IMG/VR virus record: IMGVR_UViG_3300024239_000015 | Coordinates: 1-64,000 of that record | DNA: 64,000 bases | Direction: 5' to 3' (one strand) | Shown: piece after piece, positions 1 through 64,000 of the stretch | How the letters are laid out: every line of letters begins with the position of its first letter | Numbering within the stretch: the stretch's first letter is position 1 | Made by a program: the position numbers and the translations under genes | Notes under the pieces: generated by a model | What the model was told of the DNA's origin: nothing | Database searches by the model: none | Seen by the model: only the letters and a program-made list of their open reading frames with translations

Positions 1-200
1 GTCATAAACCGTTGTAACCACGCATCGTCTTCTACAATACTGTTCGTGTGCTGTGACATCAATAACCGTAACGTCAGTAACGTCGACGGATAGTGTTCAC
101 GGTACACTTTCCTCGCTAACAGAAAGTTTTCAAACAGTAATCGATACTGTTTGACGTACTCTGTAAACTCTAGCTGTAACTCATTACTCGTAACAATCAC
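1..200 (-). CDS. Hypothetical protein, partial (runs off the window edge)
   Basis: AAGGAG RBS, then GTG at 200; the frame stays open (VIVTSNELQLEFTEYVKQY...) to position 1. Confidence 0.6.
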   Translation of the reverse strand, partial: MIVTSNELQLEFTEYVKQYRLLFENFLLARKVYREHYPSTLLTLRLLMSQHTNSIVEDDAWLQRFM

Positions 201-222
201 GTCTGTCTCCTTTTCACTAAAC

Positions 223-254
223 GGCACAGTGGGAGAGTTTCCTCCCCCACAGCC
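223..254 (-). terminator. Hairpin downstream of the helicase
   Basis: Imperfect inverted repeat gtgggagag-ttt-cctcccccac just past the helicase stop. Confidence 0.45.
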
Positions 255-257
255 TTG

Positions 258-2357
258 TTACACTTTCATTGGGGTAGGTAACGTCGTGTGTGACAACACC
301 CGATGCTGGAATAACTCCATCTTTTTCTGATGGTAATTCCGATGCGGAGGAACATCCAAACACGTTAAGTAGAAGAACTTCGGTTTCAGCGTAGGCCACA
401 GTTTCAACTGACGTAACCGTCCGATGATCTGTAGGTTCGCTTGACTGCCACTCACCGCTGTGGTTAAAATACACACCGTTAAGTTAGCGATGTCAACCGC
501 CGTACCTGCACTTCCGTACGTAGAGACAGAGATATCCGACGTCATCAAAACCTCGTAGTCTTCATCACTCGTGTACTTCGAAACCGTTAAGTCCCCCACC
601 CGGTCATCAATGTATTTCGCAATTGCGTCACACATCTCCACCTGAGCAGCTAACAACAAACACCGCTGCCCTTCCACGTACTCTGCAATAAAGCCATGTT
701 TCACCACACTCCAGATTAACTCCAAGTACCGCTTGAGTCGCTCTGGTTTGCGCATGATCCATTTCTCATACTCAATGTGACTGTACTGCCCTTTCCCGTT
801 CTTAAAGTTCAGTCCCTTCCGTTCCAGTAACTGATACTCGATGTTTCGAACGTGCGTGTACTTGATATATGCACCGCCATTCTGCCTCAAGTGCAGTGGA
901 TACGCAATCTGATACATCTTGTCAATGAAAGGGTCGTCCGACTCTAGCGTCGCTGACAGATACAACGCTTTCGGGATATGCGTGTACAAGTCAATCTTAA
1001 AGTTCGCATGAAAGTTCTGGTGACACTCGTCCAGTATACGAAACCCTACCTTCAACTCTTTATAGATGTCTTCCGGCGGGACTAGGTACTTTGGCATTCC
1101 CAAGAACTTCGTCTGCTCGTACAGACGGATGTAGTCAGAGATCGTATCCGTTGTCACGAGGATCGCTTGACAGTTGTCTGGAATGGCGTCGTTATCTGCT
1201 TGTTCCAAAATAGAGTGCAACTGTTTCTGTCCACGGACCGTGATTAACTCCTGTGGTTTTAACCCATAGTTTTCAATCAAGTCCCCTTTCCACTTGTCGA
1301 AATACCGACCTAACACCATCACTAACAAACGTGTACCGATACGCTCGTTGGCTTTGAGCGCACACGCTGTGTTGTGAGTGACGACGTGATTTTCAAAGAC
1401 ATATAAGGCGTCTGGATGATCGACTTCGATACACGTAGCTGGTGCCTCGTGTGAATATTCAATCGAAACGATTCGTAGTCCCGGCGCGTCCGGATACACA
1501 CTTCCGGTAACGCTCCACAGCCCATCTTCTTCTTTTAGCGTTGCGACACCACCGGCTTGCCACACGAGTTGTTGGTGTGCGATCGCAGCAGCTTTAGAAG
1601 TACTTACGTAGTTAGCGTTATCGAGATGGTCTTCGCCTAATAAACCTCCCTTATAGAAAGGAATGTAGCAGCGATTGTGTTTTAACCAATCCCCTATAGT
1701 GTTTGTATCGATCACCGCTTCGCTGGAATCGTCCAGTAACACTTTCCAGAGATGCTCCCCACCCGCGTAAATAAAACGTCCGTCTTCGAATAACACGCGG
1801 TGTAATTTAGACACACCGTGCGGGTATACGTTAAGGACTTTCGTGTGGGTTCCATCAGGTGCGATTACGTACTCTCCAACTCGAATGTCACCCAATTGCT
1901 TCCAACCGCCAGGGATTTTGACTAGAGTTCTGTTATCTCCTAGCTTTCCCCTGCCGGTCTGAAGGGTTACAACCTTGGTGTGTCCTTCCTCAACGATGTA
2001 GTCGATGATGGGACCTTGGTCTTCTCGAGCCACCCAACTCTCAGGCATTTTCACTTGTGACGTCGCTAAAGGGTACAGCGGATGTTCGATAATCTCCAGC
2101 TGGTCTAAGGTGTAGCCTCGTTTGGTGAACTCCGCTAAAAGTTTGTCGTACTGGTGTTTATGAAACCGCCACTCTGCTTTGTCTTCAGAGCGCGCAGCAA
2201 ATACCCGTGTGGCAGTCCGTACAAAACGCTGTCGTACTTTCTCCATGGTGTACTGCACCAGACTGTAGGTAAAGTCTTTAAGCACCAAAGCGGCTGGTGC
2301 TTCGACTTTAGTCACCTTCACTCCATGACTGTACACATCTATTCTACAAATCTTCAC
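258..2357 (-). CDS. Superfamily 2 (DEAD/UvsW-like) helicase, phiKZ gp75-like, containing an intein
   Basis: Walker A TGRGK|T is restored after intein removal; ILDECH, LSAT and QIIGRLR motifs; lies directly downstream of nvRNAP beta'-C as in phiKZ. Confidence 0.9.
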   Translation of the reverse strand: MKICRIDVYSHGVKVTKVEAPAALVLKDFTYSLVQYTMEKVRQRFVRTATRVFAARSEDKAEWRFHKHQYDKLLAEFTKRGYTLDQLEIIEHPLYPLATSQVKMPESWVAREDQGPIIDYIVEEGHTKVVTLQTGRGKLGDNRTLVKIPGGWKQLGDIRVGEYVIAPDGTHTKVLNVYPHGVSKLHRVLFEDGRFIYAGGEHLWKVLLDDSSEAVIDTNTIGDWLKHNRCYIPFYKGGLLGEDHLDNANYVSTSKAAAIAHQQLVWQAGGVATLKEEDGLWSVTGSVYPDAPGLRIVSIEYSHEAPATCIEVDHPDALYVFENHVVTHNTACALKANERIGTRLLVMVLGRYFDKWKGDLIENYGLKPQELITVRGQKQLHSILEQADNDAIPDNCQAILVTTDTISDYIRLYEQTKFLGMPKYLVPPEDIYKELKVGFRILDECHQNFHANFKIDLYTHIPKALYLSATLESDDPFIDKMYQIAYPLHLRQNGGAYIKYTHVRNIEYQLLERKGLNFKNGKGQYSHIEYEKWIMRKPERLKRYLELIWSVVKHGFIAEYVEGQRCLLLAAQVEMCDAIAKYIDDRVGDLTVSKYTSDEDYEVLMTSDISVSTYGSAGTAVDIANLTVCILTTAVSGSQANLQIIGRLRQLKLWPTLKPKFFYLTCLDVPPHRNYHQKKMELFQHRVLSHTTLPTPMKV
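1371..1943 (-). mobile_element. 191-aa class-3-type intein in the helicase Walker A motif
   Basis: Block A LGDNRTLVKIPGGWKQLGDIRVGEYV; block B EHLW; block F TCIEV; block G VVTHN followed by extein Thr; W-C-T triad present. Confidence 0.9.
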
Positions 2358-2383
2358 GTGTTGCTCCCACTAAAGACGAAAAG

Positions 2384-2415
2384 CACAGGGGGAGGTTTTG
2401 TCACCTCCCCCTGTG
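2384..2415 (-). terminator. Intrinsic terminator-like hairpin between beta'-C and the helicase
   Basis: Perfect 12-bp stem cacagggggagg/cctccccctgtg, followed by CTTTT on the minus strand. Confidence 0.7.
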
Positions 2416-2426
2416 TGACGGTTGAG

Positions 2427-4406
2427 TTACACAGTCGGGTTGATGATTGGATCAAACGGATGCGGAGTGCGTAATCGTCTCAAGAACGCTGCAGGGTCTG
2501 AGAACACTGCATGCTGCTCTTGGTACGCTGCTTGTGCAGCCAAACTACGCCCACCAATGATTTCGCTGTACCGACCGAATTGTGCTTCCCCTCCTGGTAA
2601 AGGTAAACGGAAGTCTCCTCGGCTTTTCGAACGAATCATCGTTGCTTTGAGAATCACCTCTAACAACGCAATGTTGATCACAAACTTACCGCTGACCAAG
2701 TCATAGAAATCAGCCAACGCAATTGCAAGGCTGTTGTGGTCTGAAAGATCCAAGTGTTCTTTTGCTTGGTTGTCTCCATTGCCTTTGATCAATGACTTGA
2801 CGTCTGCCATAAACTCAATCATACTGGATTGTTTCTTCGGTAGTACAAACAACGGTTGGTTGTGTGTCCAGCCTGCTAAACTCACCTTGATGTACTTCGC
2901 ATCGGTTTCGTACCCTACGCGAGCAATGTGCTCTAAGAACTCTTTGCTGAAACTAGAGAGACGAGACCCCATACAGACTGACACAGGTGTGGTTTCTCCA
3001 AACCCGTCGTCGTCTTCTGTAATAAACTGCACAGAAGAGAGTTGGGAGATTCGAGAGATACTCAAGTCGGAGATATCACACAACGCGATGTCATTTAAGT
3101 TAGGGACTTCTTCTCGTAGCACAGCAATCGTTGTGCGTTTGGGTTTGATCTTCGAGGAAATCGCTATACTGACCCGATCAGGTAACACAGCGATGTAGGG
3201 TTCGTCGTAGGTAGGTACGATAAACTCATCCACGAGCGCACTACCGTTTAAGTGTTTAGTAGACAGTACGTTTTGGGACACTGCAGAGCAGAGCTCAATA
3301 ACCGCCATATGACCTAAACTGGTTTCTTCATCGATACTCAGACCAATGTCCCCTAAGCACGCTAGACACACTCCTTTAGGGGAGATGTGTTTACATTGCA
3401 TAGGAGAGCGTAGAAAGATCGTGGTATTGACTAAGTGCGTTTCGTTCCCTAAGATTCGTTTGATACTACCGTCTGCAAGTACGTGGTTTTTACCTGCAAG
3501 AGAAGGGAGGTGTTTCTCTTTGACTGTCCAAGGAACGTAGTCTGTGGAACCACAGTCGTAATTCACAACGTGGTCGATGATGTTCCCAACCAGCTGTAGT
3601 TCACGGTTGAAATACTCAACATCCGCCAGTGGATCTTTCTGTAAGAACAGAGCAAGTGATGCAGCTCTGGATTCCATCATCGAATCCGCCAGAGTCACTA
3701 AGCCGTGTGCAAACCCATACACGATCGGTTTGTTAAACACGTTGTAACTGATGTCTTGTAGAATCCCCCGTGGACCAAACACCTGCTGGATTTGTCCAAT
3801 CTTTAAAAGAGCAGACTTGATCCCTTCCGCTACACGGTTTCCTCGTAACTCCGTGGGAGAGTTCAGAGTTTTCCCTACCACCTTATACACGTCACGGATA
3901 TGCATGTCCGCTTGTTCGCACAGCTCAGGGTCGTCCCAGTTCATGGATTGAATGCGTTCGTTTGCGGCGTAGATGTCTGGATGCTCTAACACTTCCAGAT
4001 AATCCAACGCACTGACAGACGTTACGTACGCACCCAACAACCCATTGCAGTCGTTCACTAACGTGTTGACTTGTTCGTACGCTTCTTTGCGTAAGTCCAA
4101 TACATGCACACGCCCTTGCGTGTAGTCGTGGATATCAAACATCACTCGCTCAAACAACCGTGGTGTGGTTTGAGCAGTGAGTCGTTCATTCCCAATGTGG
4201 TGACGTTTACAGATGGGTACCTCAGGCGCTCGTTTGAAGAAACTCCAGTGGTACCACGAGTAGATCGTCTCACGGATTGTCGTGGTTAACAACCCATCGT
4301 CAAAGTGGACGACACAGGGTAAGTTCTCCCCATCAATCGCTTGTGGAAGTGCCCAGATCTGCCAGCGTGTGTACTGCAGTAAATCCCGTACGTTGTACTC
4401 TAGCAT
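2427..4406 (-). CDS. Non-virion RNA polymerase beta'-like subunit, C-terminal part (phiKZ gp74-like)
   Basis: KIGQIQQVFGPRG, SRAAS..L, Zn-site RSPMQC..VC..C and SQNVLSTKH (trigger-loop region); synteny. Confidence 0.88.
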   Translation of the reverse strand: MLEYNVRDLLQYTRWQIWALPQAIDGENLPCVVHFDDGLLTTTIRETIYSWYHWSFFKRAPEVPICKRHHIGNERLTAQTTPRLFERVMFDIHDYTQGRVHVLDLRKEAYEQVNTLVNDCNGLLGAYVTSVSALDYLEVLEHPDIYAANERIQSMNWDDPELCEQADMHIRDVYKVVGKTLNSPTELRGNRVAEGIKSALLKIGQIQQVFGPRGILQDISYNVFNKPIVYGFAHGLVTLADSMMESRAASLALFLQKDPLADVEYFNRELQLVGNIIDHVVNYDCGSTDYVPWTVKEKHLPSLAGKNHVLADGSIKRILGNETHLVNTTIFLRSPMQCKHISPKGVCLACLGDIGLSIDEETSLGHMAVIELCSAVSQNVLSTKHLNGSALVDEFIVPTYDEPYIAVLPDRVSIAISSKIKPKRTTIAVLREEVPNLNDIALCDISDLSISRISQLSSVQFITEDDDGFGETTPVSVCMGSRLSSFSKEFLEHIARVGYETDAKYIKVSLAGWTHNQPLFVLPKKQSSMIEFMADVKSLIKGNGDNQAKEHLDLSDHNSLAIALADFYDLVSGKFVINIALLEVILKATMIRSKSRGDFRLPLPGGEAQFGRYSEIIGGRSLAAQAAYQEQHAVFSDPAAFLRRLRTPHPFDPIINPTV

Positions 4407-7000
4407 TTCTGTTTCCTCGCTTCTTGACGTTTACGCGTCGTAAAACGACGACCACTACATTCCATCACGTGATTCACAAACAAGTAACTCCGACCGTTCC
4501 CACGTTTGACTACGTGTTTGTCCCACACGGCTTGGATGTCCATCGGGTTGTCAGCCGTCAGTAGTTTATACGCAATCGCTTTTTGTGCTGCAGGAGAGTT
4601 TTGCATCTCCAAGAAGTCCGCTGTGGCTTGAGGTCCAATCTTTGCAACCAGCAAACGGATTTCTGCTTCACCCAGTATCCGTGTCGGGTTTTCACGCCAC
4701 GGTTTACTGTTACGATCGTTCTGCGTGAGTTTCGCTAAGATCCCATAGTGCTGACGTTTGAAGCTGCTGCCCGCTGCAGCGTCATCGCCAATCTTCTCTA
4801 ACAACATCACGTACATACTACCAATCAACACAGGGTCTTTCGTCGTGTACTCTTTCCCAGCGTAATCCTTATACGTCACAGGACCGATAGGAATAGGAAA
4901 CGACTCTCTGAGCTGTTGGATTTGTGGAGCACCAATGTTAGGACTGTGGGGTGGGAGCAACAACCTCACCACAGGCTGGCTGACCGCAAACTCCGGATGG
5001 CGATGTTGGTGAATCTGCTCATTTAACTCTTTGAGCTTTTCAGCTGGACTGAGTTTGAAGCTTAAGTACTCCTCATATTGCAACGGAGAAGCAACCGAGT
5101 AATACGCCATCAAATACCGCCACGCATCGTCCACACGTCCTCGATCCATAAACTTGATCAAGTTCTGTCGCACCCACCAACTGGTTGCGTTGACGTAATG
5201 TTCGTAAATAATACCCGGATTCATTCGTTTGGTGACCGAGTCGCCACAGAAAACCAGATGTGCTCTACGTCCCCATTGGTCTATAGGCATATCTTCCCAT
5301 TTTCTGATATCTACCAATACCCCTTTCTTTTTGTCCAGTTATGTCGCTACCATAACCCGGTGTGCTAAGACACCCGCCCTTACTTTCATAAGGGAACAGA
5401 CTATATCAATCCCACAGCGGTACGGTTTATGTACCCTGGTTGGGCCTCTCGTTTGGGGCGGCCAATCGCTTGCCGCTCTACAGGGTGGTCCAGTCCCTTA
5501 GTCGTTGAACACATCCCATACCTGTAAATAGGGTTAGGGACTTCGATGCGGATTGCCCCGACGTTACTACAGTAACGCTCTATGTCTCTTTTACCATACC
5601 TGAGTAGTTAGTTCAGCCACCGTGGAGTGATGTAAACATCACTCGATCACTGTTTCCAGCACGGCTTGGTGTACATAGTTTCTAGGGTGTTCCCGTCAGT
5701 TAGATGAGTGGCATCTAAGAATTACTTCCTAGACGAACAAAGCCTTACCGCTCATTGAGCCATAAGTTCCGTTACCAAGTAAGCCTACAGCTTTTGAACC
5801 TACATTCGGTGTGTACTTGTAGGTGTATTTGATCTTTACCCACCAATCATCCAGAGGTGCAGCACGATACGTTCTCGTTACGATCGCTTTGGCATTCTTT
5901 GGATTATTCGGTAGGGCTTCTAGTGCAAGGAAACGTTCCAGTTCAGGTGTGGTTTGCACCCGTTCCGGTTGGTACTTTCCATTTCCTATACGCCGTACGT
6001 AATCTCGATACGTTTGGATGACCTCACTGTAAAACTCATCCTGCGCAGTTTGATACCGCTGTGGTTGAGTTTCCATCCCCACTGGCGTCGGTGGGGTTTG
6101 GTTTGTAAAGTCATGGAGTACTTCGATGTCAGTGACGATCGCACCACCTTTAGCGTACACGCGTTTATCGAACTTGTAGTCGATTTCCCGTAACGCTTTA
6201 AGCGACATTTGACATGGTCCTAAGAGTTCATCGTAAGGTCGCATGACAAACAGTAACCCATCGTCTCTTATTTTCTCCCCTACGTCTGGATACGGTTTGT
6301 AATTCTCATCGTCCCCATAAAGGTTTAACAAGAAGAACTTTTTACCATAACTACAGACAGCCTCTCCAAACGCCGTAGCGCGATTGGCTTTACACCACGT
6401 ATCGGAGGCAACGATACCGTCCTCGATGATCTCTGGGATCGTCATGAACGCAATATCGGTTTCTACCCCGTACATATACTCCCCATCGTCAGTGACGTTG
6501 GGAGAGTCTGCAAACACGTATCCTTTAGGGATAATGTCCCCTGGTTTAAATTTGTTAAAGCTGTTCTGTAACTGATCCGCTCTGTATTTAAACCCGAAGG
6601 TTTGGTGCGCACAGTGGTGTGTACGTAAAAGCACCATCCCTAAGGAATGGATTCCATTTTGTAGTTTCTCCATCTCCTCGTAGATCAGGATCGTCGTGGG
6701 GTTACTGCGAAATGGAAAGCCTCCTAGTTTCTTTGGAAACTTATGGATTACTTTTAACAACCGTCCGGTGGTAGGCATCGTTTGTTTAAAAGTAGTTTGT
6801 GCGTATTCAAACTCGTGTCCTGCGATCAAGTTAGGTCGCGTAGGACAATCCACCACTAAACTTTGTGCCTGATGACCTCCCCGCATGGATAAACGCGGGG
6901 AAGACGCACAGGCGATATAGTTTACTAAATCGGTGGTGTTCCCGAGCAATTGGGGATGCAGCTCGTTTTTAGACCTGTGTACCAAGGGTCTCAAAATCAT
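4400..7000 (-). CDS. Non-virion RNA polymerase beta-like subunit, C-terminal part (phiKZ gp71-73-like), two exons: about 7000-5771 and 5326-4400
   Basis: Exon 1 ends GSKAVGLLG(N); exon 2 starts KGVLVDIRKWEDMPID, rebuilding the beta motif GDK.AGRHGNKGV..I...EDMP; KRMNPG, GSMYVMLLEK and GEAEIR follow. Confidence 0.9.
5327..5773 (-). mobile_element. Group I intron without ORF in nvRNAP beta-C
   Basis: R element GTTCAACGAC (5501-5510), S element GATATAGTC (5399-5407), P3 GCCACTC/GAGAGGC, P2 with GTAA loop, P9 CCCTTAT-GAAA-GTAAGGG; 5' boundary uncertain (5770 or 5773). Confidence 0.88.
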
Positions 7001-7104
7001 GCAGTTCTCTTCCTTTTGTTTTTTTGTATGCTCATGGATCTACCTTCCAGCAACCTAGTATGGAAGGGGTCACACTGACACTTTTGTACTACGTGTCCAG
7101 AATG

Positions 7105-7116
7105 ATAATATAGACT
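7105..7116 (-). promoter_or_regulatory. Variant of the AT-rich promoter motif, upstream of beta-C
   Basis: Minus strand AGTCTATATTAT resembles the recurring AGATATAnATTAT motif. Confidence 0.4.
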
Positions 7117-7142
7117 TCAAATCACGACGAGTAGAAACAACC

Positions 7143-7487
7143 ATGACGTTTACCGTGCAAGGGTATAGACAGCCACTTGGAGACCCGTTGTATTACAGCG
7201 ATGGATTTCTCCTGCTGTTTGAAGACCACATTGACATCCTAAAGAAAAGCCCCAATACACAACAGCTCCCGATTGCTGCAGACTTAGCTGCTCGGTTTCA
7301 GTATAATTTTATGGGACTTTTACACTTTCTCAAACCCACTCCCCCATTTGCATTTCACTTACTCATGAGACTGAATGGTCTGTCGACACCAGACCAATTC
7401 GACGTAGGGTTTGACACGTTACTCGTGCCGAACGAAGACGAGATAGAGCGCTTACGACAAGCGTATCTACGATCGTACGCAGAATAA
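7143..7487 (+). CDS. Hypothetical protein (114 aa)
   Basis: Fills the gap between two minus-strand genes and ends at a convergent hairpin. Confidence 0.7.
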   Translation: MTFTVQGYRQPLGDPLYYSDGFLLLFEDHIDILKKSPNTQQLPIAADLAARFQYNFMGLLHFLKPTPPFAFHLLMRLNGLSTPDQFDVGFDTLLVPNEDEIERLRQAYLRSYAE

Positions 7488-7546
7488 TAAGTGTTGGCTG
7501 TAAAAACCAACATCGCTCTGTAAAAAAGTGAGAAACACAGCACATC

Positions 7547-7575
7547 GCCGGAGGTTTTCACCTCCGGCTTTATGC
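7547..7575. terminator. Hairpin at a convergent junction, followed by TTTATGC
   Basis: gccggagg-ttttca-cctccggc. Confidence 0.7.
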
Positions 7576-7583
7576 GGTCTTAC

Positions 7584-8954
7584 TTACATTGGGCGTTGAT
7601 ACCCTGCTGGAGCTACTGATGCTTGTGGGGCACCGTAGTTATAGGCAGGTTGGTGGTACGCCTGCTGATACCCAGTAGCTACGTTCTGATACCCCGACTG
7701 AACATTCTGGTAACCCGGTTGTTGGTACACGTTCTGCTGGTACCCCGTCTGTGGAGCAGCTCCATAATTTCCATACGTAGCAGGTTGGATATACGCATTG
7801 CGATTCTCTTCCTGACGTTGGATCTCACGCAGTTGCCGTGGGGTCAAAGGTGTTGCTTGCATGGGAGCTTGGTGGTAGCTCGGTGTGTAGACGTTAGGGC
7901 TTTGATACCCTCCAGCAACTGGTGCTTGGTAAGCCGGAGGTTGGCTTACTGCCGAAGCCCAGGTCTTCGGCGCTTCGGTACTCACTGGAGTTGTAACAGG
8001 CGCTACTGACGTCGCTGCCTTATTCAGTGTTCCATTGTTGTTCACCGCCGTGACTTTCGACTCTTCCCCTTCCCCTTTGTTACCTGCCAGTGGAGGAATC
8101 AGACTACCGAGTTCACGAAACTCCGTCAGGTCTTGTTCCAACTGGTCTAAGTGAGGTGTGGTCCACTCCGCTAAGTCTGGACACACGTCAGAGTACAGCT
8201 CGATCACACGGTTGTAGTCTCGCATGACTTTGATATAACTCGTCAGTAGACAGTGGAAGTTCGGAGCTGTTTTATCACGAGAACCAGCGCTGTAGAATCG
8301 CTCTGGGTCTAACGCACCTGGGAGGATAAACTGCAGTAAGTCAAAGAATGCTTTCTTATCCTTCACTCGCATTTTCTTCCCGTAGATGGCGTGTTCTTTC
8401 GTGACTTTTGCTTTGAGAACATCAAAGCTCACTAACGCTGCACGTAACCACTCTGCGCCATCTAGCACTTTGTTTCGACCTACGTACGTGGAGATCAGTT
8501 TCTTATCTCCTGTACCACAGATCACGTCAAAAAGATCCACAAAGGCTTTGACCATCGTCTCGTCTGCTTCTGGCAGTACAGACAGTAACTCCGCTTGGTC
8601 CGGACTGAGTGTTTTGTGACGCTCAGTCTCAGCAGCCAGCTGCGCCAACTCAGTAAACAGAATCGCTGCTACAGAGGTTTGTCGTACGGTAAATGCGCGA
8701 CGTAACCACTTGAGTACGTCCGACTCCACACGGTCTAACGCCTCCCCCAGAGGAGCAAACGCGAGCTCCTCTTTTAAGCCCGCGGTTAAGCGTGCTTGAG
8801 TGGGCAGCACCAGAGGAAGCTTTGCAACCTGTACAGGGATTGCTCCTTTTCCAGATTGCACCAGCACGTCTGCGTTCGTGCCAATCTGTAAGCCACTGGC
8901 TTCAATGACACGACGATAAAACTCAACCACGTCATTGACTGTTTTTAACCCCAT
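7584..8954 (-). CDS. Nucleus-block protein (phiKZ gp70-like position) with a Y/Q/G-rich low-complexity C-terminus
   Basis: Lies between the PicA-like gene and beta-C; long ORF; assignment by gene order only. Confidence 0.6.
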   Translation of the reverse strand: MGLKTVNDVVEFYRRVIEASGLQIGTNADVLVQSGKGAIPVQVAKLPLVLPTQARLTAGLKEELAFAPLGEALDRVESDVLKWLRRAFTVRQTSVAAILFTELAQLAAETERHKTLSPDQAELLSVLPEADETMVKAFVDLFDVICGTGDKKLISTYVGRNKVLDGAEWLRAALVSFDVLKAKVTKEHAIYGKKMRVKDKKAFFDLLQFILPGALDPERFYSAGSRDKTAPNFHCLLTSYIKVMRDYNRVIELYSDVCPDLAEWTTPHLDQLEQDLTEFRELGSLIPPLAGNKGEGEESKVTAVNNNGTLNKAATSVAPVTTPVSTEAPKTWASAVSQPPAYQAPVAGGYQSPNVYTPSYHQAPMQATPLTPRQLREIQRQEENRNAYIQPATYGNYGAAPQTGYQQNVYQQPGYQNVQSGYQNVATGYQQAYHQPAYNYGAPQASVAPAGYQRPM

Positions 8955-10441
8955 CTTGTTCTCCCTGCTTCTGTGTGCGGTGTGTAGTTTTGCATAGGCA
9001 TGTTATCCATCCCTACGTGTGAAAGTAAATTGTCTACGTCAGCAGACAATGAAACCAACGACTGACGGTCGGTACCGATCAGCGGTGTGTACAGACTATT
9101 GGCGAATGTCGGTGCAATAAAACGCACGAACGGTTGACCGTTGATACTGACGTCAATGGTGGTCGTACCCATCAAGTCAGAGAACACATTCAGTGTAACA
9201 ACCAATGCACCCTGACGAGTTAAACCTGGCATCAGCTCCCGTGTAATACACTGACCAAAGTGCGCTACGTATTGAGAGATATCCAAGTTACGTACGTAAG
9301 AACGTGGAGCATCCGAACCACTGGGGTCGTTCGAGATCACGTTAAAACGATACGAACCATCGTGTGTGGCGTTAGTCAAAGTAAAGTTACAGTACCCTAA
9401 CATAAACTTCCACATCATCGATGCCATCACAGACAATACCATACTGGCAGCCACCTGTTCGTTGGAGTTACCTTCCCAATTACAGGAGTGTCCTGGCGTG
9501 TAAGCTGCCATACGCTCTGCTTGACTGAATGGGAAAACTTCTGTCACGTGCGACAAATGCGCACACAGACCTTCCAATTCACACAGCTGAATGTAACCAC
9601 GACTACGCCAGTCGTATGCGTAGGACATCGTATCCAGCACACCGATGTTACTGACTTGGTTCTCAGCAACAATGCCTCGTGCGTGACGATGTAGGTCGCG
9701 TTGTTCTGCGTCCATCACGTCCACGCTGGTAGACGCTGCTGTAAAGCCTTGGAAAACTTTCTCAGCCCAGCGGCTAGGAATCGCGTTATCCGTACGGCTT
9801 AACTGCGCACCCGCTTGGAAGCTGGTACGTCCGTCAAACAGTTGTATCCCCGGCTGGTTGTATTGCGAAGGGATGGCTAGACTGGAGAACACATCCACGG
9901 GACGTAACGCTTGCTCGTTGCGTAAACCTGACTGATACCCACTGGCAGCTAAGCCTTTGAGAATCATGTCAGCATCCAGCAGGGTTGTGATTGTCTGTGG
10001 TCCGTTTGGTCCATTAACGATCTGATCTCGTACCCGAATGACATTGGTGAAATACAAGGCCATCTTCGGATCAAGTGCCGTACTACCTGGAGCGTACCCG
10101 TAGTGGTCCGTGTAGCCCGTCAGGATTGTACGTAACCCCACACCCATCGCGTTCTCTTGTAGTTCCATAATGAAACGAAACCGTGCTTCAGACCAGCCGT
10201 TGATGATCCCTGGCGTACGGAACGTCTCAGCACTTGGCATGATAAACTGACCTGCGACACCAGACAACGTCGTGTGGTCTAAGAACTGACCGTGCTGAGT
10301 CGCTTCTTGAAACGCATTCAGTACCTGCCCCGTTACGTGACTCGTGAGCGGACGCCCCACCATCTCTGCAAATCGGTCGGTTTCAAACAACTGAAACATA
10401 GTCACGTGCAGTTGTTGTGAATTCCCATTGACTTGGCTCAT
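8945..10441 (-). CDS. picA: Probable nuclear import factor PicA/Imp1 (phiKZ gp69-like)
   Basis: 498 aa, directly downstream of the sigma-like nvRNAP subunit, matching the conserved gp67-68-69 order; GWSEARFRFIMEL-type N-terminal motif. Confidence 0.65.
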   Translation of the reverse strand: MSQVNGNSQQLHVTMFQLFETDRFAEMVGRPLTSHVTGQVLNAFQEATQHGQFLDHTTLSGVAGQFIMPSAETFRTPGIINGWSEARFRFIMELQENAMGVGLRTILTGYTDHYGYAPGSTALDPKMALYFTNVIRVRDQIVNGPNGPQTITTLLDADMILKGLAASGYQSGLRNEQALRPVDVFSSLAIPSQYNQPGIQLFDGRTSFQAGAQLSRTDNAIPSRWAEKVFQGFTAASTSVDVMDAEQRDLHRHARGIVAENQVSNIGVLDTMSYAYDWRSRGYIQLCELEGLCAHLSHVTEVFPFSQAERMAAYTPGHSCNWEGNSNEQVAASMVLSVMASMMWKFMLGYCNFTLTNATHDGSYRFNVISNDPSGSDAPRSYVRNLDISQYVAHFGQCITRELMPGLTRQGALVVTLNVFSDLMGTTTIDVSINGQPFVRFIAPTFANSLYTPLIGTDRQSLVSLSADVDNLLSHVGMDNMPMQNYTPHTEAGRTRWG

Positions 10442-10454
10442 ACGACTCCTTTTT

Positions 10455-12002
10455 CTATTGGTTAATACGGATGACTAAACTGGCTAAAAAGACTTTGATA
10501 TCCGCAGGGAATACTTTTCCATGAGGGTTGGTTAACCAATTGGTTTTCTCCAATAACTCTGGAGGACCATTCAGCTCCCACACTAAGTCGTTTCCTAACG
10601 TCACTACCGCGTCAATCCCACGGATAGCTTCATTGTGAACGATCTCTTTCTTTCCTACCCCTTGGATCTGAGCGTGTTTACTCAGAGTTTTCCCTTTGAG
10701 TTGCTGGTAGTAAGGAAACAGCTTACGTAACTGCTCTACCTGCTCATCAGTGATTGGGTTTCGACGACTCCCGTAGATGGTATCTTCCGGAGTTCGTTTC
10801 CAGAACGCGCTAATAAGTGCAGCTAGATCGTAATACTCCCAATGCCACAGGACTGCCTTTACTGCAGCAAACACTTTGATTGTTTCTTCTGCATCCAAGT
10901 GTGGAATGGCATGCGGAGAAAGATCAGCGAGCTTCACCAGCCACTGCACCAGCGTTTGTTGGATAGGGTGAGGTGCGTACCGTGCAGATTCCCACAACAC
11001 CGCCCAGCACCGATCTACGTACGCCTCAGGCACCGTAGAATCGATTCTACGGGCAAATACCAACGCGTTCTGAGTATGGACCTTATACAACTGAGAATCC
11101 AACTCCGTCACGTCTGTGCGGTTTTTGTAGCCTTCGGGTAAAGACGTGTTATCAGGTTCGTTGTCGTTCCCGTCCTGAGGTTTCTTGTTGCGAATTGCAC
11201 CACCGTATTTGTTGTTCAGCCCATCTAAAGTAGACCTTACAAAGTTGTAAAGCGTTGCTACCAGATTCACAGGCTCCGTGTCTTCTCCTTTATAAGGGAG
11301 TTCACAGGTTGTGAGTTTACGAACGATCGCCATCGCAGTCACGTAGTCTGGTAATGTCACTGTCCCTAAGGAGTTTAACACCGCGGCTTCAGAACGGTCT
11401 GCGTTCTCCACGTGGTGTCGGATATACAGAAACATGCGTTCGTACGCTTCTGATGTCACGTAATCCGTGTCCTCCAGAATACTCGCAGCATGATACTCTT
11501 TGAACTGCACGCCGTACGAGTCTTTCACGTTTGCGCAGTACACTGCAAACAAAGGCAGCAGTGGTCGACTACGTAACACTAACGCCAGTAACGCACGGTA
11601 CTCTGATGTCACGTACGTGATCTCTTTTGGGAAACCGTCGTCGTAGTGCTCTTTGATGTCAGGGTGGTATTTGATCTGACATTCGTTTTCTGCCCAGAGT
11701 ATGGTTTCTTCAATCGGGTGGTTGTCCATCAACATTCGAAAGTCTTCAATCAACCGTTCGTGCATCCGGTCGGGGTTTTCAATGTTGTGGAGTTTGTAGT
11801 GCATGTCCTTGTAAGTGTCAAAGATCAACTGTTGGCGGTGCTGTGGTATTTTACTCCAGTAGTGGTTAATGTCCCGTACGACACGGTCGGGTCGGTCTGT
11901 GGCTAAAAACCCAGACACTACCCAACGCAGCTGCTCTCCTTGGTGCTCTAAGACCAATGTCTTGGTGGGAGACATCGGGCAGTAAGCGGTATGAAAATGC
12001 AT
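10455..12002 (-). CDS. Non-virion RNAP fifth (sigma-like) subunit, phiKZ gp68-like
   Basis: 515 aa, helical, positioned between the ChmC-like and PicA-like genes. Confidence 0.7.
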   Translation of the reverse strand: MHFHTAYCPMSPTKTLVLEHQGEQLRWVVSGFLATDRPDRVVRDINHYWSKIPQHRQQLIFDTYKDMHYKLHNIENPDRMHERLIEDFRMLMDNHPIEETILWAENECQIKYHPDIKEHYDDGFPKEITYVTSEYRALLALVLRSRPLLPLFAVYCANVKDSYGVQFKEYHAASILEDTDYVTSEAYERMFLYIRHHVENADRSEAAVLNSLGTVTLPDYVTAMAIVRKLTTCELPYKGEDTEPVNLVATLYNFVRSTLDGLNNKYGGAIRNKKPQDGNDNEPDNTSLPEGYKNRTDVTELDSQLYKVHTQNALVFARRIDSTVPEAYVDRCWAVLWESARYAPHPIQQTLVQWLVKLADLSPHAIPHLDAEETIKVFAAVKAVLWHWEYYDLAALISAFWKRTPEDTIYGSRRNPITDEQVEQLRKLFPYYQQLKGKTLSKHAQIQGVGKKEIVHNEAIRGIDAVVTLGNDLVWELNGPPELLEKTNWLTNPHGKVFPADIKVFLASLVIRINQ

Positions 12003-12060
12003 AGCTTGTACCTTCTTTTATTTATCCAGCCTTCGCGATTGATTGGGGCTAGTCCTAACA

Positions 12061-12073
12061 ATAATGTATATCT
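12061..12073 (-). promoter_or_regulatory. Putative early promoter motif AGATATAnATTAT
   Basis: 23-bp block gtcctaacaataatgtatatctg (12052-12074) is identical to 61472-61494. Confidence 0.6.
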
Positions 12074-12141
12074 GAAAACTTGTCGAGTGCTGAGGAACAT
12101 AGAAGAGGAGAGCGAAATGCTCTCCTCAGTATGTTGTTTAC

Positions 12142-12921
12142 TTAGAACGGTAAACCGTCGTCGGCGTCATCCCAACCGCCGCCTGCTGCAGGTTTGTCAC
12201 CACCGGAGTCTCCTCCTTTGTTGTACCCACCGCCGTTACCGCCTTTGTTGTAGCCACCTTTATTGTAGCCACCACCACCGCCTTTGTTATAACCGCCACC
12301 GCGGTTGGCTTTGTTGGCTTCTTTCGCTGCTTCGATTTCTTCTTTGGTTTGGAAACCATCGTGGTAGTTTTGACGGACTAAGTATTCCATCCGCGCAGCG
12401 TACTCACGCGCCAAATACATCGACACGTCTGCTTCACTTAATGAATTGCCGTCAGCGTCTACCAGAGCAAACCATTCATCGTCCGTAAACGCGAATTGAA
12501 TCATCGGACGGTTTTGGTACTCAGGAGCTACACACGCGATGTATACCACACCGTCTTTGTTTTTCCCTACGTACAGCTTAGAGATCTCTTCAGGTTTCTC
12601 TGAGCGCTTTCCGTTCGGATACGTGAAGTTACGGTTTAATACCGCAATGCGTTTGCCTGCTGGCCACTCTGGTTTAGACGCGTCTTTGATCAACTCAATG
12701 AACGCACCAAAGATAGGCAGTGACATGTTTGCTTCAATCACGCCTTTGTTTTTATCCCCTGCTACACCCGTGTACACTTTCGCTTGCACTTGGTTGTAGC
12801 GAATCGCTACACGAAAGACCGGTTTGATAGGACGATCATCGCGTTGCTCTGCGTTGCGATGGGCTGGCGCTGTCAGTGATAACTTCCATTCGCCTAATGA
12901 GTTTTTTGTCGTTTCGGACAT
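12142..12921 (-). CDS. chmC: Probable ChmC (nucleus-associated single-stranded nucleic acid-binding protein, phiKZ gp67-like)
   Basis: 259 aa directly upstream of the gp68-like gene; beta-rich core plus a Gly-rich tail of GGYNK repeats ending DDADDGLPF. Confidence 0.65.
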   Translation of the reverse strand: MSETTKNSLGEWKLSLTAPAHRNAEQRDDRPIKPVFRVAIRYNQVQAKVYTGVAGDKNKGVIEANMSLPIFGAFIELIKDASKPEWPAGKRIAVLNRNFTYPNGKRSEKPEEISKLYVGKNKDGVVYIACVAPEYQNRPMIQFAFTDDEWFALVDADGNSLSEADVSMYLAREYAARMEYLVRQNYHDGFQTKEEIEAAKEANKANRGGGYNKGGGGGYNKGGYNKGGNGGGYNKGGDSGGDKPAAGGGWDDADDGLPF

Positions 12922-12988
12922 AGAACCTTTCCTTTTATTAAAAGTAGTTTTGATGTGTGTCGTCCTATTATTACACGCTCTGTGTAAA

Positions 12989-13810
12989 TTAAGACGTTAA
13001 GACTTTCAGAAGCATCATTCGTTCCACAGGGTCTTTGTGTTTGTTGATAGAAGCACGTATCCGATCGTCGCTGGACATACTCGTCCAGTGGTCAGCTTTT
13101 GCCATCCCCAGCACCAGCTGTTTGACCTTAAAGGGTTTTTGTTTCAGTAGCGTGTTGTTATCCCCAAAGATCTGCAAGCCAAATCGCCCAAAAGGAATAC
13201 AGTCGAGCTCTTTCCCGTTAGTGTACTTCGTGTGCCACAACGTGTACCCTTTGATTGCTCCTGTGTGAGACTCTAAAAGTTGCAACTGTGGGAAGTAAGG
13301 TTTCGCTAACAAGTCACAAGGACTATGGGTTAGGATCGTCGTCGCTTGCTTGAGTCCGGGATGACGAGTCGCTACGCGTTCCCACGGTTCTGTTTTCTGA
13401 CGCTGTAGATGCGCAAAGACGTGTTGTTCTAACGCCACTTGAAACTTCTGAGCAGGAGTGGTGATTTCCCGAAGCTCAGCGTAAGGAAGTATCCGCTGTA
13501 AGTCGGAGTACGTCGGGTAGTAAAACTGCACTTGCGTGACTTGCCCTGTTAAAGGCGGAAGCTCACGATGGATAAACGCGAGCTCATCCAGTAGCACCGT
13601 CGCTAAGTCTTCCGCCTTTACACGCAACAGGACGTCTTTCTCTACGGATTCCATTAAGTTACGCAGAACCGTCCGCACGTTCACCAAAAGAAAAGGCGTT
13701 TGTGTTTTTTTCTCTTTTACGTAGGCTTCGATGGCCAACGCTGTCCCAATCGACAGCGTGGACATTTCTTCTCCACACGCTCTGCTTTGTAACGCTAAGA
13801 CACCTCGCAT
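12989..13810 (-). CDS. Conserved jumbo-phage protein (gp66-like position)
   Basis: 273-aa ORF between the SbcD-like and ChmC-like genes; likely start at MSTLSIGT. Confidence 0.6.
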   Translation of the reverse strand: MRGVLALQSRACGEEMSTLSIGTALAIEAYVKEKKTQTPFLLVNVRTVLRNLMESVEKDVLLRVKAEDLATVLLDELAFIHRELPPLTGQVTQVQFYYPTYSDLQRILPYAELREITTPAQKFQVALEQHVFAHLQRQKTEPWERVATRHPGLKQATTILTHSPCDLLAKPYFPQLQLLESHTGAIKGYTLWHTKYTNGKELDCIPFGRFGLQIFGDNNTLLKQKPFKVKQLVLGMAKADHWTSMSSDDRIRASINKHKDPVERMMLLKVLTS

Positions 13811-14934
13811 TGCAAGTCCTCCAGTAATTGTACCACACGTAACTGTAGCTCAGCCGTAACACCTGTACGCGTCATACGTTCTTTCACTAAGTGAGGTAAG
13901 TTTGTTGCGGTGAGTGACGTGCCACGAAATACAGGAACGTCTGTAGGGTCTACACGACTCTCTGTTAGCTCTTCTTCACGTACCCCTTTGGTGTCCCAAT
14001 AGAACTGAGGAAACTCTTGTCGTAAAGCTGCTACGCCCCTTAGAATCGAGTCTGTACTACTGGCTTTGACACGTAAGTAACTACGAGCAGGAGTGCTCTG
14101 TGCGATTTCACGTATCTCGTCATACGCCGCTTCTAACGACAGACCGATGCAGTCAATCGTTCGGTACACTTTCGCTTCTGCGTTCTCTACAAACGCCCAC
14201 CCTTTACGAGAGCCTCTCACCCACACTCGTAAGTGTCCTTTCGGTGCTTCTTCGTTATGGGCGAGTCGGTTGTGGGAACCCGCCACGAGGATGTTCCCAC
14301 GGTGTGAGTGTTGGTGGATATGCCCACAGAGTATGTACTGCCTAGCTAACGGCTGCCACTCACTGCTACTGTGCGTAGCGTGTGGTACATGCGGTGGGAG
14401 TTGATACTCAAACGCGCCATGCATGAAAATGAAATCCACTTGCGCTAAGCCGTGAGACTCTAAAAGGCGCACCGCTTGACGGTGTGTATCCGCTGGATCG
14501 ATGCTCCACTCATCCGGTACGTATAAAACCGTCATCCCGTTCGGGAGGGTTTCGATTTCTAACTGCTCTGCGTAATAGAGCTCACAGTCTATTCGCAGTA
14601 GACGGTTTAATGTCACTAAAAGTCTGGACTGTTTCCAATCGTGGCTCGGTGTACCTTCCAGTACCCGTAACCAAATGTCGTGTTCTTTGCAGTAGCGGAG
14701 TAACCATTCAAAAAACTCATGAATGTCAGTCACACAGTGCGCACTTAATTGCAAGTCACGGTCAAACAAGTCCCCTTGAAACGCAATACAACTCACCAGC
14801 TTGGGGTTCTCAGCAAGGATTGCTTTCTTTACCCCAGCGATGATCTCTTCCGTCGGAGTCCGGTGGTGTCCTAAGTGGACGTCGTGAAAACTTAATAACG
14901 TGAATCCCTCACGCCCAATCGTCGTCTGTGTCAT
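13795..14934 (-). CDS. SbcD/Mre11-like metallophosphoesterase nuclease (phiKZ gp65-like)
   Basis: FHDVHLG, GDLFD, GTPSHD, FMHG and GHIH motifs. Confidence 0.88.
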   Translation of the reverse strand: MTQTTIGREGFTLLSFHDVHLGHHRTPTEEIIAGVKKAILAENPKLVSCIAFQGDLFDRDLQLSAHCVTDIHEFFEWLLRYCKEHDIWLRVLEGTPSHDWKQSRLLVTLNRLLRIDCELYYAEQLEIETLPNGMTVLYVPDEWSIDPADTHRQAVRLLESHGLAQVDFIFMHGAFEYQLPPHVPHATHSSSEWQPLARQYILCGHIHQHSHRGNILVAGSHNRLAHNEEAPKGHLRVWVRGSRKGWAFVENAEAKVYRTIDCIGLSLEAAYDEIREIAQSTPARSYLRVKASSTDSILRGVAALRQEFPQFYWDTKGVREEELTESRVDPTDVPVFRGTSLTATNLPHLVKERMTRTGVTAELQLRVVQLLEDLQCEVS

Positions 14935-15469
14935 CGTCAGTCAGCCATGTCTGTGACAACGCCTGTGTGCTCACGCTCGACTCCGTCGTCCCAGTGACGA
15001 TTCCATACCGTTGCAAAATCGCAGCCCACGCTTTGGAGTGGTCTGGAGTTTGCTCTCTACGGGTGGTGTAAAGCCCCTGTAAGGTTTTAGGAAGGGCGAT
15101 ATCCATCGAAAGGTTAAACGCTCTGGCTTTACTTTGGAGTTGGTCTACGACCGTAGAGATGCTTTGTCTCTCGTCGTATTTCGTGTAGGTAGTAGGCGTT
15201 GCAAATAAAGGAGGTACAGTAAATAAGAGCTGCCCGTTTTTTACAACGTGTACAGGTTTGAATTGTCCTCCTTGGAACCCTCCTCCTGCTAACTCTACCC
15301 AAGGCGTTAAGTCGACTTTCTGAGTCGCTGTGAGTAAAGGTAAGTACTTACTGACAAACACATGCTCTTCTACACTTACGATTCGACTTCGGTTTTCATT
15401 AATGAGCGTATCCATCGCTTCATTCATTTCTATCAACCCTAAGTCTTCTAAACTACGTGCGTTAGCCAT
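14909..15469 (-). CDS. Hypothetical conserved protein (186 aa, acidic C-terminus)
   Basis: Coupled overlaps with both neighbours. Confidence 0.7.
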   Translation of the reverse strand: MANARSLEDLGLIEMNEAMDTLINENRSRIVSVEEHVFVSKYLPLLTATQKVDLTPWVELAGGGFQGGQFKPVHVVKNGQLLFTVPPLFATPTTYTKYDERQSISTVVDQLQSKARAFNLSMDIALPKTLQGLYTTRREQTPDHSKAWAAILQRYGIVTGTTESSVSTQALSQTWLTDDDTDDDWA

Positions 15470-15875
15470 TGATCACCTCAATCAAGTCCTGTAGTTTCCC
15501 ATTACTGAGTTCTAACACTTTTGATAAGTCATACACGATCCCGTCTCGTTGAACTTGGATCGACAAGTTGATGTTATACCGTGCTGCTTCTATGTTATTA
15601 GGATACGTCACCGCTGTGCTCACACTGACTGTTGTAAACCAACGTGACAAATACGACGTCAGTACAGAGTCCAGTTGCGTACTAAACGCTTCTGGGTCTT
15701 GTCCATACTCACCCACTAAATACGCCATACTACTGATACTTCCAGCATACAGCTCAGACTTCGAATACTTTGCGGTAAGAAAGTCAGCCATGCACTGATC
15801 CAACGTTTCAATCGTTCCTGTCAACCACCCTTTTCCACCTAGGTTTATACCTACTGCTACCATACCTTCCTCCAC
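15462..15875 (-). CDS. Hypothetical conserved protein (137 aa)
   Basis: ORF with stop/start overlap to the downstream gene. Confidence 0.7.
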   Translation of the reverse strand: MEEGMVAVGINLGGKGWLTGTIETLDQCMADFLTAKYSKSELYAGSISSMAYLVGEYGQDPEAFSTQLDSVLTSYLSRWFTTVSVSTAVTYPNNIEAARYNINLSIQVQRDGIVYDLSKVLELSNGKLQDLIEVING

Positions 15876-15886
15876 GTCATTCCACC

Positions 15887-15925
15887 AAAAAAAAAAGAAA
15901 GAGCCCGAAGGCTCTTTGCTTTTTT
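15887..15925 (-). terminator. Intrinsic terminator (A- and T-runs on both sides)
   Basis: aaaaaaaaaagaaagagc-ccgaag-gctctttgctttttt. Confidence 0.75.
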
Positions 15926-15931
15926 ATTCAT

Positions 15932-16540
15932 TTACCCCAATGCCCCATTGAGCTCATCGGTGGTGTCAATCCCTTCTGCAAATCCAGCTACCATAACATC
16001 GATACTGTACCGAATGTCTAGTTTCTGTTGCGTACTTAAAGGAATCTCGTCGTCGTCCCCTACGACACAAACCCGTACTAAAGGTCCTTCGTCGTCAAAG
16101 TTGACTTGTCCACTGTAAACACGACAGTAGTCATCGTGGTCCCAACGAGACACACCCGGCTGTAGGTCGACATACCGCTCTCCAAACCCATGACAGCGTT
16201 GGTCGTGGTACACGTCCCGGATCTCAGGAGCCACCATCAACCACCGTACCATTTCTTGTGGAGCGTTCTGTACCTCTTCATACGTTGACAACCGATGGAT
16301 ACTGTTGACTTGTGTGAAGCTTTCCGTCCGAGCACGTAACGCGTCTGCAATCACTAACGCGTGTGAGTCAACCAAAGTTGACGCGTGTGCAATCGCTTGG
16401 TCGTACTGAGCCCGTCCAAGCTCAGTTAACCCACTGACGTAATCGTGTCGTTGTGTCTCTACGTACTGGAGTACGTTTTGATGTGGACGTCCGTAAGCCG
16501 CAGCATGTTGCAGCGCACGGCCTCCTTCTACCACTCGCAT
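15932..16540 (-). CDS. Conserved nucleus-block protein directly downstream of beta'-N
   Basis: ATG abuts the TAA of the reconstructed beta'-N exon 3 (GGAGG RBS inside that exon). Confidence 0.7.
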   Translation of the reverse strand: MRVVEGGRALQHAAAYGRPHQNVLQYVETQRHDYVSGLTELGRAQYDQAIAHASTLVDSHALVIADALRARTESFTQVNSIHRLSTYEEVQNAPQEMVRWLMVAPEIRDVYHDQRCHGFGERYVDLQPGVSRWDHDDYCRVYSGQVNFDDEGPLVRVCVVGDDDEIPLSTQQKLDIRYSIDVMVAGFAEGIDTTDELNGALG

Positions 16541-16804
16541 TTATACCTCCAGGTTTTTAAATTGCGCCAGTTGGTGGTCTGGGTCATACCGTTCTATAGG
16601 CAACTCAAACCGTTTTGCTGACGCTTCATCTCGATACAGCCAGTTAGCTATCGTAGCAATAGTTGCACTGTGTAGTGCAATTACACGACTGACTTTACGA
16701 GGCGTACCGTGGTCTAATACCCCTTTGTGAGGCGCTAGTTTCCTAAGCGCTTCAAATTGCTCCCTGTCTAATGCGACAAGGGCATTTAATGCATCACCGT
16801 CAAA
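16541..16804 (-). CDS. beta'-N exon 3 (87 aa, not in the ORF track)
   Basis: TTT GAC GGT GAT GCA = FDGDA... open to TAA at 16541; preceded by the intron terminal G at 16805. Confidence 0.9.
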   Translation of the reverse strand, partial: FDGDALNALVALDREQFEALRKLAPHKGVLDHGTPRKVSRVIALHSATIATIANWLYRDEASAKRFELPIERYDPDHQLAQFKNLEV

Positions 16805-19800
16805 CCATGTATGTTCGGAGAGTTCGCAAGGCTCTCCCGCGTCTCACGCTTCACAGCGTGGGTACGCAGCTGTAGGCTTTCCCTACAGTGCAGACTATAC
16901 CATCTACTCTCCTTTATAGAAGAGCAGCACCACATTTCGAAGTACCTTGAGTTTTCACTCTAGCTTGTACCCCTACTCCCCGCTACGGGACAGTCGTTGA
17001 ACACACTCCGTAATCTGTGTAAACAAACCCTTAGGAGCTTCGCTGCTGATTGACCATTTTACCTTTCGGTTTCTTTTTCATCCCCTTAGCGCCGTTTCCG
17101 GTTTCTTTTCAGCATAGGGCATCTCTACGATTGTTTCTGGGTTTCCCCACCTGACGTTCAGAAGACTCGCGCCGTCCTAGTGATCTCCGTGTACCGCACT
17201 TGCTGCCAAGTACTGTAGTTTACTGTTTCCAGCACGGTGTTGGTTGCAGAGCTTTAGGCTTTTCCAGCGTTTAGTGGTGTACGCATCCACCCTCGCGGAT
17301 AGATGGGACTTTAACATACTAACTAACGTTAACGTATTCGATTTGATATATTGACCATCTACCCCCGTTGATGGACATTCCCCTTTGTACCGTATTTCTT
17401 CGAGCTCCCACTTCCGCACAAAAGTCCAGAGTCGACGCGTAGTGCTTAACTTCGCCGGTCAACTTATTGGTTACTTTTATCGGAAAGGCCGGACGTCGCG
17501 AGTTAGGTGACATTTTCTTAGGCTTTCTCTTAACGACAGTTCCCACAGAACCTTCCTTCTCGTCAAGATGTTTTGCTAGGAATAAACCCCTGACTCTAGT
17601 CCCCCTATTTATCGACTGCCATATCGAACTCGTAGACACATTGAAGTATCTGGCAGCTTCCCCGTAGCTCTCGAAGATATAAACTTCTTTTCCATCCTTA
17701 GAAGTCAATACAACTTCGCGCGGGGCACCATTTGGTTTCTCGCCGACATTACTGGAATCGATTTGTTTCCAACTCGAGTCCGCGTAACGCACGTTGTATT
17801 TTTTCAAGAACGGAGTTTGCTGTGTGGAGTTCAGATAAACGTGTAACCTACTCTGGGACGCTTTCAGCCACGCGGCTGCTTTGTTTAAACCCAAGAACGA
17901 ATTAACTTCCTGCGTGGTTAAGTCTAAGACCTCTACAGGACGATTATCTTTCTTCAGCCCTAACTCGTAAGCGTGCCATAAGTTTCTTTTCCTATCGACC
18001 CATTCTAGGTTACTGGCTCTGTTGTTAAATTTATCGCCATCGATGTGATTCGTGACGTAGTGGTCGTGTTCTTTGTGATGGAACGTTTCGGCGACAAGAC
18101 GATGGTGTGTCATCGTGCCTTTACCGCGTATGTTCATCACGTTATACCCGAAATGTGAGTTGAAGTACGCTAAGGGACAATAATCTAACAAAACATCAAT
18201 TACTATCCCTTCTTCGGAAATCACAATCCGAGGAATCTGGGGGTGGTGGTAATACTTAGGGTATCTTTTCGATTCTATCAAACCTTCGCGCATCTTTCAT
18301 TTCCTTCTCATGCTAGTCGCATAAGATAGATGCATGTTAAGTTAATTAATGTTATTTCATCGCAGTTCATGCCGGTTATACAGTGAGTGGATACACTGAC
18401 TGAGTTTATAGCCGGGTCTTTCTTTATCCTGCTGATAAAGAATTGCTGCATGGATAGTTCATGCAGTGTGGGCTTTGCTTTCACGTAGGGCGCGACACCT
18501 ACGCAGTTCTTAAAAGAACGTCCCCAGAATTACCTGGGATAAAAGACTATATCTTCATCCGTTATAAGTAGGGATAACGGAGCTCCTCGTTTCGCATAGT
18601 TTTAAACTACTTAGCGCTAGGCTAACCACCTGACCTTTCGATCGCTTGCGGGCTACTCTACTCCCTTCTCTTTCTTATTGCAAGAAAGCGGTTTCGATAG
18701 TCGTTGAACACATTCCGTAATGTATACTGCTGATACACCCTTAGGAACTTCGCTGCTGATAGACCCAGACTCTTTGTTTTCAAACCGTCACGTAGACCGT
18801 TTCCAGTTGCGTTGTGGTAAAGAGTTTTAGATAGATCGTCCCAGCAGTTAGAGGAGTTTGGCGTTACTGTTACCAGTAAAGGAAACCTAAGTCAATTTCG
18901 ATGGAAAATACACGGGATACCACGGATCTCTCGATGTTCGTGGGGTTGTGTACCGATGGGGTTATAAACACCAACGACGTAAGGGGAGTCGCTGATTAAC
19001 TCATCAAAGAGTGCATCCAGCTCTGGGTTGTAAGTGTGAGCGTTTTCAGACAGGAATTTCTCAATCTGATTCGGACCCCACCCACGTTTCAAAAGCTTAT
19101 TGGTGAGCTGTGCTTGCAATACAGCAATCGCAGTCGTCCACGGAATCTCCAGCTCTGAGTATAAGTGCCATCCTGTCAAGGAGTTCACGACGTTACGGAA
19201 GCTGTAGTTTGCACGTGTACCGAAGATGTGTTTACGGAACCATCCCTTCTTCCCACCTAGAATGTTCTTGTACAGGTTGTTGTAGTACGCACTGAGTTGT
19301 ACCACACACACCGTTGCACGACTCTCTGCTTTCTTTAACCGTACGTTCTGGTACGCTTCCCCTAAGTCGAGAATGGTGTAGGCTGCATCAATCGCGTCTA
19401 CCATTCCGAAGTCGGCGTAGGTACCCACCGCTGTTTTCTCTGTAATAAACGCAATCTTGTTTGGGATTGGTAGATATGGAGTAAACACCAAGTCACGGTT
19501 CTCACGCACCAGCTCCATGACGTTGTCTTTGCGATCGGGTGAGCCTGAGTACAATCGGTTATCCACGAGGATACTTAAGTACAGGTCAAAGTGATCAAAG
19601 AAGTTATTCAACCCCCGTTGAAACCCATACGCTTCCAGTTGTTCTCCAAACGCACTATGACCACTCGGGATACGGTAGTAGGGGTCACATAACCACCGCA
19701 TGATACTGATCCCGTTCTTCTTAAACAGTTGGTCTAAGATGTACCAGATTGTTGGGTTAATCAACGCTTTCACGCCCCGTGGTGCGCGTATCCATAACGT

Positions 19801-20097
19801 AGACTCGATTGGACGCTCGAGAATACTCATGGGAACGGTACCACACAGCTCACAGCGCAGTTTAATGCTTGCTGCATACTGCCCTGTGGTATGCCCACAC
19901 CCACACGACGGGAGGACGCTGACTTGGTCTCCATCGTACTCTGTCCGTATTAAATTGGACAGAAATTGTTTTGCTTGCACGGTACGTGCGTCGATGTCAT
20001 TGATACACACCGGTGGCACGGACTGTGCGCCGTACATTTCCACGTAATCGACGAGTTCTAGATAGACGCCATCGTCGTTTTCGTTTGTTTCTACCAC
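16541..20097 (-). CDS. Non-virion RNA polymerase beta'-like subunit, N-terminal part (phiKZ gp55-like), three exons: 20097-18895, 18472-18359, 16804-16541; 526 aa when spliced
   Basis: Zn finger C.CG..C..C; KKGWFRKHIFGTR; spliced junctions read IFHRN|PTLH and GMNCD|FDGDALN, restoring the NADFDGD-type active-site motif. Confidence 0.92.
16805..18358 (-). mobile_element. Group I intron 2 of beta'-N, carrying an HNH endonuclease in the P1 loop
   Basis: 5' site GAT| (U) pairs with IGS GTCCCA; P4 GCTG/CAGC; P3 CACCAC/GTGGTG; R GTTCAACGAC (16993-17002); S GTATAGTC (16893-16900); ends in G. Confidence 0.9.
17319..18293 (-). CDS. Intron-encoded HNH homing endonuclease with NUMOD1-type DNA-binding repeats (I-HmuI-like)
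   Basis: HRLVAETF..VTNHIDGDKFNNRASNLEWV; C-terminal repeats such as FESYGEAARYFNVSTSSI; AAGGA RBS. Confidence 0.92.
   Translation of the reverse strand: MREGLIESKRYPKYYHHPQIPRIVISEEGIVIDVLLDYCPLAYFNSHFGYNVMNIRGKGTMTHHRLVAETFHHKEHDHYVTNHIDGDKFNNRASNLEWVDRKRNLWHAYELGLKKDNRPVEVLDLTTQEVNSFLGLNKAAAWLKASQSRLHVYLNSTQQTPFLKKYNVRYADSSWKQIDSSNVGEKPNGAPREVVLTSKDGKEVYIFESYGEAARYFNVSTSSIWQSINRGTRVRGLFLAKHLDEKEGSVGTVVKRKPKKMSPNSRRPAFPIKVTNKLTGEVKHYASTLDFCAEVGARRNTVQRGMSINGGRWSIYQIEYVNVS
18359..18472 (-). CDS. beta'-N exon 2 (114 nt, 38 aa, not in the ORF track)
   Basis: Translates PTLHELSMQQFFISRIKKDPAINSVSVSTHCITGMNCD, matching the beta' segment (R.)PTLH...N.D. Confidence 0.9.
18473..18894 (-). mobile_element. 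Group I intron 1 of beta'-N (422 nt, no ORF)
   Basis: 5' site GAAAT| pairs with GTTTC including the U-G wobble; R GTTCAACGAC (18700-18709); S AAGATATAGTC (18545-18555); ends AAAG before CCC ACA CTG. Confidence 0.9.
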
Positions 20098-20157
20098 AGT
20101 GACTCCCTGAGTGAATTGAAACGAATTTTAAAGAAAAGAAAAGGAAAAGCGGCAAAG

Positions 20158-20186
20158 AAAACAGGGAGCGGAGTGCTCCCTGTTTC
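20158..20186 (-). terminator. Terminator after chmA
   Basis: aaacagggagc-ggagt-gctccctgttt, with a T-rich tract downstream on the minus strand. Confidence 0.75.
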
Positions 20187-20206
20187 TTCGTCACGAGGAG
20201 TAAAGC

Positions 20207-22003
20207 TTACCAGCGAGACTGGAAGCTTTGACCGTTGTTAAACGTCGGTGCGTTGTAGCCAGTGCTGAATGCATTTGCAGACAGACCGCCAGACAACACG
20301 TCTACGTTTGCACGAGGTACGACGCGAGTTTCGTTTTGTGTGTACTCTGGAGTCAGAGCCGCACCTACTTCACCCAACGCAGTCACCAGGGCTAACAGAA
20401 CGCGATCGTTTAACATCACTTCAGTAGCGTAGTCAGTGATCACCACGTCACCTAAGTATTTCTTCTGCAGCTGACACAGTACAGTCAGACGTTCTTCGGT
20501 AGAGGCACGACGTGGATCGTAACACTCATCGAAACGGTAGACTTGGGTTAAGTCTTTGTCACCTTCCATAGCAGAGATTGCCATGTGGTCGAAGTCACGG
20601 ATGTCGGACTTCACAGAGTGGCCATTGGTGTAGTAACCTAACGGAACCCGTGTAGGGACGACTTTACCGATAGGACCAGAACCTAAGCGCTGGAACACTT
20701 CAGAGAACTTACCAGAGGTCAGGTTATCACACGCTTGTGTGAAACGCTTCACTGCCGTGTCAGAACCCGCACAGGCGTCACGTAACAGACTCAGTAACCA
20801 GGTGTCTTCACCTGTTTCTGGGATGTGTACTACGACCGCTACTTCTGGGTGAACGAATTCAGCGAAGAAGCGGTTTACGTCGAACGTAGGTTCGTTAGCA
20901 CCCACACGAGTACCTGCTGGCAGTAAACCTTCAGCGGCCATTTCAGCAGACAGCACGTCTAAGCTACGCTCAGCGCCATGGCGGTGGAACGTGTTGATGT
21001 ACTGACGGCTACGGATTGGTTCAGCAGCTAACGCTAATGCCAACACCATGTGCTCAGGCGTGGTCACACCGGCGTTCAGTGACAGATCGGTGACAACCAT
21101 ACGCGCTTGGAAGTGCTGAGTAGTAGCACGAGCTGGCTGGTATGGCGTTTCGATCATGCGTGGGCCTACGTAGACTAAGTCTAAGAAGGCAGACAGCTGA
21201 GCCATGTTACGAGATTGACCCGCTAACAAACCACCATTGGTGTTGGTGTTCACCAACGCAACAGAAGCAGTGATGTCACGACGTACGGGTAAACCACCTG
21301 CTGTTTTAGCAGGAGCTGACGCTAACTCTACACGGCTACGTAATTGGAAGCCTGCTTGGTTTGCACCTTTCATAGAAACGATGTACTGACCTGCTTCCTG
21401 TAACGCTGCTTTTAAGTTGTACTGTAAAGCAGACATTGCACGGACTAACACGTCGCGTACGGCTTTGGCATCGCCTGGAGCAGTTTCACGGGGTACTACA
21501 CTGAAGCCTACGAATGACGCCGTTGGCGGTAAACCTGCTAACGCTTTAGACACCAGTGGTTGGAACTGAGGATCACGTGTTAAGTCACCTACGGTTTGTG
21601 GGTACAGTAACTCACGTTGACCTAAGTTGATGCTGTCGTTGCGTTTGGCTAACATCGGCAGTTCTTCTGCAGTACCTGCTAATAACATCAGGTACACCGC
21701 AACTTGCTTTTTGTACTCACCCACGATCGCTACAGCTGACACTGGGATCAGAGTCGTTTGTTGATCCAGTTCCAGCATGGTGAACTTGAAGTTGTCACGG
21801 TTGGCAGAGTCTACCATTGGCTTCAGAGTTTCTAAGTAGCCAGACAGCACTTGACTGTGTGGGCTTAACGGCATCACACCGCTGGTTTGTGCTGCAAACA
21901 TAGCAGCTAAGTTTTGAGCGACTGGTTGTTCACCAGTGAACGTTTGTTGTTGTTCTGCTTGTGCCTGAGTCGACTTCTGGCTGGCAGTGTTCAGTTCTTT
22001 CAT
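20207..22003 (-). CDS. chmA: Chimallin, major nuclear shell protein (phiKZ gp54-like)
   Basis: 598 aa directly upstream of beta'-N; Q-rich flexible N-terminus; RVPLGYY..DIRDFDHMAI-type motifs; strong high-expression codon bias. Confidence 0.82.
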   Translation of the reverse strand: MKELNTASQKSTQAQAEQQQTFTGEQPVAQNLAAMFAAQTSGVMPLSPHSQVLSGYLETLKPMVDSANRDNFKFTMLELDQQTTLIPVSAVAIVGEYKKQVAVYLMLLAGTAEELPMLAKRNDSINLGQRELLYPQTVGDLTRDPQFQPLVSKALAGLPPTASFVGFSVVPRETAPGDAKAVRDVLVRAMSALQYNLKAALQEAGQYIVSMKGANQAGFQLRSRVELASAPAKTAGGLPVRRDITASVALVNTNTNGGLLAGQSRNMAQLSAFLDLVYVGPRMIETPYQPARATTQHFQARMVVTDLSLNAGVTTPEHMVLALALAAEPIRSRQYINTFHRHGAERSLDVLSAEMAAEGLLPAGTRVGANEPTFDVNRFFAEFVHPEVAVVVHIPETGEDTWLLSLLRDACAGSDTAVKRFTQACDNLTSGKFSEVFQRLGSGPIGKVVPTRVPLGYYTNGHSVKSDIRDFDHMAISAMEGDKDLTQVYRFDECYDPRRASTEERLTVLCQLQKKYLGDVVITDYATEVMLNDRVLLALVTALGEVGAALTPEYTQNETRVVPRANVDVLSGGLSANAFSTGYNAPTFNNGQSFQSRW

Positions 22004-22074
22004 GTATTTCTTCCTTTTGTTTTACGTACATTTCGATTGCAATCGAGCTAGGTTTTATCCTAGTGCTCAACTCT

Positions 22075-22087
22075 ATAATCTATATCT
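22075..22087 (-). promoter_or_regulatory. Putative early promoter motif upstream of chmA
   Basis: ctcaactctataatctatatctgtaaa is nearly identical to 53097-53123. Confidence 0.6.
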
Positions 22088-22221
22088 GTAAATTTTTCGA
22101 GTCGTCTACGGATATAGGAATTTGGGGGTTTAGCCGCATAGAGAGTGGCTGTGCAGGCACTTTTTACAAAGCCTGCTGTGTTTTCTACATAGTATAACTA
22201 CAGCAGTAAAAATAAACACTG

Positions 22222-23397
22222 ATGGTATGTGCGAAAACGTCTTCAAGACTCATGTTTACCAAGGAGCAGATTGTGCTGACTTTATTTTTGTCTCCGAGTG
22301 TAAAGGCTTACGGAGGCGTCCGTCTCGGACAGTATCCGTATATAGAAAGACGATTCAGTGAAAACTTTCGAACGGTAAGGGACCATTACCGGACGAGAAA
22401 CCTAGCGGTGAAGAACACACACTTCCTCGTGACTGCATTAGACTCTTTACCGATTGCAGATACAGGTTCACCACATCGCTTTGCAGACGTAGCTGCATCC
22501 TTAGCTCCCAACTTACTGAATCGGTTTGGAGTAGGAAGTGACCGTTACGTAGGAAAGTTTCAAGCCACCCAACGGTTCTTTGGAAGTAACGTCTACGAGT
22601 ACCTGTACTTAACACAAAGTTACTACGACGAGTTTACACTCAAACCGAGCGAGTGGATGTACTTACGTCCTATCCAAGTGCTGAGCCATCCTCGTACAGA
22701 TTTTGATTACTCTATCCTCGCAGGACAGATTACCACCGAAGAATCAGGGCACGCGTTTATTACCATTGACTTTGGTTTACTGGCATTCCAGTACCACTGT
22801 TGGCGTAAAGAACACTTGAGGAAAAACGGTGGAGTCTTTTTGGGGTCAGTACGACAGTTTCTAGTGCAATACCCATTAGCGAACTTAATCCCAAGTTACA
22901 ACAACATCGCATGGTACAACACGGTGTTTCGTAGTGCCATAGGGTACACGCCTGCGTTATCAGTCAATCGTCCGCCTCTCGCGATTCCTGACTCGTACAC
23001 CTACGTGAGGGAAACTGCAGCACAGTTTCACGCAAACTTAACGCGTACAGGACGAGCTTTGCAAGCAGAAGCGTTACTCCAGTGGATACCGAGTGTGGAC
23101 ATGTATGCAAGTAATGCAGCTGAGGACACCTACTGTTACCCTACAAGAGTGCACTCCACTCCCGCAGAAGTCGCGCGATGGTTTTGTCAACTCGATTGGT
23201 GTGAAACGGTTTTTGGAATTCTGTTTCAAAACGAAGCGATCAAGAACAACCGTGCGTTAGTGAACGAGTACTTAAAAGACTACCGTCGGTTAGTGAATAC
23301 AAAACTGTTACAGGACGTTGCGATGCCGTTAGATGCACGCGACTACTTAAACAGAAAGTTAGACACGATACTCGCGTACATAACGGAGGGAGCGTAG
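22222..23397 (+). CDS. Conserved jumbo-phage protein (phiKZ gp52-like position)
   Basis: 391-aa ORF divergent from chmA, as in phiKZ-like genomes. Confidence 0.6.
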   Translation: MVCAKTSSRLMFTKEQIVLTLFLSPSVKAYGGVRLGQYPYIERRFSENFRTVRDHYRTRNLAVKNTHFLVTALDSLPIADTGSPHRFADVAASLAPNLLNRFGVGSDRYVGKFQATQRFFGSNVYEYLYLTQSYYDEFTLKPSEWMYLRPIQVLSHPRTDFDYSILAGQITTEESGHAFITIDFGLLAFQYHCWRKEHLRKNGGVFLGSVRQFLVQYPLANLIPSYNNIAWYNTVFRSAIGYTPALSVNRPPLAIPDSYTYVRETAAQFHANLTRTGRALQAEALLQWIPSVDMYASNAAEDTYCYPTRVHSTPAEVARWFCQLDWCETVFGILFQNEAIKNNRALVNEYLKDYRRLVNTKLLQDVAMPLDARDYLNRKLDTILAYITEGA

Positions 23398-23459
23398 TGC
23401 TCCCTCCTTATGCTTGTCATTTTATGGACTGTTTAGAATTTAACCAAAAGGGTGTGTGT

Positions 23460-24692
23460 ATGTCAAAAAAATTAAACCGATTTTTAGCGCTGGAAAGTGC
23501 TGAGGTCGTAGAACAACGTTTGGTCGGTTCGGAAGAGCCTACGGTCGATGTAGAGACTGCAGCCGCAGAATTAGGTGAAGTAGAAGAAGCATTAGACGAA
23601 TCGTTAGACGTCCATGACGAACTGTCGGCTTTAGCAAACCAAGTACAGACTGACGCAGACAACGGTAAACTGTCTCAGGAAGCGTTAAGCTACGCGAACG
23701 CGTTGGCGCGTGTACATCTGAACCGCGTAGGTTTAGGCGGATTGCGCACCGGTATGGAGAGCACTTACTCTCCAGAGTCGATCGGTAAACGCGTGAAAGA
23801 CGTGTGGGAGATGGTGAAGAAGTTCTTCGCAGAGATGCTCAAGAAGTTGAAAGCTTTCTTCAGTAGTTCTAGCAAAAAGTCGGAAGAACTAAAAGAAGAG
23901 ATAAAGCAACAAAAAGTAAAACTTCAGGAACTAGATAAAGAGATCAAAGCCGCAAAAAGCGACAAGGCTGAATCCAAACAGATCCCTGTAAAGTTTACAA
24001 CAAAGAGCCGTGAGGTTCTCTTTCTGGTCGACTCTGATGGTAAACTACCTGATTTAAACAAAGCCATGTTGAGTTTAGATGAAGCTCTCGGTATCGTCAT
24101 GGATTCCTACTCGGAACGCTTAGACCAGTTCACGCGAGTGAGTAAAGACATCCAAGCGGCGACACAAGGAACGGCTGTTCCAGAATACACCAGCGCCGAT
24201 TTCAAGTTATCCTTAAAAGGTATGACCGTAGTGAAAGATGCTGTGAGTGGATACCCCACTCACAGATTAGATTTGGAGTACGGTAATGTAGCTTTGGGGT
24301 GTTATGAACCACTCGGTGATATCAGACCTTCGAACTTCGTAGAGAGGAGTCAATTCGCTCTGCTTCACGCGGAATCGGGCCTGGCGCACCAAGAGTGTAC
24401 TGTACCAATCCCCTCCATTTCTGAACTCGACTCCCTCTTAAATTCCGCCGAAAGACTATTGGCTGTATCTGAAACACTCGACCAGGCTATGGTAGGCTTC
24501 GCGCGAACTCTGGAGAATAAAGAATTTCCAGATGAAGTATGGGATGCCGCAGAAGATGCTGTTATGTTAGCGACTAAACTATCCAGTTCGGCTGCGTCCT
24601 ACGCTGTCTTTATACAAAAACAGAAAATCAGACTCTGTCGAGCGATTATCACTTACGTCGAGTTGGCTAAGGCTGAATTAGCTAAGTCGTAA
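23460..24692 (+). CDS. Probable internal head protein with prohead-protease-type propeptide
   Basis: Start MSKKLNRFLALES; acidic N-terminal region with A/S/G-x-E sites (ALE, SQE, GME), typical of phiKZ-type processed head proteins. Confidence 0.6.
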   Translation: MSKKLNRFLALESAEVVEQRLVGSEEPTVDVETAAAELGEVEEALDESLDVHDELSALANQVQTDADNGKLSQEALSYANALARVHLNRVGLGGLRTGMESTYSPESIGKRVKDVWEMVKKFFAEMLKKLKAFFSSSSKKSEELKEEIKQQKVKLQELDKEIKAAKSDKAESKQIPVKFTTKSREVLFLVDSDGKLPDLNKAMLSLDEALGIVMDSYSERLDQFTRVSKDIQAATQGTAVPEYTSADFKLSLKGMTVVKDAVSGYPTHRLDLEYGNVALGCYEPLGDIRPSNFVERSQFALLHAESGLAHQECTVPIPSISELDSLLNSAERLLAVSETLDQAMVGFARTLENKEFPDEVWDAAEDAVMLATKLSSSAASYAVFIQKQKIRLCRAIITYVELAKAELAKS

Positions 24693-24706
24693 GTAAACTC
24701 ACCAAA

Positions 24707-24739
24707 CATACGAGGGAGGCGTAAAGCCTCCCTCTATGC
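24707..24739. terminator. Convergent-junction hairpin flanked by CATA/TATGC
   Basis: cata-c-gagggaggc-gtaaa-gcctccctc-tatgc. Confidence 0.65.
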
Positions 24740-24744
24740 TGCTC

Positions 24745-27054
24745 CTACTCTTCGCTGTTCCAAACCACCATCGGAGTCATGTCACGTGACTCCCAACCTT
24801 CTATTACAGGAGGTGTGCCGTCTACCCCCCACGAAGGAGGGAAGTAGTCTGATACCATTTTCGTTAGATGTTTCTCGTGGGTGTAATACCCCAAGGACTC
24901 TAAGATCAAATAGTAACTGGTCATTAACCCATAGATCAATTTCCGGTAGTTCATCATCTCCAGTAACTCTTCTGGGATTCCGTGGACTTCAGCATAACTG
25001 ATGGGTAGGTAGATAGTCGTTAAATACTTTTTGTTGTATTTACGCATCCACTGACGGAATCGTTCGGCTAAGTCTTGGTCGGGCAGGGAATCCAACCACG
25101 TGTTGACTTTGTTCGGTGTATTAGTCAACATCGACATCTTAATCGCACGGTACGGAGGTTCGGTGATGACTCCGTATTTCGGTGCAAAGACCTCCTGCCA
25201 TAACGTGTAGTTCAAATACGGAGAGTTTTCGTTTTTGTACCCCTTCGCAGGTTTGATGGTTGCTGTGGAGAAAAACAACGAATCGCCGTTTCCAATCCCG
25301 TGTTTAATACGGTGTTCTTCGTCTGCGACTTGCTGCAGTATTGCGCGCAGCTCTATTTTCTTCCCACTGGAAATCGTCGTCAGTATCGTTTCAATGAGTT
25401 CATCCGACTTGTCCATTAAGTACGTAGGGGCTTTGGAGTTCCGTAACGTCGCTCCTTTGATCTCCAGTTCGTGTTTCTTAAAGACAATCCCTTCTTTTAC
25501 GGCTTGGCTTGCAAAGTAGTGTTTTGCCATACTGGTTAAAAAGAACACAGGGAAACTGTATTCATTTTTCATTGCCAGCATGTGGATTTTCTCTGTCACC
25601 ACACCCATGTTCGCTGACATCAACGCCAGTAGGTGTACGGTCAACTGAGAACACAAATAAGTGACCGCAGCACTCACGTTTGCGCTACGTTCACCAAACT
25701 CCAACTCCCCGACATACCACTCTGTCCAGTACTGGGTAGAGAAGATACTGGAGTCAGTATCTGACGCCACCACACACCTACGTATCGATTCAGGAAAGTG
25801 AGCCATACTCGCTGGCATGTTGGGTGTACGCCAAAACGCACGGATGAAGTCTGCGTAGTCCTGTACGGTTTCGTACAACTGCTTCGCTAACGCACCAATC
25901 CAACCGTAATGTGGTCCGTTCACAACGTCATCGTCCTTGAGTTTTTTCCCGTCGAGCTCGCGGTGTGCGATGATCACTAGCAGGATCTGAGCGTCTTCGT
26001 CTAACTTTTTAATCCACCCAGCCGTTTCTTCCGCTGGGATGTGTTGTGTAGGTTTCTCAGATAAACCACCAAGTAGACGTCGTACAAACTCAGGATGTAA
26101 CTCCGCTAAGCTGTACATACACCCCGTATAGACATACGCGGCTCTTTCGATGTCCGATAACGCTTCTACCAACAACCGCAGCTTCTCTTCGAGTTCTGGA
26201 CTTCTCCAGTACAACCGCGTGGAACGTAACACGTGTTCAAACGTGTACTCTACACTTGGATACCCAAGTTTATATTTTTGCATCGCAGCGCGTATAGCGT
26301 CGTAGTCGGAGTGGTTGACAATACTGACGATATTCTGCTGTGCGATTTCATAGCTCCAGTAGTGACGGTTTCCTAACAGAAAACGCTCTACGTTCGCGTT
26401 TGTATTGGAAGACGCGCTACGACACGTACTGGTGAGTGTACTGTGAGCTGAGACCAAACACAATACAGACGACTTCGTACCATGCGCACCTGAGACTGAG
26501 TTACACTTGATCTTGTTTCGGTTCTGTCGGTTGTTGTAGATGTTCTGCATCAGTGTGTTCCCCGCACGTTTCGCGTCAAACATCAACCCTTTGTTTTTGT
26601 TTCGGTTAGCAAGCTCGCCTACTAAGTAACGTCCGGTTAGAGACTCTTTGACTTTTGGGTTCGCGTACACCGTTAAGTTAGGAGCAATCGCAGACCCTAA
26701 ACGTACTGCTTTTTTGAGAATCTCTGTTAAAGGGACTAATTTCTGTTCACGATCCCCGTCAACCTCACGTTCCAGTATCTTTACCTTCGGGTCTACAAAA
26801 GGAAACTTTCCTGTATTCCCAGGTTTGGTGTTCGCTACTACCCATTTTAAAACTTCTTCGAAGGGTTTCCCTGTACGCAAGCTGATGTACTTCGCAACGT
26901 CACGTGCGTACGTTTTATAAAAATCTAACGAGCGCTTATACTCTTCAGGCGCTAGAACAAATGGATTGGACATCGTAAACGTCTCTTGTAATTTCAGTGC
27001 ACTAAACGATAGACCGTAAAGGTCAAAAAAGACAGACGGCATAAAAGGAAGCAT
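24745..27054 (-). CDS. Family B DNA polymerase, polymerase domain (phiKZ gp50-like)
   Basis: KIKCNSVSG (KxxxNS.YG-like) and VASDTDSS (DTDS) motifs; likely true start MSNPFV at 26973. Confidence 0.9.
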   Translation of the reverse strand: MLPFMPSVFFDLYGLSFSALKLQETFTMSNPFVLAPEEYKRSLDFYKTYARDVAKYISLRTGKPFEEVLKWVVANTKPGNTGKFPFVDPKVKILEREVDGDREQKLVPLTEILKKAVRLGSAIAPNLTVYANPKVKESLTGRYLVGELANRNKNKGLMFDAKRAGNTLMQNIYNNRQNRNKIKCNSVSGAHGTKSSVLCLVSAHSTLTSTCRSASSNTNANVERFLLGNRHYWSYEIAQQNIVSIVNHSDYDAIRAAMQKYKLGYPSVEYTFEHVLRSTRLYWRSPELEEKLRLLVEALSDIERAAYVYTGCMYSLAELHPEFVRRLLGGLSEKPTQHIPAEETAGWIKKLDEDAQILLVIIAHRELDGKKLKDDDVVNGPHYGWIGALAKQLYETVQDYADFIRAFWRTPNMPASMAHFPESIRRCVVASDTDSSIFSTQYWTEWYVGELEFGERSANVSAAVTYLCSQLTVHLLALMSANMGVVTEKIHMLAMKNEYSFPVFFLTSMAKHYFASQAVKEGIVFKKHELEIKGATLRNSKAPTYLMDKSDELIETILTTISSGKKIELRAILQQVADEEHRIKHGIGNGDSLFFSTATIKPAKGYKNENSPYLNYTLWQEVFAPKYGVITEPPYRAIKMSMLTNTPNKVNTWLDSLPDQDLAERFRQWMRKYNKKYLTTIYLPISYAEVHGIPEELLEMMNYRKLIYGLMTSYYLILESLGYYTHEKHLTKMVSDYFPPSWGVDGTPPVIEGWESRDMTPMVVWNSEE

Positions 27055-27069
27055 CCGCTTCCCTAGTCT

Positions 27070-27100
27070 AAAAAAAAGAGGGGGTCAGCAAACCCCCTTT
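27070..27100 (-). terminator. Intrinsic terminator
   Basis: Stem agggggt/accccct, followed by T8 on the minus strand. Confidence 0.7.
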
Positions 27101-27219
27101 GTCTCTAAGGCATTGGGGAAAGCCAAAGACGAGGTTCAGGTACATGTCGTATTCCACCGCCGAAAGGACACCCAGCGTGGTCTACATACCATAGTCGTCA
27201 ATGTCAAAAAAAAAACGTG

Positions 27220-27248
27220 AAAAAAGAGAGGAGCGTATAGCTCCTCTC
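27220..27248 (-). terminator. Intrinsic terminator
   Basis: gagaggagc-gtata-gctcctctc, followed by T6 on the minus strand. Confidence 0.75.
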
Positions 27249-27417
27249 GTGGTGGTTTATCAAACCCAATTTTCATGAAGGAAGAATTGCGTAAAACTAA
27301 ACAACGAGCTGTAGACTCCCCAGGAGGCGAGGATGACCTCCGAAGTGGAACCGGTTTAGAGACTACACGAAAAGTACGGACTCTAAAACTTCTCACCTCA
27401 GAGGTAACTACATAGTA

Positions 27418-27843
27418 TTACGACTGTATTTTAAAAGACGTAATGGTAAACCCATTACTCTGTAACGCTTCTTCTACCAATGGACGTTTCAGTGGATCGA
27501 CGCCATCGAGTTCAATCACAAACTTTGTTGTCGTGTGGACTTCGATACTCGATTCCACCAGCCACGGTAAGCCAATGAATCGTGTACTGCCATCCATCGT
27601 TTTGATCTTCAACCACTCGTAGTCATACGGACTGTTTGGTTTTGGATCTGGTAAGAAAGGTAGGATGTTCGCATGCAGTGCAGCAACGTCCGTTCCTGCC
27701 TGTGCGGCTGTTTCGGTATCGGCAATCGACAATGCTTTTGCTCGAATAATCGGTGGGATTACACTCGGCGCGCACGTCGTCGCTGAGATGGTATTACGCA
27801 GTTGGAAATAGTCTTGCCAAGCCATACAGGGCTCCTCTTTCAA
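27418..27843 (-). CDS. Conserved hypothetical protein upstream of DNA polymerase (gp49-like position)
   Basis: 141-aa ORF; DYEWLKIKTMDGSTRFIGLPWL beta-rich core. Confidence 0.7.
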   Translation of the reverse strand: MKEEPCMAWQDYFQLRNTISATTCAPSVIPPIIRAKALSIADTETAAQAGTDVAALHANILPFLPDPKPNSPYDYEWLKIKTMDGSTRFIGLPWLVESSIEVHTTTKFVIELDGVDPLKRPLVEEALQSNGFTITSFKIQS

Positions 27844-28145
27844 AATTCAATAGCGACGGTGTCGTCTTCCCATAACATCACCCGATACGGCGGATTGCCT
27901 AACCGATACACCCGCAGTACTTTCTCTAATAAACACTTCCCAGTCAAGTACACGTCTCTGAGTATACCGTAGGGATCAGTGAACACCCCTAAAGCAATCT
28001 CCGTTAAGAGTTGTGAAAACGACAGGTTTAATGCAACGTGTGAGCGTGGGTCATCGACGTACTCCGAGTACGTGAGCATGGCCGCACAAAGAAAGTCATT
28101 GTACTCAGACTCCACCTCACGTAGATCGACTATAAGCACACCCAT
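27840..28145 (-). CDS. Small protein, paralog-array member
   Basis: 101 aa; VLIVDL ... EDDTVAIEF; 4-nt overlap with the next gene. Confidence 0.7.
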   Translation of the reverse strand: MGVLIVDLREVESEYNDFLCAAMLTYSEYVDDPRSHVALNLSFSQLLTEIALGVFTDPYGILRDVYLTGKCLLEKVLRVYRLGNPPYRVMLWEDDTVAIEF

Positions 28146-28524
28146 GGTATTCCCTTTTGATCATTTCGCCAAACAACACAAAATCAGACACGCCGTCTAA
28201 ACGGATGTCCCGCCACTGCACTCCCGCATCGAAGATTCCATACCGAGCAAAGAGATCTCCTACGCGACGGACACAGTCTCGCATGACCTCTGCTTTTAAC
28301 GGGTCCATCCCCACGTGTTCTTTGATCCAATAGCCTCGATGTGCATTGACCGCACACAACGCTGCTTCCACCAGTACGTCTTCGACTCTTACGTCAAACC
28401 ACCCCAACGAGAGGAGGTCGTCGTAAAGTCGTTCGTACTCGCCCTCCACGGGGATATACGTCACAGTCGCGTTGGTGTACGCTTTGACCGTTTCCCCGAC
28501 TTCATTGGTTTTGTACAGACTCAT
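28117..28524 (-). CDS. Small protein, paralog-array member
   Basis: 135 aa; VTYIPV ... DGVSDFVLFG. Confidence 0.7.
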   Translation of the reverse strand: MSLYKTNEVGETVKAYTNATVTYIPVEGEYERLYDDLLSLGWFDVRVEDVLVEAALCAVNAHRGYWIKEHVGMDPLKAEVMRDCVRRVGDLFARYGIFDAGVQWRDIRLDGVSDFVLFGEMIKREYHGCAYSRST

Positions 28525-28530
28525 GGTTGA

Positions 28531-28932
28531 CTATGCCTCATTCACTGGATAAAACACCACATAAAGATCACCTGCGACTTCATGAACCTCTGCTGGAGTG
28601 TAGTCGTACATATCTACGACGTTCATACTAAAGAAGTGCCTCAGTTCCGGCTCTAGTATCTGAGCCATTTGCATGATCTTGTTCCAAATTTCACTTTGTA
28701 CTTTCTCCATTTCTACACCTGGATGGTCCCGACAGTAGAGTTCCGTCTGTTGGTAGATGTGCTCCCACAGCTGATCGCGAGTCCCCATGTGCACCGCGTG
28801 ATGGTTATCCGGGTGCATGTAGTACTGGATCACCAAGAACAACATATCACTGTCGTTAAACACAGGGTTTCTTCCTAGTTGCAGTACGTGCTCTAAAAGA
28901 TGAGACGTACCGAATATAAACATCTTTTTCAT
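28531..28932 (-). CDS. Small protein, paralog-array member
   Basis: 133 aa; MFIFGT ... AGDLYVVFYP. Confidence 0.7.
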   Translation of the reverse strand: MKKMFIFGTSHLLEHVLQLGRNPVFNDSDMLFLVIQYYMHPDNHHAVHMGTRDQLWEHIYQQTELYCRDHPGVEMEKVQSEIWNKIMQMAQILEPELRHFFSMNVVDMYDYTPAEVHEVAGDLYVVFYPVNEA

Positions 28933-28989
28933 AGCGGGTGGGATTCCTTTTTTCTAAACCAAAGCAAGAGGAGCATAGCGTCGGAGTAC

Positions 28990-29391
28990 TTAGACTCCGA
29001 CGGGTTGGTGTGTACCAAACGTCACGTAAAGCTCACTGGTGGGTTTTCCATATGAGCTTCCTACGTGTTCTACGCCCCAAGGTTTTTGTAAGTAGGGTTT
29101 TAAGTAAAGAGAGAAGATCGGATCTTTACGGAGGATCTCGATCTCTATAGCGATTGCTGTTTCTTCACTTAACCGATAAAGACTTTCTTGGTCGAGGGTG
29201 TGCTGTTGACTCAAGTAATGATCCAACACACTGCTGTATAACTCTCCTGGTACTTCGTAGGGAGCTTCGACAAAAAGCTCCCATCCACGAACCACCATGT
29301 CCCAATACAGCCCTGTTCCTAAGTACCGTCCAAACGGTGCGCGTAAGTCTTCAAAAGGAACCACCACTACGTATTTCTCCGTGGGGGTCAT
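28990..29391 (-). CDS. Small protein, paralog-array member
   Basis: 133 aa; YVVVVPF ... SELYVTFG. Confidence 0.7.
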   Translation of the reverse strand: MTPTEKYVVVVPFEDLRAPFGRYLGTGLYWDMVVRGWELFVEAPYEVPGELYSSVLDHYLSQQHTLDQESLYRLSEETAIAIEIEILRKDPIFSLYLKPYLQKPWGVEHVGSSYGKPTSELYVTFGTHQPVGV

Positions 29392-29834
29392 AAGTCCTCC
29401 GGTAAGACTGGGGTTTCAGTATCCACAGTAACGGTTGTACAGGAGTACTCCAGTTCACGAAACCCTACCGCTAACCACTCGTCGTTGAGTAAACGGTAGT
29501 CGTGCAGTAGATAGTTGGGTGTGTACTGGATGTGATCGGCAATTAAACAGATCAACGTGTTGATCGCTTGGTTGTGATACTCTTGCAGCAACTGCCACTC
29601 TTTAAAGTTTGCAGCACAACGGTGATACACTCGTGCAAGCTCTACGTCAATGTAGTCTTGTTTGGAGCGTTGAGCAAACACCACTTCCAGTAGACTGCGT
29701 AAGACGTCTTCTCTGTCTTTGATCCAGAACGGTTCTCCGCCTAGAAGAGTTTTAACGTTCTGTGCTAGTGTGGTGTGTACTCCCGCAACGTAAAGCACGT
29801 GACCACTGTACTCAGGGGACACGGGATGCATCAC
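29388..29834 (-). CDS. Small protein, paralog-array member
   Basis: 148 aa; HVLYVAG ... NDEWLAVGF. Confidence 0.7.
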   Translation of the reverse strand: MMHPVSPEYSGHVLYVAGVHTTLAQNVKTLLGGEPFWIKDREDVLRSLLEVVFAQRSKQDYIDVELARVYHRCAANFKEWQLLQEYHNQAINTLICLIADHIQYTPNYLLHDYRLLNDEWLAVGFRELEYSCTTVTVDTETPVLPEDL

Positions 29835-30679
29835 GCCACCCCAAGGACACGTTTAAGGACCGCGGAGAGTTCTTCCAGCGCGTAGGTGGTTTCTACTGCT
29901 TGAGAGATCAGTTTTGCTTGTGCTCCGCCTACGTACGTAAAGAGCACGGTGTCGTTGACCAATACGTCAAACTTAGCCTCGTTCTCACCTTGAGCCAACT
30001 GAACTTTAAATGACTCTTTTCCTTCGGTGGGTTCTGCTAGGAAACCACTGTAACTACTGTGTGCCACGTAAAACGATTCATTGCTCTGCAGTAAGTCCAT
30101 GACTTGTCTTACGGACAGAATACGTTCTTTCGGAGCAATTGGTTTGAGTACTGTCTCTACCTCATGTTTGAAAAGCCGTAGTTGTAAATCGGTCGTAACC
30201 TGCTCTTTCGTTCGTTTGGCTTGCTGTAATTCCCACTCGATGATTCGTGCGTCTCCTAAGTACTGAATGTACAGACTAGAACCATCGCAGTGCACCGACC
30301 ACACGGAGTGAGGAGCGACTTTAAGCGCACGAGAGAGTTCATCCAGTAACTGGTCTTTCAAAGGAACCAGTAGACGATCGTACACACGTGTCGAGTACTC
30401 GTGGTTATCGATCCCATCGAAGATAAACGCAGGGTGTAAGTCATGGACTGCTAACAACCACGCTTCTTCTAACCGTACGTAATCCCCCACGCAACTCGCA
30501 TCGTCCAGTATAAACCGTACGGTGTGTTCTACGATACGATCTGCAACGTCCCCTGTAGGTGTGGCGTCCCAACGAAACTCTGGAAAGAGCGCCTGGTGGA
30601 TCACTTGGATGTGTGACCACACGTCAAACATATACGTTTTTTTCTGTGCAGATTTATCGGGTATGCTTAACTGATTCAT
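29831..30679 (-). CDS. Two-domain protein, paralog-array member with a C-terminal extension
   Basis: 282 aa; TYMFDVW ... DGSSLYIQY, then about 130 extra residues. Confidence 0.7.
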   Translation of the reverse strand: MNQLSIPDKSAQKKTYMFDVWSHIQVIHQALFPEFRWDATPTGDVADRIVEHTVRFILDDASCVGDYVRLEEAWLLAVHDLHPAFIFDGIDNHEYSTRVYDRLLVPLKDQLLDELSRALKVAPHSVWSVHCDGSSLYIQYLGDARIIEWELQQAKRTKEQVTTDLQLRLFKHEVETVLKPIAPKERILSVRQVMDLLQSNESFYVAHSSYSGFLAEPTEGKESFKVQLAQGENEAKFDVLVNDTVLFTYVGGAQAKLISQAVETTYALEELSAVLKRVLGVA

Positions 30680-30697
30680 GTCTAGTGGGTTTCCTTT

Positions 30698-31162
30698 TTA
30701 GTCTTCTAACCGATACCATACGACGGTACGAGATTCAAACGACATCTCGTCATAGATCTCAACCACTAACATCCCATCGGGGCTAGTGATGAGCGACGCG
30801 ATGCTTTCGAAGTAATCCTGATACTCTTGCGCTCTTGGATAGATCGCATCAAGGATATCGGAGATCACTGCATTAAACGCTTCGTCGTCTTCTATTTGTC
30901 CTTCCAACGACCTGTACAGGGAATTATGCAATAAACTGTACCACGTTCCTCGCTTGTGTTCCACGAACGATTCCACCAACACGCTATACACCATGTAGTG
31001 ACTTGCATCCAAGCGTTCTAACAACTCCTCAGTACGTGGTCCTAAGAAATTCTCTGGAATCTCTTCTATATAAGCAGGATGTCCATCCTTTAGAATGGTG
31101 GCTAGTTCTTCTTTTGTTTTAAACATTTCATTTCCTCCAGCATACAGCAACGTTCCCGTCAA
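30698..31162 (-). CDS. Small acidic protein, probable paralog-array member
   Basis: Likely start MFKTKEE after a GGAGG RBS; ends SRTVVWYRLED. Confidence 0.65.
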   Translation of the reverse strand: MTGTLLYAGGNEMFKTKEELATILKDGHPAYIEEIPENFLGPRTEELLERLDASHYMVYSVLVESFVEHKRGTWYSLLHNSLYRSLEGQIEDDEAFNAVISDILDAIYPRAQEYQDYFESIASLITSPDGMLVVEIYDEMSFESRTVVWYRLED

Positions 31163-31538
31163 AGGTATCGTAGAAACTCACGTCAGGTACGTGGTGGTGT
31201 TCATACGCCATGGTTGAGACAGGGTGTAACTCACGGTACACGTCAACGAACACCAGCTCCAAAAGTTCCATCCGTAAAGTAGAGCACTGTACGAGTTCGT
31301 GGTATACGTGACGTTCTCCTGCGAGAGAACGGATGTGTAAGTACTCATCTGCAATCTGGTCGATTGCGCCTAGCCAAATCCCACGCACGATAGCCTCTAG
31401 TCCTCGAAAGAAAGGATGTTCTAACCAGATGGGGTGTTGTCCTTGCTGTGTGTGTACAATCTGTTGGATGCGGTGGTGCATCCGAGTGTACGCTGGAAGT
31501 AAGTCTACTATAAAGGTAGCACGCAAACGTTCGTCCAC
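31128..31538 (-). CDS. Small protein, first gene of the paralog array
   Basis: 136 aa; TFIVDLL ... DGNVAVCWRK; promoter motif at 31584-31596. Confidence 0.7.
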   Translation of the reverse strand: MDERLRATFIVDLLPAYTRMHHRIQQIVHTQQGQHPIWLEHPFFRGLEAIVRGIWLGAIDQIADEYLHIRSLAGERHVYHELVQCSTLRMELLELVFVDVYRELHPVSTMAYEHHHVPDVSFYDTFDGNVAVCWRK

Positions 31539-31583
31539 TGAGACCTCTTCTATTTATTACGAAAGATGGTTAATGTCATTGAA

Positions 31584-31596
31584 ATAATATATATCT
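31584..31596 (-). promoter_or_regulatory. Putative early promoter motif upstream of the paralog array
   Basis: ataatatatatct equals AGATATATATTAT on the minus strand. Confidence 0.55.
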
Positions 31597-31651
31597 CAAC
31601 GACGTTCCACATGTGATATGCGTTTATCGTAAATATAAACGCTTTAGAGCG

Positions 31652-31681
31652 GCATACTAGGGTAGGTCTACCCTACCCTAG
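31652..31681 (-). terminator. Hairpin after phuZ, followed by TATGC
   Basis: ctagggtagg..cctaccctag, then TATGC on the minus strand. Confidence 0.6.
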
Positions 31682-31689
31682 CTGGTCGA

Positions 31690-32709
31690 CTACAAAATCA
31701 AACCTGAGCCCGTAGAATCGCTCTCACCACCTAAGGCGGACGTCTCTGGCAGACTGGCTTGTTGTTGTTGGATGGCAGTTAAACGCTCTTTAGCGATGGA
31801 GTACAGTTTCTCCACACCTACAGTCGTGATCACTAACTGTAGTTGTTTCAGGTCGTCGTCGTTTCCTGCTGGAGCTAATAACCCATCGCAGATGTACCCA
31901 GCAGCGACCGGTGGGTAGTAGTCTGGGTTACTGGACAAACTGAATAAACTGATTGGGAACTCCACGTCTTTGAGTTCGTCGTCGTTTAGACAGTAGTCAA
32001 TTAAAGCCAGTTGAGGTTTGACCTGAGTCACACGGTTGTAGAACACCCAGTTGATCACGTCCGAACTATCTACACGAGAGTTCTCACCAGAGACCGCACG
32101 AGAAATATACGACACTAAACGTCGTGCTTCTGAGTCGGCTTCTGTTGCAGTATAACCATCATTCAGTGGATCAGTCAGCACATAGAACATCGACATCGGT
32201 ACGTTACGTCCCCGTGCCATTTTGTCTAACGACTCGATGACCTTGACGTTGTTCTGTGCGCTCAGCGCAGATTCTGCTGAACCGATAAAGATCGCCACCA
32301 CAGGGATACCTAACTCTAACAAACGAGCCTGCAGTAACGATGCAGCGACGTTTCCACTTCCGCCTGTCGTAGAGGCCAGTACGATATTAAAATCGCCCGG
32401 TGCGTGTTTCTGAAGGATTTGTGGGATGTGCTTCTCAATATCAGAAGCCAACTGACCACGGACTTTACCTGCACCATCTTTCTTATCACCCAGTGGAACG
32501 ATATACACCGACTCCGTAGGAATAGCGTCGGTTAAGTTCGCTTTGGAGGTGTCGATATACGCGATTTCTAATTCCGCGTGTCCTGGGACTTGCTGCTCTA
32601 CCGCACTTTGAAAGTACGCTGCGTTGTTGATCCCCGCGCCACCACAGCCATAAATACGTAATGTTTTCTTCATTCTAGTTTCCTTCTTCAGTGTAAACCT
32701 ATGAGCCAA
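31690..32709 (-). CDS. phuZ: Phage tubulin PhuZ
   Basis: GCGGAGIN, IDTS, DGAGKVR, TTGGSG and DSSDVIN tubulin/FtsZ motifs; likely start MKKTLRIYG. Confidence 0.93.
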   Translation of the reverse strand: MAHRFTLKKETRMKKTLRIYGCGGAGINNAAYFQSAVEQQVPGHAELEIAYIDTSKANLTDAIPTESVYIVPLGDKKDGAGKVRGQLASDIEKHIPQILQKHAPGDFNIVLASTTGGSGNVAASLLQARLLELGIPVVAIFIGSAESALSAQNNVKVIESLDKMARGRNVPMSMFYVLTDPLNDGYTATEADSEARRLVSYISRAVSGENSRVDSSDVINWVFYNRVTQVKPQLALIDYCLNDDELKDVEFPISLFSLSSNPDYYPPVAAGYICDGLLAPAGNDDDLKQLQLVITTVGVEKLYSIAKERLTAIQQQQASLPETSALGGESDSTGSGLIL

Positions 32710-32757
32710 AAGACGAGCTGTCTACATAAGACTAGAGCCGTCGTTAGTTTTTAACCG

Positions 32758-33639
32758 ATGGAGTTCCTGATGAACGCAATTCAGTATTTACTCAACCGAA
32801 TCAAACAGGAGATTCCTCCTCAGATTATCGAACGGGTGTTCGCTCCACAAGTGATCCGTTCTGTACGTCAAGCTGCGCCTGCTTATGGATTCCAATTTGC
32901 AAATAGCATCGATGCGCAATTAATAGACAAGGTCATCGAAGGGCGTTTGCGTCCTGACTTAGACTACGCAGGCGGTACGTCTGTGGATATCTCCTTAGAC
33001 GGTTTAGCTCACCAAGAGCTGGATTCTCCATTTGCATACGAAGGACGCTTTAACGTCATCTATCAAATTCCAAAGAGTAGAACCAATGGTTTAGAGATCA
33101 CCGCTGTGCATGCGTTTATCTACGGGATTAACTCACAGGTAGGGAGCACGTCGTACTCGGGTGGGCAATGGCCTTACACCACAGCGAACTCCACGATCAT
33201 CCAGCAAGGGATGCAAGGGATGCTGAACGCAGTGTCGCCTATTCCTATCTCTCAGTCTGCTAACACTACGATCATTGGTCCAAACACCATTCTGATCACC
33301 GACTGGACTCCTTTAGTCAGAAATGGATACATGTCTGTGCTTTTAGGGTACGACAGTCAATTTGCGACTATTCCTTCGAAGTACTACCACGCGCTTTCTA
33401 AGTTAGCGATCCTCGCCACCAAAGCGTGGATCTACAACAACTACTTATTAGAGATGGGCGAGCAAGAGTTGTTCTACGGGATGACGTTAGATCGTTTCAC
33501 CAGTATCATCGAACGGTACGAAGACGCGAATGACCTGTACGCAGAGTACTTAGCAACACAGTGGAAAGCGATGGCGCTCTTAGCCGATCCAAAGTCGGCA
33601 ATGAAACACTACCGGATGTTAATCGCCGGTGGACAATAA
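32758..33639 (+). CDS. Conserved probable virion structural protein
   Basis: 293-aa ORF divergent from phuZ; MNAIQYLLNRIKQEIP..I start typical of phiKZ-like structural genes. Confidence 0.55.
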   Translation: MEFLMNAIQYLLNRIKQEIPPQIIERVFAPQVIRSVRQAAPAYGFQFANSIDAQLIDKVIEGRLRPDLDYAGGTSVDISLDGLAHQELDSPFAYEGRFNVIYQIPKSRTNGLEITAVHAFIYGINSQVGSTSYSGGQWPYTTANSTIIQQGMQGMLNAVSPIPISQSANTTIIGPNTILITDWTPLVRNGYMSVLLGYDSQFATIPSKYYHALSKLAILATKAWIYNNYLLEMGEQELFYGMTLDRFTSIIERYEDANDLYAEYLATQWKAMALLADPKSAMKHYRMLIAGGQ

Positions 33640-33644
33640 GACAA

Positions 33645-33677
33645 CATAAAGAGGGAGGCTCGAGCCTCCCTCTATGC
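33645..33677. terminator. Convergent-junction hairpin flanked by CATA/TATGC
   Basis: cataaa-gagggaggc-tcga-gcctccctc-tatgc. Confidence 0.65.
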
Positions 33678-33681
33678 TGGT

Positions 33682-34770
33682 TTAAACCACTACTATAGTG
33701 ATCTGTAAAAAAAGGTCATTCACAACAAAGGTATCAAGGGCTTCAGCTGTTAGTGTAAACTGATAGGTCCCCGTAGGGATGGCTCCATTCAAAGGAGGAG
33801 TGACCCCTAAGAAAGGCACCACTAACCGTCCGTACAGTACCGTCTGCACCACGGTAGTCTCTGGGGTAGTTGTAGACAACGCAGGAATGTTAGAGACATC
33901 CCCCACCCACGCGTATTCACCGGCTTCTTCGTTCAGTACCCACGCGCGGCTTCCTACGATAACCTCGTCCTCTAAGTACGACACGGTGAGAGTCGTGTGG
34001 TACTGGTCTTTTAGACTCACAATACGTTCTTTGGTTAACAAAGAAATCGTGACTGGTACGAACCAACCCAACGGGTCTTCACTACTAACGTAATAGGTAG
34101 AAGTAATGAAGTAAGGTAGAACACCCGAACGATCGCTGCGTGCACACATGGCGAGCTCACATTCTAAATTCGTGACTGCGACGTGTCCCCCTGCGAGTAT
34201 TCCAATTCCGTGTTCTAGCTCTGGTGGGTCTGTAGGCACAACACCCAGTGAAGGTTGGACCTCACTGCTGTAGTTGATTGGAATGGGGTACTCAAATCCC
34301 GGAAACGCAACCGTCCCTGTAGGCTCCACACCGTGATCCAAAACACGAATGTCTAGACCTGTACGGTAAGCTAAAGACTGCTCAGGCGTTAACGTCAGCT
34401 CCAGTGGATACGTCCCTTCGGTGTAACGCTGGTTATAAAACTCATTGAGCTCCAATACGGTGTCAAACCGACCATTGATGTAGTCTAGTATCCCTACCGT
34501 GTCTAAACGCGACAGTGCGTGACGTGGAATCTGGAGTACAGGAGTGTCTACACCCACACGAAAGAGTTCAGGGAATAAAAAACGATCATACGTGAATACT
34601 ACCACGTCTTCTCGTTTCCCTTGGATAAACCCAGCGATCACCGACGTGTTAGGCGTACCTTCTAAAACCTGAGGGATTCCAAAACGCAGTTGCTCTACAG
34701 CAAACTCTTTGCCGTTGGCTTGGTTGATCGCAGCAGTCACTAAACCCGCTGAGCTGGTTGATCGTTGCAT
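33682..34770 (-). CDS. Probable virion (tail fibre/baseplate-type) protein
   Basis: N-terminal INQANG..QLRFGIP..NTSV..FTYDR module recalled from phiKZ-like structural proteins; beta-rich C-terminus. Confidence 0.5.
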   Translation of the reverse strand: MQRSTSSAGLVTAAINQANGKEFAVEQLRFGIPQVLEGTPNTSVIAGFIQGKREDVVVFTYDRFLFPELFRVGVDTPVLQIPRHALSRLDTVGILDYINGRFDTVLELNEFYNQRYTEGTYPLELTLTPEQSLAYRTGLDIRVLDHGVEPTGTVAFPGFEYPIPINYSSEVQPSLGVVPTDPPELEHGIGILAGGHVAVTNLECELAMCARSDRSGVLPYFITSTYYVSSEDPLGWFVPVTISLLTKERIVSLKDQYHTTLTVSYLEDEVIVGSRAWVLNEEAGEYAWVGDVSNIPALSTTTPETTVVQTVLYGRLVVPFLGVTPPLNGAIPTGTYQFTLTAEALDTFVVNDLFLQITIVVV

Positions 34771-35348
34771 GTTCTACCCTCTGTCTGTTTTTTGTGTTCT
34801 AAATACGCGACATTAGCGTACGCTTTACAAAGTAGTTGTTCCAAGTACCCTTCGTGCTCACGGGGGGTGTTCTCCAAAAGTACACTGACGTAATACCGAT
34901 CGGTCGGTTTACCGTCAGGATGAGCTTGCATGTCGTACGCAGTCCCTCCAGCACTATACATTGGACTGATACATCCCAGTACGTGTTGGTCAATCAAAAA
35001 GAGACTCGTAGTCCCTTTGAACAGGTTTCGGATGGTGCCGATGTAGTACCGGTCCAGCGGTTGGTGGTTTACTTGTAGAAACCACTGAGAGAACTTATAC
35101 AGCACGCTGTGGATACGGGCGGTATCGTCTACGGTGAGTAACGCATACACCGTAGGTTTCTTGCCGTACAGGTATACAGAAGGATACCCTAAGAGTATCC
35201 CTAAACCAACTTGCGCAACCAACGTCTCACCGACAAAAACATCCACTACCGTCGTGTGGGTTGGGTCCTTCTTAGGAATAAAAACGTATTCGGGAGTGTT
35301 CATACTCTGTCCTTTTCTAACGGTCAGATCTCCTCTGACGCATAGCAT
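34740..35348 (-). CDS. Hypothetical protein (202 aa)
   Basis: Long ORF overlapping the downstream start; likely start MNTPEY. Confidence 0.6.
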   Translation of the reverse strand: MLCVRGDLTVRKGQSMNTPEYVFIPKKDPTHTTVVDVFVGETLVAQVGLGILLGYPSVYLYGKKPTVYALLTVDDTARIHSVLYKFSQWFLQVNHQPLDRYYIGTIRNLFKGTTSLFLIDQHVLGCISPMYSAGGTAYDMQAHPDGKPTDRYYVSVLLENTPREHEGYLEQLLCKAYANVAYLEHKKQTEGRTCNDQPAQRV

Positions 35349-35375
35349 TAATTCGGGTGCACGATCCTGTGTGTC

Positions 35376-37427
35376 GTGGGGTTATACGTTAATCTCATGT
35401 GGTTAATTTATATAAAAAGGAAGGGGTTCATTGTGCTTAGCTCCGTATTAAAACGTTTTGTCGGGTATGTCACTGTAGAAGAAATCGGAGATCAAATTCA
35501 CGTAGAGGGCCTCAACAACCAACGTCTTTCTCAGCTGATCTACAAAACGTGGAAGACCTCGAAAATTGAATCAGGGATCTTTCGCGAACACAACAAGTTT
35601 GGCTTTAAACTCCACAAGTTCTTTGCGGTAGAGCTTTTGTATATCGTAGAGAAACTCTTTCTCCAGTACAAAGGTACACAAGGCTTTGCTAAAACCCTCC
35701 TCAGTATCAAAGCGGGCTTATTGGAACACACGTGGCTTAAGAACACCCTCGTAGAACCAGAGTCTCCTTTATTAGACCGTAGTCAGTTTAAACTCCTGAA
35801 GAAGAAACCGTATCCGCATCAGGAAGCGTTCTTTAAAGAGTACGAGCGTAACGCACAGCAGTACGGTCTACGTGGTTATATGTTAGCCTCCCCACCGGGT
35901 TCTGGGAAAACCCTAATGTCCGCGTGGTTGTCGTATGGGTTAAAAACCGACCACACCATCGTCGTGTGTCCGAAGAACGCGTTAACTGATCCATGGGCGA
36001 GTACGTTGGATAAAGAGTTTGTGTCACCTCCCACGTATTGGACTTCTGCGGTAGGTACACCACCACCTCCTAACAAACGGTTTTATATCCTCCACTACGA
36101 GTACTTAGTCAAGTTCTTAGAGGAAGCAAAGTTCTTAAAAGGGAAAAGAGTCAACCTCGTCCTAGACGAGTGCCACAACTTTAATGACCCTGACTCTATC
36201 CGTACAGATGCCTTTGTGACGTTAGCAAAACTACTCAACCCAGTCTCTACGCTCTGGATGTCGGGAACGCCGATCAAAGCGTTAGGAAAAGAAGTCATTC
36301 CTTTCTTACGGACGATCGACCCACTCTTTACTCAAGAAACAGAGACTGCGTTTCGAACGATCTATGGTCTAGACTCTGCACGAGCTCTGGATATCTTAGC
36401 CAATCGTATCGGTAAGACCACCTACCGAATCGACAAAAGCCAGATCATCGAACGTGCTCCGATCGTTAAAGAGATTCGCGTAAAGATTCCCAAAGCAGAA
36501 CGGTACACCTTAGATGTGATTCGTGTAGCAATGACCGAGTATATCACAGAACGGTTAAAGTACTACCAGAAAGACTTTGACCACTACGTAAAACTCTTTG
36601 AGGAGTGTATCCGGTACCACAAAGACCGAATTGCGCTCAAGTCACAGTCTCAACAACACGAGTTCTCCAAGTACTTAACTTTACTGAGAATCATCCGTAA
36701 GAGTACCGACTACCGTCACTTAGGACCAGAGATCAAGTTTTGTAACCTTTACGAGAAACACGAATTGATTCCTTCTTTACCAGATGCCCTAGCGCGTCAG
36801 TTTAAGGAAGTGAAAAGTATCGTGAAGTACTTACCTTTGAAAGTACGTGGAGAGTGTTTAGGAAACCTCCTCAATCGTAAACGCGTGGAGTGCGCGATCG
36901 AGGTGATGGAAAATCTAGACTTAAAAGACTTAGTGGATTCGTCCATTAAGAAAACTTTACTCTTTACGTCCTACGTAGATGTTGTCAAAGCAACAGACAC
37001 ACGACTTAAAGGGTTAGGGTACAAACCTCTCACGGTCTTTGCAGAAACCAACAAAGACTTAGACGGTATCTTAGAACGTTACAAGAAAGGTAGTGAGAAC
37101 CCTCTGGTAGCGACCTTAGACAGTTTATCCACCGCAGTCCCTATCCTTGCTGCGAACACCGTTGTGTTTCTGAACTCCCCGTTTAGACCCCACGAACGAG
37201 AGCAAGCGATTGCTCGAGCGGATCGGATCGGACAAGACCAGCAGGTCTACGTGTTTGATGTGTTCTTAGATACTGGGAACGTCCCTAACATTTCTACTCG
37301 TTCTAAAGAGATCCTCGAGTGGGCACAAGGACAGATCGACCAGTTGATGGGGACCACAGGAACGGTCTCTACCGAAGACTACGGTTTAGACACTGGGGTG
37401 AGAATGCCAGTTAGTTTTTACTGGTAG
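35376..37427 (+). CDS. SNF2-like superfamily 2 helicase
   Basis: SPPGSGKT, VLDECH, MSGTP and QAIARADRIGQ motifs. Confidence 0.88.
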   Translation: MGLYVNLMWLIYIKRKGFIVLSSVLKRFVGYVTVEEIGDQIHVEGLNNQRLSQLIYKTWKTSKIESGIFREHNKFGFKLHKFFAVELLYIVEKLFLQYKGTQGFAKTLLSIKAGLLEHTWLKNTLVEPESPLLDRSQFKLLKKKPYPHQEAFFKEYERNAQQYGLRGYMLASPPGSGKTLMSAWLSYGLKTDHTIVVCPKNALTDPWASTLDKEFVSPPTYWTSAVGTPPPPNKRFYILHYEYLVKFLEEAKFLKGKRVNLVLDECHNFNDPDSIRTDAFVTLAKLLNPVSTLWMSGTPIKALGKEVIPFLRTIDPLFTQETETAFRTIYGLDSARALDILANRIGKTTYRIDKSQIIERAPIVKEIRVKIPKAERYTLDVIRVAMTEYITERLKYYQKDFDHYVKLFEECIRYHKDRIALKSQSQQHEFSKYLTLLRIIRKSTDYRHLGPEIKFCNLYEKHELIPSLPDALARQFKEVKSIVKYLPLKVRGECLGNLLNRKRVECAIEVMENLDLKDLVDSSIKKTLLFTSYVDVVKATDTRLKGLGYKPLTVFAETNKDLDGILERYKKGSENPLVATLDSLSTAVPILAANTVVFLNSPFRPHEREQAIARADRIGQDQQVYVFDVFLDTGNVPNISTRSKEILEWAQGQIDQLMGTTGTVSTEDYGLDTGVRMPVSFYW

Positions 37428-37600
37428 GGTAATGGTATGGTGCGATTACGTACGTTTCTCAAAAACGCCCGTGAATGGTTCCCGTCCTACTCGTAGTTTT
37501 ACTCCTTTTTAGCTACGTAGTCCCTCTGTTGCAGGATGGTGGTGAGGGCGTTGGTTGGTGGTTACCAAAGCCCACTGTACCTAAAGCGCACCGTTTAGCT

Positions 37601-37632
37601 GGTGGAGGGGGTTGAGGCCCCCTCCACTATGC
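37601..37632 (+). terminator. Hairpin followed by TATGC
   Basis: gtggaggggg..ccccctccac-tatgc. Confidence 0.55.
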
Positions 37633-37670
37633 TGCATTTTATGTAGACGTTCTAACAGGAGTGTAAGCCC

Positions 37671-38966
37671 ATGTCGGCTCAATTAAAAGAACTATTCGAT
37701 CGTGTATGCAGTCACTTGAAATACGATCGTCGGATGGCTGGGTCTTTACAGCACACCGTACAAGCGTTTAAAACAAAGAACGAAGATCACTTGATGTTTT
37801 TTGGGACAGGTCTTTTAGGCGTGTACCCAGTCAAGTTCACTGGGGAAGACCGAGACTGGTTGTTTGATGAAGTCTTTCGGATTGACGAGTACGCACTGCG
37901 ACAAGACTTATTGAAACTCAAAAGCCCTAAAGATCCCTCAGAGCCGTTGATTCCCGAAGAGTACAATGTTCTGTCTGATCCACTGAACCACTTGCTGCTG
38001 TATACCGTGTATCGGTTTAAAGACTCCGACTTAAGTCAAAGCGTCTCCTTACAAGCCCAGCAAGACTGTGTGCGTTTATTGCACTACAAGTTTAGCTCTT
38101 CGTTACTCTCAGAGTACTTCCACTACCCAGCTGACCCTGCGGTTGCTAAAGTCGCTTTTGAAAACTTTGACTCTGTAGTAGCGCGTTTACTGAAAGACCA
38201 TCCCACGGAACTTTCAGAAGAGTCGTTGAGTCAACGGTTTGACATCAAACGCTTAGGGACGTGGTCGGCGCTCTTTGACTCCAGAGCAGAGCACTTTGTC
38301 TCTCGTGAAGGTTTACACGTACAAACCTTACTGAAGTACGGACCAGACGAAGCGTGTTTGTATATGGTATCAGACATGCAGACACGGATACGCAACGTAA
38401 TCAAAGACTACACCAAAGTCTTCTACGACGTCCGTAGCTCCAATAGTCGTGTGGTCACGACAAGCTCTGTGATTGAGTCTTCAGAAGGGACGTTTATCCG
38501 TGACGTCTCACGTGTGTACCATGACTTGATGCGTTACTTACAACAGGTAGCATTAGAGCCAAAGAACTTTGTACGACAAGAGCTGATCGACGTGGTGGCA
38601 GTAGCAATTCCTTCTATAGACAAAAAAGTCTTTGAAGCAGCGCTTTACTACCTAAGTGAAAACCTCACGAATCCAAAGAAAGCGTACCTACAAGAACTCC
38701 TAACAGAAACCTTACTCTACACCATCGAGTTTATGGCTTCACGGAGAATCAAAACGTCCGACTTAGCGTTTTTGATTGAACGACTCAAAGCCATGTACAT
38801 GGGTTCACGTATCAACGACAAGAATGTCATGCACTTACGGAAGCTTGGGGATCGTTTAGTCCAAGACTTGAAACTCAGGAAGTCGACCGTCCCTACCGCC
38901 CCAGAGCGGAGTGGCGTGATGCTCTACATTGCACTCAGAGCCCTCACGAAACACTACTTTAAGTAA
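37671..38966 (+). CDS. Conserved virion head-associated protein (phiKZ gp32-like)
   Basis: 431 aa; NEDHLMFFGTGLLGV motif; AGGAG RBS; preceded by TATGTAG. Confidence 0.6.
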   Translation: MSAQLKELFDRVCSHLKYDRRMAGSLQHTVQAFKTKNEDHLMFFGTGLLGVYPVKFTGEDRDWLFDEVFRIDEYALRQDLLKLKSPKDPSEPLIPEEYNVLSDPLNHLLLYTVYRFKDSDLSQSVSLQAQQDCVRLLHYKFSSSLLSEYFHYPADPAVAKVAFENFDSVVARLLKDHPTELSEESLSQRFDIKRLGTWSALFDSRAEHFVSREGLHVQTLLKYGPDEACLYMVSDMQTRIRNVIKDYTKVFYDVRSSNSRVVTTSSVIESSEGTFIRDVSRVYHDLMRYLQQVALEPKNFVRQELIDVVAVAIPSIDKKVFEAALYYLSENLTNPKKAYLQELLTETLLYTIEFMASRRIKTSDLAFLIERLKAMYMGSRINDKNVMHLRKLGDRLVQDLKLRKSTVPTAPERSGVMLYIALRALTKHYFK

Positions 38967-38970
38967 ACCA

Positions 38971-39004
38971 GCATAGAGGGAGGCGCTTGCCTCCCTCTTT
39001 ATGC
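38971..39004. terminator. Convergent-junction hairpin flanked by GCATA/TATGC
   Basis: gcata-gagggaggc-gctt-gcctccctc-tttatgc. Confidence 0.65.
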
Positions 39005-39721
39005 GTCTTCGGTATCTAAGTCGAGCTGTAACTCATCGATGGCTTGTTCGTAGTTGTGTATCCATGGCGTAATCCCTGTACACACAAACCGACGTTTAAA
39101 GTCACACGGGAGTTCTCCTTTACGGTAGATCCCAGTAAAGAGGGCTTTGAAGAAAGAAACAGTAAACCCAGCTGGGTAGTCAAACACTAACTCAATTCCA
39201 CCGTAAGGTAAAGTTGTGCAGGTGTCTAAATCCAACTGGTGTTTCAGTAACGTCCCTCGATGTCCGCCTATGAAAGTTTTTGTACTGAACCAGTCGCTAA
39301 CACGCAACACCAGTGTGTCACCGTAAGCGTGTTCTTGTACGTGGACTCGCTCTGGTGTGACTAACCCCAGTAACTCGTCGGCTAATTTTAAACCCCCTAA
39401 CCAGATCTCTGGTGCGGGGTACACAAACCGATGAAAGAATCGCCCTACTGCAAGTACTCGTATTTCACGCCCCGACTCTTCTTTTGCTCGGTTAAAGAAG
39501 TACTCCACGTTCGCCTTGGTGTAGGAAGAAATGTCGTGAAACACTAGCCCCAGTAGACGCTGTACGCCAGCGTCTTCAATCCACACGTACGCTTGACAAT
39601 CACACAACCGAGTGTGATGTAAGTCAAACGTCCGTAACCAGATACACTCGGTCTCTGGGTCTCTTAAGGTAAAGGTCGGTTGCGTACTTAAAAGGTACGT
39701 CTCCAATGCTTTTTGTCCCAC
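38999..39721 (-). CDS. Hypothetical protein (240 aa)
   Basis: ORF directly downstream of terminase. Confidence 0.65.
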   Translation of the reverse strand: MGQKALETYLLSTQPTFTLRDPETECIWLRTFDLHHTRLCDCQAYVWIEDAGVQRLLGLVFHDISSYTKANVEYFFNRAKEESGREIRVLAVGRFFHRFVYPAPEIWLGGLKLADELLGLVTPERVHVQEHAYGDTLVLRVSDWFSTKTFIGGHRGTLLKHQLDLDTCTTLPYGGIELVFDYPAGFTVSFFKALFTGIYRKGELPCDFKRRFVCTGITPWIHNYEQAIDELQLDLDTEDA

Positions 39722-39737
39722 GTCCCAGTCCTCCCGT

Positions 39738-41906
39738 TTAGTGGACGTACACCCCTTGGTAATACCCAGGAGCGGTTGTGCGTTGGAAAGGATTCCGATA
39801 CAGCGAATCTTTCTGTTGACGTTCGCGATCTTTCAGCTCACGGTCTAACCCGGCCATGGTTTTCACCTCTCCTCCATTGGCGGTCAATTGCTGCCGCACT
39901 TGGTTCAAACGATGTGTTGTGAGGATTTTCTGGTGTGGGTCTTTAGCTTGTTTCAACGTCTCTGTGAGTGTATCGAATTCATCCTGCAAAGTTTCAATCA
40001 ACGCTTGACGTTTACGTTGTTCGTCTTCAAAACGCACGTCTTCGTCAAACACTTTTGACATCACTCTCCTAGGATCGATTCCGTACTGTTCTAAATTACG
40101 TCCAAACATCAGTAACCACTGGCCTAGTAACCACGCAACAACTAAGTCATCATGTCCGCCGAGTTGGTGGTCAATCCTTCCATTACGCATTTCCAGCTTA
40201 CGAATCTGACCCGAGAGTTTCCGGTCTTTGATTTGTGTGGCTGTACGTTTGGCTGCGGTTTTCAGTACACGACCATAGAGGATCTCACGGCTTGCGCCTG
40301 TGGTGATGAAACCAAACATCTTCCGGTGTTCGTTCACAAGCTCTGCGTTGGCGGGACGTTTCATAATCAAAGCAAACAGGTCTTTGTGGTTATCCCGGTC
40401 ATCCACGACTTTGTTAAAGATTCTCTGGAATGGGCACATCCCTGCACTCAGTAACTCGAGGATCGCTAAGTCGATAAACGTCTGAGCTGAACTCTTCCGC
40501 TCAGGGATAAACGTCACGGTGGGGTACTTCACCAGAATGTTTGCTACAAACGTCGCTGCTGGAATCAGGTTCGATTTGTTGATGGTCGCAGAGGCTACTG
40601 GAGCGCCTGTTTCTACGTCGACAAGCACCAGAGCACAGTCATCGTTTCCGATGGCGTCTGACGTATCAAGCCCCAAGATAAACCGACCTTCCTGCATCCT
40701 GCGTTGTTTCTCCGACTCAGGGATATACCACTTGAGTACAAAGCGAGTCCGTTCGTCGATGTCGTACCACTCTGGATCAACTTCTGATTTTAAGATCTTC
40801 TCGAGGATGGCTGTAGGCAGTGGGTTTGATAAACCACCGGTTGTCCATCTATTAAAGTAGTCACGATCTGCGTCCTCACCAGTAGAAGCCGTCTCGATGA
40901 TCTTCCCGTACAGCCATTCATCCGTGTATCCCAACTGACGGTGATTCCATACACCAAGGATCATCAGCTTCTTACCGCGTGACGTCCCTTCAATCACCTG
41001 CACTAATTCCGTACGGTCTTTTAAGTCTAATAAACGCTCTGTCCAGTCAGCAGAGTTGTTCATAAACTCGTACATGTACTTCCCTTCAGGTGTGTCGAGT
41101 TTCCCTGCGGTGGTTGTAAAGATAGCACCATTGGGGTAGCCGTGTAAACGCGCTTCGTCGCGCACGGCGTTCATCGCAGTCATCGCTGCAGGTAGTGTCT
41201 TGTGGATGTACTTCGTAAACGGACCCTCGTCTCCATGCAGGTAGCCTACTGACGCACCCCGTCCTGTTTTGTTGGCGTCGTCTTCAGAGTTCTGTCCTAC
41301 CGCAGTTAAGTACCGGTTCTTGTTCGTGTTGTACGTCAGCATCGTCTGGTTGTTGGCGTCATTCGGATCTTTCACCACCAACCACTCCGGTAAGTACGAG
41401 CGCATCTTCTGTAACCGGTTCACGTTCTCTACACGGATCGTGTTGTCTTTGGTGATCAGTAAGGATCTCGAGTTACGTAACCAGAATAAATACATCCCTT
41501 GGGACAAGCAGTCAGTAGAGACCGATTTACCCGTCTGACGAGGTTGCACTAAGAAATAGTCGATGTTGTTGAAGAACGTCCAGAATAAAGAAATGTTCGC
41601 ACGGTTCGCTTTAAACGGAATCGGGTCATCTGACGCGTTCGGTGGTATCCTTACGACTTCACGTAAGTAGTACCACGGGTTCCATCTGACCTCCATCTGG
41701 ATGTCAAGTTTGATCTCACGAGACAGGTGTTCAGAATAAACATTCACCCCAGACAGGTGAGGTTGGTGTAACGCTAAACAGAAGTCACTGTTTTTGACAC
41801 CCATCAGTACGAGTAAACGAGCGTACTCTAAAAAGCTTTTGTTATTCGTTTTATAGTCGCGAATAGCGGTTGGGTATTTGTCCCAATCTTCGGCATAAAG
41901 TATCAT
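39738..41906 (-). CDS. terL: Terminase large subunit
   Basis: Walker A PRQTGKS, Walker B LHGDEG, TTTAG coupling motif, nuclease LGLDTSD..GNDD and HDDLVVA. Confidence 0.93.
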   Translation of the reverse strand: MILYAEDWDKYPTAIRDYKTNNKSFLEYARLLVLMGVKNSDFCLALHQPHLSGVNVYSEHLSREIKLDIQMEVRWNPWYYLREVVRIPPNASDDPIPFKANRANISLFWTFFNNIDYFLVQPRQTGKSVSTDCLSQGMYLFWLRNSRSLLITKDNTIRVENVNRLQKMRSYLPEWLVVKDPNDANNQTMLTYNTNKNRYLTAVGQNSEDDANKTGRGASVGYLHGDEGPFTKYIHKTLPAAMTAMNAVRDEARLHGYPNGAIFTTTAGKLDTPEGKYMYEFMNNSADWTERLLDLKDRTELVQVIEGTSRGKKLMILGVWNHRQLGYTDEWLYGKIIETASTGEDADRDYFNRWTTGGLSNPLPTAILEKILKSEVDPEWYDIDERTRFVLKWYIPESEKQRRMQEGRFILGLDTSDAIGNDDCALVLVDVETGAPVASATINKSNLIPAATFVANILVKYPTVTFIPERKSSAQTFIDLAILELLSAGMCPFQRIFNKVVDDRDNHKDLFALIMKRPANAELVNEHRKMFGFITTGASREILYGRVLKTAAKRTATQIKDRKLSGQIRKLEMRNGRIDHQLGGHDDLVVAWLLGQWLLMFGRNLEQYGIDPRRVMSKVFDEDVRFEDEQRKRQALIETLQDEFDTLTETLKQAKDPHQKILTTHRLNQVRQQLTANGGEVKTMAGLDRELKDRERQQKDSLYRNPFQRTTAPGYYQGVYVH

Positions 41907-41994
41907 AAATCCATCCTACACACTTTCATGAAAAGAAAGTGAGTTGCTGTATAACGGTCATAAGGATGAGGGCGCAACCCCTCATCCTTACTCC

Positions 41995-43638
41995 TTAGTT
42001 TACATGCACGATGACAAACGGACTGGCAGCAAGCTGCAGTACCGTCGTACCAATCCGACGTTCGAAGTGGACCACGGCTGCAGCGCCCACGACTCCAGGA
42101 GACGTGATCTGCAAGTCTTGGTTCCACTGGTCGATCGGGAACGTGTACTGTAAACCATCCAAGGTCAACACGAAGTGAGTCGGCGCTGGTGGACGGTTTG
42201 GTTCGTTGAACGGGTCTCTGAGTGGAATCGTTGGGTAGTACACTTTCTCTAACCACTCTGCAAGTGTGCCAGAACCAGTCGCTTCCAAACGAACCGTAGA
42301 GTCACCAATCGCAATGCGTGTGACACGTGCGGATAAGCCTCCACCGTATTGTGGATCTTGTCCTTCCATATACCGGATGTACCACGGAGTACGGTCTTGG
42401 ATGCCGTCTCCCACTAACGTAATCCGTACGTTTTGTACGTGATAGAAGTCTGTGTAGTCCCCTGGGATATCCGCGAGGTTTAACACGTACGTCACGGATT
42501 GTTCTACGCCATACGTCAGTGGTTGGAAGGCTGCTGAGCCTACCGCTAACTGCACGTGCGGTGTTACGTATTGATACGCTGTCCGCTCTAAGTTGTAGAG
42601 GTACCAGTCTAAACGCCAGCCTGTCAACGCACCTGTCCAGTACGGCACCACAAACAGTTTCGTGTTGTACGCACCTTGCACCGGTAAGACTTCGACTTCA
42701 TACGCTACCGCGATCTTATTCAGATTCGGACCCGTCGCTAATGAAGACGTTTCGTCAGAACCTAAGGTGTACTGAAGCACCAAGTCTTGACGTTGTCCTG
42801 CGTTGGTCCCTACGTACTCGTTCATGCCGATCAGTTCCATCCGCCCAGAGTCTAACGCCACCCGTACGGGGTTGCCTACACTGTACGTGACGATCCCCAT
42901 CAGTGGAACAGAGCTCAAAGGGACGTTCACTGGAATCTGCAACAGCTTATCGTCCGATAACGACAAGTACGGAGACTCTAACGCAATACCGGTAACGTAT
43001 CGCTCTGGGGTGTCTGCTGCTTTAACAAATGCAGAGTCTTCTACACGTAAACGACACAGACTGAGTACGACTCCTGCATCGTCGTAGACGACTGCAGTGA
43101 CGATCTCACCGGTAGGTAACGGCATGGTACTCCATCCATTTGCGGGGACTTTCACAGAGACATTATTCGCATCGGGTAATACCGCAGTAACCAGAGGAAT
43201 CAAGTCTCCTGTAGGAACCCCACTGGAGTTGTACATAATGGAGATTACTTCACCGTCATTGCTGATGTCGTACCCTTTAAAGACACGAATCGACGACGCA
43301 CTGGACGTTGCGTACACTTTCAGCTGGGAGTCAAACGACATCCGGTACGGCTGGCGTAACGTATCGATAAAGATCCGATAGCTTTGTTGGGTAAAGTCAT
43401 CCGACACGCCCAGTAAAAGGTTTTCTGTGGTAATGCCAGTTTCTTGAGGTTTCGTCCAAGGGACTGATTGGTAGATCAGGTCGACGACACCACTGACTCG
43501 CTCAAACCCTACGTCGTAGTCAATGATCAAGTCATTGACGTTTGGAACGAACCGTCCCGTGCCTGTAGGGCCTGTGTACAGCTGTGGTTTCAACCAGACG
43601 TTAAATCGATCGTCTTGGGGTAATATAGGTTGTGCCAT
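41995..43638 (-). CDS. Virion structural protein (phiKZ gp26-like, baseplate region)
   Basis: 547-aa beta-rich ORF; terminase-gp26-gp27-gp28/sheath-tube synteny. Confidence 0.65.
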   Translation of the reverse strand: MAQPILPQDDRFNVWLKPQLYTGPTGTGRFVPNVNDLIIDYDVGFERVSGVVDLIYQSVPWTKPQETGITTENLLLGVSDDFTQQSYRIFIDTLRQPYRMSFDSQLKVYATSSASSIRVFKGYDISNDGEVISIMYNSSGVPTGDLIPLVTAVLPDANNVSVKVPANGWSTMPLPTGEIVTAVVYDDAGVVLSLCRLRVEDSAFVKAADTPERYVTGIALESPYLSLSDDKLLQIPVNVPLSSVPLMGIVTYSVGNPVRVALDSGRMELIGMNEYVGTNAGQRQDLVLQYTLGSDETSSLATGPNLNKIAVAYEVEVLPVQGAYNTKLFVVPYWTGALTGWRLDWYLYNLERTAYQYVTPHVQLAVGSAAFQPLTYGVEQSVTYVLNLADIPGDYTDFYHVQNVRITLVGDGIQDRTPWYIRYMEGQDPQYGGGLSARVTRIAIGDSTVRLEATGSGTLAEWLEKVYYPTIPLRDPFNEPNRPPAPTHFVLTLDGLQYTFPIDQWNQDLQITSPGVVGAAAVVHFERRIGTTVLQLAASPFVIVHVN

Positions 43639-43669
43639 CAGGCGACTCCTTTTAAAACGTGTGTCGTGA

Positions 43670-46183
43670 TCACACGATCACCACGGAAGGTGTGAGGTCT
43701 AACACCCCACGTAAGTACGTGGTGTTTAACCGTTCTAAAAACGCGTATTCTACCGCTGAGACTTCCATCAGTGTTAACCGTGGATGCGGTACAGGGAGGA
43801 CGTACTCCTCGTTGTATCCTTCCACACACGGATCAAAGTCCAGTAGGTATTTATACGGCGTCACCAACTGTTCGATTTCTTGTCCTGTTGCAGAGCTTGC
43901 AGGAGCGGTCAGTAAACCCCGTTCTAACAAAGAAAGAATCTTCGCCATAAACGGACTGACGACTTTATACAGTCCTGTAATAGGAGACGGACCTTCCCAC
44001 TCTGGAGGAGGTATCTTCGCGGTTAAGTAATCACTCACCCGTTGGTCTAAGTCTAAAGACTCTGGACGGAAAGGGTAGGTGTTATACGGGGTAAGTCCAC
44101 GTAAAGGGACCAGTACTGCATCAATACAGTACGGCTGACCGTTTTGTAGACCAGGAACCGTAACTTCCCGCATGTTCTCAGCAAACGACAACTGATCCGG
44201 CGTATAGAACCGACCACCTACAACACAACGGATAGCGCGATCGTTCCGTAGGTTGTACGTACTTCCCACAGAGATCGTTTCGTGTTCTACAAACCCAAGC
44301 TCACTAGGAGTCTCACGCGTCATGTCGTCTTTACAGAATCCTGTTCCACGCACCACCAGCTGTTGTGACAACGTCTGGGACAAGTAATCACGATTCACGA
44401 CAACGACTTTCTTGCCACGAACAAAAAAATCCACCGTCTCTACTAAGGGATGTCCGTTTAACCAGATGTCGAGTTTCGCAGGTAAAACCGTAAGCTCATT
44501 CCCAGGCGCAGTGTCCAGTAAAGTAAATTCCCACACGAGTTCGGTGTTGTTCAGTGACAACGAGTAACACGTGAACTTCGAGTCTCCTTTGACTAAGCCT
44601 CGTTTGTACACCGGGTTGAACAACCAGTTCACACGACCGTCTGTTCCGATGGTGTACACCGACGTATCGCCCGTAACGTCCACCCATGCATTGGTAGGCT
44701 CTCCGTTTTGTAAGTCACAGATGTAGAACCGATACCCTACGTTCGGGTTTAAGAACTTCTCTGTGGTAGAATACGTCAGGTCTAACGCTAACCCACCTTC
44801 TCCATCAAAGACTTCAATGTACTCACAGGCTGGGAATAAAGGAACGTAGTTCTCTACCCCTACCACCGTCCGGTAGCCTAACAATAACCCACTGGCGTTG
44901 TACTCAAACACCGTAGACGTGCCTGTGTATAAAGAAGCTAATTGGAAGTACCCATCCGTTTTAGTCCCGTAGGGTTTACCGAGGATCTTCGTCATGGCGT
45001 TGTACCCAAAGAGTGCAGGCGTTTGACTTCGGTAGGTCTCTGGGTGTACAGCCGACATCAATGCGCAGTACGTGCTGTTTTCTAAGTTCGCTGCTCTCCA
45101 CTCGACGATCGTAGAGTCAATACCAATCAACGCGGCCTGGATTTGACTGTCTGTCATCTCGTACAAGTCTTGGATACGCTGGTGTTCGTCTACCAAAGGA
45201 CGGTTGTTGAGCGTATGACGGATCAGTAACCGTACAGTAACGTCTGGCTCTGAGTTCCACCCATTGGCAATTTTGATATTGTCGATGTGGGAGACTGGAA
45301 TGCTGTAGTCGTTGTGTGTGACCATACGCATCGAGCGATCGATGTTACGGTGATAATACACGCCGGTTTCTACCGAGCCTGCCGTGTTGAGCAAAAAAAT
45401 CTCTACGTCGTCTTTGTACTGGATGTAATCGTTTTCTTTCTTTGGTGGGTGGAGTAAGTACTTCGCTTGACTATCCACTGTAGAGATAAACGACTGTAAA
45501 GACTCCAACGGGAAGTCTATCACTTCCGCTACTGTCGGGTCATACACCCACTCAATCACGTCACCGTTGACGTAGGAGCCAGGAATGAAGTCAGACACCA
45601 CCCGGCCGTTCTTGTACGCAGTCACGTACCCTACCCGCTCGCGTGCTAAGTGATACTGTTGCTGCAAGGTTAAGCCCTGAGCCGATGAAAGGATTGTTCC
45701 ACCTTTGACTTCAATCGGAGGTAAGTCAGTAGGTTTGTTACTGGATTGGAAATACGCGCTGCTGTAAAACCGCATGTACAAAAGCTGTGTATCGAGATTA
45801 CCAATCTTTGGCTGTATCCGCACAGCGAGTAAATACGTTTTGTCTGGCGTGCGTAAAAGGAATGATTCCGTCTTTGGAAACATCAACCCATTTTCTAAGT
45901 ACAGGTCAATCACTAAATTCCGTGCTTCCATAACCTGAGCGCAGCTCACCCAGCTGCGTTGTGTGGCAGCTAGATTCAAACGGTTGGGTGCAGTCTGCCC
46001 TAACGAGTAGATGTGGTAGGAGTGGGTAGAATCCGGTAAATAGTACTGCTGACGGCCATACTCAAAATAAGAGCGACGCCCTCCTACAGGCGTCGCTCTA
46101 CGGAGTTGGATGATCGCCTGCAGATCCTGATAAGGACTACACCAAATGTTAGAGATGGCGTAATCGGTCAGTTGATCAAGCAT
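43670..46183 (-). CDS. Virion structural protein (phiKZ gp27-like)
   Basis: 837 aa; YAISNIWCSPYQD.Q start motif; synteny. Confidence 0.7.
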   Translation of the reverse strand: MLDQLTDYAISNIWCSPYQDLQAIIQLRRATPVGGRRSYFEYGRQQYYLPDSTHSYHIYSLGQTAPNRLNLAATQRSWVSCAQVMEARNLVIDLYLENGLMFPKTESFLLRTPDKTYLLAVRIQPKIGNLDTQLLYMRFYSSAYFQSSNKPTDLPPIEVKGGTILSSAQGLTLQQQYHLARERVGYVTAYKNGRVVSDFIPGSYVNGDVIEWVYDPTVAEVIDFPLESLQSFISTVDSQAKYLLHPPKKENDYIQYKDDVEIFLLNTAGSVETGVYYHRNIDRSMRMVTHNDYSIPVSHIDNIKIANGWNSEPDVTVRLLIRHTLNNRPLVDEHQRIQDLYEMTDSQIQAALIGIDSTIVEWRAANLENSTYCALMSAVHPETYRSQTPALFGYNAMTKILGKPYGTKTDGYFQLASLYTGTSTVFEYNASGLLLGYRTVVGVENYVPLFPACEYIEVFDGEGGLALDLTYSTTEKFLNPNVGYRFYICDLQNGEPTNAWVDVTGDTSVYTIGTDGRVNWLFNPVYKRGLVKGDSKFTCYSLSLNNTELVWEFTLLDTAPGNELTVLPAKLDIWLNGHPLVETVDFFVRGKKVVVVNRDYLSQTLSQQLVVRGTGFCKDDMTRETPSELGFVEHETISVGSTYNLRNDRAIRCVVGGRFYTPDQLSFAENMREVTVPGLQNGQPYCIDAVLVPLRGLTPYNTYPFRPESLDLDQRVSDYLTAKIPPPEWEGPSPITGLYKVVSPFMAKILSLLERGLLTAPASSATGQEIEQLVTPYKYLLDFDPCVEGYNEEYVLPVPHPRLTLMEVSAVEYAFLERLNTTYLRGVLDLTPSVVIV

Positions 46184-46187
46184 GGTG

Positions 46188-47096
46188 TTAGTTCCCTAAT
46201 TGACGAACCAGACTGACGAAAGAACGGTCAAACTGTTCTAACGCTTCACGTTTCAAGAAACGCTGAGTGGATAAAAAGATTGGAGTTTTGTTGTACACAC
46301 GTTCGTTCACTACCGTGTGGAGTAAAGCAATCCACGTTGGTGGGTGCTCTAATGCCACAGAGACCGACTCTTTTGCGGTGGGAGTACCAAACCAGCTAGA
46401 CGCCATGATCGAGTAGAACACGCCATTCGTGAAGTGCTCTAGTTTCAAACTCCCTAAACGCTGCACGGCGTTACTGAACGCGTCGGTGTCAGCTAAGTAC
46501 CCTAAGGCTACGGCTTCACGGCACTCTTCAATACCTTGATCACTCACACGACTTAAACGTACGGCTAACGCGTCTTGGTCAGACTCTAGCTCGTTTTCGT
46601 TAAAATGTAGGCAGAGGTAAAACCACGCTGCTAATGCAGTCAGTTTCATTTGAGCGGTGTAATCCAACGCTAAACGACGCGTGACTAACTCGCCGATCCA
46701 GTTGGCGTAGCCTTTTATAGGTAAGCTACTGAACAACCAAAGACTCTGACGATCAGCGCGGTCTTCCGTCCACGCAGTCTGGAGAATAGCTTGTTTGATT
46801 AAAAACGCAGCAGCACCTTCTTTCGGTGCTTTGTATTGACCAGAAGTTAACACTTGACTGTTGTAGCTACGTAAGTCAACGTACGTGTACTCACCGTCTA
46901 CCACAGGGTGACCGAAGGCTGGGATACGATCTAACGCAACACCACGTCCTGCAACAGCGAAGATCTTTGGAAAACGTTCATCGGCTTGCACTAGCGCACC
47001 TTCAGTCCGTGCGTAGTTCAATTCTGATACCACTTTACGTTCGATCACTCCAGCAGAGTGTGCCGCTATTGTGGTGTTATAAGGCGTTAAAAACAT
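46188..47096 (-). CDS. Virion structural protein (phiKZ gp28-like)
   Basis: 302 aa; MFLTPYNTT start and FGHPVV..Y.D.R motif; divergent from the sheath gene. Confidence 0.65.
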   Translation of the reverse strand: MFLTPYNTTIAAHSAGVIERKVVSELNYARTEGALVQADERFPKIFAVAGRGVALDRIPAFGHPVVDGEYTYVDLRSYNSQVLTSGQYKAPKEGAAAFLIKQAILQTAWTEDRADRQSLWLFSSLPIKGYANWIGELVTRRLALDYTAQMKLTALAAWFYLCLHFNENELESDQDALAVRLSRVSDQGIEECREAVALGYLADTDAFSNAVQRLGSLKLEHFTNGVFYSIMASSWFGTPTAKESVSVALEHPPTWIALLHTVVNERVYNKTPIFLSTQRFLKREALEQFDRSFVSLVRQLGN

Positions 47097-47245
47097 AAAA
47101 AGGTATCCTTAATAAAGAAAGTTAATCATGTGCGTCTTTTTCGTCTTCGCTCGGTAGTACGTAAAAACCGAATTCTATGAAGTCGTACGCAGTATGGCCA
47201 TACGATACAAAAGCTTCACCCGTTAACGGAATCAGGAGTACACCC

Positions 47246-49309
47246 ATGACAATTAACTCAGCCAATCCGGCGTTCCGGTACCAAGGCGCGGACGATCAGT
47301 CCACAGCCACAGTGCCGGTCGAGGCGAGACCGTCCCCGGTCTTTTTGGCTTATAGCCCTTTATTCACCCAGCGTGGTCCCACTGATCCGAACTACGGTCC
47401 GATCATTGTGGATAAGGCTGACTTTGACAAAATATTCGGTGCTGAATCTTTACAGTATCGCAGTAAGTACATGACCCACCAAGCGGTTCTGACACGTGCT
47501 TTGTTAGAAGCCGGTGGTTTAGTTGCAGTAGAACGTATTGCACCCAACGACTTAACCGACTTGCCAAAAACTGCAATGATCAACTTAGCGGTTGACGTGC
47601 TGGCGATGAACATCCCTCAGTACGAACGCAACACCGACGGTTCGTTTAAGTACGACGAAGACGGTCTGAAGATTCCTTTGGGTACGACCAAACCTGGTTA
47701 CAAATACAAGTTTGTGTTGGCTCCTTTAGTAGGTGCTGTAGGCGCTGAAGTAGAACGTGTAGGTAGCATGACCGAAGGTGCCACACAGTCTACGATCAAA
47801 CCGTTGATGGATATACCAGCTGCGTACTTTGGTATCGACGGCAACAATATCGGTTTCTCTTTGTTTGCCCCTACGGATGCGTCGTCTGAACCCGTAGACC
47901 GTGACCGTATCGAACGTGTTGGTAGTTACATCAACCGCTTCGCTGCGATCCGTCGTGCGTCTACTACAAGCTTAGGTACCGTAGCACCGACAATCAACGG
48001 TGAGCGTTTCGTGGAGTTCTCTTTAGACCCAGACGCGTTCGATCCACTGACTGAAAGTGAATTAGCGTTCGATCGCGTCATTGCGGATAACTACCGTAAC
48101 CTGATGCCAAACGATGGTAGTGCTCCAGTGTTTGGTCCATACGGCGACATTTACGTCTACCGTGACAAACTGGACGGTTTACTGGAAGACTTACACAGCG
48201 CAGAAGCGGGTGAGCCTACGTTAGCTTCCGATACTGGTATCTACGCGTTCAACTTGTTTGGTGCTGCGTCTCCTTCAGGTGAGCCGTACTACACTGCACA
48301 GATCGTTGGTGTGTTGGATGGTGGCGTGGAATTCACTGAAACGTCTAACTTCTATTTAGAAGGTGGTAAAGACGGTTTGATGACGGCTGCTCATTACGAA
48401 GCACGCGTTGGTGAGATCTTCGACAATATGTCGACTGGTTTTGTTCGCTACGAAGACATGGGTCGTTACCCGTTCACCTGTGTGGTCGACTCTGGTTTTA
48501 CGTTACCGACGAAGAACAAACTACCACAGATCATGTCTGTGCGTCGTGACGTGGTCGTCTTAGAAGCCACACAAGACGTAGCACAACCTCAGAACACCAT
48601 TTCTGAAGAGTCGTCTATCGCTGCTGCACTGCGTAGTGCGCTGCGCTTACATCCTGAATCCACTTACTACGGTACACCAACGTGCCGTGGTGCGATTATT
48701 GGTCAGTCCAGCTACCTGCTGAACTCCACGTATCGTAAACTGGTTCCAGGTACGTTTGAAGTGGCGTTGAAGTTACAACGGTACATGGGTGGGGATCGCT
48801 TCCAGAACTCTGCAAGCCTGAACTTACCACAGAACCGTAACTTACAGTTCTTAGCACCGCAGTACATGAACTGCACCAGCAAACCAAACACCACGTTAAC
48901 CGCGGATTGGTCGTTAGGTTTAGTGTCTGCTCGTTTCAAAGACGACAACACGTTGTTCTACCCTGCATTCAAAACCGTGTACGATGACGACACCAGTGTG
49001 CTGAACAGCATCCTGATTGCGTTCATCTTAGGTGACGTGGTGCGTGGTTGTTACTACGTGTGGACACAGCTGACCGGTCGTGAAGACTTGTCAGAAGAGC
49101 AGCTGGCTCAGGAATCAGACCGTTTGATTCTGCTGTGGGTACAGAACAAGTACGACAATCTGGTGGAAATCACTCCACGGACTAACTTCACTACGGCAGA
49201 CCGTGCTCGTGGTTACAGCTGGTCTACGGAAGTGACGATTCGTGGTCGCGGTCAGAAGAACGTGAACACGACGACAATCATCGCACGCCGTATCGAGGAG
49301 GAGGTGTAA
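47246..49309 (+). CDS. Contractile tail sheath protein (phiKZ gp29-like)
   Basis: AGGAG RBS before ATG 47246; GADDQS start; LEGGKDG and YPFTCVVDSGF sheath motifs; directly upstream of the tube gene. Confidence 0.88.
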   Translation: MTINSANPAFRYQGADDQSTATVPVEARPSPVFLAYSPLFTQRGPTDPNYGPIIVDKADFDKIFGAESLQYRSKYMTHQAVLTRALLEAGGLVAVERIAPNDLTDLPKTAMINLAVDVLAMNIPQYERNTDGSFKYDEDGLKIPLGTTKPGYKYKFVLAPLVGAVGAEVERVGSMTEGATQSTIKPLMDIPAAYFGIDGNNIGFSLFAPTDASSEPVDRDRIERVGSYINRFAAIRRASTTSLGTVAPTINGERFVEFSLDPDAFDPLTESELAFDRVIADNYRNLMPNDGSAPVFGPYGDIYVYRDKLDGLLEDLHSAEAGEPTLASDTGIYAFNLFGAASPSGEPYYTAQIVGVLDGGVEFTETSNFYLEGGKDGLMTAAHYEARVGEIFDNMSTGFVRYEDMGRYPFTCVVDSGFTLPTKNKLPQIMSVRRDVVVLEATQDVAQPQNTISEESSIAAALRSALRLHPESTYYGTPTCRGAIIGQSSYLLNSTYRKLVPGTFEVALKLQRYMGGDRFQNSASLNLPQNRNLQFLAPQYMNCTSKPNTTLTADWSLGLVSARFKDDNTLFYPAFKTVYDDDTSVLNSILIAFILGDVVRGCYYVWTQLTGREDLSEEQLAQESDRLILLWVQNKYDNLVEITPRTNFTTADRARGYSWSTEVTIRGRGQKNVNTTTIIARRIEEEV

Positions 49310-49310
49310 T

Positions 49311-50174
49311 ATGTCTCGTTTAACTAATGCTATTTTAGCAGAAGGTACGGCGTACTTAGGTGACTTTGGTAGCAACACCACACTGAACCCAGAACTTGGG
49401 AACAGCCATGGTTTTATACCGTCGTACAAAGCGTACGTCAGTACTGCTCACCACATTCGCAAGAACCTCATTGCCGTGGTCATTAACTCCCCTCGTGGTT
49501 TTAATGACCTACCAGAACCACAACGCTGGCATGCTGCGTTTAAAGCAATCATTGAAGAAGGTTCTATCCGCATCAGCGGTCTGAACGCGACTCTGACTGT
49601 GGATAACGCAGAAACCGCGTACGGTAGCAATGAGATGTTCCAGGACCCTACAAAAGTGAACCGTCAGCGTAGTACGCCAACGCACACACACGTAGAGAAA
49701 TACGGCAAGCCATACAACCGTTTCTACACGGGCTGGATTACGTATTTGATTGGTCATCCAGACACAGGTGTTCCTGCGATCTCTCAGATTGCGGGTACTC
49801 AACCTGCGGATCTGTTACCTGACTACATCGGTGCCACGGTACTGTATTTCGAACCAGACGCAACCCACACGAAAGTGGTGGAAGCGTGGCTGTGTACGAA
49901 CATGCGTCCGAACACTGCTGGTCCTGTGGAAGGTTCTCGTGACTTACAAGCTCCAGGTCAGACCATCGAGTTTGACGTCGAGTTCACTGCACTAACTCAG
50001 CACGGCTTAGGTGTGAAACAGTTCGCTCAGCAGATCTTCGACGAGATCCTGCAGACTGGTCTGAACCCGAACCGCATCGAAGCGTTCACCAACGCGATCG
50101 ACGCTGACGTGAAACGTGGTGAGTATGGTTACGCTGAAGGCGTGAAACGCGCTCAAGCTGAAACCATCGCGTAA
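49311..50174 (+). CDS. Tail tube protein (phiKZ gp30-like)
   Basis: 287 aa directly after the sheath; strong codon bias; EAWLCTNM.P motif. Confidence 0.8.
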   Translation: MSRLTNAILAEGTAYLGDFGSNTTLNPELGNSHGFIPSYKAYVSTAHHIRKNLIAVVINSPRGFNDLPEPQRWHAAFKAIIEEGSIRISGLNATLTVDNAETAYGSNEMFQDPTKVNRQRSTPTHTHVEKYGKPYNRFYTGWITYLIGHPDTGVPAISQIAGTQPADLLPDYIGATVLYFEPDATHTKVVEAWLCTNMRPNTAGPVEGSRDLQAPGQTIEFDVEFTALTQHGLGVKQFAQQIFDEILQTGLNPNRIEAFTNAIDADVKRGEYGYAEGVKRAQAETIA

Positions 50175-50198
50175 GCCAAAAAAAGTAAGGCGTAGAAA

Positions 50199-50232
50199 CA
50201 TACAGGGAGAGCTTCGCGCTCTCCCTGTATGC
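50199..50232. terminator. Convergent-junction hairpin flanked by CATA/TATGC
   Basis: cata-cagggagagc-ttcgc-gctctccctg-tatgc. Confidence 0.7.
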
Positions 50233-50235
50233 CGT

Positions 50236-50688
50236 CTAACACGTTCCCCGTAACACACCCCACGCGAATTTTAAACGTTGTTTAAATGTGGTTGGTTTAC
50301 CTAACACACCATTCAACCCGTAGGAGTCCATTCGAGGCGATGTCCAAAAACAAATCAACCCTTTGGTCGTTTTGATGTAACGCGCCACAACAACCTTGTC
50401 GGTTTGATCAACTAAAGTCACGACCTCATACCCGTACTGTTTAAACGCATTACACGCCGAAGGAACAAGCGAAGCGTCTATGGTCAATAAAAGCGCGGGT
50501 GCTTTGATCAACACGTCGATTAAGACCATACGGATGTCAGAGGAGTACTTACACGGGCAGTAGTATTTCTCTAACTGGGGTAAATCTCGTGGTGACGCTA
50601 AAACACCCCCATCGGGCACGAAGTTGTGTTGGCTTAAGTAATCCAACTCTTTGATCAGAAATTCAATCGTGTTTTTATTCACTGACAT
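50236..50688 (-). CDS. Hypothetical protein (150 aa)
   Basis: ORF overlapping the upstream stop. Confidence 0.65.
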   Translation of the reverse strand: MSVNKNTIEFLIKELDYLSQHNFVPDGGVLASPRDLPQLEKYYCPCKYSSDIRMVLIDVLIKAPALLLTIDASLVPSACNAFKQYGYEVVTLVDQTDKVVVARYIKTTKGLICFWTSPRMDSYGLNGVLGKPTTFKQRLKFAWGVLRGTC

Positions 50689-51064
50689 TGAAGGTCTCCT
50701 TGGTTAGTTCTCCACGGTCTACAAATGGGAGGTTATTAGAAAGGCAGCATTTCTCAAAGTACGTTTTGAGTAAGTGACGATGACAGAACGTACCGGGAGG
50801 ACAGTAACACGCAATCGCTACTTTCGGAGTAGCACAGACGGCTAACCAGCGTTCTTTACTACGCTGGTAGCTTTGCTGCATGAGTTGCCGGTAGACATTC
50901 GTGTATTGGGTTTCTGTAAGCTTTCCTGACTTCACTCCAAGGACGATGTCCCACGTCGGTGAGAACACACGCTCTCCTGACTTCACGGTGGTGTCAAGAA
51001 GCAGTATGCCGCTCTCTGGCGTCACGAGGCGGTGTTGTGACAGTTGAATGGTGTAACACTCCAC
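50675..51064 (-). CDS. DUF488-like protein
   Basis: VAIACYC..GTFCHRHLL resembles the L.C.E....CHR motif of DUF488. Confidence 0.5.
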   Translation of the reverse strand: MECYTIQLSQHRLVTPESGILLLDTTVKSGERVFSPTWDIVLGVKSGKLTETQYTNVYRQLMQQSYQRSKERWLAVCATPKVAIACYCPPGTFCHRHLLKTYFEKCCLSNNLPFVDRGELTKETFNVSE

Positions 51065-51202
51065 GTAACCTCCTTAAACCTCGTACGGTGAGTTCTAGAG
51101 CGGTTGCAAGGACCACGCTGATAACTGCGATGAATTTCCCTAACTCTAGTAAAAGAGGGAAGAGGAATTTTAATTCTACCAACGACATCTGGTCTGCTGC
51201 TC

Positions 51203-51643
51203 TTAGTAAATTAACGAATGAAGTTTCTGTAACACCAACCCGCGTTGTTCATCTGGAATCAGTTGGATCAGACGGGCAATACGTTCTGCTTTACGTTGGC
51301 ACAAACCGTCTTCGTCTTCAGCGACAGCGTTGTTGTAAAGTCTCGGATCTAACTCCGGCAGATCTCCCACTTTGAGTTCTTCAAAGTAGGTAAACACACC
51401 ACTGGGTTGTAACACGGCGTGGTGTTCGTGAATCACGACTTCCATCTCAGCAAACATACTCGGAGGAATCTCTGGAACACACCCCAACGGGTTTACAGCT
51501 TCCGGAGCGTGAGATTGACTACGGATGATGTTTAGGTCGTTCACGCCAGTAGCGACTAATGTTTCTTGGATCAGATCAGCGATTGCTGTTTTACCAGATC
51601 CGGCAGCTGCGTGTACTTTGATAACAATTTGCTTTTTGCGCAT
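51203..51643 (-). CDS. Hypothetical protein with an N-terminal P-loop
   Basis: IVIKVHAAAGSGKTAIA. Confidence 0.6.
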   Translation of the reverse strand: MRKKQIVIKVHAAAGSGKTAIADLIQETLVATGVNDLNIIRSQSHAPEAVNPLGCVPEIPPSMFAEMEVVIHEHHAVLQPSGVFTYFEELKVGDLPELDPRLYNNAVAEDEDGLCQRKAERIARLIQLIPDEQRGLVLQKLHSLIY

Positions 51644-51683
51644 AGCTTACCCTTTCAAAAAAGAATCAAACAGAAATAGCAGA

Positions 51684-51711
51684 CAGAAGGGAGGGTTTCC
51701 CCTCCCTTCTG
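51684..51711 (-). terminator. Terminator hairpin
   Basis: cagaagggaggg-tttc-ccctcccttctg. Confidence 0.7.
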
Positions 51712-51725
51712 CTGTACACCAGGAC

Positions 51726-52208
51726 TTATTCGCCAGACAGGATTGCAGCAGCGTATTGATGCACAATCGTCTTCGCTTTCTTCAGTTCACCACGAGAAGC
51801 ACCAGCAGCACTCACGTCGTAGTTGACTTTCAGTTGACCAGGGATTTCTTTCTTCTCACCAGTGCCAGGACCAGCGTTTACTAAACCTGAACGTAAGTTT
51901 TTCACAGTCAGTTCGTTGTCGCCCATTTGTACTGTGGTGGTTGCAGAGTCTAACGACTTGTCGCCTGACATCGCACCGACGTTCGCCATGCCGCCAGCTA
52001 AAGTAGCAGCAGCGATGAAGCTACGTTCCCAGTTTTGGTAAGAAGGGATGTGTGGACGTAAGTCTTCAGGAGCCAGGTCTACGAATGGATTGCCTTCGGC
52101 TTTAGCCACGCCAGCTTCGTGTGTAGCAATTACGATCTGTTCGGCTAAGCTTACGTCAGCTTTGTTTTCGGCAGCAATGTCTTTTACTTGTTGATTAATG
52201 GTTGTCAT
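51726..52208 (-). CDS. Hypothetical Ala/Gly-rich protein (160 aa), probably abundant
   Basis: AAGGA RBS, own terminator, codon bias similar to chmA and tube. Confidence 0.75.
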   Translation of the reverse strand: MTTINQQVKDIAAENKADVSLAEQIVIATHEAGVAKAEGNPFVDLAPEDLRPHIPSYQNWERSFIAAATLAGGMANVGAMSGDKSLDSATTTVQMGDNELTVKNLRSGLVNAGPGTGEKKEIPGQLKVNYDVSAAGASRGELKKAKTIVHQYAAAILSGE

Positions 52209-52295
52209 GATTGACGGTTTCCTTTTTTAGGTTTAGAGAAAAGTTGTGGTTTACGAGGACCACGCAACAGATGTGCGGTGTCCGGTATTTATTTA

Positions 52296-52382
52296 CTACG
52301 ATTGGATGTTCTGTTTCAGCGCTTGTAGGCGTGTACGTACCCGGTCGAGCAATTCAGCCGTCGGGTGGTGGGGTTGGTTCAT
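52296..52382 (-). CDS. Small ORF (28 aa), not in the ORF track
   Basis: AAGGA RBS; MNQPHHPTAELLDRVRTRLQALKQNIQS. Confidence 0.4.
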   Translation of the reverse strand: MNQPHHPTAELLDRVRTRLQALKQNIQS

Positions 52383-52401
52383 GGTGGTTTCCTTTTTACA
52401 G

Positions 52402-53073
52402 TTAAGCGTTTACAAACACCACAGGTTTGACATACCCTGTAAGGTGTTGTGGTTTTTTGCTGAGTAACACCGATTCGTGGTGCTGTCGGTTGTGGTTTAG
52501 AAAGTGCCGTAGCAGCACACAGACAACAGTCAGGTGTCGTTGTAAGAACGTACGTATTTCCCGTTCGTTGTACTTCGTGGTGAATCGATCTACTCCGTCC
52601 AGTGTGGCGAGTAACACAATCAGTGTACCGACGACCACGTCAGCCCGAAGCCACACGCTTTGTTTACCACCGACTGACCACTCGATGTAGTTTGGATGTG
52701 GATGAGGGATTGCAAGATCGGTATGTAAAGGAGGGGTGATTCCTTTACTGGGCCACAGCAGGTACGTGGTGATGTAGTCTAAAAGGTCCGCAGGAGCTCT
52801 TACGTGAGACTCAGTGAAGTTTTGTAGACCTGTGAGTACCAACGTATTACTACAGCCTAACAACTCGTTGTAACAGATCTTGGTGGTTTGTACGCGGTCT
52901 ATCGGTAACACCACCGTTTGATTCCCACGACCGTTCGTGTGGATCTTATCCCGTAACGACTGAGGCCAGTCGAGCTCTAAAGGTTTTACACCAAGTACCG
53001 AGACGGTATCAAGGTCAAACCCAAGTGGCGGTAACGCCTGTAGTTCTTCTTCTTTTAAAACGCGCATTAGCAC
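52402..53073 (-). CDS. Hypothetical protein (223 aa)
   Basis: AGGAG RBS; promoter motif upstream. Confidence 0.7.
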   Translation of the reverse strand: MLMRVLKEEELQALPPLGFDLDTVSVLGVKPLELDWPQSLRDKIHTNGRGNQTVVLPIDRVQTTKICYNELLGCSNTLVLTGLQNFTESHVRAPADLLDYITTYLLWPSKGITPPLHTDLAIPHPHPNYIEWSVGGKQSVWLRADVVVGTLIVLLATLDGVDRFTTKYNEREIRTFLQRHLTVVCVLLRHFLNHNRQHHESVLLSKKPQHLTGYVKPVVFVNA

Positions 53074-53105
53074 TCCTTTGAATTGCGGGGCAAATTCTCA
53101 ACTCT

Positions 53106-53118
53106 ATAATTTATATCT
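53106..53118 (-). promoter_or_regulatory. Putative early promoter motif
   Basis: Near-identical copy of the chmA upstream block. Confidence 0.6.
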
Positions 53119-53138
53119 ATAAAACTTTCGAGACGGCA

Positions 53139-53162
53139 CAGGGAGAGCCGAAGCCCTCCCTG
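53139..53162 (-). terminator. Hairpin after the Tad1-like gene
   Basis: cagggagagc-cgaa-gccctccctg. Confidence 0.5.
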
Positions 53163-53166
53163 ATAT

Positions 53167-53790
53167 TTATTCAACCGCTTTCTCAAACTCTTCTGTCGTA
53201 TGCAGAAGCGCCAAGTCCTTTAAAAGCTGTGGGTCGGTGACGTGATCAAACAGCCGTTGGATGAGCTCGTAGCCAGCGTCATCCTTCACCCACCGTTTGT
53301 GTTCTTCTGTGGCACCGTCGGTGTAGACAGACACAAACCAGAACATCCCGTCGTCATAGTCGTCTGAGCAGAACCGTATCAGACGTTTCTCTGTAGAGTC
53401 TACCTGTGTCGTGCCTTCCGTACCGGCTGCCGTACGGCGCTCTGTACGCGCTCTTAAAGCGTGTTGTGCGCTACGTAACCCACGGATAGCGGTGGTGTTC
53501 TCAGGGCACGCAAACGCGGTTTGCTGATAGCACTGTAAGCGATGTTCGGCGATCGCTAATAAGTCTTCTACAAACACTCCATTAGCGCCTACTTCCTTTA
53601 GAGGACCTGTTTGAAACTTCACAGACCCTAAACTACCGTTTACTGTTTCGGGGTCTACTACGATATACTCGTCATACAGCGGCGCTCTTTCCGTCGTCCC
53701 GGTCCCAACGATTTTATTTGGAGACTGCGGTAACGGTGGTATTACAGCGCTTGCATTTTCTAAACTTAAGAGTTTTTCTCTGAGTGACAT
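53167..53790 (-). CDS. tad1: Tad1-like anti-defence nucleotide-signal sponge with a C-terminal extension of about 77 aa
   Basis: Y.EY.V..VKFQTGPLKEVGANGVFVEDLLAIAEHRLQCYQQTAFACPEN..A..L..RTERR..GTEGT matches the Tad1 pattern as recalled (IKFQKG..GV..SDLLEIVRDRL..FQ.GPF..REN..RR..DR..R.V.GT). Confidence 0.8.
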   Translation of the reverse strand: MSLREKLLSLENASAVIPPLPQSPNKIVGTGTTERAPLYDEYIVVDPETVNGSLGSVKFQTGPLKEVGANGVFVEDLLAIAEHRLQCYQQTAFACPENTTAIRGLRSAQHALRARTERRTAAGTEGTTQVDSTEKRLIRFCSDDYDDGMFWFVSVYTDGATEEHKRWVKDDAGYELIQRLFDHVTDPQLLKDLALLHTTEEFEKAVE

Positions 53791-53885
53791 TCTTCTTCCT
53801 CCACGAACAAGACCTTTAACAAAGCATGCCCTCCCATTGCAATGAGTGACATCGCTGCAATGAAGACCAACACCCCTTCTATCAT
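53766..53885 (-). CDS. Small single-pass membrane protein (39 aa), not in the ORF track
   Basis: MIEGVLVFIAAMSLIAMGGHALLKVLFVEEEE; coupled to both neighbours. Confidence 0.5.
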   Translation of the reverse strand: MIEGVLVFIAAMSLIAMGGHALLKVLFVEEEECHSEKNS

Positions 53886-53886
53886 T

Positions 53887-54225
53887 TTACTCCCCTCTCC
53901 ATACTCGATACCCATTCCCAGGCTCTTCGTAATACCGCATGGCTACACTCCAACGGATTAAAAAGTGTTCTGGGTAGTGCTGTAAAAAACGATCCCGTAC
54001 ACGGATATACTCCTCTGTGTGCTCCTCGCTAGGAAGCACACAAGGTCCTACTAAACATACAGTCACTAGCTGGTCGTGTTCTTTGACTCGCGTTAGTGTG
54101 GCGTAGTACAGTGTTTGTCTGGCTTTGTGATACCAGTACACTGTACTGCCTCCGATGACGTACGCGATCCCTGCTGTCAGTAGTAACTCCCACCCCATCT
54201 CTGTACCTCCCAGCCTCCGGTGCAC
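53887..54225 (-). CDS. Membrane-anchored hypothetical protein
   Basis: Likely start MGWELLL after a GGAGG RBS; N-terminal hydrophobic helix. Confidence 0.6.
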   Translation of the reverse strand: MHRRLGGTEMGWELLLTAGIAYVIGGSTVYWYHKARQTLYYATLTRVKEHDQLVTVCLVGPCVLPSEEHTEEYIRVRDRFLQHYPEHFLIRWSVAMRYYEEPGNGYRVWRGE

Positions 54226-54237
54226 AGAATTGGAGCG

Positions 54238-54753
54238 TTACGAGAATACAGCAGCGTCTGTATGAGGAGTAATCGCCTCGATGATCCAGGTGTGGTGTGG
54301 AGCAGACTCAGCAAGGATCAAAAACGCGGGAATGGACTTTGCCGGAACGTCCTGCAGATAGAAACACTGAGGTTCCAGTTTCAACACGTGGTTGTTCAAT
54401 CGAATCCCTAGTTCGATCATTCCTGTTTCTGTGGTAAGTCCTGCGCCGCCTGTAGGTGTCATCAAACGGATACGGTCTATTTGTTCCGCTGTGAGGAAAC
54501 TATTGAACGCTTTTAGGGTGTCGTTCACGACGACTTTATCGTGACCTGCGACGTGAACTTGCGACTCGGCAGAGTGGTGCTCTGCGATGAATTGTAAAAT
54601 CAGCGCTTTGGCTTTGAGGGTTTTACCTGTTTGACGTTTACCAACGATGACGTTTACAGTGTTATGCATGGTACTCTCCTTTTTTTGGTTAAAGTGCCGG
54701 GTTTTTGAGCACCCGATAATCGATAAGGTTGATGGCTTTCCAAACACCTTCAC
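54238..54753 (-). CDS. Hypothetical protein with a P-loop
   Basis: VNVIVGKRQTGKT; likely start MHNTV after an AAGGAG RBS. Confidence 0.6.
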   Translation of the reverse strand: MKVFGKPSTLSIIGCSKTRHFNQKKESTMHNTVNVIVGKRQTGKTLKAKALILQFIAEHHSAESQVHVAGHDKVVVNDTLKAFNSFLTAEQIDRIRLMTPTGGAGLTTETGMIELGIRLNNHVLKLEPQCFYLQDVPAKSIPAFLILAESAPHHTWIIEAITPHTDAAVFS

Positions 54754-55105
54754 GTTTTTGTAACACGATGGGTTGGTAGAACGCTTGGTATAAAGAAGGG
54801 TTGTTGATCAACTCGTGGGAATCATCAATCACAGTAAACCCATATAGCGCAAGCTCATCCGAATGCGCGCAGTGCGCGTTAACGTTGATGTGTATGTAAT
54901 TGTGGTTAGTGGATCGAGCACGGATAATCACTACGCAGCTAGGGTCTTCCGCGACACGTCGACTGGCAGTTTCAGCTTTCTCCCCAAACCACGCGTACGT
55001 ACCCTTAGGGTTTTCAAATTTCGGTGGTTGTGTGGTGCGTGGTTCACCGCACCCTAAGAACAACACCGCCAACATGAGTAAAGCGCCCGTTAGAAACGAT
55101 TTCAT
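54689..55105 (-). CDS. Predicted lipoprotein (paralog 1)
   Basis: Signal MKSFLTGALLMLAVLFLG-C. Confidence 0.7.
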   Translation of the reverse strand: MKSFLTGALLMLAVLFLGCGEPRTTQPPKFENPKGTYAWFGEKAETASRRVAEDPSCVVIIRARSTNHNYIHINVNAHCAHSDELALYGFTVIDDSHELINNPSLYQAFYQPIVLQKREGVWKAINLIDYRVLKNPAL

Positions 55106-55107
55106 TA

Positions 55108-55509
55108 TCAGACTCCTTTCGTCTGTTCTATCTCAGGAATGTTAGTGATCACCCAATGGGTTCCGTTATGTTTCAGTACCAGTGGTCGGTAAAATACATA
55201 CCTCATTCCCAGATCGTCAGATCTCGAAACTGTCGGTTTAGTGACGTTAAATCCGAAGATTTTTTGTGTGGTGGTTGTTAGTCCGTCGTAACATTTTTTG
55301 TGTACGACGAAATTTGTATGCGGCCAACCACCAACGTCAGTATAACTGATCACCACACTACACTGGGATGGTTTCTGTACCAGTTGTTTGTCGTGTAATT
55401 CAACAACCCGCATTATTTCGTAGACAGAAAATTCCCTGAGTTCATTTGGGTCATCCGAACACCCAGTTAAAGTTAGTACCCCTATCAGGGCTAACAAAAA
55501 CACCTTCAT
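55108..55509 (-). CDS. Predicted lipoprotein (paralog 2)
   Basis: Signal MKVFLLALIGVLTLTG-C (LTGC lipobox). Confidence 0.75.
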   Translation of the reverse strand: MKVFLLALIGVLTLTGCSDDPNELREFSVYEIMRVVELHDKQLVQKPSQCSVVISYTDVGGWPHTNFVVHKKCYDGLTTTTQKIFGFNVTKPTVSRSDDLGMRYVFYRPLVLKHNGTHWVITNIPEIEQTKGV

Positions 55510-55569
55510 AGTTCACACCCCAATGTAACGTCGTTTGGTTATAACAATAAACGCGAGTACTAACCCCAT

Positions 55570-55743
55570 TTATTCCCACTCCGCCGACTTCGGTTTTTGT
55601 TTAGGTTGAAACTTCCCAGCGGCTTTATCAGCCGCTACGAATTCTTTTGCAACCTCCCGAGGAATCTCTGTTTTCTCAGAGAGTTCCTTGTCGTGCGCAA
55701 CCGCTTGCATTAAGTCGTGCTGCTGTTTACTTTTAGACGGCAT
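55570..55743 (-). CDS. Small conserved phage protein (57 aa)
   Basis: MPSKSKQQHDLMQAVAH..IPREVAKEFVAAD, a pattern recalled from many phage genomes. Confidence 0.65.
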   Translation of the reverse strand: MPSKSKQQHDLMQAVAHDKELSEKTEIPREVAKEFVAADKAAGKFQPKQKPKSAEWE

Positions 55744-55753
55744 GCGTAACCCC

Positions 55754-56272
55754 CTATAAACCAAATTGTCGTAACACAGGGGTAAAGTCACACCCGATGA
55801 GTTCTTGGTCTCCCACTGGAGCGCCAGCACACGCGACGACTGTACGTTGGTCCGATGCTAGATCGATAACCAAACATTCACTATCCGAGTGCTTGAGTGC
55901 CGCAAGTGTGTAAGTGCACGTAGCTGCTTTGGCTTGTAACACGCCATTTCGAATGCGTCGCGGCGCATCGGTCAAAGTCCCTTCATCGAACAATAACACA
56001 TCGTTCTCCTCTTCGTCTCCTTTTAAGAAAACGTCAATGACCGCAAAGTCACTTTTTTGCCCCGGTACCGTTGCGTGGATGTACGGTACTCCCGGATTCC
56101 GAGGCACCTGTGCGATGTACAGTAAGTTCGTAAAACGAATCAACGCGTATTCAAACCCTTCTGCTAAAGGGTGCACAGTGTGGTCGTTAAACATCGCCAG
56201 TGGAACACCGTCGTAATTCCGAATGGTTGCGTTGCCGCCCTCAACTAAATAGATCTTTAATACGTCGGACAT
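55754..56272 (-). CDS. Hypothetical protein (172 aa)
   Basis: GGAGGA RBS; beta-rich. Confidence 0.65.
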   Translation of the reverse strand: MSDVLKIYLVEGGNATIRNYDGVPLAMFNDHTVHPLAEGFEYALIRFTNLLYIAQVPRNPGVPYIHATVPGQKSDFAVIDVFLKGDEEENDVLLFDEGTLTDAPRRIRNGVLQAKAATCTYTLAALKHSDSECLVIDLASDQRTVVACAGAPVGDQELIGCDFTPVLRQFGL

Positions 56273-56451
56273 TTCAATCCTCCAGACACTAAGTAAAGTA
56301 ATACGAACAGTTGCCCTACTGCGAATAAGAACAACGCGATAAACAGAAACCCGCGAGGACTGATGTTCTCGTTGATAATCCGTTTCGGTGGTGGCTCTGG
56401 GGGTGCCACCACCCCCAGGTTAGGTCGCGTTTCAGAAGCGTTCCGCGCCAT
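56257..56451 (-). CDS. Small membrane protein (64 aa)
   Basis: C-terminal hydrophobic helix FLFIALFLFAVGQLFVLLYLV; AGGAG RBS. Confidence 0.6.
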   Translation of the reverse strand: MARNASETRPNLGVVAPPEPPPKRIINENISPRGFLFIALFLFAVGQLFVLLYLVSGGLKCPTY

Positions 56452-57586
56452 CTTCGGGCTCCTCTAAATCGTCCAACGTAGACTTTAAGGTTTGTTTCAG
56501 GTGGTTGACTTTCCCTGAGAGTTTCTTACGTTCCTCTTCACGGATCTGCTCAGCAAAGTCCTGACGACACTTCAGTGTGGTTAAGTACTTGTGCACACGT
56601 TGGTTGATCAGGATGTAGTCTGGTACACTGTGATCAATCAGTGTTTGCCAGAATACTCGAGCCAGCGGTAGTAACTCAGGATCGGTAGGAGTCAGGTCGA
56701 TACGTAACTGTTTCTGTAACGTCTCCAGTAACAGCCCTACTCGTTGTTGATACAACCCTGCCCCAAAGAACTGGATGATATCTGCTGCATTTCCTGCCCG
56801 TACCTGCTCGTAGAAAAAGTCAGGAGACTTGGAATCCATCGCGTCTCTTGCCCACTGAGGAATCTCGCGTGTGGGGTCTTTGATCACCACCCGACGATGC
56901 ACCCACTTCAACCAAAACGCTTCGTTGATGTAGTCCCAGTGAGGTAAGGTTTTTAACACCTCACGATACGTTTGGAAGTTGGTAGAAAGTTCCATTGGAG
57001 CGCCGTAGGCCATCGCTAGGATAGAGCCGATAAAGATAGGCTCACCAGCGTCGGCTCCCCAGACTGCGTCTTTGACGACACCGATTTGTTTATCGAAACT
57101 ACGGACGTAGACCTCAAACGTACGAATGTCCATCGACTCATCCAGTATGAAACGTAGAGTATTCGCGCCTTTGCGGTCAAACAAGAGTTCTGCTAACTGG
57201 GTTTTACTACACACGTTACGAACCAGCTCCGCGTTCTCTGGTAGCCGTACGTCCCGCGAGAACGCTTGGAGTAACTCATACGCGTACTCGTCGCTGTACG
57301 CAGCGTTGTATAACGATTGGTACAGCTCAGGCCAACGACTATCAGGTTTGATTTTCGTTAATTCTAAAGCTTCAATGGCTTTGAGGAATGCGATCTCGCA
57401 TTCCGTTCCTGTAAAGGTGTTGAGTTGCGATAAAGCGTCTTTAAAACTTTGTGGTTGTAGGAACAGCTCACGTCGTACGAGGCGGCTGCTATGGGTTGGA
57501 TAGAAACTATCGTCTTGTTCTGGTTGTGCTATGAGTTCTTTTGCGAACTCTACGAACAGTTTTAGTAATGTTTGAAAATCTTGCAT
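56432..57586 (-). CDS. Hypothetical helical protein (384 aa)
   Basis: Long ORF with an AGGAG RBS. Confidence 0.75.
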   Translation of the reverse strand: MQDFQTLLKLFVEFAKELIAQPEQDDSFYPTHSSRLVRRELFLQPQSFKDALSQLNTFTGTECEIAFLKAIEALELTKIKPDSRWPELYQSLYNAAYSDEYAYELLQAFSRDVRLPENAELVRNVCSKTQLAELLFDRKGANTLRFILDESMDIRTFEVYVRSFDKQIGVVKDAVWGADAGEPIFIGSILAMAYGAPMELSTNFQTYREVLKTLPHWDYINEAFWLKWVHRRVVIKDPTREIPQWARDAMDSKSPDFFYEQVRAGNAADIIQFFGAGLYQQRVGLLLETLQKQLRIDLTPTDPELLPLARVFWQTLIDHSVPDYILINQRVHKYLTTLKCRQDFAEQIREEERKKLSGKVNHLKQTLKSTLDDLEEPEDGAERF

Positions 57587-57589
57587 TGG

Positions 57590-58534
57590 TTAGTTCTCCT
57601 TTAGGACAAAGTAGTTCGGTAGGGTCTCAACGAAAGTAAGTCCTTCCGTTGTAAACTCTCTTCGTTTTTTGGTCGTTCTCTGATCCGCAAGCCGCGACAC
57701 GACACCCAATGTTAATCCCACGTTAGTGTCGTAACCCACCTTTGTTTTCAGTAGGTGCTGTAAAACGTCACGTACGAAGGTAGGTCCGCCCACCCATGTC
57801 GTATTTGGAGTCAAAATGGTTATATCTCCAAGTGTGGGGTGGTTGTAGGTCGAGTACATCAGCTCTTCGATCTGCTTGTTTCTACAGGACAGAAGCCATC
57901 TGCGTGCCTGCAGGAGTGTTTCCTCAGGCACGGAAAGATCGACTTGTTTTCTTAAGTACGTGAGATCGCAAACTTCGATGTTCTCTCTTTCTCTGTCGTA
58001 ATCTCTAGGAGATACGTTATGGAGATGTTTAAAGAAATATCCGCGATTTGCACAGAGGTCTACCGCAAGTGAATCGAGACTCTCTATCCCTAACGTTGTA
58101 TCGATTCCTTGGATTGTTCTGAATGCCACGTCGCCGCTGTAAAGTAGTTCGACAGCTTCTCTTGGGAACGTGCGTAAGCGGTTGAGTTCGTAGTCTTTAC
58201 GTACAGCACCGATCACCACAGAACGAGAAGGTACTACAGCAACATCGTAAGGCCAACCACGTCCTGCGTAGGTTGTTCCAGTCGCCACTAAGAACACCCC
58301 ATATTCTTCGTTTTCCTGAAGTTCCACTTTACGATCAAACCGGATGCGGATATACGGACCATTGAAGTTGATCAGATCTCCCTGAGCATTAACACGTATC
58401 TGAAATTCATCGTCTTCAGTGTAAACGTACTGTAGTTCAAATACAGGTTGTTTTAAAGGTCGTAATTCATCGACTTCTGACACTGCTATTACTCCTTTAA
58501 TTTCGTTCAGTACGGTAATACACAAGTACGTCAC
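57590..58534 (-). CDS. Hypothetical protein (314 aa)
   Basis: Long ORF in the same operon. Confidence 0.75.
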   Translation of the reverse strand: MTYLCITVLNEIKGVIAVSEVDELRPLKQPVFELQYVYTEDDEFQIRVNAQGDLINFNGPYIRIRFDRKVELQENEEYGVFLVATGTTYAGRGWPYDVAVVPSRSVVIGAVRKDYELNRLRTFPREAVELLYSGDVAFRTIQGIDTTLGIESLDSLAVDLCANRGYFFKHLHNVSPRDYDRERENIEVCDLTYLRKQVDLSVPEETLLQARRWLLSCRNKQIEELMYSTYNHPTLGDITILTPNTTWVGGPTFVRDVLQHLLKTKVGYDTNVGLTLGVVSRLADQRTTKKRREFTTEGLTFVETLPNYFVLKEN

Positions 58535-58805
58535 TCGTGGTACGCACTAACCCTTCTTTATCAATCCACTCATCCTGCTGGTCTTCAGGTAGGTGTGGGT
58601 TGTTGTATGCCGTGAAGTCCACAGTGCGAGGGCGTAAGTACCCACCAATGATCGACTGGGCTGTGACTAACAGTAAAGAGTCTACAGAGACGCCGTCGTC
58701 CAGAAATACATCCAGCAGCATTCTACAGCGTTTTAAAGACCCTTTGAATGCTAAAGGGCGATGTACATCAGACGCGATATTTACAACGTGTGTTAAGTTC
58801 GACAT
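58497..58805 (-). CDS. Hypothetical protein (102 aa)
   Basis: AGGAGG RBS before MSNLTH at 58805. Confidence 0.55.
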   Translation of the reverse strand: MSNLTHVVNIASDVHRPLAFKGSLKRCRMLLDVFLDDGVSVDSLLLVTAQSIIGGYLRPRTVDFTAYNNPHLPEDQQDEWIDKEGLVRTTSDVLVYYRTERN

Positions 58806-59113
58806 AAAACCTCCTGAGTTTTCTTGACCCACGCACGCACGTCGTACATTAATGACGTCACGCGCTGATCGTGGGTTAGTCCAGCTGACTGTTGTTTGAC
58901 GTATTCGCCCCACTGTGCTTCTGGTGCCTTTGCGAAAAGTTCCCAATACCGATTCAACAACGTAACCGATCGTTGGTAGAAATCGATTTTAGGAAACCGC
59001 AGCGCGTACCCTAAAGACACCAATGCTTGAGTTGTGAAGTTGTATTCAAACACTTTACCTCCTAGTACCGTTTCTCTGGTACGTTCAGTAAACCATTGTT
59101 TTGTGAATGGCAA
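58793..59113 (-). CDS. Hypothetical protein
   Basis: Probable start at the VFEYNF codon after AGGAGG. Confidence 0.5.
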   Translation of the reverse strand: MPFTKQWFTERTRETVLGGKVFEYNFTTQALVSLGYALRFPKIDFYQRSVTLLNRYWELFAKAPEAQWGEYVKQQSAGLTHDQRVTSLMYDVRAWVKKTQEVLCRT

Positions 59114-59625
59114 GGTTGAAAGATTGGGTTTTGGTCAGCTAATGCAATAGCCTCGTCCAACGAGTAAATACGTTGCTGTGTATCCCACCCGACGTCTAAC
59201 GACTTCCCGTGATGTTTGTACCGACCGTGACAATGTCCGAATAGGTGGATTGCGCCGTGGTGTCCTTGGTTCCATTCCGTCATCGGCATGTGGGACAACA
59301 CCACCTTTCGTTTGAAGTGTTTAATTTCAATAATAGGTGATGTCTGCCCGTATACAGCGAAGACGTCACTTAACCGATGGTCGTGGTTTCCGGGAGTAAA
59401 CACTAACTTCAGAGTCAACTTAAAACGTTTCAATAAACGATGTAAGTTTTCTGGTCGGTGTTGTACGACGAAGTCACCAAGGATATACAGTGTGGCATTG
59501 TCTGGTAATGCATTGGCCTGCTCGAAGAAATAGTCCTCGAACTCAGCGAGAGTTGAGAAAGGACGGTTGTTGAGCGTTAGTGCTTTCTCGTGGTCGAGAT
59601 GCGTATCAGAAGTAACGTACTGCAT
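59062..59625 (-). CDS. Calcineurin-like metallophosphoesterase
   Basis: SDTHLDH, LGDF, GNHD, LSHMP and GHCH motifs. Confidence 0.88.
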   Translation of the reverse strand: MQYVTSDTHLDHEKALTLNNRPFSTLAEFEDYFFEQANALPDNATLYILGDFVVQHRPENLHRLLKRFKLTLKLVFTPGNHDHRLSDVFAVYGQTSPIIEIKHFKRKVVLSHMPMTEWNQGHHGAIHLFGHCHGRYKHHGKSLDVGWDTQQRIYSLDEAIALADQNPIFQPCHSQNNGLLNVPEKRY

Positions 59626-59626
59626 C

Positions 59627-60070
59627 TTACTCTACACCCAATCGCATTAACTTTGCAACTAGTCTTTTCCTTAAACTGAAGAACACGGAAAACAACACAG
59701 CGTTCAACACCACGATTAAGTAGATAGCGGAGTAATGTACGTTATTCCCTTCACCGTACGGGTCCGGACACCTCACTCTTCCGTAATCACTACTTTTCTC
59801 ACACACAAAAGTAACCCGACTCCCCACTACCGCGTTCATGTACGTAACGCGATCGACATAAAACTCTTCTCCTTTTGTACCAATTAAGTAATACTCAGGA
59901 CCAGTGCGAGTTTCTTCCTGCACTTTGTGTTTTACGGTAATAGTTACATTACCAGCGGCCATCACCGCGTCGAATTTCTTTGTGGTGTTTTCTTTCTCTA
60001 AAACTAAAGTCCACCACGCAAATGTAAGTAACGCTACTAACAGCACTACGTTAATCAACTTCTCTTTCAT
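59627..60070 (-). CDS. Two-TM membrane protein
   Basis: N- and C-terminal hydrophobic helices flanking a beta-rich loop. Confidence 0.7.
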   Translation of the reverse strand: MKEKLINVVLLVALLTFAWWTLVLEKENTTKKFDAVMAAGNVTITVKHKVQEETRTGPEYYLIGTKGEEFYVDRVTYMNAVVGSRVTFVCEKSSDYGRVRCPDPYGEGNNVHYSAIYLIVVLNAVLFSVFFSLRKRLVAKLMRLGVE

Positions 60071-60402
60071 TACTCTTCTCCATTTTCACGTGAGTGTGCC
60101 TCAGGCCATTTCATGAACTGGTGTTTGCATTCAAAGAACAGAGGACGATTTGTTTTACCCGCACCTTTAGGTAGTTCCAGAACTCTACTATCCGTAGGTC
60201 CAAAACGATTTAAGAACATGTCATAATCTAATACCCACACCGTACCCGCTGGACTGTCGTCTGTAGGTTTTAGATTCGTATACACCACCATCGGACGACT
60301 GCAGTCTTGTGCGTGTCTGGCTATACTCTTCACCAACACTAACGTCTTTGTACGTTTCGACACATAACTACGTCCTTCCTCCACCTCGTAAATTTCATTC
60401 AT
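60070..60402 (-). CDS. DUF1653-like small beta-barrel protein
   Basis: Y...V..IARH......MVVY..L....VWV....MF..RF pattern. Confidence 0.65.
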   Translation of the reverse strand: MNEIYEVEEGRSYVSKRTKTLVLVKSIARHAQDCSRPMVVYTNLKPTDDSPAGTVWVLDYDMFLNRFGPTDSRVLELPKGAGKTNRPLFFECKHQFMKWPEAHSRENGEE

Positions 60403-60959
60403 TGTACGTTTCCTTCTTTAGAGACAACCCAAATGACTGGACTTGCTTTTGTTACCAATTCGAACAGTAAACGATGTCCTAAACGACACTTAAACCACGC
60501 TTCCGTGTCAAGCGGCATAAAAGCGCGTATGGCATTCATCTTCGATAACCCATACCTCGCACCTAAGACGTACTTATCTACACCACTGTTTTCGTACAGA
60601 GTACGGAGGTGTCGGTGTAACACCTCTCGTCCGTTATTCGGTGTGCTGGTGTACCGTGGTGTGTTCTCTTCTATTACCCCTAGATGTAATTCAAACGGCT
60701 CCACACGACTAGCTAAACGGATCAGTTTCAATATACCAAATTGATCTAAGTACTCTTTGATTTTGGTTTCTGAAGCTAAAGCTCTTAACACAGAACACTC
60801 TTTGGTGGTTAATCTCAAGTGTCTGCTTAAAGACTCGTTCTCCAGTTGCGTGCTGATGATCAACTTCGCTAAGTCTTGTTTCAGTCGGGCGATGTTCAGA
60901 AATTTGATCACTCGCATTTTAAAGGCTCCGTGCTTGTGATAACAAACCGCGTAGGACAC
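60399..60959 (-). CDS. Putative tandem-HTH protein (paralog 1)
   Basis: Likely start MRVIKF at 60917; LKQDLA and LYENSGVDKYVLGARYGL. Confidence 0.65.
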   Translation of the reverse strand: MSYAVCYHKHGAFKMRVIKFLNIARLKQDLAKLIISTQLENESLSRHLRLTTKECSVLRALASETKIKEYLDQFGILKLIRLASRVEPFELHLGVIEENTPRYTSTPNNGREVLHRHLRTLYENSGVDKYVLGARYGLSKMNAIRAFMPLDTEAWFKCRLGHRLLFELVTKASPVIWVVSKEGNVQ

Positions 60960-61438
60960 TGAGCCGCCACAACTGTCAATAGTGTCGTCAACCCCACGTG
61001 GTCTTTTTTAGTGATCTTTTCGTCACGCGCGGCCACTACCCGGCGTATTGCTGAAACGGTTAACCCCCACCGATACGCTAACTGCGGAGCCGTCTTTCCC
61101 GTCTTTTTGTAACACTCGCGTAACAACACAAAGAGTGAATGTTTGAATCGCGCATCGGTTGTCTGATAAGCAACTGTCGGTTCTTTTCCCACCGTGATCT
61201 CCACTGAAGTGAGACGCAAAAGGCTATTTAAGATACGATCGGTTTTGATCGCTTTTGTTTGTTCGCGATCTTTCCTCTGACTGAGATAGTGTATTCCGGC
61301 AATAGCTCTGTTGTCTATCCCTAGTTCTGTGTACACTCTTTTCACCATTCTCGTGCGCCGACGGACTTCAACCGAGAGCGCTCTCGCTAAGTCTTGTTTG
61401 AATTGTACTGGGTTTTCAAATACGATTTCTACCGACAT
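60908..61438 (-). CDS. Putative tandem-HTH protein (paralog 2)
   Basis: MSVEIVFE..FKQDLA and CYKKTGKTAPQLAYRWGL. Confidence 0.7.
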   Translation of the reverse strand: MSVEIVFENPVQFKQDLARALSVEVRRRTRMVKRVYTELGIDNRAIAGIHYLSQRKDREQTKAIKTDRILNSLLRLTSVEITVGKEPTVAYQTTDARFKHSLFVLLRECYKKTGKTAPQLAYRWGLTVSAIRRVVAARDEKITKKDHVGLTTLLTVVAAQCPTRFVITSTEPLKCE

Positions 61439-61480
61439 TCTTTCACGTGTCCTTATTGTTGGTGTGGTTAGGTCCTAACA

Positions 61481-61493
61481 ATAATGTATATCT
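61481..61493 (-). promoter_or_regulatory. Putative early promoter motif
   Basis: Within a 23-bp block identical to 12052-12074. Confidence 0.6.
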
Positions 61494-61518
61494 GTTTTAA
61501 ATTCCATTTCTATAAGGC

Positions 61519-61552
61519 AAAAAAAGAGGAGACCGAAGTCTCCTCTTTATGC
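61519..61552 (-). terminator. Terminator hairpin
   Basis: aaagaggagac-cgaa-gtctcctcttt; T-tract on the minus side, TATGC on the plus side. Confidence 0.75.
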
Positions 61553-61935
61553 TACTTCAAAAGCTCTAATTTCAGATGGTGTTCGACCTCGATTGAGTCC
61601 CAATTAAACTTCAGGGATAAAAGCCACGAGTCACCCTCTAGAGGTCTCCACTTTAATTCCAACCAATAGTCGCCGGTACATTGTTGTTCCATCGCGTGTA
61701 TTCGTTTAATCGAGTAGAGATAAAAGAGAATCTGGCGTAACCTCCGGGTCAACGCATCTGAGAACACATCTGGGTGTCGTTGAGTTATGGTCCACAGATG
61801 TGCATCCGCCCAACTAGAATAGTCGCCTTCGTTGGCGTAGGCGTCGTGTACTTCCGGTAATCCAAACACTACGTCTAGGCCGACTGGCATTAGAGTGAAG
61901 TTTTGCTCGACTAAACCACGTCGCCTTTTCGTCAA
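61552..61935 (-). CDS. Hypothetical protein
   Basis: ORF ends at the terminator; start uncertain (TTG 61935 or ATG 61890). Confidence 0.55.
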   Translation of the reverse strand: MTKRRRGLVEQNFTLMPVGLDVVFGLPEVHDAYANEGDYSSWADAHLWTITQRHPDVFSDALTRRLRQILFYLYSIKRIHAMEQQCTGDYWLELKWRPLEGDSWLLSLKFNWDSIEVEHHLKLELLK

Positions 61936-62112
61936 AAAGTGCGGCGATGTTGTCTATGTGTATTTTGACTTCATCGAGAAGAGGGCGTAGATGACTGACG
62001 TTCGTTTTCTAACTGATTTAAGATTAAAGCGGTTTGTACTAAACGCACAAACGCTTTGTGGTCTTGATTTCTTTGTTCTTTCGTCATAGTACTCTTCCTT
62101 CTTTCTTATCGT

Positions 62113-62619
62113 TTAACGAATTTCAATCACCACCGGAAGATGGTCTCTTAAGAAATCCAACAGAACAGGTAAAGACGCACGATTGTCCTGCCAATTTGGA
62201 TTGCTTGGTTTGATTAACAGTTTCTTCACAAACTCTAAAGGAACTCCCCATTGCAGCGCTAAGTCACTATACCGCAGTCTCGACTCTTTGTAGTACCTAC
62301 GGATAAATAGGTAAAGATCCAGGTGGAGATTCAGATTGGTAGTCTTGATTTCCCCTGGAGTTTCACTTTCACCCACGAGTACACGAAACGGAGCTAACGT
62401 CGCTGAGAAGTCTACGAGCGTTTGAATACAATACCGTGTTTGGTAATACACGCTACGGTCTAACGCTAAACCACGGAGGTTCGTGATCTCTTTCTCTTCA
62501 GTGTCGAGTTTCCTTGCTCGCTCTGCGTTGTCTTTACATGTCATTAGGTGTGACATCACAAAGATGGCGAGCCTACGCCTGAACTGAGGTTTCGTCTCGT
62601 ACTCAATTTCTACTAACAT
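62113..62619 (-). CDS. Putative tandem-HTH protein (paralog 3)
   Basis: Start MLVEIEYE..FRRRLA; YYKESRLRYSDLALQWGV. Confidence 0.65.
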   Translation of the reverse strand: MLVEIEYETKPQFRRRLAIFVMSHLMTCKDNAERARKLDTEEKEITNLRGLALDRSVYYQTRYCIQTLVDFSATLAPFRVLVGESETPGEIKTTNLNLHLDLYLFIRRYYKESRLRYSDLALQWGVPLEFVKKLLIKPSNPNWQDNRASLPVLLDFLRDHLPVVIEIR

Positions 62620-62621
62620 AC

Positions 62622-63002
62622 TTAATCCATTAACTTGATTACTAACACAGCCGCTCTGTGGGGGTTTGTCCAATGCCCGTCTTCGAACACTTCTAAGAAG
62701 CACAATAGAAAACGACGACCATCTTTATACCGCACTTCTATTCTATCTTCTACTGGTATTTGAGTCGGGTAGTGGATGTTCAGCAGCACACGGCTAGAAG
62801 AACTAACACAAAGAAGTCCTAAATAAGGTTCTTCGCCGTACGTACGTGTGATTTCAACTGAAGGAAACGCGATGGAGTCGCTGGTCAGTGAGGGTATCTG
62901 ATCCAGTAACCAACTCGATACCTGGGACGGAATCCCGTGTTTTGTAACCACCGAAACTTCAAAGTTATCCGTCGAGAATACCTGATTTACAAAGTCTGTC
63001 AT
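62622..63002 (-). CDS. Hypothetical protein (126 aa)
   Basis: GGGAG RBS; 4-nt overlap with the upstream gene. Confidence 0.65.
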   Translation of the reverse strand: MTDFVNQVFSTDNFEVSVVTKHGIPSQVSSWLLDQIPSLTSDSIAFPSVEITRTYGEEPYLGLLCVSSSSRVLLNIHYPTQIPVEDRIEVRYKDGRRFLLCFLEVFEDGHWTNPHRAAVLVIKLMD

Positions 63003-63190
63003 GTTTTGTCTCCCAATGGAAGTGAGTTCCCTCTATTAGCTAACTTCCTGTACGTCTCTACCGCTAACGTCAGGTGTTTGTTTAACGCGTCGAACTTACG
63101 GTTTTTCCAGAGTTCATGTGCTTCAGAACCCGGAGCGATACACAGTTCCCCGTGTTGAGGGTGTTGGTAAGTGATAGTTGCTTTATTCAT
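62999..63190 (-). CDS. Hypothetical protein (63 aa)
   Basis: Coupled to both neighbours; RBS-like GGAG upstream. Confidence 0.6.
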   Translation of the reverse strand: MNKATITYQHPQHGELCIAPGSEAHELWKNRKFDALNKHLTLAVETYRKLANRGNSLPLGDKT

Positions 63191-63192
63191 CG

Positions 63193-63933
63193 CTACTCCG
63201 CTGGGATTAAGTCGATTGTGATTAACTTAAAGCTACCGTCTGCTGTTTGGATTCCACGTAAACCCATTTTCACCTCCCCTTTCTGTATACCTTCATACGC
63301 CGTCTGGGTGATTGGTTGTACGTGAGCTACATACGTGTGTGGATGTACGCGAGTAAGTTCTACTGTAGCCCCAACACGCTCAGGTTTAACTTCAAACGCA
63401 CGACGCTCCCATTCCTCGTCTGACATCTCAGGCGTGCGGATAGGGCGTCCGTATTCGGCGTGAAACGTTTTCTCTAAAGGAAATTCGTATTTCTCCAACT
63501 CCCGTGTAACGACATCTATCGGAATCCCCTTTGCTACAGCAAATCCGTTCAGATCACCTAACATTATCGTCGTGTACCCTTTTGGTAAGTAAGGGTCTAT
63601 CGCGACCGGTGTATCAAACATTTTGCTGCATTCCCATAACGCACGAGTGGCTTCTTTTACACCGTGTGTGTTTGCTAGGAATAGCAAAGTTGCTTCAGCG
63701 CCACCAGCGCGGATCGTAGTATCGGGGATAACCACACAGTAACCAATACCGTGATAGCATGCTCTGAGTATCGCGATAGGGTCGTGTTCTACAACAACGT
63801 CGATATGAAACCATTTCTGTGGTTTATGCCCTTCAGCGGTGGTTAAACACGCCCCTTTACGTAAGTTCGTCTGGGCGTACGTCGTGTCCGGCGGCGATTG
63901 AAATTTCCCGTACCACTTTAGTAAATGAAACAA
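63193..63933 (-). CDS. Protein with a C-terminal, apparently inactive prohead-protease-like domain
   Basis: GYTTIMLGDLN..AEYGRP..PEMSDEEWERR..V..V..GLRG..LITIDL resembles phiKZ gp175/T4 gp21-type proteases; start uncertain. Confidence 0.5.
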   Translation of the reverse strand: MFHLLKWYGKFQSPPDTTYAQTNLRKGACLTTAEGHKPQKWFHIDVVVEHDPIAILRACYHGIGYCVVIPDTTIRAGGAEATLLFLANTHGVKEATRALWECSKMFDTPVAIDPYLPKGYTTIMLGDLNGFAVAKGIPIDVVTRELEKYEFPLEKTFHAEYGRPIRTPEMSDEEWERRAFEVKPERVGATVELTRVHPHTYVAHVQPITQTAYEGIQKGEVKMGLRGIQTADGSFKLITIDLIPAE

Positions 63934-64000
63934 ACCCGCAGTGGTTTCGAATGGAACGTGAAATTTCTGCTTTCCCTTGAACGCATCGATGACAAGGTAG

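What the first reader, a model, noticed from the sequence alone, without database searches (positions are those of the whole stretch)
1371..1943. Class-3 intein in the helicase P-loop that begins with leucine
Seen in sequence: a 191-aa insertion splits TGRGK|T. It ends in VVTHN followed by Thr and carries W (EHLW), C (TCIEV) and T (VVTHN). Aligned to block A, the first residue is Leu (CTA at 1943-1941). Established: class-3 inteins use the W-C-T triad and a block-F Cys, so they need no N-terminal nucleophile; the examples I recall start with Ala or Pro. Inference: this is a splicing-competent class-3 intein with an unusual first residue that controls helicase activity.
Basis: partly seen in the sequence, partly recalled or inferred. 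Interest (0 to 1): 0.75.

Follow-up and report, generated by a model that had tools for sequence, protein, structure and literature searches.

The report
Class-3 mini-intein in phage helicase
A self-splicing protein insert (a class-3 mini-intein starting with leucine) interrupts the ATP-binding loop of a jumbo phage helicase; it is a typical member of a known intein family, and its leucine start is shared by about 7% of close relatives and almost always comes with a glycine at a nearby active-site position.

Summary
Window 1371..1943 (-) encodes a 191-aa insert between Lys138 and Thr330 of a 699-aa SF2 (DExH) helicase (258..2357, -). The phage is a 233-kb jumbo phage that encodes a nuclear shell protein (chimallin). 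An intein-free ortholog reads QTGRGK|TACALKAG, which is the ligated junction predicted here.

The insert has the HINT fold (AF2 pLDDT 90.8). Its best structural and sequence matches are the solved class-3 DnaB inteins. It carries every class-3 signature residue: no N-terminal nucleophile, His64, Trp66, Cys171, Thr189-His190-Asn191 and Thr+1. It is a mini-intein that keeps only fragments of a LAGLIDADG endonuclease.

Leu1 differs from the characterised class-3 inteins (Pro1, Ala1) but is not rare. Of 193 related class-3 P-loop inteins, 14 start with Leu (Ala 117, Met 14, Glu 13, Phe 9), and these are scattered across the tree.

One new point: residue 1 co-varies with block B position 7. Bulky first residues pair with Gly, and Ala/Gly/Ser pair with Cys/Asp/Ser/Thr, in 191 of 193 inteins. 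The window (Leu1, Gly61) fits.

Splicing and "control" of the helicase are inferred, not shown. Verdict: an ordinary new member of a known kind, with a modest lead on covariation.

The parts
258..2357 (-). Helicase precursor gene, 699 aa, GTG start, stop at 258-260. It is an SF2 DExH helicase, syntenic with an RNA polymerase beta-like gene as in phages EL, VP4B and KpLz-2_45.
   Evidence: phrog_16 DNA helicase 8e-29; tblastn to phiKZ-like jumbo phage helicases; synteny. The N-terminus aligns with homolog starts, so the 699-aa start is preferred over the 687-aa database call.
1944..2357 (-). N-extein, aa 1-138, ending in the Walker A sequence LQTGRGK.
   Evidence: Alignment A1; empty-site orthologs.
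1371..1943 (-). Class-3 mini-intein, 191 aa (Leu139-Asn329 of the precursor).
1941..1943 (-). Leu1 codon (CTA), the first intein residue. It is not a nucleophile.
   Evidence: Spacing to the PxGW motif (Pro11) is identical to relatives and to the solved DnaB intein.
1746..1763 (-). Block B core G61-G62-E63-H64-L65-W66: Gly at B:7 (1761-1763), catalytic His at B:10 (1752-1754), signature Trp at B:12 (1746-1748).
   Evidence: H and W are invariant in the 76-sequence alignment A2. B:7 covariation is.
1431..1433 (-). Cys171 (TGT), block F position 4, the predicted class-3 nucleophile.
   Evidence: Invariant column C179 of A2. It aligns to the block-F Cys of 6bs8 and 6riz.
1368..1379 (-). Thr189 (G:5), His190, Asn191 and Thr+1 (the first C-extein residue and Walker A Thr).
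   Evidence: invariant T/H/N and nearly invariant T+1 in A2.
1500..1658 (-). Linker holding fragments of a LAGLIDADG homing endonuclease. There is a degenerate first motif (KGGLLGEDHL) and a distal helix plus hairpin. The second LAGLIDADG motif is deleted.
   Evidence: BLASTP to the RTH11 intein; alignment A3 with endonuclease-bearing alleles; PF14528 is found in those alleles but not here.
258..1370 (-). C-extein, aa 330-699, with DECH (Walker B, 1020-1031), SAT and QxxGRxR helicase motifs.
   Evidence: Invariant columns D443, E444, H446, A469, T470, Q643, G646, R647 and R649 in A1.

Best explanation
This is a class-3 mini-intein sitting at the classic P-loop site (GK|T) of the single-copy SF2 helicase of a nucleus-forming jumbo phage.

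The helicase is translated as a 699-aa precursor whose Walker A loop is split, so it cannot bind ATP properly (inferred). The intein folds as a HINT domain. The predicted splicing steps are:
1. Cys171 (block F:4), activated by His64 with Trp66 and Thr189 as the class-3 scaffold, attacks the Lys138-Leu139 peptide bond and forms an internal thioester branch.
2. The N-extein is passed to Thr330 (+1).
3. Asn329 cyclises and releases the intein.
4. An O-to-N shift gives a 508-aa helicase reading ...TGRGK-TACALK...

Leu1 has no chemical role. It is one of many first residues this family tolerates, and it is accommodated by Gly61 at block B position 7, the residue that lies next to residue 1 in solved class-3 structures. 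The homing endonuclease has been deleted, so this copy is probably immobile.

Shown here: sequence, boundaries, fold, signature residues and covariation. Inferred: all of the chemistry.
For: - Boundaries: intein-free orthologs, including QTGRGK|TACALKAG in P0228.
- Fold: AF2 pLDDT 90.8, pTM 0.87. Foldseek top 9 hits are the class-3 Msm and Mch DnaB-1 inteins and gp41-1, TM by target 0.73-0.84.
- Sequence: PDB phmmer and profile hits to the same entries.
- Signature residues: invariant in 76 relatives and all present here.
- Literature on class-3 inteins: they are defined by W(B:12), C(F:4), T(G:5), a non-nucleophilic residue 1 and Thr/Ser+1. Nearly all are in helicase-like proteins and most are in ATPase P-loops (PMC2807308). 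GK|S/T is the 'classic' P-loop site (PMC5050341; PMC5222942).
- Host gene: single copy with no paralog, and its helicase motifs are intact.
- Homing cycle: close orthologs show an empty site, a full intein with LAGLIDADG, or a mini-intein. Intein and extein similarities are discordant.
- Leu1/Gly-B:7 coupling: 191 of 193 inteins fit. B:7 lies beside residue 1 in the Msm DnaBi1 crystal structure (PMC6195587).
Against: - There is no experimental evidence of splicing for this protein or any Leu1 class-3 intein that I could find.
- In the MP-Be DnaB intein, changing residue 1 (P1A/S/C) reduced splicing, so residue 1 is not neutral in a given background.
- The only near-identical copies are the same phage in three metagenomes, so purifying selection on the intein could not be measured.
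- Pfam models barely see the domain (Hom_end_hint E 0.1).
Confidence: 0.85

Rival explanations
1. It is a decayed intein that no longer splices. The helicase gene would then be a disabled relic carried by the phage.
For: The endonuclease domain is already largely deleted. One published WCT-like intein (Arsp-FB24 Arth_1007) is a non-splicing pseudogene (PMC3196547). Intein GC3 (0.46) is lower than in the exteins (0.54-0.61).
Against: The pseudogene case lacks the F:4 Cys and B:10 His, and here both are present. Every column invariant in 76 relatives is intact. The ORF is open over 699 codons and the helicase motifs are intact. The helicase has no paralog in the 233-kb genome. Losing the endonuclease is normal for active mini-inteins such as Msm DnaBi1.
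Confidence: 0.07
2. It splices, but by a class-2-like route in which Thr+1 attacks the N-terminal junction directly and Cys171 forms no branch.
For: Residue 1 is non-nucleophilic in both classes. The chemistry was not tested here.
Against: Class-2 (KlbA) inteins lack the WCT triplet and use Cys+1. Here the full WCT triplet and Thr+1 are present. The nearest solved structures are class-3 inteins.
Confidence: 0.05
3. It is a conditional (sensor) intein. Splicing would be gated by redox state, metal ions or infection stage, so the intein truly regulates when the helicase becomes active.
For: There is precedent: the class-3 Msm DnaBi1 at the same P-loop position is reversibly blocked by oxidation of its block-F Cys (PMC6195587). 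H2O2 inhibits the MchDnaB1 intein. The catalytic Cys171 is in principle oxidisable.
Against: Nothing in the sequence is specific to regulation. The nearby Cys at +3 also occurs in intein-free orthologs (TACALK, TFCGLK, TSCGLK), so it is an extein feature and not an intein partner. The Cys48 partner of DnaBi1 has no aligned equivalent here, since no Cys column other than F:4 is conserved in A2. Close orthologs do without the intein, which fits a selfish element better.
Confidence: 0.12

Closest known systems
Mycobacterium smegmatis DnaB intein 1 (Msm DnaBi1, PDB 6bs8) and M. chimaera DnaB-1 intein (6rix/6riy): solved class-3 mini-inteins
   Same: Both are inserted at the same structural position of a helicase Walker A loop (GK|S versus GK|T). 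They share the spacing from residue 1 to the PxGW motif, the HxW in block B, the Cys at F:4 and the THN C-terminus. Both are mini-inteins with an endonuclease remnant as linker. These are the best sequence and fold matches.
   Different: The hosts differ: DnaB (RecA-fold hexameric helicase) versus a phage SF2 DExH helicase. The known inteins have Ala1 with Asp at B:7, and this one has Leu1 with Gly at B:7. Identity is about 20%. This linker is longer and predicted to be folded.
Mycobacteriophage Bethlehem DnaB intein (MP-Be DnaB), the class-3 prototype
   Same: Phage helicase host, WCT triplet, Thr+1, non-nucleophilic residue 1 (PMC2807308).
   Different: MP-Be has Pro1 with Ser at B:7, is 341 aa with an endonuclease, and sits at a different insertion site (Q|T, not GK|T).
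Inteins at the same site in helicases of cultured jumbo phages: Pseudomonas phage EL gp40, Klebsiella phage KpLz-2_45, Vibrio phage VP4B, Xanthomonas phage RTH11
   Same: Orthologous helicase, identical insertion point, same WCT signature. EL starts with Met1 and has Gly at B:7, the same 'bulky-1/Gly' arrangement.
   Different: First residues are Met or Ala rather than Leu. RTH11 keeps a full LAGLIDADG endonuclease. Intein identity to the window is only about 30-45%. GenBank annotates these simply as helicases or splits them into two genes.
gp41-1 intein (6qaz; WCT-grafted variant 6riz)
   Same: It is the top sequence-profile hit for the N-terminal splicing lobe.
   Different: The natural gp41-1 is a split class-1 intein with Cys1, Phe at B:12 and Asp at F:4.

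Membership tests
Class 3 inteins | HINT (Hedgehog/intein) fold with splicing blocks A, B, F, G | tested here: met
   AF2 model pLDDT 90.8. Foldseek top hits are inteins, with class-3 DnaB inteins first, TM by target about 0.8. HMM hits.
Class 3 inteins | No Cys/Ser/Thr nucleophile at intein position 1 | tested here: met
   Leu1. The boundary is fixed by empty-site orthologs and by spacing conserved with relatives.
Class 3 inteins | Trp at block B position 12, two residues after the block-B His | tested here: met
   H64-L65-W66. Both H and W are invariant in A2. Definition from PMC2807308.
Class 3 inteins | Cys at block F position 4 | tested here: met
   Cys171 is invariant in A2 and aligns with the catalytic Cys of 6bs8.
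Class 3 inteins | Thr at block G position 5, C-terminal Asn, and Thr/Ser at +1 | tested here: met
   T189-H190-N191|T330.
Class 3 inteins | Splicing through a block-F Cys thioester branch followed by a block-G branch | not testable with these tools
   Needs reporter assays with C171, N191 and T+1 mutants.
Class 3 inteins | Actual protein splicing giving ligated exteins | not testable with these tools
   Indirect only: the empty-site ortholog has the predicted junction, and the host gene is intact and single copy.
LAGLIDADG homing-endonuclease inteins (full-length, mobile) | Two LAGLIDADG motifs / a PF14528 domain between blocks B and F | tested here: not met
   No Pfam hit in the linker. Alignment shows one degenerate motif and deletion of the second. 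Alleles P0227, P0011 and P0014 do carry PF14528.
SF2 DExH helicase of phiKZ-like (nucleus-forming) jumbo phages | Walker A GxGK[ST], DExH, SAT and QxxGRxxR motifs, plus orthology and synteny with jumbo phage helicases | tested here: met
   Invariant motif columns in A1; phrog_16; tblastn hits to 47 near-full-length jumbo phage genes; RNAP beta neighbour as in EL, VP4B and KpLz-2_45.

The most novel reading that the evidence does not exclude
Residue 1 and block B position 7 form a size-complementary pair that defines two interchangeable N-junction arrangements in class-3 P-loop inteins. One is small-1 (Ala/Gly/Ser) with Cys/Asp/Ser/Thr at B:7. The other is bulky-1 (Leu/Met/Glu/Phe/Asp/Gln/Asn) with Gly at B:7. 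Lineages appear to have switched between them many times. I found no description of this in the papers I could search.

A further speculation: splicing creates the free intein's N-terminus, so Leu1 or Phe1 would expose a bacterial N-end-rule (ClpS/ClpAP) degron. That would mark the excised intein for rapid removal.
Probability: 0.45. Interest if true: 0.45.

Novelty: new member of a known kind. Interest (0 to 1): 0.3.

Why it matters
For genome annotation, the point is that this 699-aa 'helicase' is a precursor. The functional protein is 508 aa, and the same site in many jumbo phage helicases carries related inteins that GenBank records do not flag.

For intein biology, the case adds nothing new in kind. 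Class-3 inteins were defined in phage helicases and mostly sit in P-loops.

The useful by-product is the near-perfect coupling between residue 1 and block B position 7 (191 of 193). It explains why Leu1 is tolerated. It also gives a simple, testable design rule for engineering class-3 inteins with a chosen first residue, which matters for traceless cleavage and ligation tools.

Tried and rejected
- Redox partner idea. I asked whether Cys at +3 (TAC) travels with the intein as a disulfide partner of Cys171. Rejected: intein-free orthologs carry the same Cys (TACALK, TFCGLK, TSCGLK).
- Other inteins in the genome. HMMs of the N and C splicing lobes against all ORFs of at least 80 aa in the 233-kb contig found only this one.
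- Paralogous intein-free helicase. None found.
- Pfam. It does not recognise the domain at gathering score (Hom_end_hint E 0.1). PHROG hits to 'terminase', 'primase' and 'helicase loader' are intein-to-intein matches, not host function.
- Megablast of 8 kb against the phage collection found nothing.
- Selection test. The only close copies are identical or differ by 3 nt outside the intein, so dN/dS was not possible.
- Literature. Tori and Perler 2011 (PMC3133030) is not held, and the supplementary tables of PMC2807308 listing first residues are not held. The published frequency of Leu1 could therefore not be checked.
- Independent-pairs test of the covariation. On well-supported branches only 5 pairs were available (4 concordant, 0 discordant, 1 uninformative; p=0.125). 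That is underpowered, because the splicing lobes give only about 124 alignment columns.
- Non-P-loop hits in the survey had unreliable projected boundaries and were left out of the counts.
Full report
**1. What is there**

The window's first gene on the minus strand, 258..2357, is an open frame of 699 codons. EHLW ... ATCIEV ... VVTHN, followed by TACALK.

The flanks are an SF2 helicase:
- PHROG phrog_16 'DNA helicase' scores 8e-29.
- tblastn finds the orthologous helicase of phiKZ-like jumbo phages of Xanthomonas, Serratia, Klebsiella, Erwinia, Vibrio, Aeromonas and Pseudomonas.
- The DExH (DECH), SAT and QxxGRxR motifs are invariant in the alignment.

The genome is a single 233,377-bp contig with 47.8% GC. 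It encodes a nuclear shell protein (chimallin family, phrog_4795), split multisubunit RNA polymerase beta-like proteins and a DNA polymerase, so it is a nucleus-forming jumbo phage. The helicase follows an RNAP beta-like gene, as in phages EL, VP4B and KpLz-2_45. The same phage occurs in three JGI metagenomes with an identical helicase.

**2. Boundaries**

Two cultured-phage orthologs lack the insert and read TGFGK|SFLY (Eowyn) and TGGGK|TFVA (DT01). Among metagenomic orthologs found with the C-extein alone, the closest intein-free one (P0228, 67% identical) reads QTGRGK|TACALKAG. That is, residue for residue, the junction predicted if Leu139-Asn329 is removed. So the insert splits the Walker A loop between the invariant Lys and the Thr, and its first residue is Leu.

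The distance from residue 1 to the conserved PxGW motif (Pro11) is the same as in its relatives and in the solved M. smegmatis DnaB intein. No indel shifts the register.

**3. What kind of element it is**

- phmmer against all PDB chains gives, as best hits, the class-3 DnaB intein of M. smegmatis (6bs8, 6.8e-11), the gp41-1 intein and the M. chimaera DnaB-1 class-3 intein. A profile of 76 relatives raises these to 1e-19 to 3e-22.
- An AlphaFold2 model built on that alignment is confident (mean pLDDT 90.8, pTM 0.87).
- Foldseek ranks the same class-3 inteins and gp41-1 first (TM by target 0.73-0.84), followed by other inteins, BIL and Hedgehog domains.
- In the 76-sequence alignment the only invariant columns are extein G and K, intein Asp54, His64, Trp66, Cys171, Thr189, His190 and Asn191. 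Thr+1 is nearly invariant. The window has all of them.

These residues are the published class-3 definition: a non-nucleophilic residue 1 with Trp at B:12, Cys at F:4, Thr at G:5 and Thr/Ser at +1 (PMC2807308; PMC3196547). The same paper notes that nearly all such inteins sit in helicase-like proteins and most are in ATPase P-loops. Kelley et al. call K|T the 'classic' P-loop insertion (PMC5050341). The Msm and Mle DnaB class-3 inteins sit at FGVGK|STLGL (PMC5222942). The location and type of this element are therefore typical of its class.

**4. Mini-intein and homing history**

The linker between the splicing lobes has no Pfam endonuclease domain. BLASTP against the RTH11 allele aligns PFYKGGLLGEDHLDNA with PYVLGALIGDGHLGNG, the first LAGLIDADG motif. 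A multiple alignment with endonuclease-bearing alleles (PF14528 present in P0227, P0011 and P0014) shows that about 155 residues, including the second LAGLIDADG motif, are missing here, while a distal helix and hairpin remain. So this is a deletion derivative and is presumably no longer mobile.

Among helicase orthologs 50-69% identical in the C-extein, the site is empty, holds a full-length intein, or holds a mini-intein. Intein and extein similarities disagree:
- The closest extein (P0227, 69%) carries an intein whose splicing lobes are only 44-47% identical to the window's.
- The closest intein (P0005, 57% in the N lobe) sits in a helicase only 32% identical.

This is the expected picture of a homing element that moves among jumbo phage helicases and then decays. 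The intein's GC3 (0.46) is lower than that of the exteins (0.54-0.61), although total GC is the same. No other intein of this type and no paralog of the helicase exist in the genome.

**5. Is Leu1 unusual?**

I combined the hits of a word-indexed search restricted to the intein region with an exhaustive phmmer search of 1.84 billion representatives (8,763 hits at E<=0.001, best 150 returned). I located both junctions in each protein. This gave 193 inteins with GK|x, HxW, block-F Cys and THN|T/S. Their first residues are:

| First residue | Count |
|---|---|
| Ala | 117 |
| Leu | 14 |
| Met | 14 |
| Glu | 13 |
| Phe | 9 |
| Gly | 8 |
| Asp | 6 |
| Ser | 5 |
| Cys | 4 |
| Gln | 2 |
| Asn | 1 |

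Leu1 is thus about 7% of this neighbourhood. Cultured phage EL starts with Met.

On a FastTree tree of the splicing lobes (residue 1 excluded), the first residue changes 64 times. Shuffled labels give 74 on average and 70 at the minimum. The 14 Leu1 tips need 14 changes. The window's nearest relatives start with Ala. The tree is weak because it has only about 124 columns, but the message is clear: position 1 is free to vary and Leu has arisen repeatedly.

**6. A coupled position**

Tabulating residue 1 against block B position 7 (three residues before the block-B His) gave an almost perfect rule:

| Residue 1 | Block B position 7 |
|---|---|
| Ala1 (117) | Cys 65, Asp 21, Ser 13, Thr 11, Asn 3, Glu 2, Ala 1, Val 1; never Gly |
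| Gly1 (8) | Asp 7, Thr 1 |
| Leu1 (14) | Gly 13, His 1 |
| Met1 | Gly 14/14 |
| Glu1 | Gly 13/13 |
| Phe1 | Gly 9/9 |
| Asp1 | Gly 6/6 |
| Gln1 | Gly 2/2 |
| Asn1 | Gly 1/1 |

As a 2x2 table (bulky or small residue 1 against Gly or non-Gly) the counts are 58, 1, 1 and 133. The uncorrected Fisher p is 3e-47.

Relatedness does not explain this. The state changes about 40 times on the best tree. Pairs of inteins share the state no more often than chance until they exceed about 70% identity (0.53-0.62 against an expected 0.58). Pairs 71-76% identical exist with opposite states, such as P0008 Leu/Gly against P0176 Ala/Thr. The formal independent-pairs test on well-supported branches is underpowered (4 concordant, 0 discordant, 1 uninformative; p=0.125).

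The window (Leu1, Gly61 in AGGEHLW) and phage EL (Met1, Gly) fit the rule. So do Msm DnaBi1 (Ala1, Asp62) and MP-Be (Pro1, Ser62). Structurally the rule makes sense. Kelley et al. place Asp62 (B:7) next to Ala1 in the DnaBi1 crystal structure, and Tori et al. model B:7 beside the scissile bond. My reading, which is an inference, is steric complementarity: a large side chain at position 1 needs the space freed by Gly at B:7. I found no mention of this coupling in the papers I could search. That library is incomplete, and the key 2011 paper is not held.

**7. How it most likely works**

The mechanism is taken from the class-3 literature and has not been tested here.
1. The 699-aa precursor has a split P-loop and is expected to be inactive as an ATPase.
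2. Cys171 attacks the Lys138-Leu139 bond and forms a thioester branch.
3. The N-extein is transferred to Thr330.
4. Asn329 cyclises and releases the intein.
5. An O-to-N shift yields the 508-aa helicase with TGRGKTACALK.

'Control of helicase activity' is true only in this trivial sense. Redox-gated splicing is documented for the class-3 DnaBi1, but nothing here points to it. The nearby Cys+3 also occurs in intein-free orthologs, and intein-free orthologs are common, as expected of a selfish element.

**8. Verdict**

The class-3 assignment is met on every sequence and fold criterion that can be tested. Splicing is probable but unproven. Leu1 is a minor variant, not an anomaly. This is a new member of a known kind. 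The residue-1/B:7 coupling is the only item that might interest a specialist, and it needs an independently seeded survey and a mutational swap to stand.

Noticed in passing
window 5377..5767 (-), with flanks 4400..5317 and 5729..7000: A group I intron (Rfam RF00028, 53.8 bits against a gathering score of 50, E 7e-11, full model) interrupts an RNA polymerase beta-like gene. The two flanking ORFs together cover phrog_3295 (profile positions 5-403 and 408-696). The break falls at the conserved ...GLLGNG / KKGVLVDIRKWEDMP region, the counterpart of bacterial beta GNKG...EDMP. The downstream frame opens only at about 5338, so the intron probably extends past the Rfam model's 3' end.
   Followed up: partly
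window 20207..22003 (-); 24745..27054 (-); 2427..4406 (-): A nuclear shell protein (chimallin family, phrog_4795, 6e-49), a DNA polymerase (phrog_2927) and a further RNAP beta-like subunit (phrog_3015). Together they mark the 233-kb contig as a nucleus-forming phiKZ-like jumbo phage. It has no close relative in the phage collection (megablast found nothing).
   Followed up: partly
window 2322..2357 (-): The public gene call for this helicase (687 aa) starts 12 codons downstream of the GTG at 2357. Homolog N-termini (IDVYSHG...) align with the longer 699-aa form, so the database start looks too short.
   Followed up: partly
window 1371..1943 versus 258..1370 and 1944..2357: Third-codon-position GC of the intein (0.46) is lower than that of the exteins (0.61 and 0.54), although overall GC is equal (0.48). 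This may be a trace of foreign origin. It was not compared with the genome-wide GC3 spread.
   Followed up: no
L004 (Xanthomonas phage RTH11), L001, L003, L006, and GenBank rows: Related class-3 inteins at the same site sit unannotated in helicases of cultured jumbo phages (EL gp40, KpLz-2_45, VP4B, RTH11). In some records the gene is split into 'helicase 1 | helicase 2' or labelled terminase or DarB-like, probably because of the intein.
   Followed up: partly
P0230 and P0262-P0271 (metagenomic orthologs): Some alleles at this site keep the W-C-T triplet but begin with Cys1 (GK|CALN..., GK|CLPLD...). They resemble the few published WCT inteins that have an N-terminal nucleophile. P0263 has the same CLPL start but no C-terminal junction was found by my pattern.
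   Followed up: no

What the first reader, a model, noticed from the sequence alone, without database searches (positions are those of the whole stretch)
5327..5776. Group I intron in nvRNAP beta-C with a non-obvious 5' splice site
Seen in sequence: a full group I core (P2, P3, P4, R, S, P9 stems) separates GSKAVGLLG(N) from KGVLVDIR. A canonical U|...G splice (GGT| ... AAAAAG|) gives LLG-KGV, one residue shorter than the beta motif HGNKGV. Restoring GNKGV requires splicing after a C (AAC|). A well-paired P1 (AAAGCT/GGCTTT) also exists further upstream after K-A. Inference: either a non-canonical C-based 5' site or a shortened catalytic motif. The intron has no endonuclease.
Basis: partly seen in the sequence, partly recalled or inferred. 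Interest (0 to 1): 0.65.

Follow-up and report, generated by a model that had tools for sequence, protein, structure and literature searches.

The report
Phage RNA polymerase intron, C-G splice site
A 444-base self-splicing group I intron with no endonuclease gene interrupts the catalytic motif of a jumbo phage's own RNA polymerase gene, at a site where relatives such as phiKZ also carry introns, and it most likely splices after a C paired with G instead of the almost universal U-G wobble pair.

Summary
It lies on the minus strand. Rfam's group I model matches window 5767..5377 (53.8 bits, cut-off 50).

The host gene is the ortholog of phiKZ gp71-73, the non-virion RNA polymerase beta-C subunit. 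The gp74 ortholog follows it.

I place the intron at 5770..5327 (444 nt). Its largest sense ORF is 37 aa.

Homology fixes the junction. Every intron-less ortholog keeps G-x-KG[V/I]. The closest one (64% identity) reads GLLGN|KGV, and the two exons align to it without a gap. The 3' terminal G (5327) is invariant in eight introns at this site.

The guide sequence sits just 5' of P2 in all these introns. It covaries with the last exon codon: GGU/GCC, GCU/GGC, GAU/GUC, AAU/GUU. Here the guide CUUUGUU (5742..5736) is the exact complement of the joined exons AAC|AAAG. So the 5' splice site follows C5771, with a C-G pair.

All 12 other alleles with an intron at this site have U at that position. Five independent metagenome assemblies carry the same C, so it is not an error.

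The canonical GGU| alternative is unfavourable by folding energy and would delete a conserved residue. The upstream AAAGCU pairing is rejected.

Splicing was not observed, because no RNA data could be reached. This is a new member of a known intron family with a rare splice-site pair that has precedent.

The parts
5771..7000 (-). Exon 1 of the nvRNAP beta-C gene (phiKZ gp71-73 ortholog): 410 codons, ending ..GSKAVGLLGN (AAC = 5773-5771).
   Evidence: PHROG 3295 profile positions 5-403. PDB 7OGP chain C, E = 3e-60. Aligns to residues 1-409 of the intron-less homolog P0004 at 64% identity.
5327..5770 (-). Group I intron, 444 nt, without an ORF. The first base is G5770 and the last is the terminal guanosine G5327.
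   Evidence: RF00028 hit at 5767..5377, 53.8 bits. Boundaries come from protein contiguity and from the alignment of eight same-site introns (A1). No sense ORF longer than 37 aa.
4400..5326 (-). Exon 2 of nvRNAP beta-C: 308 codons starting KGVLVDIRKWEDMPID, plus the stop codon at 4402-4400.
   Evidence: PHROG 3295 profile positions 404-696. PDB 7OGP chain C residues 394-692. P0004 residues 410-704 at 62% identity.
5736..5742 (-). Internal guide sequence CUUUGUU. GUU (5738-5736) pairs with exon 1 AAC (P1), with G5738 opposite C5771. CUUU (5742-5739) pairs first with intron G5770, G5769, A5768 and later with exon 2 AAAG at 5326-5323 (P10).
   Evidence: The minimum-free-energy fold of 5782..5733 contains exactly these P1 pairs. 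RNAduplex finds the same register as in phiKZ, PhiPA3, L009, L053 and L060. The exact complementarity to AAC|AAAG is read directly from the sequence.
5744..5766 (-). Extension hairpin of P1 (CUUAU-GCUC AAU GAGC-GUAAG). It occupies the place where relatives carry the endonuclease ORF.
   Evidence: RNAfold, -11.2 kcal/mol on its own. The ORFs of phiKZ, phiKp_32, L009, L053 and L056 lie between the 5' splice site and the guide.
5712..5735 (-). P2 hairpin, 10 bp with a GUAA loop. The stop codon of the exon-1 read-through (TAG 5731-5729) lies in its 5' strand.
   Evidence: RNAfold. The P2 pairs are supported by compensatory changes among eight introns (columns 8-33).
5377..5711 (-). Catalytic core, with approximate coordinates. 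P3 is 5707-5702 with 5451-5446. P4 to P6 span about 5698-5510, with about 130 nt of insertion in P5. P7 is 5503-5499 with 5403-5399. Two hairpins at 5498-5452 are read as P7.1 and P7.2. P8 is about 5445-5411. P9 is 5394-5377.
   Evidence: Rfam alignment. RNAalifold on eight same-site introns gave 55 pairs, 38 with compensatory changes. The helix coordinates were read by me from those alignments.
5327..5376 (-). 3' tail: P9.1 (about 5374-5359), P9.2 (about 5354-5339), then CUGGACAAAAAG ending in the terminal G5327.
   Evidence: 86.7% identical to the PhiPA3 intron tail over 90 nt. G5327 is an invariant column in alignment A1 of eight introns.

Best explanation
What it is. The feature is a self-splicing group I intron of the phage IA type, without an endonuclease gene. 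It sits between the Asn codon AAC (5773-5771) and the Lys codon AAA (5326-5324) of the catalytic G-x-K-G-V strand (bacterial beta HGNKGV). The host gene is the non-virion RNA polymerase beta-C gene of a 233-kb jumbo phage.

Inferred mechanism.
1. Exon 1 AAC and the first intron bases GGA pair with the guide UUUGUU (5741-5736), just 5' of P2, to form P1.
2. An external guanosine attacks after C5771. This base forms a C-G Watson-Crick pair with G5738 where nearly all group I introns have a U-G wobble.
3. Exon 2 AAAG then pairs with CUUU (5742-5739) to form P10.
4. The terminal G5327 enters the G site in P7.
5. The exons are joined as ..GGU AAC|AAA GGG.., giving a 718-residue subunit reading ..GLLGNKGVLV..

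Status of each step. The intron, the gene identity, the 3' end and the guide position are shown by computation. The use of C5771 and splicing itself are inferred.
For: (1) Group I identity.
- RF00028 scores 53.8 bits against a cut-off of 50.
- Eight introns at the same site share a consensus fold of 55 pairs, 38 with compensatory changes.

(2) Junction from proteins.
- The PHROG 3295 profile runs 5-403 on exon 1 (to N410) and 404-696 from the K of exon 2.
- Xoo-sp14 is contiguous to the base.
- About 70 full-length homologs from metagenomes all keep G-x-KG[V/I].
- The closest homolog, P0004, aligns 1-409 (..GLLGN) to exon 1 and 410-704 (KGV..) to exon 2.
- In the phiKZ structure the first exon-2 residue is K394.

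(3) Guide position and covariation. The three guide bases lie 0-4 nt 5' of P2.
- phiKZ, PhiPA3 and L009 pair exon GGU with guide GCC.
- phiKp_32 pairs GCU with GGC.
- L055, L056 and L060 pair GAU with GUC.
- L053 pairs AAU with GUU.
- The window pairs AAC with GUU.
- L053 has the same register held by a continuous helix of 17 bp.

(4) Exact complement. CUUUGUU (5742-5736) is the perfect Watson-Crick complement of the ligated junction AAC|AAAG (sequence).

(5) Energies. The register with C5771-G5738 is the minimum-free-energy fold (-14.2 kcal/mol). The register with U5774-G5738 evaluates at -7.5, worse than the hairpin alone at -11.2.

(6) The 3' end. G5327 is invariant in alignment A1.

(7) The C is real. 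Contigs from five different samples (SRR7690230, ERZ4201046, SRR13298164, JGI 3300024308, SRR10854512) carry it. The two that span the whole gene beyond the reference match, L049 and L050, have an identical intron while exon 2 differs at six sites. L051 and L052 end inside the intron but cover the 5' splice site without change.
Against:
- A U-G wobble at the cleavage site is close to universal. All 12 other same-site intron alleles examined have U at -1, including 7 Asn/Asp codons where C would be synonymous. This shows selection for U that this allele violates.
- AAU would also encode Asn, so no coding constraint explains the C.
- In the Tetrahymena ribozyme a C-1/G22 pair raises P1 undocking about 80-fold (PMC1891724). 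Splicing may therefore be slow.
- The exon part of P1 is only 3 bp.
- P3 of this intron has two mismatches in the family register.
Confidence: 0.7

Rival explanations
1. Canonical splice one codon upstream. The 5' splice site follows U5774 (GGU|), using a U-G wobble with the same guide G5738. The mature protein would read ..LLG-KGV.. and lack the Asn.
For: It keeps both consensus features, U before the cut and G at the intron end. GGUAA can pair with UUGUU as G-U, G-U, U-G, A-U, A-U (sequence). Selection for U at -1 is evident in the relatives.
Against: - This register costs +3.7 kcal/mol relative to leaving the guide unpaired. The rival register gains -2.8.
- It is absent from suboptimal folds within 3 kcal/mol.
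- It would remove a residue from a spacing kept in about 70 orthologs and in cellular RNA polymerases.
- It breaks the homology of the insertion point seen in the other same-site introns.
- The guide UU matches the AA of the Asn codon, not GG.
Confidence: 0.13
2. The intron no longer splices, or splices too poorly to matter. The subunit would then be made as two polypeptides: the 423-aa exon-1 ORF ending at TAG 5731-5729, and a product starting inside exon 2. This would be a further split of an already split polymerase.
For: - C at -1, the loss of the ORF, the mismatches in P3 and the long P5 insertion could be read as decay.
- Gene callers predict a 296-aa ORF from the in-frame ATG at 5290.
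- A long-read study saw no spliced reads for the phiKZ gp72 intron under its conditions (PMC10914365).
Against: - The catalytic core scores above the Rfam cut-off. P7, the terminal G and the guide are intact.
- The guide is an exact complement of the exon junction, which decay would not maintain.
- Any internal start would lose KGV, including the conserved Lys.
- The intron showed no differences in any of the five assemblies, two of which span it whole, although exon 2 varies.
- phiKZ makes a fused gp71-73 protein of 74 kDa (PMC4666361; PDB 7OGP).
Confidence: 0.07
3. Another 5' site is used. One candidate is after U5789. The other is after U5762 (the U-G pair inside the 5766-5744 hairpin).
For: Both offer a U-G pair in a helix of 5-6 bp (sequence).
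Against: - U5789 would delete the six codons VGLLGN.
- U5762 would insert GTY into the conserved strand. Neither fits any ortholog.
- GGCUUU overlaps the guide segment that pairs with exon 2. The resemblance arises because both exons contain AAAG.
- Neither site matches the guide position relative to P2 in the family.
Confidence: 0.02

Closest known systems
Intron of phiKZ genes 71/72/73 (nvRNAP beta-C, 'gp71-73')
   Same: - Same gene and same insertion point: H-G-G|K-G-V, GGU|..G|AAG.
- Same core, RF00028 at 87.6 bits.
- Guide just 5' of P2.
- About 69% identity over the aligned core.

   Different: - phiKZ carries the gp72 ORF in the P1 loop, giving a 1218-nt intron.
- It has the canonical U-G pair (GGU with GCC).
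- The window's intron has no ORF (444 nt) and pairs AAC with GUU.
PhiPA3 gene 065 intron (same site, 450 nt)
   Same: - Closest core, 75% identity.
- The last 90 nt are 86.7% identical, including CUGGACAAAAAG|AAAGG.
- It also has no intact ORF.

   Different: - PhiPA3 splices after GGU (U-G).
- Its P1 loop still holds an AT-rich remnant with the GGAUGGAUGGA motif that precedes the guide in the ORF-bearing phiKZ and L009 introns.
Metagenomic intron L053 (ENA ERZ1673962; protein P0010)
   Same: - Same site.
- Same Asn codon family and same guide (..UU-GUU-C-P2).
- Same first intron bases, GG.
- 72% core identity.

   Different: L053 reads AAU| (a U-G wobble) and carries a 445-aa HNH-type ORF in the P1 loop. 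The window reads AAC| and has no ORF.
Two fungal mitochondrial group I introns with a C.G pair at the 5' splice site (Hur and Waring, Nucleic Acids Res 1995; 23:4466)
   Same: A natural C-G pair replaces the conserved U-G pair at the cleavage site. I saw only the title, in the reference list of PMC6468297. The paper itself is not held.
   Different: - Those introns are in organelles, not in a phage.
- Their title raises selection on the protein as the cause. Here AAU would encode the same Asn, so that explanation does not apply.
PhiPA3 gp210 intron in a phage RNA polymerase gene (Birkholz et al., Science 2024, PMC11620839)
   Same: A putative group I intron placed at catalytic residues of a jumbo-phage RNA polymerase subunit gene.
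   Different: It interrupts a different RNA polymerase gene at a different site (after two conserved aspartates). It encodes an active HNH endonuclease that interferes with a competing phage. No endonuclease is present here.

Membership tests
Group I intron (Rfam RF00028) | Match to the covariance model at or above the curated score | tested here: met
   53.8 bits against 50, E = 7e-11, full model 1-253.
Group I intron (Rfam RF00028) | Conserved helices P3 to P9 supported by covariation | tested here: met
   RNAalifold on eight same-site introns gave 55 pairs, 38 with compensatory changes. In the family register the window's P3 has two mismatches.
Group I intron (Rfam RF00028) | Terminal guanosine at the 3' splice site and an intact P7 (G-binding helix) | tested here: met
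   G5327 is an invariant column. The 3' strand of P7 (UAGUC) is invariant in alignment A1, and the 5' strand (GACUA) is identical in all eight rows of alignment A2.
Group I intron (Rfam RF00028) | U-G wobble pair at the 5' splice site | tested here: not met
   At the junction required by homology the pair is C5771-G5738. A U-G pair is available only one codon upstream, in an unfavourable register.
Group I intron (Rfam RF00028) | Guanosine-dependent self-splicing | not testable with these tools
   No RNA reads were obtainable.
Subgroup IA (phage type, as T4 td) | Extra helices P7.1 and P7.2 between P7 and the 3' strand of P3 | tested here: inconclusive
   A 47-nt insert at 5498-5452 holds two hairpins (GGG..CCC and GCGGC..GCCGC), and similar inserts occur at the same place in most of the aligned relatives. 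No subgroup-specific model was run.
Same-site introns of jumbo-phage nvRNAP beta-C (phiKZ gp72-intron family) | Insertion between codon x and the Lys codon of G-x-K-G-V | tested here: met
Same-site introns of jumbo-phage nvRNAP beta-C (phiKZ gp72-intron family) | Sequence homology of the ribozyme | tested here: met
   62-75% identity over the cores of seven relatives. The 3' tail is 86.7% identical to PhiPA3.
Mobile (homing) group I intron | Intron-encoded homing endonuclease | tested here: not met
   The longest sense ORF is 37 aa. Relatives carry ORFs of 316-478 aa in the P1 loop, several of them HNH/NUMOD-type.
nvRNAP beta-C subunit (phiKZ gp71-73) | Homology to the subunit in the solved nvRNAP and synteny with gp74 | tested here: met
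   7OGP chain C at E = 3e-60 and 1e-40. The downstream gene 4406..2427 hits 7OGP chain D at 2.8e-86.

The most novel reading that the evidence does not exclude
A wild, circulating phage keeps an essential polymerase gene dependent on a group I intron that cleaves at a C-G Watson-Crick pair, although a synonymous U was available and 12 of 12 sister introns keep U. Either this intron class tolerates loss of the wobble pair far better than the Tetrahymena model suggests, or reduced splicing is used to throttle production of the polymerase subunit. A second related intron (L061) may do the same, one codon upstream. That would point to splice-site sliding between tandem GGY codons.
Probability: 0.55. 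Interest if true: 0.45.

Novelty: new member of a known kind. Interest (0 to 1): 0.36.

Why it matters
For annotation, the two ORFs (7000..5729 and the frame ending at 4400) should be joined as one 718-residue beta-C subunit. The join is 7000..5771 with 5326..4400. This is what phiKZ-like genomes need at the same place.

For RNA biology, the allele is a natural test of how much a phage-type group I intron depends on the U-G wobble at its cleavage site. It has a C-G pair, it is identical in all five independent environmental assemblies examined, it sits in an essential gene, and no coding reason explains it. Close relatives, L053 with AAU and the closest intron-less allele L058 (protein P0004) also with AAU, provide ready controls.

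The survey also shows that the G-x|KGV codon boundary of this gene is a widely used intron site in uncultured jumbo phages.

Tried and rejected
- Close DNA relatives. Megablast of the gene against the phage collection found nothing.
- IMG/VR by protein. The scan gave only distant relatives at 31-35% identity. One of them (L009) carries a same-site intron.
- IMG/VR by pattern. A 17-nt pattern from the intron tail gave 29 hits, all chance matches except PhiPA3 itself.
- Pfam gave no hit for either exon product. PHROGs and the PDB sequences did.
- GCCA (5712-5709) as a guide for GGU| was considered and rejected. It lies between P2 and P3 and takes part in P2/P3 pairing. It has no counterpart in the relatives.
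- ACCAAG (5669-5664) and GUUACU (5576-5571), complementary to CUUGGU and GGUAAC, were rejected. They lie inside the P5 insertion, and the second is inside its own 7-bp hairpin.
- The first Rfam helix (AUGGCUCAA with UUUGUUCGU) is a poor fit with two non-standard pairs. I replaced it with the P1 described here.
- RNAalifold also paired the guide with GGG after P9.1 (columns 5-7 with 439-441). The alignment is out of register there, so I do not rely on it.
- Hur and Waring 1995 and Varani and McClain 2000 are not held.
All searches and alignments were done exon by exon, by reference. No fold or search of the joined product was made.
Full report
WHAT IS THERE

The feature lies on the minus strand. 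Rfam's group I intron model (RF00028) matches window 5767..5377 over its whole length. The score is 53.8 bits against a curated cut-off of 50, with E = 7e-11 for the 64-kb window. It is the only Rfam family found in the window at gathering threshold.

Upstream, an ORF (7000..5729, 423 aa) ends ..GSKAVGLLGN and then reads 13 more codons into the intron, to a TAG at 5731-5729. Downstream, the same strand reads AAA GGG GTA.. (KGVLVDIRKWEDMPID..) from 5326 to a stop at 4402-4400. Inside the intron the longest sense ORF is 37 aa.

THE HOST GENE

- Pfam is silent on both exon products.
- PHROG 3295 (RNA polymerase beta subunit, 698 profile positions) matches exon 1 on positions 5-403 and exon 2 on positions 404-696.
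- Both exons hit chain C (PHIKZ071, the gp71-73 subunit) of the solved phiKZ non-virion RNA polymerase, at E = 3e-60 and 1e-40.
- The next gene (4406..2427) hits chain D, gp74, at 2.8e-86.
- gp71-73 is the C-terminal half of the beta-like subunit (PMC4666361).
- The window is the first 64 kb of a 233,377-bp virus record with direct terminal repeats.

THIS IS A KNOWN INTRON SITE

In phiKZ the same gene is split by gene 72. The exon ends read ..CAT GGT GGT| and |AAG GGC.., and the deposited protein has K394 as its first exon-2 residue. PhiPA3 gene 065 has a 450-nt intron at the same point. Its last 90 nt are 86.7% identical to the window's.

Same-site introns also occur in the following records.
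- phiKp_32, with a 457-aa ORF.
- The IMG/VR contig L009.
- Many metagenomic contigs found through the exon-1 ORF.

Of 133 homologs of the exon-1 ORF, about 70 are full-length intron-less proteins. About 45 stop at or near this motif, so they are interrupted alleles.

An RNAalifold consensus of eight same-site introns has 55 pairs, 38 of them with compensatory changes. It covers P2, P3, P4, P5, P6, P8, P9 and P9.1.

WHERE THE EXONS JOIN

On the 3' side, in an alignment from P7 to exon 2 the terminal G (window 5327) is an invariant column. In seven of the eight introns it is followed by a Lys codon (A1).

On the protein side there are four lines of evidence.
- Every full-length homolog keeps G-x-KG[V/I], with x = G, N, D, T or A.
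- Xoo-sp14 is contiguous to the base between the two exon alignments.
- The closest homolog (P0004, 64% and 62% identity) aligns residues 1-409 (..GLLGN) to exon 1 and 410-704 (KGV..) to exon 2.
- The PHROG profile positions 403 and 404 fall on N and K.

So the mature protein should read ..GLLGN|KGV... The 5' splice site then falls after C5771.

THE GUIDE SEQUENCE AGREES

In all same-site introns, the three bases that pair with the last exon codon lie 0-4 nt 5' of P2, and they covary with that codon.

| Intron(s) | Last exon codon | Guide bases |
|---|---|---|
| phiKZ, PhiPA3, L009 | GGU | GCC |
| phiKp_32 | GCU | GGC |
| L055, L056, L060 | GAU | GUC |
| L053 | AAU | GUU |
| window | AAC | GUU (5738-5736) |

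In L053 this register is held by a continuous 17-bp helix.

In the window, the minimum-free-energy fold of 5782..5733 contains these pairs: A5773-U5736, A5772-U5737, C5771-G5738, G5770-U5739, G5769-U5740 and A5768-U5741. A hairpin at 5766-5744 stacks on top, for a total of -14.2 kcal/mol. The register that would put U5774 opposite G5738 evaluates at -7.5. That is worse than the hairpin alone at -11.2.

The seven guide bases CUUUGUU (5742-5736) are the exact Watson-Crick complement of the ligated junction AAC|AAAG. This is the arrangement P1 plus P10 require.

It exists only because exon 1 also contains AAAG. It would also delete six conserved codons.

HOW UNUSUAL IS THE C

All 12 other same-site intron alleles whose DNA I could read have U before the cut: GGU four times, GCU once, AAU twice and GAU five times. 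That includes seven two-fold-degenerate codons where C would be synonymous. Intron-less alleles read GGC, GGC, GGT, GAC and AAT at that codon. U is therefore selected when the intron is present, as the U-G rule predicts, and the window is the exception.

It is not an assembly error. Contigs from five different samples carry the same exon-1 ORF. Two of them (L049, L050) span the whole gene and have an identical intron while differing from the window at six exon-2 sites. L048 is identical throughout. L051 and L052 end inside the intron, at about 5648 and 5525, but cover the 5' splice site without change.

AAU would also encode Asn, so no coding constraint explains the C. A natural precedent exists in two fungal mitochondrial introns (Hur and Waring 1995, seen only as a title). 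In the Tetrahymena ribozyme a C-1/G22 pair raises P1 undocking about 80-fold (PMC1891724). The expected consequence is slower, not abolished, splicing.

WHAT IS SHOWN AND WHAT IS INFERRED

Shown by computation:
- the group I fold;
- the gene identity;
- the shared insertion site;
- the invariant terminal G;
- the position and covariation of the guide;
- the reality of C5771.

Inferred:
- that the intron splices;
- that it does so after C5771.

I put this at about 0.7. The rest is divided among the canonical GGU| site that deletes Asn (0.13), no effective splicing with a further split subunit (0.07), other sites (0.02), and unknowns.

No RNA data could be reached. All comparisons were made exon by exon, by reference.

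VERDICT

The finding is real and well described. The intron is a new member, lacking an ORF, of the known intron family that occupies the G-x|KGV site of jumbo-phage nvRNAP beta-C genes. Its likely C-G splice-site pair is a rare feature with precedent. It deserves a simple splicing test but does not make a new kind of element.

Noticed in passing
whole genome G000; window 16870-17221(-), 18523-18903(-); outside the window 86051-86357(-), 174242-174571(+), 204017-204368(+): The 233-kb phage carries six matches to the group I model. One is above the cut-off, two score 47.2 bits and three score 23-29 bits. That is an unusually intron-rich genome.
   Followed up: partly
window 15900-20100 (-): A beta'-like polymerase gene appears to hold two introns.
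- Exon 1 (20097..about 18904) ends ..IRGIPCIF.
- A short middle piece reads ..KPTLHELSMQQFF..GMNCD.
- A 324-aa HNH-type ORF (18293..17319) sits beside the second ribozyme core.
- The last exon begins near ..FDGDALN, the equivalent of the catalytic NADFDGD motif.

   Followed up: partly
L061:1926-2320 (Logan SRR25158494): A related intron without an ORF has GGU AAA GGU after the invariant terminal G, and CAC GGC|GAU at the 5' side, with guide AUU-G-CC. A normal-length HGGKGV product needs a cut after GGC. That would be a second C-G splice pair, shifted one codon upstream. The alternative, HGD+GKGV, adds a residue.
   Followed up: partly
proteins P0006-P0008, P0030, P0042, P0074: Several exon-1-only homologs end ..HG[G/D]KGV plus a few residues. 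This suggests a second intron insertion site three codons downstream, after KGV, in other uncultured jumbo phages.
   Followed up: no
window 5712-5702 and 5451-5444 (-): In the family register, P3 of this intron has an A-A and a C-C mismatch. A shifted pairing of GCCACUC with GAGAGGC (6 bp plus an A-A mismatch) is possible and would absorb the GCC that looks like a guide for GGU| (sequence).
   Followed up: partly
L018:2392-2415, L001:3760-3790, L009:2640-2665: A GGAUGGAUGGA motif precedes the guide in phiKZ, PhiPA3 and L009. In L009 it falls within the last codons of the intron ORF (..LDGW..). PhiPA3's intron has no intact ORF but keeps the motif, so it looks like a recent ORF loss.
   Followed up: no
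window 4721-4769 (-), exon 2: Two other assemblies of the same phage (ERZ4201046, SRR13298164) share six substitutions within 49 nt of exon 2 and none elsewhere in the 2.6-kb gene. This looks like a small recombination patch.
   Followed up: no
literature: PMC10914365 against PMC4666361 and PDB 7OGP: A long-read transcriptome study reported no evidence of splicing for the phiKZ gp56, gp72 and gp179 introns. Yet the purified polymerase contains a fused 74-kDa gp71-73. Direct RNA evidence for splicing at this site seems to be missing even for phiKZ.
   Followed up: no

What the first reader, a model, noticed from the sequence alone, without database searches (positions are those of the whole stretch)
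16541..18897. RNAP active site split across three exons by two adjacent group I introns, with a hidden 114-nt exon
Seen in sequence: exon 1 ends IFHRN. Intron 1 (422 nt) is followed by the 38-aa exon PTLHEL...GMNCD. Intron 2 (1554 nt) is followed by exon 3, FDGDALN.... All four junctions obey the U| and G| rules and stay in frame, giving 526 aa. The ORF track misses exons 2 and 3. Two self-splicing events are needed to build the Mg-binding motif. Inference: splicing order or exon skipping could regulate the switch to nvRNAP-dependent transcription.
Basis: seen in the sequence. Interest (0 to 1): 0.75.

Follow-up and report, generated by a model that had tools for sequence, protein, structure and literature searches.

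The report
Two self-splicing introns split phage polymerase gene
A giant "nucleus-forming" phage carries two group I introns, one with a homing-endonuclease gene, inside the catalytic part of one of its RNA polymerase genes. The reading is correct, but phiKZ and its relatives have the same kind of intron in the same gene, so this is a new example of a known thing.

Summary
On the minus strand, exon 1 (20097-18895), exon 2 (18472-18359, 114 nt) and exon 3 (16804-16541) join in frame to give 526 aa. This product aligns without a gap at either junction to intronless homologues (FHRN|PTLHEL, MNCD|FDGDALN).

Both intervening sequences match the group I intron model, though below Rfam's cut-off: 47.2 bits (E 3.7e-10) and 29.3 bits (E 8.5e-5). 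Both have a U·G pair at the 5' splice site and a terminal G. Intron 2 carries an intact I-HmuI-like HNH endonuclease gene in the loop of an extended P1 stem.

The gene is the phiKZ gp55 homologue (nvRNAP beta'-N), next to chimallin.

The arrangement is not unique:
- phiKZ has an endonuclease-bearing intron 6 nt upstream of the intron 2 site, and its published GP55 numbering fits only the spliced form.
- Phage Bobae has two introns around a 108-nt exon, the first at exactly the intron 1 site.
- An IMG/VR phage has an ORF-less intron at exactly the intron 2 site.
- This genome holds at least six group I introns, including one at the same motif position in its virion polymerase beta' gene.

The patchy distribution fits selfish mobile introns. 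Nothing supports regulated splicing. No RNA data exist.

The parts
18895..20097 (-). Exon 1 of the nvRNAP beta'-N gene (phiKZ gp55 homologue), 401 aa, ending ...IPCIFHRN
   Evidence: ORF list. phrog_2987 'RNA polymerase beta subunit', E 1.9e-109. tblastn finds 297 jumbo-phage records including PHIKZ055. Lies directly downstream of chimallin, as in phiKZ.
18473..18894 (-). Intron 1: 422-nt group I intron with no ORF. U18895 pairs with G18886 in P1 (GAAAUU / GGUUUC). P2, P3, P8 and the P9 helices appear in the fold. Ends in G18473.
   Evidence: RF00028 47.2 bits, E 3.7e-10, full-length model match. MFE fold. Same insertion site, after CGA AAU, as intron 1 of Pseudomonas phage Bobae (88.9 bits).
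18359..18472 (-). Exon 2: 114 nt, 38 aa, PTLHELSMQQFFISRIKKDPAINSVSVSTHCITGMNCD. This is the conserved segment that ends in the first Asp of the Mg-binding motif.
   Evidence: Gap-free alignment to Eowyn (PTLDRLS...MNAD) and FLC9. The counterpart in Bobae is a 108-nt exon.
16805..18358 (-). Intron 2: 1554-nt group I intron. It inserts between the codons NCD and FDGD and ends in G16805.
   Evidence: Sequence. RF00028 core match at 17221-16870, 29.3 bits, E 8.5e-5. 77.5% identity over 200 nt to the helicase-gene intron of the same genome (47.2 bits). An IMG/VR phage (L016) has a 74.7-bit ORF-less intron at the identical site NAD|FDGD.
17319..18293 (-). Homing-endonuclease gene inside intron 2: 324 aa, HNH_3 plus NUMOD1, I-HmuI-like. 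Its last codons and the stop (TAG 17321-17319) lie in the 3' strand of the P1 extension.
   Evidence: Pfam PF13392 and PF07453. phrog_59 HNH endonuclease, E 3e-27. PDB 1u3e I-HmuI, E 1.7e-5, with the H...NH..N..N motif conserved. 25% identity to phiKZ gp56, E 4e-22. The best full-length relatives sit in the same gene's intron in SPN3US-like phages and phiKp_32.
18341..18354 (-). 5' strand of the long P1 extension of intron 2 (UAACAU-UAAUUAAC)
   Evidence: Two-strand MFE fold pairs it with 17327-17312.
17307..17327 (-). 3' strand of the P1 extension (GUUAGUUA-GU-AUGUUA, 17327-17312). Internal guide GUC (17309-17307) pairs with exon GAU, giving the U18359·G17309 wobble. GUUAAA (17315-17310) can pair with the first six bases of exon 3 (UUUGAC) as P10.
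   Evidence: Fold and direct reading of the sequence. The same ..AGUCCC.. guide region follows GAU| in the vRNAP beta' intron of this genome and in the L016 intron.
16541..16804 (-). Exon 3: 87 aa plus stop, FDGDALNALVALD... It carries the second and third catalytic Asp. Its stop overlaps the ATG of the next gene (TAAATG).
   Evidence: Alignment to Eowyn and FLC9. tblastn of Eowyn residues 443-510 onto 16804-16601.

Best explanation
[quoted passage not shown] Each intron folds in the pre-mRNA into a ribozyme. A free guanosine attacks after the U of a U·G pair in P1, and the released exon end then attacks after the intron's terminal G. Both introns must be removed to give the 526-aa subunit with an intact NCDFDGD Mg-binding loop. 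If either stays in, translation stops: at UGA right after exon 1, or 16 codons into intron 2. Intron 2 carries an I-HmuI-like HNH endonuclease gene in the loop of an extended P1 stem. By analogy with I-HmuI and PhiPA3 gp210, this enzyme would nick intron-less copies of the same conserved sequence in co-infecting relatives. That would drive homing and perhaps harm competitors. Intron 1 has no endonuclease gene and persists because imprecise loss would destroy an essential gene. Shown here: exon structure, junctions, model matches, P1 pairings, the endonuclease domains, and occupancy of the same sites in other phages. Inferred: actual splicing, endonuclease activity and target, and selfish rather than regulatory status.
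For: The spliced product aligns gap-free to intronless homologues. RF00028 matches are E 3.7e-10 and 8.5e-5. P1 with a U·G pair is recovered by free-energy folding for both introns, as is the long P1 extension closing the endonuclease loop. The endonuclease domains are intact. Other phages hold introns in the same gene. Bobae has two above-threshold introns around a 108-nt exon, the first at the identical site. phiKZ has an intron with gp56 at N|ADFDGD. Yaphecito has one at DFDG|D. EL, Proteus phage 7 and phiKp_32 have one at NA|DFDGD. IMG/VR L016 has one at exactly NAD|FDGD. Splicing is effectively documented for phiKZ: the cryo-EM paper places DFDGD at GP55 417-421 (PMC7618050). That position exists only in the spliced 488-aa product, since the annotated CDS stops before the motif. 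Literature lists introns in phiKZ gp55 and gp180 (PMC11512511). This genome has at least six group I introns, all in essential replication or transcription genes. One is a 510-nt intron at the same motif position (GAD|NDGD) in the vRNAP beta' gene. So both polymerases of an abundant phage (about 2000x word depth in run X4) would be dead without splicing.
Against: There are no transcript data; no RNA run was listed. Both introns score below Rfam's gathering threshold of 50 bits, intron 2 clearly so. P1 of intron 2 has only three exon base pairs (GAU/GUC). No convincing P10 was found for intron 1. The endonuclease target and activity are untested. No intron-less DNA allele of this phage was seen in the four metagenome runs, so mobility is inferred only from the distribution among relatives.
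Confidence: 0.85

Rival explanations
1. Regulated splicing: the order or efficiency of the two splicing events, or skipping of exon 2, is used by the phage to time the appearance of active nvRNAP.
For: Two splicing events are needed for a functional product. Exon 2 is a multiple of 3, so an exon-skipped mRNA stays in frame. Exon skipping and condition-dependent splicing of phage group I introns have been reported (PMC11878797; PMC10914365). In nucleus-forming phages transcription and translation are physically separated (PMC12908238), which could alter intron folding kinetics. That last link is inference.
Against: Nothing in the sequence points to it. Presence or absence of the introns varies between close relatives and most relatives have none, so nvRNAP timing cannot depend on them in general. 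The same genome has related introns in helicase, DNA polymerase and other RNAP genes. The guide region of intron 1 shows no complementarity to the start of exon 3, which would favour skipping (reading).
Confidence: 0.07
2. Weaponised intron: beyond selfish homing, the intron 2 endonuclease gives this phage an advantage by nicking the polymerase active-site codons of intron-less co-infecting phages, as PhiPA3 gp210 does to phiKZ. The introns in both beta' genes protect the phage's own loci.
For: There is precedent in the same phage family (PMC11620839; PMC12908238). The HNH endonuclease is intact. Related introns occupy the same D|xDGD position in both the nvRNAP and vRNAP beta' genes of this phage, and the flanking DNA is shared (GC.GAT|...GACGG.GA.). 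This is compatible with the best explanation rather than opposed to it.
Against: There is no functional test. The target site is unknown. The vRNAP intron has no endonuclease gene, and its similarity to intron 2 is limited to parts of the ribozyme. The low-depth related contigs seen in the same samples were too fragmentary to characterise.
Confidence: 0.3
3. Decayed or split gene: the intervening sequences are not removed, and the gene is a pseudogene or is expressed as separate polypeptides.
For: Jumbo-phage RNAP subunits are naturally split into several genes (PMC7598289). No RNA evidence for splicing exists here.
Against: Exons 2 and 3 have no plausible start codon or ribosome-binding site of their own. 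All three segments are intact, in frame and conserved. The intervening sequences match a ribozyme model and obey splice-site rules. tblastn with Eowyn RpoBC found no second nvRNAP beta'-N copy in the genome. The homologous phiKZ gene is known to give a protein that contains the motif.
Confidence: 0.03

Closest known systems
phiKZ gene 55 intron carrying gp56 (HNH endonuclease); 3' exon annotated as PHIKZ056.1
   Same: Same gene (nvRNAP beta'-N, next to chimallin). A group I intron (RF00028 75.6 bits) lies inside the NADFDGD codons. An HNH endonuclease ORF starts shortly after the 5' splice site. The spliced product places DFDGD at 417-421, as in the published structure.
   Different: The phiKZ insertion point is N|ADFDGD, 6 nt upstream of the window's NCD|FDGD. 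phiKZ has no intron at RN|PT. The endonucleases share only 25% identity, and the ribozymes share only short core segments.
Pseudomonas phage Bobae (PV754031); by match end-point also Churi, ANB1 and KEN49: two-intron form of gene 55
   Same: Three exons and two group I introns (88.9 and 79 bits) around a micro-exon. Intron 1 is inserted after the identical hexamer CGA AAU (FHRN|PTL). GenBank annotation misses the small exon.
   Different: The micro-exon is 108 nt, not 114, because intron 2 sits at the phiKZ site. Bobae's intron 2 has lost the endonuclease ORF (98% identical to the phiKZ intron flanks). Intron 1 is 305 nt against 422 nt, with little sequence similarity beyond the core.
IMG/VR phage UViG_3300048854_000232 (L016)
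   Same: A group I intron (74.7 bits) at exactly NAD|FDGDALN. Its 5' end, GAU|GAACUUCAGUCCC..., has the same GUC guide and a following hairpin homologous to intron 2.
   Different: It has no ORF, is 421 nt with a short P1 loop, and has no intron at RN|PT.
PhiPA3 gp210 intron in the vRNAP beta gene (Birkholz et al. 2024, PMC11620839)
   Same: A group I intron with an HNH endonuclease, inserted next to conserved catalytic Asp codons of a jumbo-phage multisubunit RNAP gene.
   Different: A different subunit (beta, virion enzyme) and a single intron. Competitive function was shown experimentally there and is untested here.
Multi-intron phage genes: Twort orf142 (three introns, exon skipping); Bastillevirinae phiNIT1 rNDPL (small hidden exon between two introns) and SIOphi TerL (exon skipping) (PMC11878797)
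   Same: Several group I introns in one essential phage gene, a small internal exon overlooked by annotation, and the possibility of exon skipping.
   Different: Different phage families and host genes. Splicing was shown by cDNA there and not here.

Membership tests
Group I self-splicing intron (Rfam RF00028) | 5' splice site follows a U that forms a U·G wobble pair with the internal guide sequence in P1 | tested here: met
   Intron 1: U18895·G18886 within GAAAUU/GGUUUC. Intron 2: U18359·G17309 within GAU/GUC, plus a 14-bp P1 extension. Both are recovered by MFE folding. P1 of intron 2 has only 3 exon pairs.
Group I self-splicing intron (Rfam RF00028) | Intron ends in a guanosine (omega-G) immediately before the 3' exon | tested here: met
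   G18473 and G16805.
Group I self-splicing intron (Rfam RF00028) | Conserved catalytic core (P3-P9 with the P7 G-binding site), scored by the covariance model at or above the curated cut-off of 50 bits | tested here: inconclusive
   Intron 1 scores 47.2 bits, E 3.7e-10. Intron 2 scores 29.3 bits, E 8.5e-5. Both are full-length model matches with the conserved UUCAACGACU and (G)AUAUAGUC P7 strands, but below the gathering score. Relatives at the same sites score 52-89 bits.
Group I self-splicing intron (Rfam RF00028) | Removal restores an uninterrupted, conserved coding sequence | tested here: met
   Gap-free alignment of the 526-aa product to intronless homologues.
Group I self-splicing intron (Rfam RF00028) | Guanosine-dependent self-splicing of the RNA | not testable with these tools
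   No RNA run was listed. Needs an in vitro splicing assay or cDNA.
HNH (I-HmuI-type) intron-encoded homing endonuclease | HNH catalytic motif plus NUMOD-type DNA-binding modules | tested here: met
   PF13392 HNH_3 (E 2.6e-6) and PF07453 NUMOD1 (E 9e-11). The alignment to I-HmuI 1u3e keeps HRLVA...NH.DG...NN...NL.WV.
HNH (I-HmuI-type) intron-encoded homing endonuclease | ORF lies in a peripheral loop of the ribozyme, outside the core | tested here: met
   The ORF (18293-17319) lies in the loop closed by the P1 extension. The core match starts downstream of it.
HNH (I-HmuI-type) intron-encoded homing endonuclease | Site-specific nicking or cleavage of the intron-less allele | not testable with these tools
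   Needs a biochemical assay.
Chimallivirus nvRNAP beta'-N subunit (phiKZ gp55 family) | Sequence homology to gp55 and its PHROG | tested here: met
   phrog_2987, E 1.9e-109. tblastn with Eowyn RpoBC matches PHIKZ055.
Chimallivirus nvRNAP beta'-N subunit (phiKZ gp55 family) | Universal Mg-binding motif NADFDGD | tested here: met
   NCDFDGD is present only after removal of intron 2.
Chimallivirus nvRNAP beta'-N subunit (phiKZ gp55 family) | Position next to the chimallin gene; distinct from the virion beta' paralogue | tested here: met
   Chimallin (PF25677) lies at 20207-22003, directly upstream, the same order as PHIKZ054-055. The paralogue elsewhere in the genome matches RAY 'vRNAP beta' subunit 1'.
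Chimallivirus nvRNAP beta'-N subunit (phiKZ gp55 family) | Absent from virions; part of the middle/late transcription enzyme | not testable with these tools
   Needs proteomics.

The most novel reading that the evidence does not exclude
The codons of the beta' Mg-binding loop are an arms-race hot spot in nucleus-forming phages. At least four staggered intron insertion points occur within its 21 nt (N|ADFDGD, NA|DFDGD, NAD|FDGD, NADFDG|D), plus one 38 codons upstream. In this phage, one endonuclease lineage has placed related introns at the same D|xDGD position in both the non-virion and the virion polymerase genes. The phage would then be immune at both active sites and could disable both polymerases of intron-less co-infecting relatives.
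Probability: 0.2. Interest if true: 0.6.

Novelty: new member of a known kind. Interest (0 to 1): 0.35.

Why it matters
For annotation, the catalytic subunit of this phage's polymerase is called as a truncated 401-aa protein unless the 114-nt exon and the 3' exon are joined. The same error is present in GenBank records of Bobae, Yaphecito, Proteus phage 7, phiKp_32 and EL. For biology, it adds a well-defined case to growing evidence that the active-site codons of jumbo-phage RNA polymerases are favoured landing sites for homing introns. It also offers an uncultured example in which both polymerases of one phage are hit at the same motif position. It does not open a new mechanism.

Tried and rejected
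1. Transcript evidence: no RNA run was listed for exon 1.
2. Four DNA runs from one subsurface-metagenome study hold the intron-containing form. Laying them showed no intron-less allele. It showed only contig breaks at repeated intron-core segments and two low-depth joints, too fragmentary to interpret.
3. A near-identical DNA search in the phage collection found nothing.
4. IMG/VR locus L003/L014 is 100% identical over 13 kb, so it is the same phage and not independent evidence.
5. An eight-sequence alignment was too divergent for a locus search. A three-sequence one worked.
6. I first looked for the guide sequence of intron 2 just after the 5' splice site and near AAUCGUAG (about 17135). I rejected both because neither gives a U·G pair or the right topology. 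The guide lies after the endonuclease ORF.
7. I considered an intein, a group II intron, or separately translated split subunits. I rejected these on the ribozyme matches and the lack of start signals.
8. Papers on the AR9 genome, the Ceyssens 2014 phiKZ study and the Twort introns were not held.
9. The spliced protein was not sent to the structure or large-database tools, because it is not a letter-for-letter translation of the DNA.
Full report
**What is there.** The window is the first 64 kb of a complete 233,377-bp IMG/VR virus record with direct terminal repeats. The gene at 20207-22003 (minus) is a chimallin, the shell protein of the phage nucleus (Pfam PF25677). Directly downstream is a 401-aa ORF (20097-18895) that matches 'RNA polymerase beta subunit' phrog_2987 (E 1.9e-109). 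tblastn finds 297 jumbo-phage records with a relative, and Eowyn RpoBC also matches PHIKZ055. In phiKZ the order is the same, with PHIKZ054 (chimallin) followed by PHIKZ055. GP55 is the beta'-N subunit of the non-virion polymerase and carries the catalytic DFDGD loop (PMC7618050). Calling this gene 'nvRNAP' is therefore justified by homology and gene order.

**The observation.**
- Exon 1 ends CGA AAU at 18895, followed in frame by UGA.
- The next 422 nt end in ...AAAG at 18473.
- Positions 18472-18359 encode PTLHEL...GMNCD and end in GAU.
- The next 1554 nt end in ...AUGG at 16805.
- Positions 16804-16541 encode FDGDALN... up to a stop.

Joined, these give 526 aa without a stop. The product aligns to two intronless homologues, Klebsiella phage Eowyn RpoBC and Burkholderia phage FLC9 gp381, with no gap at either junction: FHRN|PTLHELS against FLRNPTLDRLS, and MNCD|FDGDALN against MNADFDGDALG. 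Moving either junction by one base would destroy conserved residues, so the junctions are fixed to the nucleotide. One correction is needed. The Mg-binding motif itself is split only by intron 2. Intron 1 lies 38 codons upstream, at the start of the conserved segment that leads up to that motif.

**Are they group I introns?**
- Both stretches give full-length matches to Rfam RF00028: 47.2 bits (E 3.7e-10) for intron 1, and 29.3 bits (E 8.5e-5) for the part of intron 2 downstream of its ORF. Both are under the curated 50-bit cut-off.
- Free-energy folding recovers a P1 helix for intron 1 in which the splice-site U18895 pairs with G18886. It also recovers P2, P3, P8 and three P9-type hairpins.
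- For intron 2, a two-strand fold of the segments flanking the ORF pairs exon GAU with GUC at 17309-17307, which is again a U·G pair at the splice site.
- The same fold closes the ORF-containing loop with a 14-bp extension: UAACAU-UAAUUAAC with GUUAGUUA-GU-AUGUUA.
- The six bases 5' of the guide G (GUUAAA) are complementary to the first six bases of exon 3 (UUUGAC), a plausible P10. I found no convincing P10 for intron 1.
- Large insertions between P7 and P3' in the model alignment suggest the extra helices typical of subgroup IA. That is inference.
- The 3' half of intron 2 is 77.5% identical over 200 nt to the intron in this phage's helicase gene, which scores 47.2 bits. Introns 1 and 2 share 80% identity over 70 nt of core.

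**The intron 2 ORF.**
- The 324-aa ORF (18293-17319) has HNH_3 and NUMOD1 domains and matches HNH-endonuclease PHROGs.
- It aligns to the nicking homing endonuclease I-HmuI (PDB 1u3e) with the catalytic motif conserved. It is 25% identical to phiKZ gp56 (E 4e-22).
- Its best full-length relatives (28-30% identity) are ORFs that sit in the same gene's intron in an SPN3US-like phage (Proteus phage 7) and Klebsiella phage phiKp_32. Pseudomonas phage EL has a relative covering about 80% of its length.
- The ORF's last codons and stop lie inside the P1 extension.

**Comparison with other phages.** This is the decisive part. Using the intronless Eowyn protein as a ruler (RN|PT = 404|405, NAD|FDGD = 442|443), I found the following.
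- phiKZ has a group I intron (75.6 bits) carrying gp56 at APN|ADFDGD, with the 3' exon annotated as PHIKZ056.1. The spliced product is 488 aa with DFDGD at 417-421. That is exactly the numbering in the cryo-EM paper. The annotated 420-aa CDS lacks the motif, so splicing of the phiKZ intron is in effect documented. The literature lists introns in gp55 and gp180 (PMC11512511).
- Pseudomonas phage Bobae has two introns above the Rfam cut-off (88.9 and 79 bits). Churi, ANB1 and KEN49 appear the same, because their matches also end at residue 404. Bobae's layout is exon 1 ending ...CAC CGA AAU, a 305-nt intron, a 108-nt exon (PTLQ...KAPN), a 493-nt intron and exon 3 (ADFDGD...). The spliced protein is 487 aa, and the 70 residues printed across both junctions are identical to phiKZ GP55. 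Its intron 1 sits after the same hexamer as the window's intron 1. Its intron 2 is the phiKZ intron minus the endonuclease ORF, at 98% identity.
- Serratia phage Yaphecito has an ORF-less intron (58.8 bits) at NCDFDG|D. Its relative Haymo, which aligns to Eowyn at about the same identity, has none.
- EL, Proteus phage 7 and phiKp_32 have endonuclease-bearing introns (52-59 bits) at NA|DFDGD.
- Among 11 IMG/VR relatives, ten are intronless. One (L016) has a 421-nt ORF-less intron (74.7 bits) at exactly NAD|FDGDALN. Its 5' end (GAU|GAACUUCAGUCCC...) is homologous to the guide region of the window's intron 2. This supports the P1 assignment and shows that the endonuclease ORF is an insertion into the P1 loop.

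**The rest of this genome.**
- RF00028 hits occur at six places. In addition to the two above, they are in the nvRNAP beta gene (window 5767-5377), the vRNAP beta' gene, a DnaB-like helicase gene and a DNA polymerase gene.
- The nvRNAP beta intron is near the point where phiKZ-like phages also stop matching.
- In the vRNAP beta' gene a 510-nt intron lies between RLGAD and NDGDM. The spliced product aligns gap-free to Erwinia phage RAY 'vRNAP beta' subunit 1' (LLGGDYDGD).
- The catalytic loops of both polymerases are thus interrupted at the same motif position, after the same GAU and with the same ..AAAGUCCCA.. guide region.
- The phage reaches about 2000x word depth in one run. Both enzymes are essential in this family by established knowledge, which is a strong indirect argument that the introns splice.

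**How it most likely works.** These are selfish mobile group I introns that sit in the most conserved DNA of essential genes. Self-splicing makes them tolerable, and the endonuclease spreads them and may hurt intron-less competitors, as shown for PhiPA3 gp210 (PMC11620839). The introns are sporadically present among relatives, their insertion points are staggered, and this genome has many. Skipping of exon 2 would remain in frame but would remove the 38-aa segment that ends in the first catalytic Asp. It may occur as a by-product, as in Twort and SIOphi, but nothing suggests it is used.

**Novelty.** A group I intron with an HNH endonuclease inside the NADFDGD codons of gp55 is known from phiKZ. 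Two introns around a micro-exon in this gene exist in deposited genomes, although unannotated. A hidden small exon between two phage group I introns, and exon skipping, have been shown elsewhere (PMC11878797). The window adds a new, divergent example in which the proteins are only about 34-42% identical to cultured phages. Among the cultured-phage genomes I inspected, none has an intron at the NAD|FDGD point. I rate it a new member of a known kind. The wider pattern is more interesting: five insertion sites in and near one motif, and both polymerases of one phage hit at the same position.

**Limits.** There are no RNA data. The Rfam scores are under threshold. P1 of intron 2 is short. The endonuclease is untested. 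The site survey covered only a handful of genomes.

Noticed in passing
window 5377-5767 (-): A third group I intron (RF00028 53.8 bits, above the cut-off) splits the nvRNAP beta gene into ORFs 7000-5729 and 5317-4400, both phrog_3295. phiKZ-like phages stop matching exon 1 near the same residue (about 417 of 423), so it may be the site of the phiKZ gp71/gp72/gp73 intron.
   Followed up: partly
G000 85985-86494 (-), = L004 3986-4495: A 510-nt ORF-less group I intron (23.4 bits) lies in the vRNAP beta' gene at GAD|NDGD. This is the same motif position as intron 2 of the finding, with the same GAU|...AAAGUCCCA guide region. The spliced product aligns gap-free to Erwinia phage RAY gp163.
   Followed up: yes
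G000 174242-174571 (+) and 204017-204368 (+) (L005, L006): Further group I introns split a DnaB-like helicase gene (phrog_3213) and a DNA polymerase gene (phrog_3011). The genome has at least six group I introns, all in replication or transcription genes.
   Followed up: partly
L012 3902-3913 (Klebsiella phage phiKp_32, LC768500.1): After an endonuclease-bearing intron at FNA|DFDG, only 12 nt of exon (GAT TTT GAC GGT) are followed by a second intervening sequence of roughly 300 nt. The frame resumes at ...ATG|GAT ACC ATG TAC (DTMYCYVLSDLKGKAKAYG, as in EL). The second element gave no RF00028 match even at E 10, so its nature is open. A 12-nt exon would be remarkable.
   Followed up: partly
window 17217-17310 joined to about 18433 (run X4): A 330-nt contig at about 4% of the main depth, about 88% identical, joins the region just after the endonuclease stop to exon 2, skipping 1122 nt. 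This may be a related strain in the same sample whose intron 2 lacks the endonuclease ORF. A second low-depth contig in X1 joins exon 3 to an intron-1-like core segment.
   Followed up: no
L008, L009, L010, L011, L012 (GenBank records): The deposited annotations of Yaphecito, Bobae, Proteus phage 7, EL and phiKp_32 call the nvRNAP beta'-N gene as a truncated CDS plus small 'hypothetical proteins'. The catalytic DFDGD exon is missed or left unjoined.
   Followed up: partly
window 16538-16543 (-): The stop codon of exon 3 overlaps the start of the next gene (TAAATG). That gene (16540-15932, phrog_3254, unknown function) lies at the same place in Eowyn and FLC9.
   Followed up: no
window 23380-23444 (-): A weak match to the sRNA family STnc290 (32.4 bits against a 60-bit cut-off, E 0.09). 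Most likely chance.
   Followed up: no
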